A stretch of DNA of 20,000 nt from Lentisphaeria bacterium (GCA_041690595.1 JAWLHB010000047.1:47031-67030); one strand, 5' to 3'; positions 1 to 20,000 are shown, numbered from the stretch's first letter. A program made the numbers and translations. Notes: generated by a model from the letters alone, not told the origin.

Positions 1-266
1 TTAGCAAGATGATGCTTCAGGCTGCTTTACTATAGCCCCCATGATGCGAATAGGCGCACTCACTGGGGGTCAAGGCATTTTGTTCGGTCACACTTTCATT
101 TTGCGGAGGCGGGGATAAAATGAATGGAGATCGAGGGAGGCGACACGAACATGGTTGGCAGCTCGCCAATTAATACCATGTTTGAAACTGGCGTTGGTGA
201 TGGAAGTGCGGTATTTTTACCATGCGCAGTCCACCTTCAAGACCCACTTGTGGAGACGTTCAATAG

Positions 267-2246
267 ATGGTGTCAGACATTGGGGCGCGGTTGCCTGATA
301 CCGTTAAGACCCCCACATTTTGGTATTGGGTTGCGATTGGCCTCCTGGCCGCCTTGACGGTGGTGGGTCATTTGAATTATCTCCTCTTCCACGCGATTGC
401 CGAGGGTTTGAGCATCGTGGTGGGTGCCGCGATCTTCTTGATTGTGTGGAATACTCGGCATCACATCGAGCAGGGCTACCTGCTGATCATCAGCGTGGCC
501 TATCTGTCGGTAGCTTTTCTCGACGGCGTACACACGCTCAGCTACGGCGGAATGGGGGTCTTCCAGGAAGGAGGTACCGACCTGCCCGCCCAGCTTTGGC
601 TGGGCGCCAGGTACCTGGAGGCTCTGACCTTGCTCAGCCTCCCGTTCCTAAACAGGTTTCGATTGGATATTGGCCGACTGCTGGCGATTTATACTGCCAT
701 CGTGACACTCTTCCTGCTGAGCATCTTCCGCTGGGATATTTTCCCGATCTGTCACGCCGACGGGCAGCTCACACCCTTCAAGATCGCAAGCGAGTACGTG
801 ATTATCGGCATGTTTGCCTTGTCATTGTGGGGCCTTCGGTGGATGAGCATGGACGCCCACTCGCGGCGCTATTTGTCGACGGCTATCATTGTAACGATGA
901 TTTCCGAGATGATGTTTACGCTGTACAGCGATCCCAATGGATTGCTGAACATGATGGGACATCTGCTCAAGATCATGTCGATCTATTTTGTGTACCTGGC
1001 GCTGGTCGAGCGCGCATTGCGTCACCCCTACGATGTCCTGTTCAGCAGTCTTCAGCGACGCGAGAAGCAGTATCGAGCCCTCTTCGACACGATGAGCGAA
1101 GGCTTTGCCCTGCATGAGATCATCTGCGATGCGCAGGGAAACTGCCAGGATTATCGCTTTCTGGAGGTCAATGCAGCTTTCGAGCAGTTGACGGGACTGA
1201 AGCGGGAGGCGGTAATCGGCAAGAGTGCCAAGGAACTCCTGCCAAAGCTGGAGCAGGCATGGATCGACCACTATTCGGCCGTGGCTCTGACCGGTGAACC
1301 GCGACGGTTCGAGCAATACGCCGCTGAGCTTGGCAAGCATTACTCAGTGGCGGTCTACTGCCCATCGCCCGGGCAGTTTGCCACGATCTTCGCGGACGTG
1401 AGCGAAGAAAAGGAGCACCGGAGAAGGCTCGAGCAAGAGATCCAGTCGCGCCAGCAGGCTCAGGAGCAGCTTCGCGCCCTCAATGACGAGTTGGAGCAAC
1501 GGGTGCGGGAGCGGACATCTCTGGCGCAGCAGCGGGCAGAGCAACTGCAGCACCTCGCCATCGCCCTCACCAAGGCGGAGGAAGTGGAGCGACAGCGGCT
1601 GGCACGCCTGTTGCATGACGACCTGCAGCAGACCCTGGCGGCGGTCAAGTACCGACTCATGTCCCTGAAGGGGACGCTACCGGATGCGTCACCGGAAACG
1701 CTCTCCCTCCTCGCTTCCGCGGATGACCTGATTGGACAGTCCATTACCGAGTCGCGTTCGCTCAGTCATGACCTGAGTCCATACGTGTTGCGCAGCGGCA
1801 ATCTTGGCCGCATCCTGCAGTATGCCTGTGCGGAAGCGCTGGAGAAGCATGGGCTGGAGGTAGACCTGCAAATCGAGACCAACTTCCAGGCGGTAGGCGA
1901 GGCTGTCTGCGGACTTGTACTTCGGTCGACCCGCGAGCTTCTCTTCAACGTGGTGAAACATGCCTCAGTCAGCAAGGCACAGGTGCGGCTTTCGGCGGTG
2001 GACGATCATGCACTGATCGTCGTGCAGGACGCCGGTAAGGGCTTCACCCCAAAGCCAGGCGGCGAGACAGGCATGGGCCTTGGCACGATTCGCGAGCGGC
2101 TCCTGCTGATCGGCGGTCAGATGATCATCGACAGCCTGCCAGGAAGCGGTACACGCATAACCCTCCAGGTGCCGATTGAGGACGGCGAAGCGGTCGTGGT
2201 GCAGAATGGCGAAGACGCCGATGGCGAAAGTTCGCCAAGCGACTGA
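267..2246 (+). CDS. Membrane sensor histidine kinase: MASE3-type multi-TM sensor + PAS + HisKA_3 (NarX/UhpB-like) + HATPase_c
   Basis: About 7-8 hydrophobic helices in the N-terminal 250 aa with MASE3-like motifs (YLLFHAIAE, FLDGVHTLSYGGMGVF, QLWLGARYLEA). PAS region (YRALFDTMSEGFALHE...FLEVNAAFEQLTGL). H-box ERQRLARLLHDDLQQ, N-box ELLFNVVKHA, G1 VQDAGKGF, G2 GMGLGTIRERL and PGSGTRI. GGAG lies upstream of the ATG. Confidence 0.92.
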   Translation: MVSDIGARLPDTVKTPTFWYWVAIGLLAALTVVGHLNYLLFHAIAEGLSIVVGAAIFLIVWNTRHHIEQGYLLIISVAYLSVAFLDGVHTLSYGGMGVFQEGGTDLPAQLWLGARYLEALTLLSLPFLNRFRLDIGRLLAIYTAIVTLFLLSIFRWDIFPICHADGQLTPFKIASEYVIIGMFALSLWGLRWMSMDAHSRRYLSTAIIVTMISEMMFTLYSDPNGLLNMMGHLLKIMSIYFVYLALVERALRHPYDVLFSSLQRREKQYRALFDTMSEGFALHEIICDAQGNCQDYRFLEVNAAFEQLTGLKREAVIGKSAKELLPKLEQAWIDHYSAVALTGEPRRFEQYAAELGKHYSVAVYCPSPGQFATIFADVSEEKEHRRRLEQEIQSRQQAQEQLRALNDELEQRVRERTSLAQQRAEQLQHLAIALTKAEEVERQRLARLLHDDLQQTLAAVKYRLMSLKGTLPDASPETLSLLASADDLIGQSITESRSLSHDLSPYVLRSGNLGRILQYACAEALEKHGLEVDLQIETNFQAVGEAVCGLVLRSTRELLFNVVKHASVSKAQVRLSAVDDHALIVVQDAGKGFTPKPGGETGMGLGTIRERLLLIGGQMIIDSLPGSGTRITLQVPIEDGEAVVVQNGEDADGESSPSD

Positions 2247-2294
2247 CGACAAACCCTCCTGCTGAAACGCCACAAGCAGTTTGCCGGCACCAGC

Positions 2295-3836
2295 CTACGA
2301 TGAGGCCGCACCGCCGATGCTCGCGCCATTGGCCGCGGGAGCGAGCCGCTGAAGCAGCCGTGAGGTGGCATCGTCGAAGACCGCATGCCATTCAGGGGCA
2401 AGCAAGCACTCCGTCACCTCGTAGCCACCGCGCTCGTAGGCATCGGGCTCAGAGCCGTAATGAAGGTAACCGTTGGAGTAGCAGGCAAGGAGCGTTTGGA
2501 GAAAAGGCGATTTTTTCTTCTGCGCCAGCCCGATCTCGACGGAAAGCTCCAGAGGACAGGCAAGAAGCAGGCAGTCGCTGATGCGAATCGCCTGGATCTC
2601 CGCCGCAACGGACTCCTCGCCAGAGTCATCATTGAGCGCCTGGTGCTTCTGGAGCGTAGCCATATCCTCCTGAATGACGACGAGCCGTTCCATGGTGCGA
2701 AGGTTAGCGAGGTACTTGTCCACCTGCTGGCGCTGCCAGGCGTCCATGGCGGCCCGATCTTCCCCATGATAGCGTTCGGTCTGCAGGTAGCGGTACGAAT
2801 AATCAGTAGGAAAATCGGCGTTGACGAGGTGCTGGAGGTAGAGAGGCAGAAAGGCCTTTAAGTTGAGGCAGGTGGAGCGAAGGGAGTCCAGCAGCGCTGC
2901 CTCTTCCTGGCGCAGGGCGGCGAGACGCTCGGGGATATCCGTCCGGCGTGGCAGCATGATCGTCTCGGAGACGAGAGCCAGATCGCCATCATGCGTCTGG
3001 ATGCGGCGCCACGCCGCCAGAGTACTTAGGCCAAGCGTGATTCCAAGCGGCTCGATGTCGCGGGGGCGGTTGAACTCCTTGAAGAAGATATCCACAACAT
3101 TGCCCGCGGCGCCCTGGAGGAAGATGGCCATGGCCTCCCCGCCCAGCGTCTCCTCGATCAGCCGCGAAGCAATGCCCGGGAGATTGGCGGTGATCGAGCC
3201 ATGCGTGTCGCCAAAAAGCAGGTGGCAGGCAAAGTTGTAGACCACCGCGAGCGGGCGGCCATCGACGCGGTCAACGCGCAGGATGCCGATCCCGGGATCG
3301 ATGGGCCCGACGGCCTCGACCTCATCATCCGGGGGACACGGATTGGCATGGCGAATCGTCCAGCACTGGCCATTTTTGAGCTTCAGGCCACGGTTGATGC
3401 TGATCCGGTCCTCGAAACCTTCGCCCGCGCCGATACTCACCTCCGTCAGGCCGAGCGTGGCACGCCGGATGGCATCGAAAACCCGCTCGAGCTGCTGGTT
3501 GTCGTCGCACAAGAGCCGCCCGGGCGGATGAGTGTGGGAGGCATTGACCAGAAGGTTGCCGCCGGGAATCCCCAGCTCCGTTTCGATTCGGGCGCGAAGG
3601 TTCGGCAGAAACGCCTCGCCTACATCGGGAAGAATGCCCGAACTGATGTGACGCGCGCCGATCGCGGTCGTATCCATGGCGACGATCGCCAGGCGCGTGA
3701 CGCCGTCATCGAGCACCAGCACCTTGGCTTGGAGCGGATCGCGCACGGGGGTGGACGGTCTCTCGTTGGTGATCTCGCAGCTGGCAACGCCAGCCCGCAA
3801 TCTCGGCGCGGAAAAAGTGTCTTTCGGGGGCATCAT
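2295..3836 (-). CDS. Neutral/alkaline ceramidase-like metal-dependent amidohydrolase (PVC-type); start uncertain (ATG 3836/3833 preferred over TTG 3878)
   Basis: Family motifs RAGVASCEIT, VRDPLQAKVLVLDDG, NLLVNASHTH, VVYNFACH, FLQGAAGNV and C-terminal YSNGYLHY...AYERGGYEV. The TTG start at 3878 would overlap the upstream gene's stop. Confidence 0.72.
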   Translation of the reverse strand: MMPPKDTFSAPRLRAGVASCEITNERPSTPVRDPLQAKVLVLDDGVTRLAIVAMDTTAIGARHISSGILPDVGEAFLPNLRARIETELGIPGGNLLVNASHTHPPGRLLCDDNQQLERVFDAIRRATLGLTEVSIGAGEGFEDRISINRGLKLKNGQCWTIRHANPCPPDDEVEAVGPIDPGIGILRVDRVDGRPLAVVYNFACHLLFGDTHGSITANLPGIASRLIEETLGGEAMAIFLQGAAGNVVDIFFKEFNRPRDIEPLGITLGLSTLAAWRRIQTHDGDLALVSETIMLPRRTDIPERLAALRQEEAALLDSLRSTCLNLKAFLPLYLQHLVNADFPTDYSYRYLQTERYHGEDRAAMDAWQRQQVDKYLANLRTMERLVVIQEDMATLQKHQALNDDSGEESVAAEIQAIRISDCLLLACPLELSVEIGLAQKKKSPFLQTLLACYSNGYLHYGSEPDAYERGGYEVTECLLAPEWHAVFDDATSRLLQRLAPAANGASIGGAASS

Positions 3837-3861
3837 AAGATCTCGTGCCTGCAACTCGTGA

Positions 3862-6111
3862 TTACCAGGTGATGACAAAGTCGATTACCGCCACTGCGAC
3901 GGCAGACTCCGTTTCATAACGTACATGATCGAACGGCTTGAAACCACTGCCGCTGACATAGGACCAGACCACATCCGTCTGCGCGACAGAAGCCGTCAAC
4001 ATCACATTGCCGGCGCCGGGACGAAGCTGAAGGCAAGGTTGCGTCCCGAATCGCGCGATGAGCTCATCTTCGAGGGCGACACCGATCTCCCGCTTGCCCT
4101 GAAAAAGCCAGCTCAGTTGCCGCGGTTGCCGAAGAACCACGTGGTCGCGGCAGATCAGCTGTTGCCTTCCACCGACAAGGAATTCGCGGGTATAGGCGAT
4201 AACGTCCAGCTCCTCGGGATACGCGGGCGCAAGGTTGAGGCGAATGATGCCCTCGCCCGTACCCTCATCCCACCGCACCAGCTCGATCTCTTCGCCGTGG
4301 TGGCGCTTGGAAGGAATCGACATGGGATAGCCGACGTCGCCGCGCTGTCCCTGCCCATCGATCAGCAGGCAGGAGCGCAAGCAGGAACGAAGGCGGTAGC
4401 CGGAGTCGGGTGTCAGCAGAAGCGGCTGGGCGCCCACAGCCACGATGAAATGGCCGGCGCCCGGGGCGATCTCCATCCGGTCACATGGCCCCCTGGCCCG
4501 GCGATAGGCGTTGTACCCGCACCAGGGGCCGCACTGCACGGAAAGCGTGACGCGGCCGTCCCGGTAGTGCGCCAGACCGCTGTCCTCGAAGAAGGCGAGA
4601 CGCGGCGGTTCGGGAAGCCCCGCAACCGGCTCAACCGTCGGGTCGTGCGAAAGCAGTCCCCAAAGTGGTCCGTGGAAATAGGCGATCTCTTCGACTCCGG
4701 CATAGAAGGCGGTCGGTGGCGTCTCCAGCAGCAGGTGGGCGATCCTGGCAGCGCGCCCATCCCCGTACTTGGTGGCCATACGGTTGAAGAAGGCGTTGCC
4801 GCCGATCATCAACTCGCGGTCGCCGCCAAAATTGGTCGTGACGACCATACGGTGCTCTTTCTCATGCAGAACGGCAATGACGTACTCCATAATCGGCCTG
4901 AAGGGCGCCCAATCGAAGAGGTCGTCTCCCCCGGCAGCCAGAAGCGCATCGCGAAAGTGCGTCAGTTCGTTCAGGTACAGGTAGAAATTGGAGTACGAAC
5001 TTGGCGGCAGGACGCCGTCTCGCGGCATGGCCTCCAGACTGCGGCGGACGCGCGGAATCACGTAGGCGATCCAGCGTTCCGCTTCGGGAAGAATTCCGTA
5101 CAGCGCGAGTGCAGCGGCACCAAAGCTGTGCATCGACCGCCAGCCGTGATCCTGCAGCACCGAACCGCCCCAGTAGTCGCGATTGATCAGGGCAAGGTTC
5201 ACGAACCGGTCCCCCTGCAGCGCCATCTTCGCCAGCATGCTCTTCGTGCGGGCGGGGCCGAGCTCGTCGCGGAGGGCATGAAGCGCCCAGGCCAGGCAGC
5301 GCATGGCGACGGCGGGCGCCATATCGCCATCATGGCTGTAGCCATCTTCTCGCGGGTTTCCCCAGTGCGGCAGCGCCACCGTCTCATCGATAACCTTCAG
5401 CGCCAGGTCGAGGACATCCACATGGCCGTCGAGGTGCCAGGCAGCGATCAGCAAGGGGATGTTTTCGGGGCCGTGCGACGGGCGGGCGAGAAGCCAGGCG
5501 AACGAGCGGCGAAGTGGTTCGGCGTAGAGCGCATGGGTGGTGGTCAAAACCTCGCGCAACCGCCTCCAGTCGGGAGTCGGATTGGCGGCAGCGAGGCCGG
5601 GTGGCAGGGGCTCCAGGCAATCTTCCGGATCCGCTTCCAGCCGCGCGGAGATCCAGCTTATGGCCATGGGCCGATAGGGTATCAACCGCAGCGTCGCTTC
5701 GCCCGAGAGAGGCAGGTGGAAGGCCATCCGCCCCCGGAAACGGCGGTGCGCGATGTCTTCCAGCGATACCCGCTGAAAGAACCAGAGGCCCAGACGCTGC
5801 CCGTTCACCTCGACCCAGTAACTCGGCACCAGCGGCTTGTTCCCGTCAAGCTCCGTAAAATCCCACGGTCCGCAGCGCTGCCCCTTGTTCCCGTAGCAGT
5901 CAAAGGTCAGATACAGCTCTTCCCAGTCGAACGCTGACGCATCGACAATCACCGAGAGCTGATAGAGCCCGGCCGGCGCCTCGAAGCTGAGCCGCAAGGC
6001 GCCATCGTCCAGCTGCTGGAAGGGGACAAGCCGGGGTTCCGCGAGAGTGCAGATGCATGGTGGAATCGTAACCATTGAAAGAGCCGGATCAGCGTTGAGC
6101 TTTGCGGGCAT
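3862..6111 (-). CDS. Heparinase II/III-like (polysaccharide-lyase-fold) protein with uncharacterised N-terminal domain
   Basis: Helical middle region (YWGGSVLQDHGW, FGAAALALY, DGVLPPSSY) is followed by a beta-rich C-terminus with FFEDSGLAHYR, HFIVAVGAQPLLLTPDSGY, LLIDGQGQ and LNLAPAYP, as in Hepar_II_III beta-sandwich domains. Confidence 0.62.
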   Translation of the reverse strand: MPAKLNADPALSMVTIPPCICTLAEPRLVPFQQLDDGALRLSFEAPAGLYQLSVIVDASAFDWEELYLTFDCYGNKGQRCGPWDFTELDGNKPLVPSYWVEVNGQRLGLWFFQRVSLEDIAHRRFRGRMAFHLPLSGEATLRLIPYRPMAISWISARLEADPEDCLEPLPPGLAAANPTPDWRRLREVLTTTHALYAEPLRRSFAWLLARPSHGPENIPLLIAAWHLDGHVDVLDLALKVIDETVALPHWGNPREDGYSHDGDMAPAVAMRCLAWALHALRDELGPARTKSMLAKMALQGDRFVNLALINRDYWGGSVLQDHGWRSMHSFGAAALALYGILPEAERWIAYVIPRVRRSLEAMPRDGVLPPSSYSNFYLYLNELTHFRDALLAAGGDDLFDWAPFRPIMEYVIAVLHEKEHRMVVTTNFGGDRELMIGGNAFFNRMATKYGDGRAARIAHLLLETPPTAFYAGVEEIAYFHGPLWGLLSHDPTVEPVAGLPEPPRLAFFEDSGLAHYRDGRVTLSVQCGPWCGYNAYRRARGPCDRMEIAPGAGHFIVAVGAQPLLLTPDSGYRLRSCLRSCLLIDGQGQRGDVGYPMSIPSKRHHGEEIELVRWDEGTGEGIIRLNLAPAYPEELDVIAYTREFLVGGRQQLICRDHVVLRQPRQLSWLFQGKREIGVALEDELIARFGTQPCLQLRPGAGNVMLTASVAQTDVVWSYVSGSGFKPFDHVRYETESAVAVAVIDFVITW

Positions 6112-6153
6112 GAGAAGCGACCTTGCGCAGGAGGATATGGGTTGCTGAATGCA

Positions 6154-7551
6154 TTATTCGACAGGTTTGGCAAAGAGCATGGGCGCCGGCAAGCCGGTGG
6201 CGGCGCTGCGCAGAACCACCTGCCCCTGACCATTGCCGCCGCTCCCATAATCCACAAGCAACGCCGTGGGAACCGCGCGGCTGAGCTGCAACGTGACGCT
6301 GTTGCCCTCGATTTCGGTGCCGATCACCTGCAGATCCGCCGGAGCCCGATCGGCGCCACGGAAACGAAAACCTTCAGCTCGCTTGCCTTCCTTCCCATCC
6401 CAGGAGCGGAGCGTCATCGGTTGGTCGAAGGTAAGAAGAAGCTGCTCTTCCCCCTTGCGCTGAAGGTGCAGCAGCCGCGGAAGGGCCATCTCCTTCTTCC
6501 CGTAAATCCCGGATAGGATCGCGGCCGACCACCGATCGGCATAGCACTGCATGTTGTCCAGAGCGCGGAAATGACACCCGTCGGTCGGAAAAATGTCGAA
6601 GGTCACCGCCCCCTGCAAGGCATGAGGATGCTCGCTCCACATCTCCTGCTGCGCCCGGCGGATGTTGTCATTCTTCTCCCGATCCGAGCCCTGGTTGGTC
6701 AGCTGACCGACGAGCACGGGAACCCCAAGATCATCCCAGAAGTCCGTGATGGCGGCCAGCAGATTCGTCTTGTACTCATCGTAATCGCCCATCACCGTCA
6801 GCGTATTGTGATGGGTCATGTCGTTTTCTCCCTGGTAATAGAGAACCGCCCGGACCTTCATGGTACCGTCGGTGGCTGCCTTGATGCTGTTGAGCATTCG
6901 CGCCTGCATCGAGCCGGGATTGCCCCAGGCGAGAGTGCCGTCACCGCGACGCCACTGCTTGACCACCGTGCTGCCCGCCGCCGTCGCGATGAAGCCGATT
7001 GGGACATTCTCCGCCGGAATCAGGGTGTTCAAGACCATCGGCCAGGGCGAACCGTAGTCCCCATCGTTGGCGGATGGATCCTCCCCGATTGACCAGCTGT
7101 TCTTGCGATACTTGACGCCGACATAGGGATTCTCCTTCTTCAGCTGCACCATCTCGGTTCCCCGTCCATCCGCATTCGACTGTCCCGTGATCACGAAAAG
7201 ATCGCCGATGCTGACCATCGGCACGGTGGCGACAAGCATCGGCTCGGCGATACCGCGAACCTCCAGCTCGCCCTGCCCAACCCCTTCCCGCAGAACGCCC
7301 GCAAAGTTCCCCTCCTTCGGCGACGGGTCGATCACCTGCCAGTCGCGACCGCAAAAACGCGCCTCGACCCGCTCGAGCTTCACCTCGCCCGGCCAGCTGC
7401 CCCGCACCGGGATGCTGCCTTGCTCCGCCGTATCGCGCTGCACCAGCGTGTAGCCCACCGGATAAAGCACCACAAGTTGCCCCTCTTCAGCAACCAACGC
7501 AGTGGAAGTGAGAAGGGCGAGCGCAGCCAGAGAACGGAGTGATTTCTTCAT
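6154..7551 (-). CDS. Secreted SGNH-type carbohydrate acetylesterase (SASA / sialate O-acetylesterase / CE6-like)
   Basis: Sec signal peptide MKKSLRSLAALALLTSTALVA. Block I GDLFVITGQSNA (catalytic Ser), block III LYYQGE and block V DGCH (DxxH). GAGG lies upstream on the minus strand. Confidence 0.85.
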   Translation of the reverse strand: MKKSLRSLAALALLTSTALVAEEGQLVVLYPVGYTLVQRDTAEQGSIPVRGSWPGEVKLERVEARFCGRDWQVIDPSPKEGNFAGVLREGVGQGELEVRGIAEPMLVATVPMVSIGDLFVITGQSNADGRGTEMVQLKKENPYVGVKYRKNSWSIGEDPSANDGDYGSPWPMVLNTLIPAENVPIGFIATAAGSTVVKQWRRGDGTLAWGNPGSMQARMLNSIKAATDGTMKVRAVLYYQGENDMTHHNTLTVMGDYDEYKTNLLAAITDFWDDLGVPVLVGQLTNQGSDREKNDNIRRAQQEMWSEHPHALQGAVTFDIFPTDGCHFRALDNMQCYADRWSAAILSGIYGKKEMALPRLLHLQRKGEEQLLLTFDQPMTLRSWDGKEGKRAEGFRFRGADRAPADLQVIGTEIEGNSVTLQLSRAVPTALLVDYGSGGNGQGQVVLRSAATGLPAPMLFAKPVE

Positions 7552-7712
7552 GACGTAACCTCAACTGAATGATGCCGGAATGGCGAGGATATGGGAGACC
7601 CGGGTGACCGAGAAAAACGAACGGGCAGATTACTACTGCCGCTCCTTCATCGACCTTTCAAGCAAGAGCCGGAAAGATGGGGCCTTCCCTGGCGATTCCC
7701 GGTTGGAGTTCC

Positions 7713-7741
7713 TTGACAGAAAGGCGCGGTGGGGCTAATCT
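7713..7741 (+). promoter_or_regulatory. Sigma70-type promoter for the methyltransferase gene
   Basis: Perfect -35 TTGACA (7713-7718), 17-bp spacer, -10 TAATCT (7736-7741; conserved T,A...T positions). AAGGA RBS at 7792-7796 precedes ATG 7802. Confidence 0.6.
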
Positions 7742-7801
7742 CAACGAATTGCGGTGGCACGGAAGCCCCCAGAACGTCAAGTTAGACCATGAAGGAATGA
7801 G

Positions 7802-8422
7802 ATGAGTACAAGCCCCCTCGTATTCGATCCTTATATAATCCAGAACGTCCCCGGAAAGACCTTCCTCGACGTTGGCTGCGGTTACGGAAAATGGGGCTTC
7901 CTGCTCAAGAAGTATGCCGATCCCACTCAGCCGCGCCATGTCACCGGTCTGGATCTCTTCGAACCCCACGTGAAAGCACTCCAGGCGGATGGCATTTACG
8001 ACGAGGTTCATGTGGGCGACGCCACCGCCCTGCCCTTCCCGGACAAGTCATTCGACACGGTCATCGCTTGCGAAGTTCTGGAACACTTGCCGCGGGAACA
8101 GGGAGAAGTACTCATCCGTGAACTCAGGCGCGTTGCCAGGCTCTGTTTCGTCGTCTCCACGCCAGGCTTCCCGTGCCTGCGTGGGGGAAGCGATACCCTT
8201 GATGGCTTCAACCCCCACGAAGCTCACCAGCATATCTATTCCTACAAAGACTTCAGCTCCCTGGGCTTCACCCAGATCATCGGAGTTGGATGCCTGCGAA
8301 TGCGACCATTCAAGCTGGCCGCGGCCTTTGCATCACTTGGCATCTGGTTCCCATGGCTCAGTCGCTATCGTCTTGGCTTTTGGTTTGCCGACGGAAAGAG
8401 GCGTGTCCTCGAACTGGAATAG
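7802..8422 (+). CDS. Class I SAM-dependent methyltransferase (Methyltransf_11/25-like)
   Basis: Motif I FLDVGCGYG, post-I VTGLD, motif II/III GDATALPFPDKSFDTVIACEVLEHL. Has its own promoter and RBS. Confidence 0.9.
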   Translation: MSTSPLVFDPYIIQNVPGKTFLDVGCGYGKWGFLLKKYADPTQPRHVTGLDLFEPHVKALQADGIYDEVHVGDATALPFPDKSFDTVIACEVLEHLPREQGEVLIRELRRVARLCFVVSTPGFPCLRGGSDTLDGFNPHEAHQHIYSYKDFSSLGFTQIIGVGCLRMRPFKLAAAFASLGIWFPWLSRYRLGFWFADGKRRVLELE

Positions 8423-8447
8423 CCCGCCCTAACCGCACCCTGCCCCA

Positions 8448-8463
8448 ACGCAACGGGTTGCGT
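8448..8463. terminator. Short hairpin between convergent genes (possible weak terminator)
   Basis: ACGCAA-cggg-TTGCGT is a perfect 6-bp stem between the convergent stops at 8422 and 8494. There is no U-tract. Confidence 0.25.
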
Positions 8464-8493
8464 CCACTGCGTCCACTCCTCTTGCCGCCACGC

Positions 8494-10929
8494 TCAGCAG
8501 TGGGCAGCGCGGAGTGGATCGATAGTGTGCTCGTAGTCGACGACATGGAGGTCACCAACTGGATGAGAGTCGATGATCCGGCCTCCGAGATCGAGGCGGA
8601 CCGGGTCGCGGAAGGCGAGCTGTCCGGGGGTGCAGGGCGCGCCCGTCAAGAGATAGGCGTCGCGGGAGTCGCTGAGCGGGGTGAGTTCGCTGGTGGTCCA
8701 GGCGAGGCGGTTGCCGCCAAGATCAGCGTCCAGCAGGAGGACGCGAGCTTCGTGGGGCTGCAGGCAGATGTCGAAGGCATGCCCATCCGCCAAGCGAATG
8801 GTCGAGGGACCGCTGTCACCTCCGACATCGATGAGAGTGAGGAAGCTGACGGGGCCGCGGCGCAGGAGCGCATGGCGGAAGACGCCGTCAACCTGGCAGG
8901 CGGGTTGGAGCCCAAGGCATTGGACCAGAAGGTGATGCCAGAGACGAAGCGAGCCGTGACTCGTGTATTGCATGTTGAAGCCGGCGAGGAGGACGCGCGG
9001 ACTGAGCATGGCGGCGAGGGCGGAGTCACGGTAGGTGACAAGTGCTTCCGCGCCATTGGCGAACTCGTGCCCCCAGAGCCAATCGGGCAGACCGACATCG
9101 CCGACCGGAGTCTGCACAGAGCGGCTGCCGTAATCGAGGACGCGACCGCCGGCAGGGGCAATCTGCTGGATGAGGTGAACCCCAAGACGCTCCACCAGGC
9201 GGGTATCGGGGCGGCCATCGAGGGTACGGGCGGGAATGGTGGGAAAGAAGATGCAGTTGCCGTTCGCCTCGAGGTGTTCGAGGATCCAGGTAATGGCTTC
9301 CGCTTCCATCGCCCCCGTGTTGGGGACGATGAGGGTCCCCGTGCCGGCTGGCTGGTTGGGATGGCGAAGATCGCGGGCGTTCCAGCCGAAGTTGAGGCGC
9401 GAGCAGAGAAGCGCGGACTCGCGCGTGCGGTGCCAGATGCCCGCTTCCGCGGGGACCGCCTGGCGCGTGACATTCTCGACGCCATCGAGCCATTCGTGGC
9501 TGCCACCGCCGGTCTGCATGCTCAGGGCGGGCTCGGCATCGAAGGCAACCCCGCCGGGCCTGCCGGCCCCCAGAAAGTCTTGGTAGCGCTGTCCCGCTGA
9601 AAAGGCAATCGTGCACTCGGCCGCGCAGGGAGCGGCGGCCAGTTCCCGACGCCAGGCATGGGCAAAGCGGAAGAAACGTTCGACGCTCTCTCCGCCCGAG
9701 GTCAGCCGGCCACTGAGGTCGAGGCAACTGGGCTCGTAGTACTCGGGACCATCGATCGTGTCCTGCAAGGGCGAGATGGCCGCGGCATAGGGATAGACGA
9801 CGCCACCGGCCAGGCCGTGCCCCAGTCCGCCGCGAAGGAGCGGCGACCAGTTGAGGTTGGACCGGGCAAGACGGGGAATGTACCAGTTGACGTTCAGCTC
9901 GATGGATAGCGGAACCGCCCCCCACCCGCTTGCCTTGACCAGCTCCAGCCCCCAGGCGGTATTCTGCAGCCCCTCCAGATCCATGATCCGATCGGAATAG
10001 GTATGACAGGCCGTGGTCCCGACGATGCCGCGCTCCTGCATGACGGCCCCAAAGCCGGAATGGTCCCCATGGCCATAGAAGCCAGCCACCGGTTCGTTGA
10101 AGCAAATCGGCACCTCGATGCCATCCTCCTGAGCCCAGGCAACCATGGTGGCGCCCCAGTCCGCGAAGAACCAGCGCTTGAAGTCGAGCCAGTCGTGGCA
10201 GAGGAGGCGTTCACCGGTGGTGGTGGGGAATCGCCGCAGGGGTTGAACCGCCGCGATCTCCGGAAGCGCGGTGCCGTAGCGCTGGTTGAGCGCGTCGATA
10301 TCCCCATACCGCTGCTGCAGCCACGCGGGCCAGCGCTCGTGAAGCATCGCCGGATCATAAAGCGAATTGAGCAGGCCATAGGTCCACCCGGCGGAGAGTT
10401 CGTTGTCGGGCTGAAAGAGGATGACCGAGCCGTCGCGGGTACTCTGGAAACGCGCGATCAGCGGGACAACCTGGCGGAACCACCCCCGCACATAGTCGCG
10501 GAAAAGGGGCTCCCCTTCCGCCGGCGCAACGCGACCAGTGACCGGCTGCCCATCGGCGCGGCGACTGATCGTTTCGGGATGATCCCGGAAGAGCCATTCC
10601 GGGAAGCCCCCATAGCGCAGCTCGCTGTTGACGAAAGGACCCGGGCGGGCGATGACGTTCAGCCCCAGCTCGGCTGCCAGCTCGAGAAAGCCCTGCAAAT
10701 CGCGCTCGGGAAGCGTTTCGCCATGGAGGTCGACGCGTCCTTCCTCGGGCTCATGGAAGTACCATGGCATGTAGGAAGCCACGGTATTGACGCCGGCGTC
10801 GCGGGCAGCCGTCATCCGATCGCGCCAGGTATCGCGGGGGAGACGGTAGTAGTGAATTTCCGCGCCGCAGAGGAAGAGGGGCTCGTTGTCGAGGCGAATG
10901 TGTCCATCGGCGATCGTGACAGCTGCCAT
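8494..10929 (-). CDS. GH35-family beta-galactosidase-like glycoside hydrolase with GH42-like C-terminal domains
   Basis: GH35 motifs GAEIHYYRLP, AGVNTVASYMPWYFHEPEEG and IARPGPFVNSELRYGGFPEWL. Acid/base in FQPDNE and probable nucleophile in PLSIEL. Downstream class-I-GATase-like trimerisation segment TLIVPNTGAM...EHLEANGNCIF. No signal peptide. Confidence 0.88.
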   Translation of the reverse strand: MAAVTIADGHIRLDNEPLFLCGAEIHYYRLPRDTWRDRMTAARDAGVNTVASYMPWYFHEPEEGRVDLHGETLPERDLQGFLELAAELGLNVIARPGPFVNSELRYGGFPEWLFRDHPETISRRADGQPVTGRVAPAEGEPLFRDYVRGWFRQVVPLIARFQSTRDGSVILFQPDNELSAGWTYGLLNSLYDPAMLHERWPAWLQQRYGDIDALNQRYGTALPEIAAVQPLRRFPTTTGERLLCHDWLDFKRWFFADWGATMVAWAQEDGIEVPICFNEPVAGFYGHGDHSGFGAVMQERGIVGTTACHTYSDRIMDLEGLQNTAWGLELVKASGWGAVPLSIELNVNWYIPRLARSNLNWSPLLRGGLGHGLAGGVVYPYAAAISPLQDTIDGPEYYEPSCLDLSGRLTSGGESVERFFRFAHAWRRELAAAPCAAECTIAFSAGQRYQDFLGAGRPGGVAFDAEPALSMQTGGGSHEWLDGVENVTRQAVPAEAGIWHRTRESALLCSRLNFGWNARDLRHPNQPAGTGTLIVPNTGAMEAEAITWILEHLEANGNCIFFPTIPARTLDGRPDTRLVERLGVHLIQQIAPAGGRVLDYGSRSVQTPVGDVGLPDWLWGHEFANGAEALVTYRDSALAAMLSPRVLLAGFNMQYTSHGSLRLWHHLLVQCLGLQPACQVDGVFRHALLRRGPVSFLTLIDVGGDSGPSTIRLADGHAFDICLQPHEARVLLLDADLGGNRLAWTTSELTPLSDSRDAYLLTGAPCTPGQLAFRDPVRLDLGGRIIDSHPVGDLHVVDYEHTIDPLRAAHC

Positions 10930-10944
10930 GGCGAAAGGCCTTTC

Positions 10945-11643
10945 TTATAGCTTGTTGTTCTCGACCAGCCGCACCAGATCGCGCAGGCTGGAAATATGGA
11001 AATCGGCGCGTTCCAGCTCTTCCCGGGGCTGGTAGTCGGCGTACTTGCCCTGCAGAATACGGATACTGACCATCCCCACCCGGTTGGCGCCAAGCACGTC
11101 CCGCCGCGGGTCGTTGCCGACAAATGCCGCCCGCTCCGGCTCCACGCCCAGTTGCGCGCACGCCTTCAGGAAGATGGCCGGATCCGGCTTCTCGACGTTC
11201 ACTTCGCTGGAGATGATCACCGAGTGGAAAAAATGCTGCAGACCCAGGCGGATGAGCTTCTCCCATTGCTTCACCGCGACCCCATTGGTGATGATGCCCA
11301 GGGAGTAACCGCGGTCCCGCAGCTTGAGCAGCGAGGGCATCGTTTCCTCGAACGGCTTGAGATAGGCAAGCTTGACGCTGTGGTAGGCGACGACACCAGC
11401 GGCTACAAGGTGAGGGTTCGAAGCCAGCCCCAGCTCCTTGAGCATCTCGTCGTAATGCCGACCGAAGTTGGACCCGAACTGGCGGATGACCTTGCTCAGC
11501 GCCGCCTCCACGCGCTCCCGCTCCACCGAGAGGCCCGCATCGATCATCGCCTCCACCGCATGCCGCCGCGCATAGGTCGACTGCCGCGTGCTGTTGTAGA
11601 GCGTGTCGTCGATGTCGAAGAAAAGACTGGTCACCGGCGCCAT
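10945..11643 (-). CDS. HAD-superfamily subfamily IA phosphatase, TIGR02253 (MJ1437/PH1655-like) type; likely start ATG 11643 (232 aa)
   Basis: Motif I FFDIDDTLY, motif II GIITNG, VKQWEKLIRLGL, motif III EKPDPAIF, motif IV FVGNDPRRDVLGANRVGM. The cap sequence ARRHAVEAMIDAGL...FGSNFGRHYD...AAGVVAYH is typical of this family. The ORF-track extension to 12090 is antisense to the next gene. Confidence 0.88.
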   Translation of the reverse strand: MAPVTSLFFDIDDTLYNSTRQSTYARRHAVEAMIDAGLSVERERVEAALSKVIRQFGSNFGRHYDEMLKELGLASNPHLVAAGVVAYHSVKLAYLKPFEETMPSLLKLRDRGYSLGIITNGVAVKQWEKLIRLGLQHFFHSVIISSEVNVEKPDPAIFLKACAQLGVEPERAAFVGNDPRRDVLGANRVGMVSIRILQGKYADYQPREELERADFHISSLRDLVRLVENNKL

Positions 11644-11683
11644 GATATTCCTGCCGCGGCCGCGGATGTTCACGTGAAAGGGG

Positions 11684-11711
11684 TTGACGAAGCTGGCCCT
11701 CAATATACCTT
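11684..11711 (+). promoter_or_regulatory. Possible sigma70 promoter for the epimerase-queC-radical SAM unit
   Basis: TTGACG (11684-11689), 16-bp spacer, TACCTT (11706-11711) in the divergent intergenic region. AAAGGA RBS precedes ATG 11774. Confidence 0.35.
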
Positions 11712-11773
11712 TGTAACAGTCACACACACTAGCAAGCCGCGGAAATCGGCGAAACAAACCCAAAGGATCTCGA

Positions 11774-12628
11774 ATGGCCTTCAAGTATACCGGCTTCGCG
11801 GACGAAGCCAGCAAGACGTTGACGAAGCAGATTGAAGCAACAAAGGAAGCAGGCTGGTCCTCCATCGAACTGCGCCTGGTCGACGGCAAGAATGTCTGCG
11901 ATCTGAATGACGAGGAATGGGCCAGGGTTTGGCAGAAGCTGCAAGACGCGGGCATCACCGTCGCCGGCTTCGGTGGCCAGATCGCCAATTGGGCGCGCCC
12001 CATTACCAACGATTTCCAGACCGACCTCGCCGAACTCAAGCGGGCCATCCCCCACATGAAGCAGGCAGGCACCAACCTCATCCGCATCATGTCCTACCCG
12101 AACCCCACGGACAATCCCTGGAACCGTGACGAATGGCGGGACGAGGTCGTGCGCCGCCTGCGCCTCTTGACCCCCATCGCCGAAGAAAACGGCATCATCC
12201 TCGGCCACGAGAACTGCAGCGGCTACGGCGGCCTCGGCCCCAAGGAGTATCTGGAACTGGTCGAGATGGTCGACAGCCCTTCCCTCAAGCTCATCTTCGA
12301 TACCGGCAACAACAGCCAGCATGATCAGGACATCGAAGCTACCTGGCGCTACTACCAGGCATGCAGGGACCAGATCGTGCACGTGCACATCAAGTCCTAC
12401 AAGCCCGGCCCAGATGGCAAAATGGCCACCTGTTTCCCGGACGAGGATCCAGTCCAGAAGCGCATCCTGGCCGACCTCAAGGCAACTGGCTACGACGGTT
12501 GGCTCTCCATCGAACCCCACCTCGCCGCAGCCATCCATGCCGGCAAGGATGTCGCCGACGAAGACAAGGCCAAGTCCGTCTACATCGAGTACACGAAACG
12601 ACTGGAGAGGCTGATTGCCACACTCTGA
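11774..12628 (+). CDS. Sugar phosphate isomerase/epimerase (AP_endonuc_2 / xylose-isomerase-like TIM barrel)
   Basis: TGFADEA, IELR and IRIMSY, plus metal-ligand motifs LGHENC, LIFDTGN, IVHVHIKS and GYDGWLSIEPHL. Confidence 0.88.
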   Translation: MAFKYTGFADEASKTLTKQIEATKEAGWSSIELRLVDGKNVCDLNDEEWARVWQKLQDAGITVAGFGGQIANWARPITNDFQTDLAELKRAIPHMKQAGTNLIRIMSYPNPTDNPWNRDEWRDEVVRRLRLLTPIAEENGIILGHENCSGYGGLGPKEYLELVEMVDSPSLKLIFDTGNNSQHDQDIEATWRYYQACRDQIVHVHIKSYKPGPDGKMATCFPDEDPVQKRILADLKATGYDGWLSIEPHLAAAIHAGKDVADEDKAKSVYIEYTKRLERLIATL

Positions 12629-13334
12629 GCACCCTGACTCCGGCGGAAGCGGCAAAGCGACGGTGCTGGTCAGCGGCGGGATGGACTCCACCACCCTGCT
12701 CCATCATGTGGCCCGGCACCGTGGCTTTGCCGAGATCTTTGCCCTCTCCTTCGAGTATGGGCAAAAGCATGCGCGGGAACTGCGGATGGCCGAGTGGCAG
12801 TGCGCCCAGGTGCCCGGGGTCGTCGCCTGGAAGTCGATCGACATTGGCTTTTACGGCCGCCTTGTCGAGCATGCGACCGCCCTCACGGGGAATGAAGTGG
12901 CGGTACCCGATCTGGCGGCAATCCCCACCGAAGAGCTGGATCAGCCGATCACCTATGTACCCAATCGCAACATGATCATGCTCTCCATTGCCGCCGGCTA
13001 TGCCGAAAGCACCGGATGCAGCCACCTCTTCTATGGCGCGCAGGCGCAGGACGAGTACGGCTACTGGGATTGCAGCGAGGAGTTCGTGCGCCGGCTCAAC
13101 CAGCTGCTGGCCCTCAACCGGCGCTGCCCCGTGCATGTTGAAGCACCCTTTGCGGGCATGCGCAAGGCAGAGGAGCTGCGGCTGGGGCTGGAACTGGGCA
13201 TCGACTACGCGCATACCTGGACCTGCTATCGCGGCGGCGACCTTGCCTGCGGGAGCTGTCCAAGCTGCGAAGAGCGGCTCAAGGCTTTTGCGGAAGTCGG
13301 GATCGAAGACCCCCTACCCTATCGCCAACGATGA
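12615..13334 (+). CDS. queC: 7-cyano-7-deazaguanine (preQ0) synthase
   Basis: PP-loop VLVSGGMDSTT, FEYGQKH, TYVPNRNMIMLSIAAGYAE, GYWDC and Zn site TWTCY...CGSCPSC. TTG start has a GGAGAGG RBS and overlaps the previous gene by 14 bp. Confidence 0.93.
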   Translation: MPHSEHPDSGGSGKATVLVSGGMDSTTLLHHVARHRGFAEIFALSFEYGQKHARELRMAEWQCAQVPGVVAWKSIDIGFYGRLVEHATALTGNEVAVPDLAAIPTEELDQPITYVPNRNMIMLSIAAGYAESTGCSHLFYGAQAQDEYGYWDCSEEFVRRLNQLLALNRRCPVHVEAPFAGMRKAEELRLGLELGIDYAHTWTCYRGGDLACGSCPSCEERLKAFAEVGIEDPLPYRQR

Positions 13335-14992
13335 GAGTTGTCTGGCTGGCGGTCAACGCCTCCTACGCCCACAGCTCCCTCGCCGCGCCCCTCCTTCATG
13401 CCGCGGCACAAGGGCGGGTCCAGAGCGAGTGGCACCTGGTCCAGGTGACCATGGGCGACGATCCGGCACTGGCAGCCGCACAGGTGGCGAAACTCGCCCC
13501 CGATATCTGCGCCGCGACCCTCTACCTCTTCACCCGCGAGGCGGCGCTGGCCATGCTCGCGCGGGTGAAAGCTCTCTGCCCCGACTGCTGCATCATTGTC
13601 GGCGGCCCGGAGCTGGCCGGCGAGTGCGAGCTACTGCTGCGAAGCAACCCCTGGATCGACATCGGCGTGCGCGGTGAAGGCGAGCGGATCTTTCCAGACT
13701 GGCTGGATCGCTGGCAAAGCCCGGAGCGTTGGGCCGACCTGCCCGGCCTCTGCTGGATAGACGACAATGGCGCCTGGCATGACAATGGCGTCGCGATTCC
13801 CGTCGATCCACTGGAGCAGTTGCCTTCGCCGCTGACCAGTCCTTTTCACGACAGCGGCCGGGCCTTCGTCCAGATGGAGACTTCGCGCGGCTGCATTCAT
13901 CACTGTTCCTTCTGCGCGAACGGTGGCGGCGGAGCCATGCGCCTGCTCCCCTTGAGCCGAATTCAAACGGAGTTGGAGGAGCTGGCGCGACGAGGCGTCC
14001 GCGAGGTCCGCCTGCTCGATCGCACCTTCAACGCGCATCCCTCGCGTTGCGTCGACCTGCTCCGGCTCTTCCGCCGCTTTCCCAGCATGCGCTTTCACCT
14101 GGAGTTTCACCCCGCGCTCTTGCCACCAGCCGTGCGCGACGAGCTGGCGGCCATGCCCTCGGGCCAGCTTCATTTCGACGTGGGGCTGCAATCGACCTCA
14201 CCGGAAGTGCTGACTGCCTGCAGTCGCGGCGGATCCCCGGAGCGTGCCTGGGAAGGGCTGCGCTGGCTCGTGGCGCAGCGCAATCTCGCCATCCATGTGG
14301 ACCTCATCGCCGGCCTCCCCGAGCTCACGCTCCCTTACCTTGAGGCGGATGTGCGGCGTCTTGTCGAGCTGGGCCCGGAAGAGATTCAACTGGAGAGCCT
14401 GAAGCTGCTGCCCGGCACACGCTTGCGTACCGAGGCAAAGCAGTATGGGCTGATCTATTCCCCCCTGCCCCCGTATGAAGTGCTGTCTACGCGCCGCATG
14501 TCGATGGCCGATCTGCGGGCCGCGGCCCTTCTCTCCACCATGATCGACCGCTTCTACAATACGCCCGTCATCCAGCCCGTGCTGCGCGCGGCGCAGCAGG
14601 AAATGGAGGAGCTGTTACCCTCTCTGCGACACTGGCTTACGCAGCAACAAGGGCTGGAATTGCCATGCAGCCTTGAAAAGCGCATGCTGCTGCTGTACAC
14701 ATACTTGGAAGCTCACCGCCTTCCGGCACGCGAGATGCTATGTAGGCAGTGGATGTGGCATGGCCTCCCTCCCGGCCGATGTCCGGTCGAGGTGCGTACA
14801 TGGAAGGGGGCATTACCAACGGGTGGTGAGTGGCTGATCGGTTCGCAAGCCGATGCGGCATCGGGGAGCGCACGGGTGCGCAGGCTGCGCCTGCATGACG
14901 TAGACCTGTTTTACATTTTCGACCTCGGGCGGGAGCCCCAGAAATCGGTTGCTCTCTATCATATGTCGCGTACCGAGGTGGCACAACCATGA
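13331..14992 (+). CDS. B12-binding domain radical SAM protein (DUF4080-type)
   Basis: N-terminal cobalamin-binding-like NASYAHSSLA...IIVGGPE...RGEGE, ETSRGCIHHCSFC (CxxxCxxC), LDRTFN, GLQST, HVDLIAGLP, LKLLPGT and PPYEVLST. ATGA overlap with the queC stop. Confidence 0.9.
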   Translation: MRVVWLAVNASYAHSSLAAPLLHAAAQGRVQSEWHLVQVTMGDDPALAAAQVAKLAPDICAATLYLFTREAALAMLARVKALCPDCCIIVGGPELAGECELLLRSNPWIDIGVRGEGERIFPDWLDRWQSPERWADLPGLCWIDDNGAWHDNGVAIPVDPLEQLPSPLTSPFHDSGRAFVQMETSRGCIHHCSFCANGGGGAMRLLPLSRIQTELEELARRGVREVRLLDRTFNAHPSRCVDLLRLFRRFPSMRFHLEFHPALLPPAVRDELAAMPSGQLHFDVGLQSTSPEVLTACSRGGSPERAWEGLRWLVAQRNLAIHVDLIAGLPELTLPYLEADVRRLVELGPEEIQLESLKLLPGTRLRTEAKQYGLIYSPLPPYEVLSTRRMSMADLRAAALLSTMIDRFYNTPVIQPVLRAAQQEMEELLPSLRHWLTQQQGLELPCSLEKRMLLLYTYLEAHRLPAREMLCRQWMWHGLPPGRCPVEVRTWKGALPTGGEWLIGSQADAASGSARVRRLRLHDVDLFYIFDLGREPQKSVALYHMSRTEVAQP

Positions 14993-15008
14993 GCCGGCGG
15001 CTACATTA

Positions 15009-15022
15009 TGAAAACGTTTTGA
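15009..15022. promoter_or_regulatory. Palindromic putative operator upstream of the ubiquitin-like cassette
   Basis: TGAAAACGTTTTGA has a perfect 10-bp core AAAACGTTTT (15011-15020). It lies in an AT-rich 46-bp intergenic gap, between a -10-like TACATT (15002-15007) and the RBS AAGGGTGG. Confidence 0.35.
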
Positions 15023-15038
15023 ATAAGGGTGGTCATGG

Positions 15039-15317
15039 ATGAGCGATAGCGGTCATGTCACGGTAGAAATATGGGATGCCGGGGGAGTCGCGATGACCAC
15101 CGCCACGTTGCCGACAGATGTCAAGGTCGGCGAGCTGATCTCCGTGCTGGTGGCACGACTCAATATGCCCAAGACCGGAGCCGATGGTCAGATTATCAGC
15201 TATAAACTCAATCACCAGAACAAGACACGACAGCTGCTCTCTGGCGAGACGCTGGCACAGGCCGGCGTTCCGGATGGCAGCATCCTCCGCCTGCTGAGAG
15301 AAATCATGGCCGGATGA
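15039..15317 (+). CDS. Ubiquitin-like beta-grasp protein (EsaB/YukD family) ending in Ala-Gly
   Basis: 92 aa with beta-beta-alpha pattern VTVEIWD...TATLPTDVKVGELISVLVARLNM. The C-terminal half SYKL...RQLLSGETLAQAGVPDGSILRLLREIMAG parallels ubiquitin's [29 protein letters not shown]. RBS present. Confidence 0.85.
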   Translation: MSDSGHVTVEIWDAGGVAMTTATLPTDVKVGELISVLVARLNMPKTGADGQIISYKLNHQNKTRQLLSGETLAQAGVPDGSILRLLREIMAG

Positions 15318-15379
15318 AGCACGAGCTCTGCAATAAGTAGCTGTACGACGAGACGACGTTTACAGAAAAGGTTTACCAA

Positions 15380-16441
15380 GTGCCCGAAGAATTGATCATC
15401 GATTCGAATGATCTCGCATCCCCAGAGATCAAAGAGAGCGTAGCACAGGATCGATCGCTGGAAGATATGGCGCGGGCTTCCCGCTCCATTATCCGTACCC
15501 CACTCCTCCGCAGCCCATACTTCTATTACACCTTTGCCGGCCTTGTCGGCTCCGTCCTCGCATGGTCCGCCGTCTACCTCCTGCTTCTGCCCCTGCCGCT
15601 GGATTTGCCGCCCCAACTGGAGAGGGCACTCAGCTATATCTGCAGCGCCGGGTTAATTGGCATGACCATGGGCATGTCCCATGGGCTGATCTATCGCAAT
15701 CTGCGTACAGCGGTGCATTGCGGCGCGGTCGGGCTCCTGGTGGCCGCCCTGCCGGCCTTCTTCATGGGGGGGATCGGCGAACTCTTTGCCACTCTGGTTG
15801 TCGACCTGCCAAATTACCTGCTGCAGCGAGGCAAATGGACAACGGATCGCGGCATCTTTCTCTTTCTGATCATGGCGTCCGATGGCTTCACATGGGCGCT
15901 GATCGGTTTGCCCATGCTCATGGGAACAGGCATAGCGCTCCGTTCGAAGCCGTTGCTCTATTCAGCCGCTGCGTCGGGCATGCTTGGCGGCTTCATCGGC
16001 GGGGCAGCACGAGCACCGATCTTACGCTTTCTGCCGGAACTGATAGGCGGCAGCGAGGTGATCGCCGGCCTGATCTGGTTCAGCCTCATCGGCATCCTGG
16101 TAGGACTCCTCTATGCGATGATGGAGCATGGAGTCCGGGAAGCTTGGTTCATCCTGGCGAAGGGGCCGTTGCGCGGCAAGCGATTCGTCTTCTTCAAGAC
16201 TCCCATTTCCGTCGGGTCAAGCTCCCGGTGCGACCTCTACCTCGCCGGCGATGCCGCCATTGCACCCGTTCACGCCAACCTCAGCCAGGAAGGAATCTTC
16301 TGGTTGCTGCGAGACGAGGGTGCCCCCAACGGCACCTTTGTCAACGGCCATCGCATTCAACAATGCCTCCTCAACCACAATGATGTGGTGACCATGGGCG
16401 AGACGGTACTCAAGTTCAAACTGAACAAGCGGACGGGCTAG
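15380..16441 (+). CDS. Polytopic (about 6 TM) Gly-rich membrane protein with C-terminal FHA domain
   Basis: Several Gly-rich hydrophobic helices across aa ~48-248, then an FHA fold: AWFILAKGPLRGKRF...ISVGSSSRCDLYL...IAPVHA...LRDEGAPNGTFVNG...LNHNDVVTMGETVLKF. GTG start with AAAGG upstream. Confidence 0.85.
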   Translation: MPEELIIDSNDLASPEIKESVAQDRSLEDMARASRSIIRTPLLRSPYFYYTFAGLVGSVLAWSAVYLLLLPLPLDLPPQLERALSYICSAGLIGMTMGMSHGLIYRNLRTAVHCGAVGLLVAALPAFFMGGIGELFATLVVDLPNYLLQRGKWTTDRGIFLFLIMASDGFTWALIGLPMLMGTGIALRSKPLLYSAAASGMLGGFIGGAARAPILRFLPELIGGSEVIAGLIWFSLIGILVGLLYAMMEHGVREAWFILAKGPLRGKRFVFFKTPISVGSSSRCDLYLAGDAAIAPVHANLSQEGIFWLLRDEGAPNGTFVNGHRIQQCLLNHNDVVTMGETVLKFKLNKRTG

Positions 16442-16444
16442 CCC

Positions 16445-17044
16445 ATGAGCGATGGAGTCGATGTCTATGCGGCAGGGACGCAGTTGGCCGGGGTCATGTG
16501 CTGGGTATGCCAGACACGCATCATGGCCGGCGACGAGATCGTCTTCTGTCCCCATGACCAGCTGCCGACCCACGCCGAATGCTGGGAGAACAACGAGGGC
16601 TGCCCGGTCTACGGCTGTGAAGCAGCCCCCGACCACGGCCACTTGGCCGTTCAGGCACTCGGTTCCCAGACCGGTGCGGCCAACTACCAATGCCCCTCCT
16701 GCCGACGAATGGTCAAGCCCAACTTCCTCCAATGCAACTACTGCGGCGTCGACTTCTCATTGCAGAATGTCGTAAGCGGCCTCGAAAACGAAGATTACAA
16801 ATACCGCGGTCAGCACGACCACCGCCAGCAGCGCGGCCTCTGGCTCCTCCTCCTCTGCACGATTACCGGCATCCTCGCGCCCATCGCCCTCATACTCTGT
16901 GCTACCCTCATGATGAAAGGCTCCATGGGGCGGCTGCGCCTCAGTCACCTCTTTCGCGATTCACGCATGCTCTTCTATGGCACCTTCACCCTCAGCGCCG
17001 TGACCACCATTCTCCTTCTGGTCCTCATCGCTTTCGACCTGTAA
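16445..17044 (+). CDS. Prokaryotic RING finger (Prok-RING_1-like) + zinc ribbon + two C-terminal TM helices; candidate membrane E3 ligase
   Basis: C19-x2-C22-x12-C35-x2-D38-x4-H43-x2-C46-W-x5-C53-x4-C58, then C83-x2-C86-x10-C97-x2-C100. Hydrophobic segments GLWLLLLCTITGILAPIALILCATLMM and LFYGTFTLSAVTTILLLVLIAF. Starts 3 bp after the FHA gene. Confidence 0.82.
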   Translation: MSDGVDVYAAGTQLAGVMCWVCQTRIMAGDEIVFCPHDQLPTHAECWENNEGCPVYGCEAAPDHGHLAVQALGSQTGAANYQCPSCRRMVKPNFLQCNYCGVDFSLQNVVSGLENEDYKYRGQHDHRQQRGLWLLLLCTITGILAPIALILCATLMMKGSMGRLRLSHLFRDSRMLFYGTFTLSAVTTILLLVLIAFDL

Positions 17045-17059
17045 CCGGCTTACCCCAGC

Positions 17060-17962
17060 TTGCACATGAATGTCCGCTACAGACGTTTGACCGCCGATTA
17101 CGAACGCATCCAGCAGATGCTTCAGAGTACCCCCCATATCCGCATTGCCGAAAAGATCGGCAATCCGCCCGAGCGCTACGAACTGGAGTATGGCATCAAG
17201 AGCCTGGTCAAGGATCCCAGGAGCGGCAAGATCCGCGAGGAGAAGCTCTTTCGCGTCGAAATGACGCTCGGCGATGCGTATCCGCGCATGGCGCCTCAAT
17301 GCCGCATGGTCAACCCCGTTTTCCATCCCAATATCGTCACCGATGCCATCTGCGTGACCGACTACTGGTCGGCCGGCTCCAGCCTCGCCAGGCTGCTCGT
17401 GCGCATCGGAGAGCTGCTCGCCTACCAGTCGTACAGCCTCAAATTCCCGCTCAATCCCGAGGCGGCCGTATGGGTCGAGAAGAACCAGGGGCGCGTCCCC
17501 ACCGACACCACGGACTTCGTGGCCATCCTTCACTCTGGCGAAGGGGTGCGCCGCAATGACGAGACCGAGATACGGGATACCGATACCTGCGTCGAGTGTG
17601 GCAAACCGGCGGGGGAAGTGCCGGTGCACATCACCGAGAGTAACCATCTCGTCTGCGAAGACTGTCTGGTCCAGTGCACGCACTGCCACGCGATCATGTC
17701 CAACCGGTCACCGCGCGAGACCTGCGAAACCTGCGGCGAGTGGACCTGCTACAAATGCATCCATCGCTGCCTGAACTGCGGGATCCTGGTCTGCACCAAT
17801 CACATGATCAAATGCGACATCTGCGAACTCGGTCACTGCGCCTCCTGCGTCGTGCAATGCGCTGACTGCGGTGCCACCGTCTGCGTCGAGCATGCCGCCC
17901 CCGCCGAACGGGATGGCGAAACGATTCACCGATGCGAGACCTGCCTCCTCCAGGAAAGCTGA
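17060..17962 (+). CDS. Ubiquitin-conjugating enzyme E2 (UBC fold) fused to a C-terminal Cys/His-rich zinc-binding array; start TTG 17060 or ATG 17066
   Basis: UBC motifs RYRRLTADY (helix 1), FRVEMTLGDAYPRMAPQCRM, VFHPNIVTDAIC (catalytic Cys codon 17351-17353), YWSAG, LLVRIGELLAYQ and PLNPEAA. C-terminus carries 12 CxxC/CxxH dyads. Confidence 0.9.
   Translation: MHMNVRYRRLTADYERIQQMLQSTPHIRIAEKIGNPPERYELEYGIKSLVKDPRSGKIREEKLFRVEMTLGDAYPRMAPQCRMVNPVFHPNIVTDAICVTDYWSAGSSLARLLVRIGELLAYQSYSLKFPLNPEAAVWVEKNQGRVPTDTTDFVAILHSGEGVRRNDETEIRDTDTCVECGKPAGEVPVHITESNHLVCEDCLVQCTHCHAIMSNRSPRETCETCGEWTCYKCIHRCLNCGILVCTNHMIKCDICELGHCASCVVQCADCGATVCVEHAAPAERDGETIHRCETCLLQES
17723..17902 (+). repeat. Four tandem 15-aa (45-bp period) C-x2-C-x4-C-x2-[CH]-x3 protein repeats in the E2 tail
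   Basis: CETCGEWTCYKCIHR / CLNCGILVCTNHMIK / CDICELGHCASCVVQ / CADCGATVCVEHAAP, with first Cys codons at 17723, 17768, 17813 and 17858. Confidence 0.85.
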
Positions 17963-17974
17963 CCCGCCCTCCCC

Positions 17975-19039
17975 TCAGGGCTGGCCAAGCAACGCGCAGG
18001 TTGCCGCGCTGATCGTGCCGCTGTCGCGCAGCTTGCATGCCTGCGTCGCCAGATCGCACTCTGGACGCCTGCCCACTTCCCGCCGCAGCGCCTCCAGATG
18101 CGGCCCCGCCGCAATGAAGTCGCGCCAGCCATCATCCGCCTCCAGGACGCCAGCCACCGGCACCGGTTGATTCTCCATTCCCCGCACCAGTCGCTGGGCC
18201 ACAACCCCCGTGATGGCCGCGCCGATCAGGAAAGGCTCGAAGCCTTGGTGGAGCATCCGCGCATAAACAGAGGCGATGTCGCCGGCGTGGTAGGTGGTGA
18301 GGATACGGTGTCCGGTGAGGGCCGCATCCAGCACCACCCGCACCACCCCCGCATCGCGCATCTCACCCACAACCAGCGTCTTCACATCCTGCCGCAACGC
18401 TGCCCGCAGTGCCGTTTCATAGTTCCACTCCGGCTGAGTTCTGGTCACCGCCGTCTGCGAAATCTCCTCGATGACGCTCTCGATCGGATCCTCCAACGTG
18501 ATGATCGAAGAGGGATCCTGATCGCACTTCAGCAGCTCGCGGATGAGCGCATAGATGGTCGTGGTCTTGCCGCACCCAGTCTGCCCGGTCAGGACGATCA
18601 AACCCGATGGCCGCATGAGCATGCGGCGCAGCGACTCGACGGCAGCCGCCGGATAGCCCAGGTCGTCCAGTTGGAACGGCATCGCCCGACGCGCCATCAT
18701 CCGCATGGTGATCCGCTCGCCATAAAGGGTCGGCATCGTCGCCACCCGAATCTCCTCGCCGTTGTTCCGGCGCATCACCCCATCCTGAGCAACCTGCGTC
18801 CGGTAAGTCAGCAGCCCCGCCAGCACCTTGATATGAGTCAGGCACTGCTCCCCGAGATTACGAGGCACCTCCTCCATATCGTGCTGAAGTCCCCCAATGC
18901 GCGCCCGAATGCGAACGCTTTCCCGGGATGGAAGCCAATAGAGGTCACTCGCCTGCCGTGCCAGCGCCTCCGCCACGATCCGCTCCACGACAGCCGGCGC
19001 CCCATGTTCTTCCACATTATGATCGACTCGCCGCGCCAT
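17975..19039 (-). CDS. GspE/PulE/PilB-family secretion ATPase, short form
   Basis: CLTHIKVLAGL...QDG, IRVATMPTLYGERITMR, Walker A GQTGCGKTTT, Asp box TLEDPIE, ALRAALRQD, Walker B LVVGEMRD, His box ALTGHRILTTYHA, GVVAQRLVR. Confidence 0.88.
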   Translation of the reverse strand: MARRVDHNVEEHGAPAVVERIVAEALARQASDLYWLPSRESVRIRARIGGLQHDMEEVPRNLGEQCLTHIKVLAGLLTYRTQVAQDGVMRRNNGEEIRVATMPTLYGERITMRMMARRAMPFQLDDLGYPAAAVESLRRMLMRPSGLIVLTGQTGCGKTTTIYALIRELLKCDQDPSSIITLEDPIESVIEEISQTAVTRTQPEWNYETALRAALRQDVKTLVVGEMRDAGVVRVVLDAALTGHRILTTYHAGDIASVYARMLHQGFEPFLIGAAITGVVAQRLVRGMENQPVPVAGVLEADDGWRDFIAAGPHLEALRREVGRRPECDLATQACKLRDSGTISAATCALLGQP

Positions 19040-19293
19040 GCAGGATCTGCCCCAAGAGGTTGACGATCGTCACCAGAAAGTCTTCCACGAAGAGTAGTCC
19101 CTCCCCCTCCCAAGTGCAATCCAATTCCAACACCTTTCCCACGCCCACAATCCACCCCAACCCGTCTGACCACGTCCGACCCGCCCGCCCCCGTCAGACT
19201 CGCTGCATTTGCTGTCGCTTGAAGTGGTGGAGTCAATAGGCGATATTCTTCAAGCCTGCACTCGGCATGGAAGTGTCTGGCAAAACTTAGCCG

Positions 19294-19698
19294 ATGATTA
19301 ATGCTGATTCTGGACTGAGTATGAATAAGCGCCTAATAGAATGGACATTTCTCGTCCACTGGAGTCTCTGTTTTCTTGGTTTCTTTGGTATTTACATGTA
19401 CGGCTGCATCAACATGGATGGACGGCTGTCACTTTTCATTATCTTCGATGCCGTTTATTTAATGTTCATGAGCCTTTTGCTTAGCTTTTCTGCATTTACT
19501 GTTGTAAGAAAAATGATGAATGGCCGAGCTATTTCCCTCTACGCAAGTGTCGCCGCGCTATATACTGCCGGAGCTTTCACGACTCTCTACGTATTTCTCT
19601 TTAAGTACCAGGAAATTGCTATTGGAACACAAATCGCTATCGCTCTTGCTTTGTTTTATACTGGAAGCATTCTCCATCGAAGAGCTTCAGTCAAGTAA
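19294..19698 (+). CDS. Hypothetical four-TM membrane protein in a low-GC segment (start 19294 or 19321)
   Basis: 134-aa ORF with four hydrophobic segments. AT-rich codon usage is unlike the rest of the window. No recognisable family. Confidence 0.55.
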   Translation: MINADSGLSMNKRLIEWTFLVHWSLCFLGFFGIYMYGCINMDGRLSLFIIFDAVYLMFMSLLLSFSAFTVVRKMMNGRAISLYASVAALYTAGAFTTLYVFLFKYQEIAIGTQIAIALALFYTGSILHRRASVK

Positions 19699-20000
19699 AG
19701 CCAGAGACTGTTCAGGCTCTTATCTGATACGTCCGACCTGGCGTGTTAAAAATTTGCCGCTTGTGGGCATTTCTGCGGAAATAAGTTCACCTCACTTTTG
19801 GATCTCCGTGATCCTCCGAATACTTTTCGGCGCTTGGCCAGGAGAGACGATCCGAGATGCTCGTCCACCCATTGCTGCGTGTCCGTACAGCGGACGTTCT
19901 CAGTAAGCGTCAAAAATACCCCATGGTGAATATTCGCTTGCTCGTGCGCACAGTATCTCCTGTGACTTGAACCCCCTACAGGAGATCATGAGGATGAGCA

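Follow-up and report, generated by a model that had tools for sequence, protein, structure and literature searches.

A cut-down version of a predicted YukD-Ubl/Prok-RING_1/UBC-E2 operon family in a Lentisphaeria bacterium

Prokaryotic operons that combine a YukD-type ubiquitin-like protein (Ubl), a ThiF-type E1, a UBC-type E2, a JAB peptidase and Prok-RING_1 proteins were reportedly predicted computationally by Burroughs, Iyer and Aravind (Mol Biosyst 2011). The same 2011 work is the source given for bacterial RING operons in the available parts of two later papers (PMC4197634, PMC10557695). Our literature search found no experimental study of this operon family, in line with a preliminary description of the locus studied here, which held its architecture to be uncharacterised in bacteria. 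In archaea, the Caldiarchaeum subterraneum operon for Ub, E1, E2, a small RING protein and Rpn11 (Nunoura 2011) is described in the accessible text of PMC4197634, and its reconstitution in that of PMC5654768. It shares with our locus a prokaryotic E1-E2-RING cascade, a UBC E2 and a Gly-terminated modifier whose beta-grasp fold is, in our case, a prediction. It is reportedly a five-gene cluster with a JAB/Rpn11 peptidase, whereas our locus has no JAB gene and an E1 in trans, together with membrane-anchored TM-FHA and RING-TM proteins and a YukD-type Ubl with Ala-Gly at its C-terminus.

According to the available parts of PMC10557695 and PMC11601596, those bacterial Ubl systems that have been characterised serve in defence. 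Bil (BilABCD), Bub/6E and type II CBASS (Cap2/Cap3) resemble our locus in the conjugation of a Ubl or target by E1- and E2-like enzymes, Bub acting through oxyester intermediates (PMC11601596, same restriction). As far as these sources go, and unlike our locus, their operons have no RING E3; our E2 differs further in matching eukaryotic UBC E2s in sequence and fold, and no PADLOC model. Type VIIb secretion offers another parallel, since YukD/EsaB belongs to the same Pfam family as our Ubl and is likewise paired with an FHA-fold membrane protein, YukB/EssC. In the T7SSb of B. subtilis, YukD binds the FHA domains of the membrane ATPase YukB non-covalently and stabilises them, as a permanent structural subunit (PMC12637312, in its accessible part). 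Our Ubl, in contrast, is accompanied by E1, E2 and RING proteins and has a conserved terminal Ala-Gly.

The window analysed here, a stretch of 20,000 nucleotides from a Lentisphaeria bacterium (GCA_041690595.1, JAWLHB010000047.1:47031-67030), contains four co-oriented, closely packed and intact ORFs on its + strand. They encode the Ubl (15039..15317), a polytopic protein with an FHA-fold domain (TM-FHA, 15380..16441), a RING protein with transmembrane (TM) helices (RING-TM, 16445..17044) and the E2 (17060..17962), and are separated by 62, 3, and 15 or 21 bp, the last gap depending on the E2 start. This layout agrees with the preliminary description, whose four domain calls were also all correct: the matches to Pfam YukD, FHA, Prok-RING_1 and UQ_con every one exceed the curated cut-offs. 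The four genes do not make up a complete pathway, as the comparison with related loci shows. The cassette is a cut-down version of an already predicted family rather than a new self-contained architecture, and the window holds a reduced derivative of a conserved operon of 9-11 genes. Like the operons of 2011, it has members of the Ubl, TM-FHA, RING-TM and E2 families arranged in that order, and it keeps their catalytic residues and Ala-Gly terminus. It differs from them in that the E1 is unlinked, that no JAB, RING-trypsin or DUF2752 could be detected in the genome and the extra RINGs are absent in cis, that the Ubl is tail-less, and that the RING ligand Cys38 is an Asp.

The E2 has 231 relatives in species-representative genomes and 180 in metagenome contigs. 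We compared 160 related loci (counted without de-duplication) from at least eight phyla, which carry the same genes in a fixed operon of 9-11 genes with the canonical order (Zn-ribbon)-Ubl-E1-JAB-TM/FHA-RING(s)-RING/TM-RING/trypsin-E2-DUF2752, the domain identities being verified by Pfam on two of them (L011 and L023). The RING-trypsin gene adjoins the E2 in 118 of the 124 loci with more than 1.5 kb upstream. Where more than 7 kb upstream of the E2 was available (75 loci), the order was constant, with E1 present in 66, JAB in 69, Ubl in 56, and TM-FHA and RING-TM in 71 each. Co-conservation of the four genes of the cassette across the related loci is very strong. The TM-FHA gene of the canonical operon sits between JAB and the RINGs and encodes the same polytopic protein with a C-terminal FHA fold as in the cassette, and the canonical JAB, RING proteins, RING-trypsin and Zn-ribbon protein all have predicted TM segments.

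In the window itself there is no gene for E1, JAB, RING-trypsin, the extra RINGs or DUF2752, and the RING-TM gene abuts the E2 gene with no RING-3TM-trypsin gene between them, unlike in 118 of the 124 loci above. The genome is 97% complete. We found in it neither DUF2752 nor the RING-trypsin protein, the trypsin domain alone having matches, and searches for a JAB gave no match to PF01398 and only 0.04 for PF14464; a JAB is likely absent from the genome. Weak matches to an HMM of the operon JAB were to RNase Y, a MotA/ExbB-like protein, a protein with nothing but a weak coiled-coil match and a protein without a Pfam family, and were rejected.

The reduced layout also occurs in two metagenomic relatives. 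TM-FHA, RING-TM and E2 are contiguous in L104, whose E2 is 54% identical to that of the window, and in L103 (62%) the C-terminus of RING-TM lies 17 bp upstream of the E2. In the E2 tree, these three E2s form one clade (support 0.999), nested within canonical PVC-type E2s with weak support (0.61 and 0.45); the change was likely from the canonical to the reduced form. No Ubl gene precedes TM-FHA in L104, which shows that the set of four is itself variable, and in L164 and L162 the E2 stands alone or with RING-TM only.

The invariant catalytic and zinc-binding residues of the family are all kept in the reduced form. The E2 has 300 aa if read from a TTG; the ATG at 17066, which gives 298 aa and is the start used by homologues, is probably the true start. 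It matches Pfam UQ_con at 1.7e-10, as the only protein of the genome to do so, and carries the HPN motif (89-91), Cys98 and a WSAG loop, with H89, P90, N91, C98 and W103 invariant in 23 of 23 aligned E2s; its Cys-rich C-terminal tail (residues about 177-295) contains 12 CxxC/CxxH pairs. Searched against the PDB, the E2 profile matched 215 sequences, and among the 60 listed all are eukaryotic UBC E2s. The structural model (mean pLDDT 91.2) gave 389 Foldseek matches in the PDB at E<=1e-3, the top ones again all eukaryotic UBC E2s, with Ubc13, Rad6 and UBE2K in the lead, which confirms the canonical UBC fold.

The Ubl (92 aa) is the sole YukD match in the genome (5.1e-11). Its family profile matches poly-Ub in the PDB at 7e-8, and single-domain ubiquitin at only 0.25, the match covering the C-terminal half of ubiquitin; together with the Pfam assignment, this predicts a beta-grasp fold. 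Across phyla, an alignment of 18 sequences has a mean column identity of 69%, with E10, W12, D13, K56, R84, A91 and G92 invariant (18/18). The Ubl ORFs of relatives read LR[IL]QPEITAG followed by a tail of 1-20 aa in 48 of 59 cases and stop at AG in 10 of 59. The protein in the window, with the C-terminus ...REIMAG, has no tail: its gene stops right after the codons of the conserved Ala91-Gly92, and therefore no JAB processing would be needed.

RING-TM (199 aa) combines an N-terminal binuclear Prok-RING_1 finger (residues 16-53, 1.6e-9, the only match in the genome), a zinc ribbon with ligands C83, C86, C97 and C100, and two C-terminal TM helices (134-152 and 181-199). Residues C19, C22, C35, H43, C46, C53 and C58 are invariant in 11 of 11 aligned sequences, and the canonical fourth ligand, Cys38, is Asp38 in the window and in L104. 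Foldseek gave no match at E<=1e-3 for the model (mean pLDDT 77.9; 87-89 in the RING part), the best starting from 3e-3 upwards; the best-ranked were the RING-H2 domains of RNF12, RNF38 and RNF13 (probability 1.00, TM-score about 0.6), and the profile matches PHD fingers as well. Eukaryotic membrane RING-H2 E3s, such as the PA-TM-RING ligase RNF13, resemble RING-TM in having a TM-anchored RING expected to recruit a UBC E2, but there is no detectable sequence relationship beyond the RING, the TM architecture is different and RING-TM has the additional zinc ribbon. Hrd1 and Doa10 are membrane-anchored RING E3s of the ERAD type.

The membrane setting proposed earlier is right. Hydrophobicity gives two TM segments in RING-TM and at least four strong ones in TM-FHA (353 aa). 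The C-terminal domain of the latter (residues about 261-347) matches Pfam Yop-YscD_cpl best (2e-14) and FHA at 1.9e-12. We take the phospho-threonine contacts of canonical FHA domains to be the Arg of GR, the Ser of SxxH and the Ser/Thr before NG. At these positions, placed by a residue-by-residue alignment to the GarA FHA, TM-FHA has R->S, S->A and S->A, and GR is replaced by GS and SxxH by (A/E)PxH in 11 of 11 aligned family members. The canonical binding Arg and Ser are missing family-wide, and the domain therefore resembles a YscD-type docking fold and not a phospho-threonine reader.

One operon-type E1 was found in the genome by tblastn (40% identity, E 1e-53) and HMM (4.3e-87), on contig 11 (G000:C11:84592-85557, minus strand); MoeB-like paralogues score far lower. 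A tree places it as the sister of 41 operon E1s (40 of them from the loci and one from the relative G012), apart from the MoeB-like group. Among 60 relatives, G012 has the only strong match to this E1 (1.2e-55), which falls inside a canonical operon, and is also the only one with the E2; matches in the other relatives, among those listed, are at 5e-23 or weaker. The contig-11 E1 retains the GAGALGNE, CYxC, RSC and DCxxH motifs, the Cys of RSC being invariant in all seven aligned E1s, and matches PADLOC E1-E2 models via its ThiF domain. Read from its ATG, it has 322 aa, against about 390-410 for operon E1s, and has no CPxC...CPxCG insertion in the C-terminal domain. This start would also exclude the N-terminal RxxR motif, which carries an ATP-contacting Arg in MoeB-type E1s, and there is no further ATG, GTG or TTG upstream in frame, so the enzyme may be impaired or use an unusual start. 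No relative above 58% identity turned up in the protein database (58% over two-thirds of the length, 51% or less over longer spans), against four relatives of the E2 at 54-62%; this search thus gave no evidence that the E1 and the reduced cassette were inherited together.

Our results make it reasonably probable that these four genes have been retained as the core of a membrane-associated YukD-Ubl/ThiF-E1/JAB/TM-FHA/Prok-RING_1/UBC-E2 conjugation system whose operon was reduced and dispersed. The gene content and folds, the conservation of active-site residues and of the Ubl terminus, the synteny across the family, the unlinked E1 that co-occurs phyletically with the E2, and the lack of a detectable JAB are observations, whereas all biochemical steps, the substrate and the biological role are inferred. 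The operon would have been cut down with Ubl, TM-FHA, RING-TM and E2 kept together, the E1 relocated to the unrelated locus on contig 11, and the JAB peptidase, the RING-3TM-trypsin protease, the extra RING proteins and DUF2752 lost in the lineage of the window. The unlinked E1 would adenylate Gly92 of the Ubl, form a thioester on the crossover-loop Cys of its RSC motif and hand the Ubl on to Cys98 of the E2. RING-TM, anchored by its two helices with the RING and zinc ribbon in the cytoplasm, would bring E2~Ubl to the membrane. There, TM-FHA would be the docking partner or the target, and its FHA-fold domain may bind the Ubl itself, by analogy with YukD-YukB. Conjugates would not be removed by any cognate JAB, which would make the modification irreversible, a departure from the normal design of the family. 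The earlier proposal of a RING-type E3 acting with a UBC E2 and a Gly-terminated Ubl is consistent with catalytic and terminal residues that are conserved throughout the family.

The same losses could instead mark a decaying or repurposed remnant, in which conjugation has ceased and the proteins now form a complex for docking or signalling at the membrane, or are being lost. Five usual components of the operon are missing in cis and three of them (JAB, RING-trypsin, DUF2752) were not detected anywhere in the genome, the shortened E1 may be devoid of its RxxR motif, L104 has no Ubl gene next to TM-FHA, and L164 and L162 show the E2 by itself or with RING-TM alone. We nevertheless consider this reading unlikely. 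All four ORFs are intact and retain the HPN, Cys98 and WSAG loop of the E2, the zinc ribbon, the terminal Ala-Gly and seven RING ligands, the eighth being an Asp. That relatives of no more than 54-62% identity still show this layout points to purifying selection over a long time, and the root-to-tip length of the window E2 in the E2 tree (0.94 versus a median of 0.88) indicates that it is not strongly accelerated. It is more improbable still that the Ubl is mainly a YukD-like structural subunit that orders the FHA-fold domain of TM-FHA non-covalently, conjugation not being the main output. Membership of the YukD family, the YukD-YukB precedent in B. subtilis (accessible part of PMC12637312) and the position of the Ubl gene directly upstream of TM-FHA speak for it, as does the FHA domain itself, which has no phospho-threonine pocket and so must bind something else. 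Yet a canonical E2 whose active site is intact occurs with this Ubl family-wide, as do a RING and an operon-type E1; the near-invariant ...EITAG of the Ubl is mostly tailed in relatives, as for a processed conjugation precursor, and its profile matches the C-terminal half of ubiquitin. Such a role is moreover compatible with conjugation, the two not being exclusive.

There is an equally slim chance that the cassette is an anti-phage or conflict system that, in the manner of Bil, Bub and type II CBASS, marks a protein of the invader or sets off an abortive response at the membrane. Besides the defensive nature of the characterised bacterial Ubl systems (PMC10557695, PMC11601596, in part), this would fit a patchy distribution, the E2 being found in one of 60 relatives searched (2/61 genomes with the window's own) yet in at least eight phylum-level groups. 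It would also fit flanking genes common to no other locus compared, and a GC content of 0.57-0.61 in the cassette versus 0.64-0.66 just upstream. The gene context, however, lends the role no support. None of the four proteins matches any of 5027 PADLOC (v2) models. Among 118 proteins encoded downstream in the flanks of 35 related loci (13 long ones being left out for size), only 6 have matches at 1e-15: three to protein-kinase models, two to part of mad3 and one to part of MzaA, that is, widespread domain types or partial model coverage. The genes around the cassette in the window serve metabolism or housekeeping (QueC, a radical SAM enzyme, glycosidases, a T2SSE-family ATPase). Finally, cross-phylum conservation as high as that of the Ubl (69% mean column identity) is unusual for defence genes.

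If the cassette is indeed the retained core of a conjugation system, its reduction may have gone as far as a minimal working set of five proteins, the mature-form Ubl, the E1 in trans, E2, RING-TM and TM-FHA, with no deconjugating peptidase or dedicated protease, a suggestion that we make tentatively. Were it true, the TM-FHA/RING-TM/E2 trio would be the functional core of the whole family, and the FHA-fold domain would be the receptor or target of the Ubl, as in YukD-YukB. No natural RING-dependent ubiquitylation system known would then be simpler than the Lentisphaeria set, which would provide a tractable bacterial model for the origin of ERAD/MARCH-type membrane RING ligases.

Our analysis shows that the window carries a new, cut-down form of a bacterial ubiquitin-like system known so far from computational work. 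Four open reading frames lie on the forward strand as in the preliminary description, with the same coordinates and gaps, and each has a Pfam match above the curated cut-off: a ubiquitin-like protein (Ubl; 15039-15317, 92 residues, YukD 5.1e-11), a membrane protein ending in an FHA fold (TM-FHA; 15380-16441, 353 residues from a GTG start, matching Yop-YscD_cpl at 2e-14 and FHA at 1.9e-12 over residues 261-347), a membrane RING protein (RING-TM; 16445-17044, 199 residues, Prok-RING_1 1.6e-9 over residues 16-53) and an E2 (17060-17962, UQ_con 1.7e-10). The E2 has 300 residues from a TTG, or 298 from the ATG at 17066, the start used by its homologues, leaving gaps of 62, 3 and 15 or 21 bp between the genes. 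NCBIfam gave nothing specific beyond Pfam. The reading of these genes as a membrane ubiquitination cassette thus stands in part: the membrane Ubl/RING/E2 cassette is real, but it is a reduced variant of a larger operon.

The E2 matches the eukaryotic enzymes by profile and by predicted structure. In an alignment of 23 sequences H89, P90, N91, C98, W103 and many further UBC positions are invariant, and the UBC part is followed by a Cys-rich tail of variable length. The family profile matched 215 PDB sequences, of which the 60 listed were without exception eukaryotic UBC E2s, UBE2K, UBE2C, Ubc13 and Rad6 among them. With the AlphaFold2 model (mean pLDDT 91.2) Foldseek gave 389 matches at E<=1e-3, headed by the same E2s. 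The tail itself (window 17588-17944, residues about 177-295) lacks a Pfam family, holds 12 CxxC/CxxH pairs, with room for about six zinc sites, and is predicted as a string of small beta-hairpins with pLDDT above 90; other clades have Zn_ribbon_4-type ribbons in its place.

Conservation is also strict in the RING-TM protein, where C19, C22, C35, H43, C46, C53 and C58 are invariant in 11 aligned sequences, as are the four cysteines of a second zinc ribbon (C83, C86, C97, C100), after which the protein ends in two hydrophobic helices. Asp38 replaces the canonical fourth ligand, Cys38, both in the window and in locus L104, the closest relative having gene context. The sequence profile gave weak matches to PHD as well as RING-H2 fingers. 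With the structural model (pLDDT 87-89 in the RING part) Foldseek returned no match at E<=1e-3, and ranked RING-H2 E3 domains first (RNF12, RNF38, RNF13 and Arkadia-type; probability 1.00, TM about 0.6).

The TM-FHA protein combines four or more strong hydrophobic segments with a C-terminal FHA fold; for the membrane part, the ESM Atlas returned only unnamed clusters (best score 0.85). The canonical phosphothreonine-binding residues are replaced in 11/11 aligned sequences (GR by GS, SxxH by (A/E)PxH; against GarA, residue by residue, R to S, S to A and S to A), and the domain, whose best Pfam match is Yop-YscD_cpl, therefore resembles a YscD-type docking fold. In the type VIIb secretion system of B. 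subtilis, the membrane ATPase YukB has FHA domains that YukD binds non-covalently and stabilises (PMC12637312). Given this precedent, it is a concrete hypothesis for the cassette that the Ubl touches the FHA fold directly.

The larger operon became apparent in related loci. The E2 matches 555 database clusters at E<=1e-3, and a pattern scan of species-representative genomes yielded 231 confirmed loci in at least eight phylum-level groups. In metagenome contigs, a scan with a six-sequence alignment confirmed 180 E2 loci, and one with the single E2 protein as query found nothing. We analysed the best 80 of the 231 genome loci and the best 80 of the 180 metagenome loci, 160 in all and not de-duplicated. 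The record titles of the genome loci name Planctomycetota/Brocadiia, Verrucomicrobia, Victivallales, Anaerolineales, Riflebacteria/Ozemobacteraceae, Hydrogenedentes, Acidobacteriota, Myxococcota/Kofleriaceae and one Bacillota MAG. When searched with the four window proteins (phmmer), the relatives proved to be co-oriented and in the same order, with extra DNA in between. In the two loci L011 and L023, Pfam assigned the intervening genes to a ThiF E1, a JAB/MPN peptidase, more Prok-RING_1 proteins, a RING-Trypsin_2 fusion and DUF2752, and found a zinc-ribbon protein upstream. HMMs built from these component families and run over all loci revealed a recurrent architecture, (Zn-ribbon)-Ubl-E1-JAB-TM/FHA-RING(0-5)-RING/TM-RING/trypsin-E2-(RING)-DUF2752. 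The RING-trypsin gene adjoins the E2 in 118/124 loci with more than 1.5 kb upstream, DUF2752 is present in 80/111 loci with more than 1.5 kb downstream, and the 75 loci with more than 7 kb upstream contain E1 (66), JAB (69), Ubl (56), TM-FHA (71) and RING-TM (71).

Placing the system at the membrane, as had been proposed, was well founded, since nearly all accessory proteins of the canonical operon have predicted transmembrane segments, including the JAB (one) and the soluble-looking RINGs (two). In the RING-trypsin protein (L011:6694-8001; L023:6613-8001) three predicted segments separate an N-terminal Prok-RING_1 from Trypsin_2, an arrangement in which the RING would face the cytoplasm and the protease would lie across the membrane from it. 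Such a trans-membrane design suggests that Ubl ligation is coupled to signalling or to proteolysis in the envelope. The operon family is widespread, strikingly conserved and almost entirely membrane-anchored.

The window lacks the E1, the JAB, the extra RINGs, the RING-trypsin and DUF2752. The genome (8.1 Mb, 99 contigs, 97% complete) has one E2, one Prok-RING_1 and one YukD in all. Weak HMM matches on contigs 3, 11, 12 and 42 might have indicated a second system, a possibility rejected on the identities of the proteins, which include ordinary FHA proteins and a zinc-ribbon/IBR-like protein. Across the genome, a search for JAB gave no match to PF01398 and only 0.04 for PF14464, DUF2752 was not found, and the RING-trypsin search matched trypsin domains only. 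The weak matches to the operon-JAB HMM were rejected as JABs: they are RNase Y, a MotA/ExbB-like protein, one protein whose sole match is a weak one to a coiled coil, and another without a Pfam family.

The E1 differs from these components in being present away from the cassette. Contig 11 encodes the genome's one operon-type E1 (G000:C11:84592-85557, minus strand), 40% identical to operon E1s (E 1e-53) and scoring 4.3e-87 with the E1 HMM, versus 1e-31 for a MoeB-like paralogue. A fucose-isomerase-like gene and a PLD/cardiolipin-synthase-like gene flank it. Only one of 60 relatives, G012, has the E2, and the same genome has the sole strong match to the contig-11 E1 (1.2e-55), which forms part of a canonical operon and is some 5.5 kb away from the E2; the other matches reported among the relatives are at 5e-23 or weaker. 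FastTree places the contig-11 E1 next to a sister group of 41 operon E1s, made up of 40 from the loci and that of G012, and well apart from the MoeB-like group. In the protein database no relative exceeds 58% identity, a value reached over 66% of the query; longer alignments give at most 51%. The protein retains the nucleotide-binding loop, both zinc motifs and the Cys of an RSC motif, which we take to be catalytic; its C-terminal domain is without the zinc-ribbon insertion. Translation from the ATG would leave out the N-terminal RxxR motif. The frame stays open for 82 codons 5' of this ATG (G000:C11:85558-85806, which corresponds to 9559-9804 of L088, minus strand), overlapping the end of the preceding gene, and contains no upstream ATG, GTG or TTG. 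In the translated overlap an RxxR aligns with the N-terminal motif conserved among operon E1s, and the gene may use an unusual start codon.

The terminus of the Ubl fits the loss of the JAB. The Ubl family has a mean column identity of 69% across phyla, with K56, R84, A91 and G92 invariant, and its profile matches ubiquitin over the C-terminal half (7e-8 for poly-ubiquitin, only 0.25 for a single ubiquitin domain). A near-invariant LR[IL]QPEITAG occurs in 59 Ubl reading frames from related loci, followed by a tail of 1-20 residues in 48 and ending at AG in 10, the last being mis-called. The window Ubl (...LRLLREIMAG) stops exactly at the conserved AG, and hence is made in mature form. As tail-less Ubls are also present in operons that retain the JAB, this enzyme is probably a deconjugase besides a processing enzyme, and without it modification would here be irreversible by a cognate enzyme.

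The reduced layout is not a peculiarity of the window. In L104 (E2 54%, RING-TM 49% and TM-FHA 41% identical) the TM-FHA, RING-TM and E2 genes are contiguous, without RING-trypsin, flanked upstream by a divergent ZnuA-like gene in place of the Ubl and downstream by a convergent receiver-Ser/Thr kinase. In L103, whose E2 is 62% identical, the C-terminus of a RING-TM homologue ends 17 bp 5' of the E2. The UBC domains of the window, L103 and L104 form one clade (support 0.999). The layout has been maintained through considerable divergence, and no key residue has been lost. As the clade is nested within canonical PVC-type E2s (weak support of 0.61 and 0.45, then 0.88), the reduced form likely derives from the canonical one by reduction. 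Further partial forms contain RING-TM and E2 only (L162), E2 alone (L164) or only a RING-trypsin fragment (L062). In one canonical operon (L160:5171-7978) the TM-FHA/RING-TM pair occurs a second time, preceding the E2 and following a RING-trypsin truncated to 135 residues, a duplication suggesting that the pair behaves as a unit.

The preliminary description had suggested envelope quality control, signalling or anti-phage defence as roles. Nothing in the context of the cassette points to defence: the four proteins have no match among 5027 PADLOC models, and of 118 flanking proteins from 35 related loci (13 long ones were dropped for size) six match at 1e-15, three to protein-kinase models, two partially to mad3 and one partially to MzaA. 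The distribution is patchy, which would fit horizontal spread. Four loci have Ser/Thr kinases no more than a few kb away from the operon (L104:4025-5374, minus strand; L011:14428-15855; L054:12043-14505; L073:12011-14437), that of L104 fused to a response-regulator receiver. Such proximity could arise by chance in phyla rich in kinases, and the FHA domain of the operon is without a phosphothreonine pocket.

The surroundings in the window are ordinary. A B12-binding radical SAM/DUF4080 protein (13331-14992, forward strand) lies directly 5' of the cassette; its match to the PADLOC candidate model PDC-M51A (1.6e-24) is probably family-level similarity only. A T2SSE-family ATPase (17975-19039, reverse strand) converges on the cassette, and the other genes include a MASE3/PAS histidine kinase, glycosidases, a methyltransferase, a HAD hydrolase and QueC. 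Two large adjacent reading frames on the reverse strand (2295-3878 and 3862-6111; 527 and 749 residues) match nothing in Pfam at 1e-5 and nothing in PADLOC. The GC content is 0.49 in 19001-20000 and 0.6-0.66 in the rest of the window, and this low-GC end holds a hydrophobic reading frame without a Pfam family (19294-19698, 134 residues). Scans of 14700-18300 gave no promoter-like site and five terminator-like sites, each within coding regions, and five flank proteins of the window had no tblastn match at 1e-10 in any other locus. Among the sequencing runs listed as containing this DNA none was of RNA, and the DNA runs had shares of at most 0.14.

Burroughs, Iyer and Aravind reportedly linked prokaryotic RING fingers to E1, E2, JAB and YukD-like Ubls in 2011. 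We know of no demonstration of RING-dependent ubiquitin-like conjugation in bacteria; the bacterial conjugation systems studied so far, Bil, Bub and CBASS, are described as working without a RING. Searches of full-text literature, largely outside the subscription journals, gave no experimental study of this architecture. Such operons are described as uncharacterised and sporadic in diverse bacteria (Actinobacteria, Planctomycetes, Acidobacteria; PMC4197634), and RING-type E3s as rare in bacterial operons, with several such families uncharacterised (PMC10557695; PMC11601596). The one reconstituted prokaryotic E1/E2/RING cascade that these searches found is archaeal (PMC5654768).

The reduced form shows which parts of the system can be lost, namely the JAB, the RING-trypsin, DUF2752 and the extra RINGs, and the components it keeps together point to TM-FHA, RING-TM and E2 as the core. 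It also offers a set of five proteins that needs no Ubl processing, which eases a first biochemical reconstitution.

Follow-up and report, generated by a model that had tools for sequence, protein, structure and literature searches.

The window (the whole stretch of DNA that was analysed, 20,000 nucleotides from a Lentisphaeria bacterium) raises the question of whether a gene towards its end encodes a ubiquitin-conjugating enzyme (E2) close to the eukaryotic or Asgard type, and whether such an enzyme would be active and directed to lysine, as an earlier note on this DNA had proposed. The open reading frame at 17066-17962 is a genuine E2 of the bacterial UQ_con family, with a canonical UBC fold. 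What is particular here is the reduced gene cluster in which it lies, a probable E1 encoded in trans, a JAB that was not found, and an uncharacterised zinc tail on the E2 itself.

The E2 reading frame, its fold and its zinc tail

The features of the E2 reading frame are the following:

17066-17962, plus strand: E2 gene, 298 residues, start assigned by homology; the last gene of a four-gene cluster
17066..17530, plus strand: UBC (E2) catalytic domain, residues 1-155 (Pfam UQ_con, AlphaFold2, Foldseek, PDB profile search)
17324-17332, plus strand: HPN motif of the E2, residues 87-89
17351-17353, plus strand: catalytic Cys96 of the E2
17588..17959, plus strand: Cys-rich multi-zinc tail of the E2, residues 175-298, about 125 residues (Cys/His count, AlphaFold2)

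The limits of the frame had to be moved at both ends with respect to the earlier note. A start at the TTG of 17060 had been assumed, and the ATG at 17066 is likelier because homologues begin with M-x-V-R-L-R-R-L; the former end at 17520 corresponds to the UBC domain only, past which the frame continues to 17962 as a Cys-rich tail. With the start at 17066 the catalytic residues are therefore Asn89 and Cys96, the same two that had been pointed out under the numbers N91 and C98. The motifs listed at the outset (YRRLTADY, AYPRMAPQ, VFHPNIVTDAIC, DYWSAG, and FPLNPEAA) were all present, in that order, in the translation of 17060-17962 (plus strand). Six residues lie between the Asn of HPN and the Cys in the translation, and the spacing of 6 vs. 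7 that had been noticed was right against Ubc13, since the HMMER alignment places one gap between HPN and Cys; a three-residue gap with respect to yeast Ubc13 in the stretch from Cys to Trp, visible in the same alignment, had been missed.

Pfam, a PDB profile search, AlphaFold2, and Foldseek agreed on a UBC-fold E2 with an HPN triad and a catalytic Cys. The Pfam family UQ_con (PF00179) matched residues 58-143 with 41.1 bits (cut-off 27; E 1.7e-10) and was the only credible family for this protein at E up to 1; it gave a single match in the window's genome and none in the 14 control genomes. The UEV, RWD, and Prok-E2 families of Pfam did not match the protein at E up to 1. Thus, the inactive UEV or RWD fold that had been named as the case against an active enzyme was not found, and Cys96 is present and invariant. 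In a phmmer search against solved structures, yeast Ubc13 was matched at E 1.1e-6 with HPN, Cys, Trp, and P-L-N in register, and a profile of 39 family members against the PDB reached UBE2C at E 3.7e-11, eukaryotic E2s making up 60 of the 60 among the matches listed. Judged from these searches, the similarity of the domain to E2s is not due to chance.

The AlphaFold2 model of the whole protein had a mean pLDDT of 92.1 and consisted of a helix at residues 3-19, strands from 25 to 81, and helices at 107-118, 131-139, and 151-159. The top Foldseek matches were Ubc13, UbcH5, Rad6, and UBE2K (E about 3e-7, probability 1.00, TMt 0.61-0.69), with an rmsd of 5-6 Å despite that probability; the best 50 rows were all eukaryotic E2s, to which the identity was only 17-24%. 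Residues H87, P88, N89, and C96 aligned with the HPN motif and the Cys of Ubc13 and UBE2C. HPN and Cys96 were invariant in three alignments (26, 50, and 39 sequences), and Trp101 was invariant in the first two and conserved in at least 90% of the sequences of the third.

The HPN motif is typical of amine-directed E2s, and the Asp of the N-D-P-L motif helps to activate the lysine. At the position of that Asp in the Ubc13 alignment the window's E2 has Phe; Phe or Tyr occupies it in the four closest homologues, and Ser, the residue of UBE2C, is the consensus of the family. The Phe therefore calls for caution on activity and on lysine direction. Catalytic activity and lysine direction, both of which had been read from the motifs, may still be regarded as reasonable expectations from the sequence. 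Compared with the eukaryotic E2s Ubc13/UBE2N, UBE2C, UBE2D, and Rad6, the protein has in common the UBC fold, HPN, the Cys, the Trp of loop L2, and P-L-N, whereas it differs in its low identity, its multi-zinc tail, the stretches from HPN to Cys and from Cys to Trp (one and three residues shorter than in Ubc13, respectively), the Phe before P-L in place of the Ubc13 Asp, and a modifier that is not ubiquitin, being a YukD-like ubiquitin-like protein (Ubl) that ends in Ala-Gly.

The tail contains 22 Cys and 9 His, and 21 Cys/His columns were invariant among 31 sequences; the window's clade has lost three other tail Cys that are otherwise at least 90% conserved. The model of the tail reached a pLDDT of 96.3, and the tail probably binds about six zinc ions. 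No Pfam family was assigned to it, the only overlapping match being Siva (E 0.73), and Foldseek gave no match at E up to 0.001 (best whole-domain E 0.05). The best score in Protein Atlas was 0.76, with LIM in 11-21% of the members, which is below the lead line of the tool. The last 52 residues resembled binuclear zinc fingers of the RIM/FYVE type with Z 7.7 and an rmsd of 2.4 Å, under the caution line of Z 8. Shorter members of the family carry a zinc ribbon (PF13717) in place of this tail, thus the C-terminal module is variable; we take it to be an adaptor.

The bacterial family and its operons

A first search returned 80 relatives among 666 candidates, several of which (from Brocadiia, Planctomycetota, and CSSED10-310) were already named "ubiquitin-conjugating enzyme E2" at the source. 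The extent of the family became apparent from an exhaustive search among cluster representatives at 50% identity, with 1191 relatives at an E limit of 0.001, of which 660 remained at 1e-10, and from species genomes, where at least 546 of 599 pattern matches encode relatives. A search with the domain profile gave, for lengths of 84-272 residues alone, 4645 proteins out of 5193 candidates, including one from a named, cultured planctomycete, and the source names among the best 120 of these 4645 matches were all bacterial or generic. Scans of species-genome and metagenome contigs with the single protein gave no match, whereas queries made from alignments did find relatives there. Going by these relatives, the E2 is not a rare eukaryote-like outlier, it is a member of a large bacterial family. 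The likeness to eukaryotic motifs that first drew attention to the gene is thus real, and the standing given to it was overstated, since the protein is one of thousands in a bacterial family already annotated as E2. A 2024 review, in the portion of its text consulted, reports only single bacterial instances.

To describe the loci in which these E2s occur, the ORFs of the 80 kept loci were scored with the window's proteins and with the proteins of two annotated loci. According to Pfam, the order in these two is a zinc-ribbon protein, a YukD-like Ubl, a ThiF-type E1, a JAB, and a membrane protein with an FHA domain (TM-FHA), followed by one or two Prok-RING_1 proteins, a Prok-RING_1 protein fused to Trypsin_2 (RING-trypsin), the UQ_con E2, and DUF2752. 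In 48 of the 80 loci the sequence extended 7 kb or more on the upstream side of the E2, and most of the components recurred among these 48 (Ubl in 37, E1 in 43, JAB in 43, TM-FHA in 45, RING in 45, and RING-trypsin in 39). DUF2752 followed the E2 in 46 of the 69 loci whose downstream sequence was long enough to hold it. Within the same order or class as the window's bacterium, the E2 was present in one of 60 relatives (G012), which belongs to the same order and has the complete operon.

Operons of bacterial Ubl (YukD-like), E1, E2, JAB, and Prok-RING genes were reportedly predicted from genomes by Burroughs, Iyer and Aravind (Mol Biosyst 2011). The review PMC4197634, in the passages available, describes uncharacterized ubiquitylation operons in Actinobacteria, Planctomycetes, and Acidobacteria, citing the 2011 work of those three authors, and finds their distribution sporadic, with close relatives often lacking them; RING-containing operons of such type are also called uncharacterized in the accessible part of Chambers et al. 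The bearing of the locus on the origin of the ubiquitin system had also been put forward; the point itself stands in print since 2011, such operons being discussed in this regard in PMC4197634 (in the part seen) with credit to Burroughs et al. 2011. Our literature search found no measured activity or bench test for any member of the operon class.

The reduced cluster, its partner proteins and a probable E1 in trans

Three further genes precede the E2 on the same strand:

15039..15317, plus strand: YukD-like Ubl, 92 aa, ending in EIMAG before the stop (Pfam YukD PF08817)
15380..16441, plus strand: polytopic membrane protein, 353 aa, with a C-terminal FHA-fold domain (Pfam, hydropathy scan)
16445..17044, plus strand: membrane-anchored RING protein, 199 aa, with Prok-RING_1, a zinc ribbon and two C-terminal hydrophobic helices (Pfam PF14446)

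The four ORFs are intact and are separated by gaps of 62, 3, and 21 bp in the order Ubl, TM-FHA, RING, and E2. A B12/radical-SAM gene lies upstream and a convergent T2SSE ATPase gene downstream; the neighbours are genes of the housekeeping type and do not form a defence island. Its GC content (0.57-0.61) is unremarkable for the window. A scan of 11500-18300 for promoter-like sites (none) and terminator-like sites (5 vs. 3.9 expected) gave no help with the bounds of the operon. The Prok-RING_1 and YukD families, like UQ_con, have one match each in the genome (estimated 97% complete, 99 contigs), all within this cluster. A Ubl gene directly before the FHA gene was found in none of the 80 related loci. 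The closest E2s obtained with flanking DNA come from two metagenome contigs, L092 (54% identical), with TM-FHA, RING, and E2 in the same order and no Ubl found within its 5.7 kb, and L091 (62% identical), in which the end of a RING gene directly precedes the E2. Given these two contigs, the arrangement is no accident of the assembly. In the tree, the three E2s formed a clade of their own (100/100) whose stem is long (0.64), and this lay inside a larger clade (97/94) that also takes in sequences from Planctomycetota, Verrucomicrobiota, Lentisphaerota, Chloroflexota, Hydrogenedentes, and Sumerlaeota. The window's four genes derive by reduction from the widespread Ubl/E1/JAB/TM-FHA/RING/RING-trypsin/E2/DUF2752 operon.

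The Ubl matched YukD (PF08817) at E 5.1e-11 with 43.6 bits. All 39 of its relatives have E-I-[TI]-A-G near the C-terminus; seven end at the Gly and 32 carry a short extension. Read from its sequence, the window's Ubl already ends in a reactive Ala-Gly, and no trimming would be needed. The FHA protein has at least four hydrophobic segments in a hydropathy scan, and its residues 261-347 match the Pfam families FHA (1.9e-12) and Yop-YscD_cpl (2e-14). In canonical FHA domains the Arg of a G-R motif and the Ser of an S-x-x-H motif contact the phosphate. Here, all 52 aligned sequences have G-S in place of G-R, and none of the 52 has the Ser of S-x-x-H, the His of that motif being invariant; with both phosphate-contacting residues missing, a phospho-Thr input is therefore doubtful, and the reading of phospho-Thr by this domain was dropped as a candidate.

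The RING protein matched Prok-RING_1 (PF14446) with 38 bits (cut-off 29.1) and has hydrophobic segments at 134-152 and 181-199 according to the hydropathy scan. The pattern C-x2-C...C-P-x-C...H-x2-C...C...C is kept except for the fourth Cys, this ligand (Cys38) being replaced by Asp in the window and in L092. A modelled complex of the UBC domain (residues 1-160) with residues 1-112 of the RING protein scored 0.62, against 0.01 for the best of three controls; 116 of 157 solved complexes attain this mark, and so do 2 of 215 mismatched pairs. Contact agreement between the runs was at least 49%, and the pLDDT of the partner was at least 64. On the E2 side, the interface was made up of residues 3-14, 73-74, and 100-106. 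These belong to helix 1 and to loops L1/L2, the surface that eukaryotic E2s also use for RINGs. Complexes of E2s with RINGs are among the solved ones, so the pass may come from likeness to them; at the level of models, the interface may reflect that likeness rather than prove binding.

No E1 is encoded in the four-gene cluster. A candidate was located elsewhere in the genome:

G000:C11:84592-85557, minus strand: ThiF-type E1 orthologue, 322 aa (identity to operon E1s)

This protein was 41-43% identical to the E1s of the two annotated operons, whereas a MoeB-like gene on contig C36 reached 28-31%; further ThiF matches occur on contigs C13 and C7. The gene is flanked by a fucose-isomerase-like gene and a PLD-type gene. 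In four of four genomes with a full operon its best match was the operon E1 (41-44% identity). Across the 60 relatives from the same order or class, a strong match (1.2e-55) occurred only once, at the operon E1 of G012, the other nine genomes with a match giving values from 5e-23 to 1e-20; G012 alone among the 60 combines the E2, the full operon, and a strong E1 match. Because of the best matches in the four genomes, the match in G012, and the co-occurrence with the E2, the gene is, from sequence comparison, very probably the E1 of the system, moved away from the cluster.

The candidate E1 lacks the N-terminal segment R-F-x-R..L-I-x-W-W, kept in at least 90% of 25 operon E1s and aligned with R-Y-S-R-Q in the MoeB-like protein of the same genome; the N-terminal Arg of the segment is presumably the ATP-contacting Arg finger of MoeB/ThiF enzymes. 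An insert of roughly 37 residues (C-x2-C...C-P-x-C) is lacking as well, and the C-Y-x-C and R-S-C motifs are kept. As regards the remaining components, neither two tblastn queries nor PF01398 (0 matches) revealed a JAB in the genome, which is estimated to be 97% complete, and PF14464 gave one sub-threshold match only (16.4 bits vs. a cut-off of 25), on contig C36. Neither RING-trypsin nor DUF2752 was found in the same genome.

These results allow the window to be placed among known systems. With the operon class of 2011 it shares, by Pfam, the YukD Ubl, the UQ_con E2, Prok-RING_1, and the FHA membrane protein; its E2 clusters with those from complete operons, and its presence in one of 60 relatives agrees with the sporadic occurrence ("often missing in close relatives") described in the consulted part of PMC4197634. 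It differs in having only four genes together, a trimmed E1 located elsewhere, a Ubl without need for trimming, and no JAB, RING-trypsin, or DUF2752 found in the genome. The operon of Caldiarchaeum subterraneum (Nunoura 2011; Hennell James 2017), compared by its published description in part, is likewise a compact cluster of Ubl, E2, and RING E3, whereas it has its own E1 and JAB/Rpn11 in the cluster and, according to the portion of PMC4197634 consulted, uses ubiquitin proper; in that same description-based comparison, membrane proteins as partners set the window apart. BilB (Bil), Cap2 (type II CBASS), Bub, and the Prok-E2s have in common with it the bacterial logic of Ubl conjugation by E1 and E2. 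In contrast with such anti-phage systems, the window's E2 has no Prok-E2 match in Pfam (E up to 1) and lies outside a defence island. With an E limit of 0.01, PADLOC (2023 library) matched none of the four proteins of the cluster, and no NCBIfam model matched the E2, Ubl, or RING proteins.

Proposed mechanism, alternatives and meaning

The explanation that we favour, with a probability of about 0.78, is that the gene encodes an E2 of the UQ_con family acting in a reduced, operon-derived tagging cluster with its E1 in trans. From the folds, the motifs, the family, the gene context, the co-occurrence of E1 and E2, and the E2-RING interface of the models, we infer the chemical steps, the targets, and the biological role in the following way. 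The C-terminal Gly of the Ubl would be adenylated by a ThiF-type E1, most likely the orthologue on contig C11, and the Ubl would be handed to Cys96 of the E2 as a thioester. The membrane RING would dock on the E2 at helix 1 and at loops L1/L2, as in the modelled interface, and would thereby promote the attachment of the Ubl to target amino groups on the inner side of the membrane, a step in which Asn89 would stabilise the oxyanion. Docking or substrate selection may be the task of the FHA-fold protein and of the zinc tail. Several points count against this explanation, namely the trimmed E1, the JAB not found, the long stem (0.64), the loss of tail Cys and of a RING ligand, the Phe at the position of the Ubc13 Asp, an FHA domain devoid of the canonical Arg and Ser, and a class in which the literature search found no measured activity.

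Part of these points would also suit a decaying or repurposed remnant, in which the E2 no longer conjugates and serves in docking or scaffolding with the membrane RING and FHA proteins. Four or five genes of the operon are missing beside the E2, the candidate E1 is trimmed at conserved motifs, searches of the 97%-complete genome revealed no JAB, the stem branch of the clade is long, and zinc ligands have been lost from tail and RING in a clade-specific manner. Against decay speak four intact ORFs and the conservation within the clade, whose five members, only 54-62% identical to the window's E2, have HPN, Cys96, Trp101, and 22 Cys/His of the tail (19 Cys and 3 His) invariant. Between the E2s of the window and L091, dN was 0.32 and dS 1.29 (dN/dS about 0.25), therefore purifying selection is indicated, with dS near saturation; other E2 pairs were saturated for dS. 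The Ubl has kept its free C-terminal Ala-Gly, and the E1 orthologue has been retained only in the E2-bearing genomes among the 60 relatives and the window's own. Taken together, we regard a remnant as unlikely.

An E2 that is active and not directed to lysine, with Ser/Thr/Cys, an N-terminus, or a lipid head group as acceptor in the manner of Atg3 with Atg8, appears very unlikely, even with both partner proteins embedded in the membrane, a RIM/FYVE-like zinc finger at the end of the tail, the Phe where Ubc13 has Asp beside P-L, and a loop from Cys to Trp three residues shorter than in Ubc13. HPN is invariant, the likeness to FYVE is under the tool's caution line of Z 8, and no basic lipid-binding motif was seen in the tail. 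That the E2 looks canonical because it was recently imported from a eukaryote or an Asgard archaeon, as its best solved matches, all eukaryotic E2s, might suggest, is barely credible given an identity to eukaryotic E2s of only 17-24%, close relatives that are thousands of bacterial proteins from many phyla in a bacterial operon context, and a cluster GC content of 0.57-0.61 that is ordinary for the window.

A tentative proposal, rather doubtful at present, is that the window's clade represents a naturally minimised module for one-way Ubl tagging, with a Ubl that is ready for use, neither a JAB that could take the Ubl off again nor a RING-trypsin protease, and the E1 in trans. If this were so, an E1 devoid of both the Arg-finger segment and the zinc insert might need a partner subunit, and the tail, with its about six zinc sites, may be a built-in receptor for substrates or partners and would also be a new zinc-finger module.

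Operons of this class are the bacterial systems most like the eukaryotic E1-E2-RING cascade. The window does not hold a new kind of system; it is a compact variant that could be a convenient test case. Its parts, soluble and well modelled, are a Ubl of 92 residues that would not have to be processed, a UBC domain of 155 residues, and a RING placed by the model on the canonical E2 surface. Should the one-way module be true, its four or five small genes would constitute the simplest complete bacterial E1-E2-RING system for reconstitution.

Cysteines of the E2 tail and a zinc ligand of the RING

The Cys-rich tail of the E2 (window 17588-17959) matched no Pfam family and gave no whole-domain structural matches. 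Three tail cysteines, at least 90% conserved across the remaining E2 family, were lost in the clade formed by the E2s of the window, L091 and L092, where T-E-S-N and M-S-N-R-S stretches replaced Cys-bearing stretches of the tail. At residue 38 of the Prok-RING_1 finger, its fourth zinc ligand (membrane RING gene, window 16445-17044), the window's protein shared an Asp with that of L092, a related metagenome contig with TM-FHA, RING and E2 genes; the remaining 18 aligned sequences had Cys there.

E2 and kinase-like genes in relatives

P0080, a distant E2 relative (25% identity), presented an HPN-to-Cys spacing of seven residues, as in eukaryotic E2s, and a longer Cys-Trp loop, again like these enzymes; it may represent a different bacterial E2 lineage. 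Convergent with the E2 gene of L092 lies a gene (L092:4025-5374, - strand) whose translation, judged by eye, displayed a receiver-like N-terminal part and a Ser/Thr-kinase-like part. Such a kinase-like neighbour is odd beside an FHA domain without phosphate-binding residues.

E1 orthologue and JAB-like match in the same genome

The window's own genome (G000) carried on another contig, C11, an orthologue of the E1s found within complete Ubl operons of relatives:

G000:C11:84592-85557 (locus L086:7590-8558), - strand, orphan ThiF-type E1

This protein lacked both the N-terminal R-F-x-R..W-W segment conserved by the operon E1s and their Cys-bearing insert of around 37 residues, and the ATG of its gene overlapped the stop of a fucose-isomerase-like gene. 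On contig C36, a Prok-JAB match below threshold (16.4 bits; 41444-41668, + strand), inside a 409-aa open frame, was located about 15 kb from the MoeB-like gene.

Gene packing and other open frames of the window

Three open frames had no Pfam match:

2295-3878, - strand, 527 aa
8290-9600, + strand, 436 aa
19294-19698, 134 aa, hydrophobic

The second, overlapped on the opposite strand by a GH35-like gene, is probably not a gene. GC dropped to 0.49 in the final kilobase (19001-20000), which is the end of contig C47.

Seven genes, all on the + strand and overlapping or at most 62 bp apart, occupied positions 11774-17962, in the order xylose-isomerase-like TIM barrel, QueC, B12/radical-SAM protein with DUF4080 and the four Ubl-system genes. 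The latter may be co-transcribed with the unrelated genes upstream.
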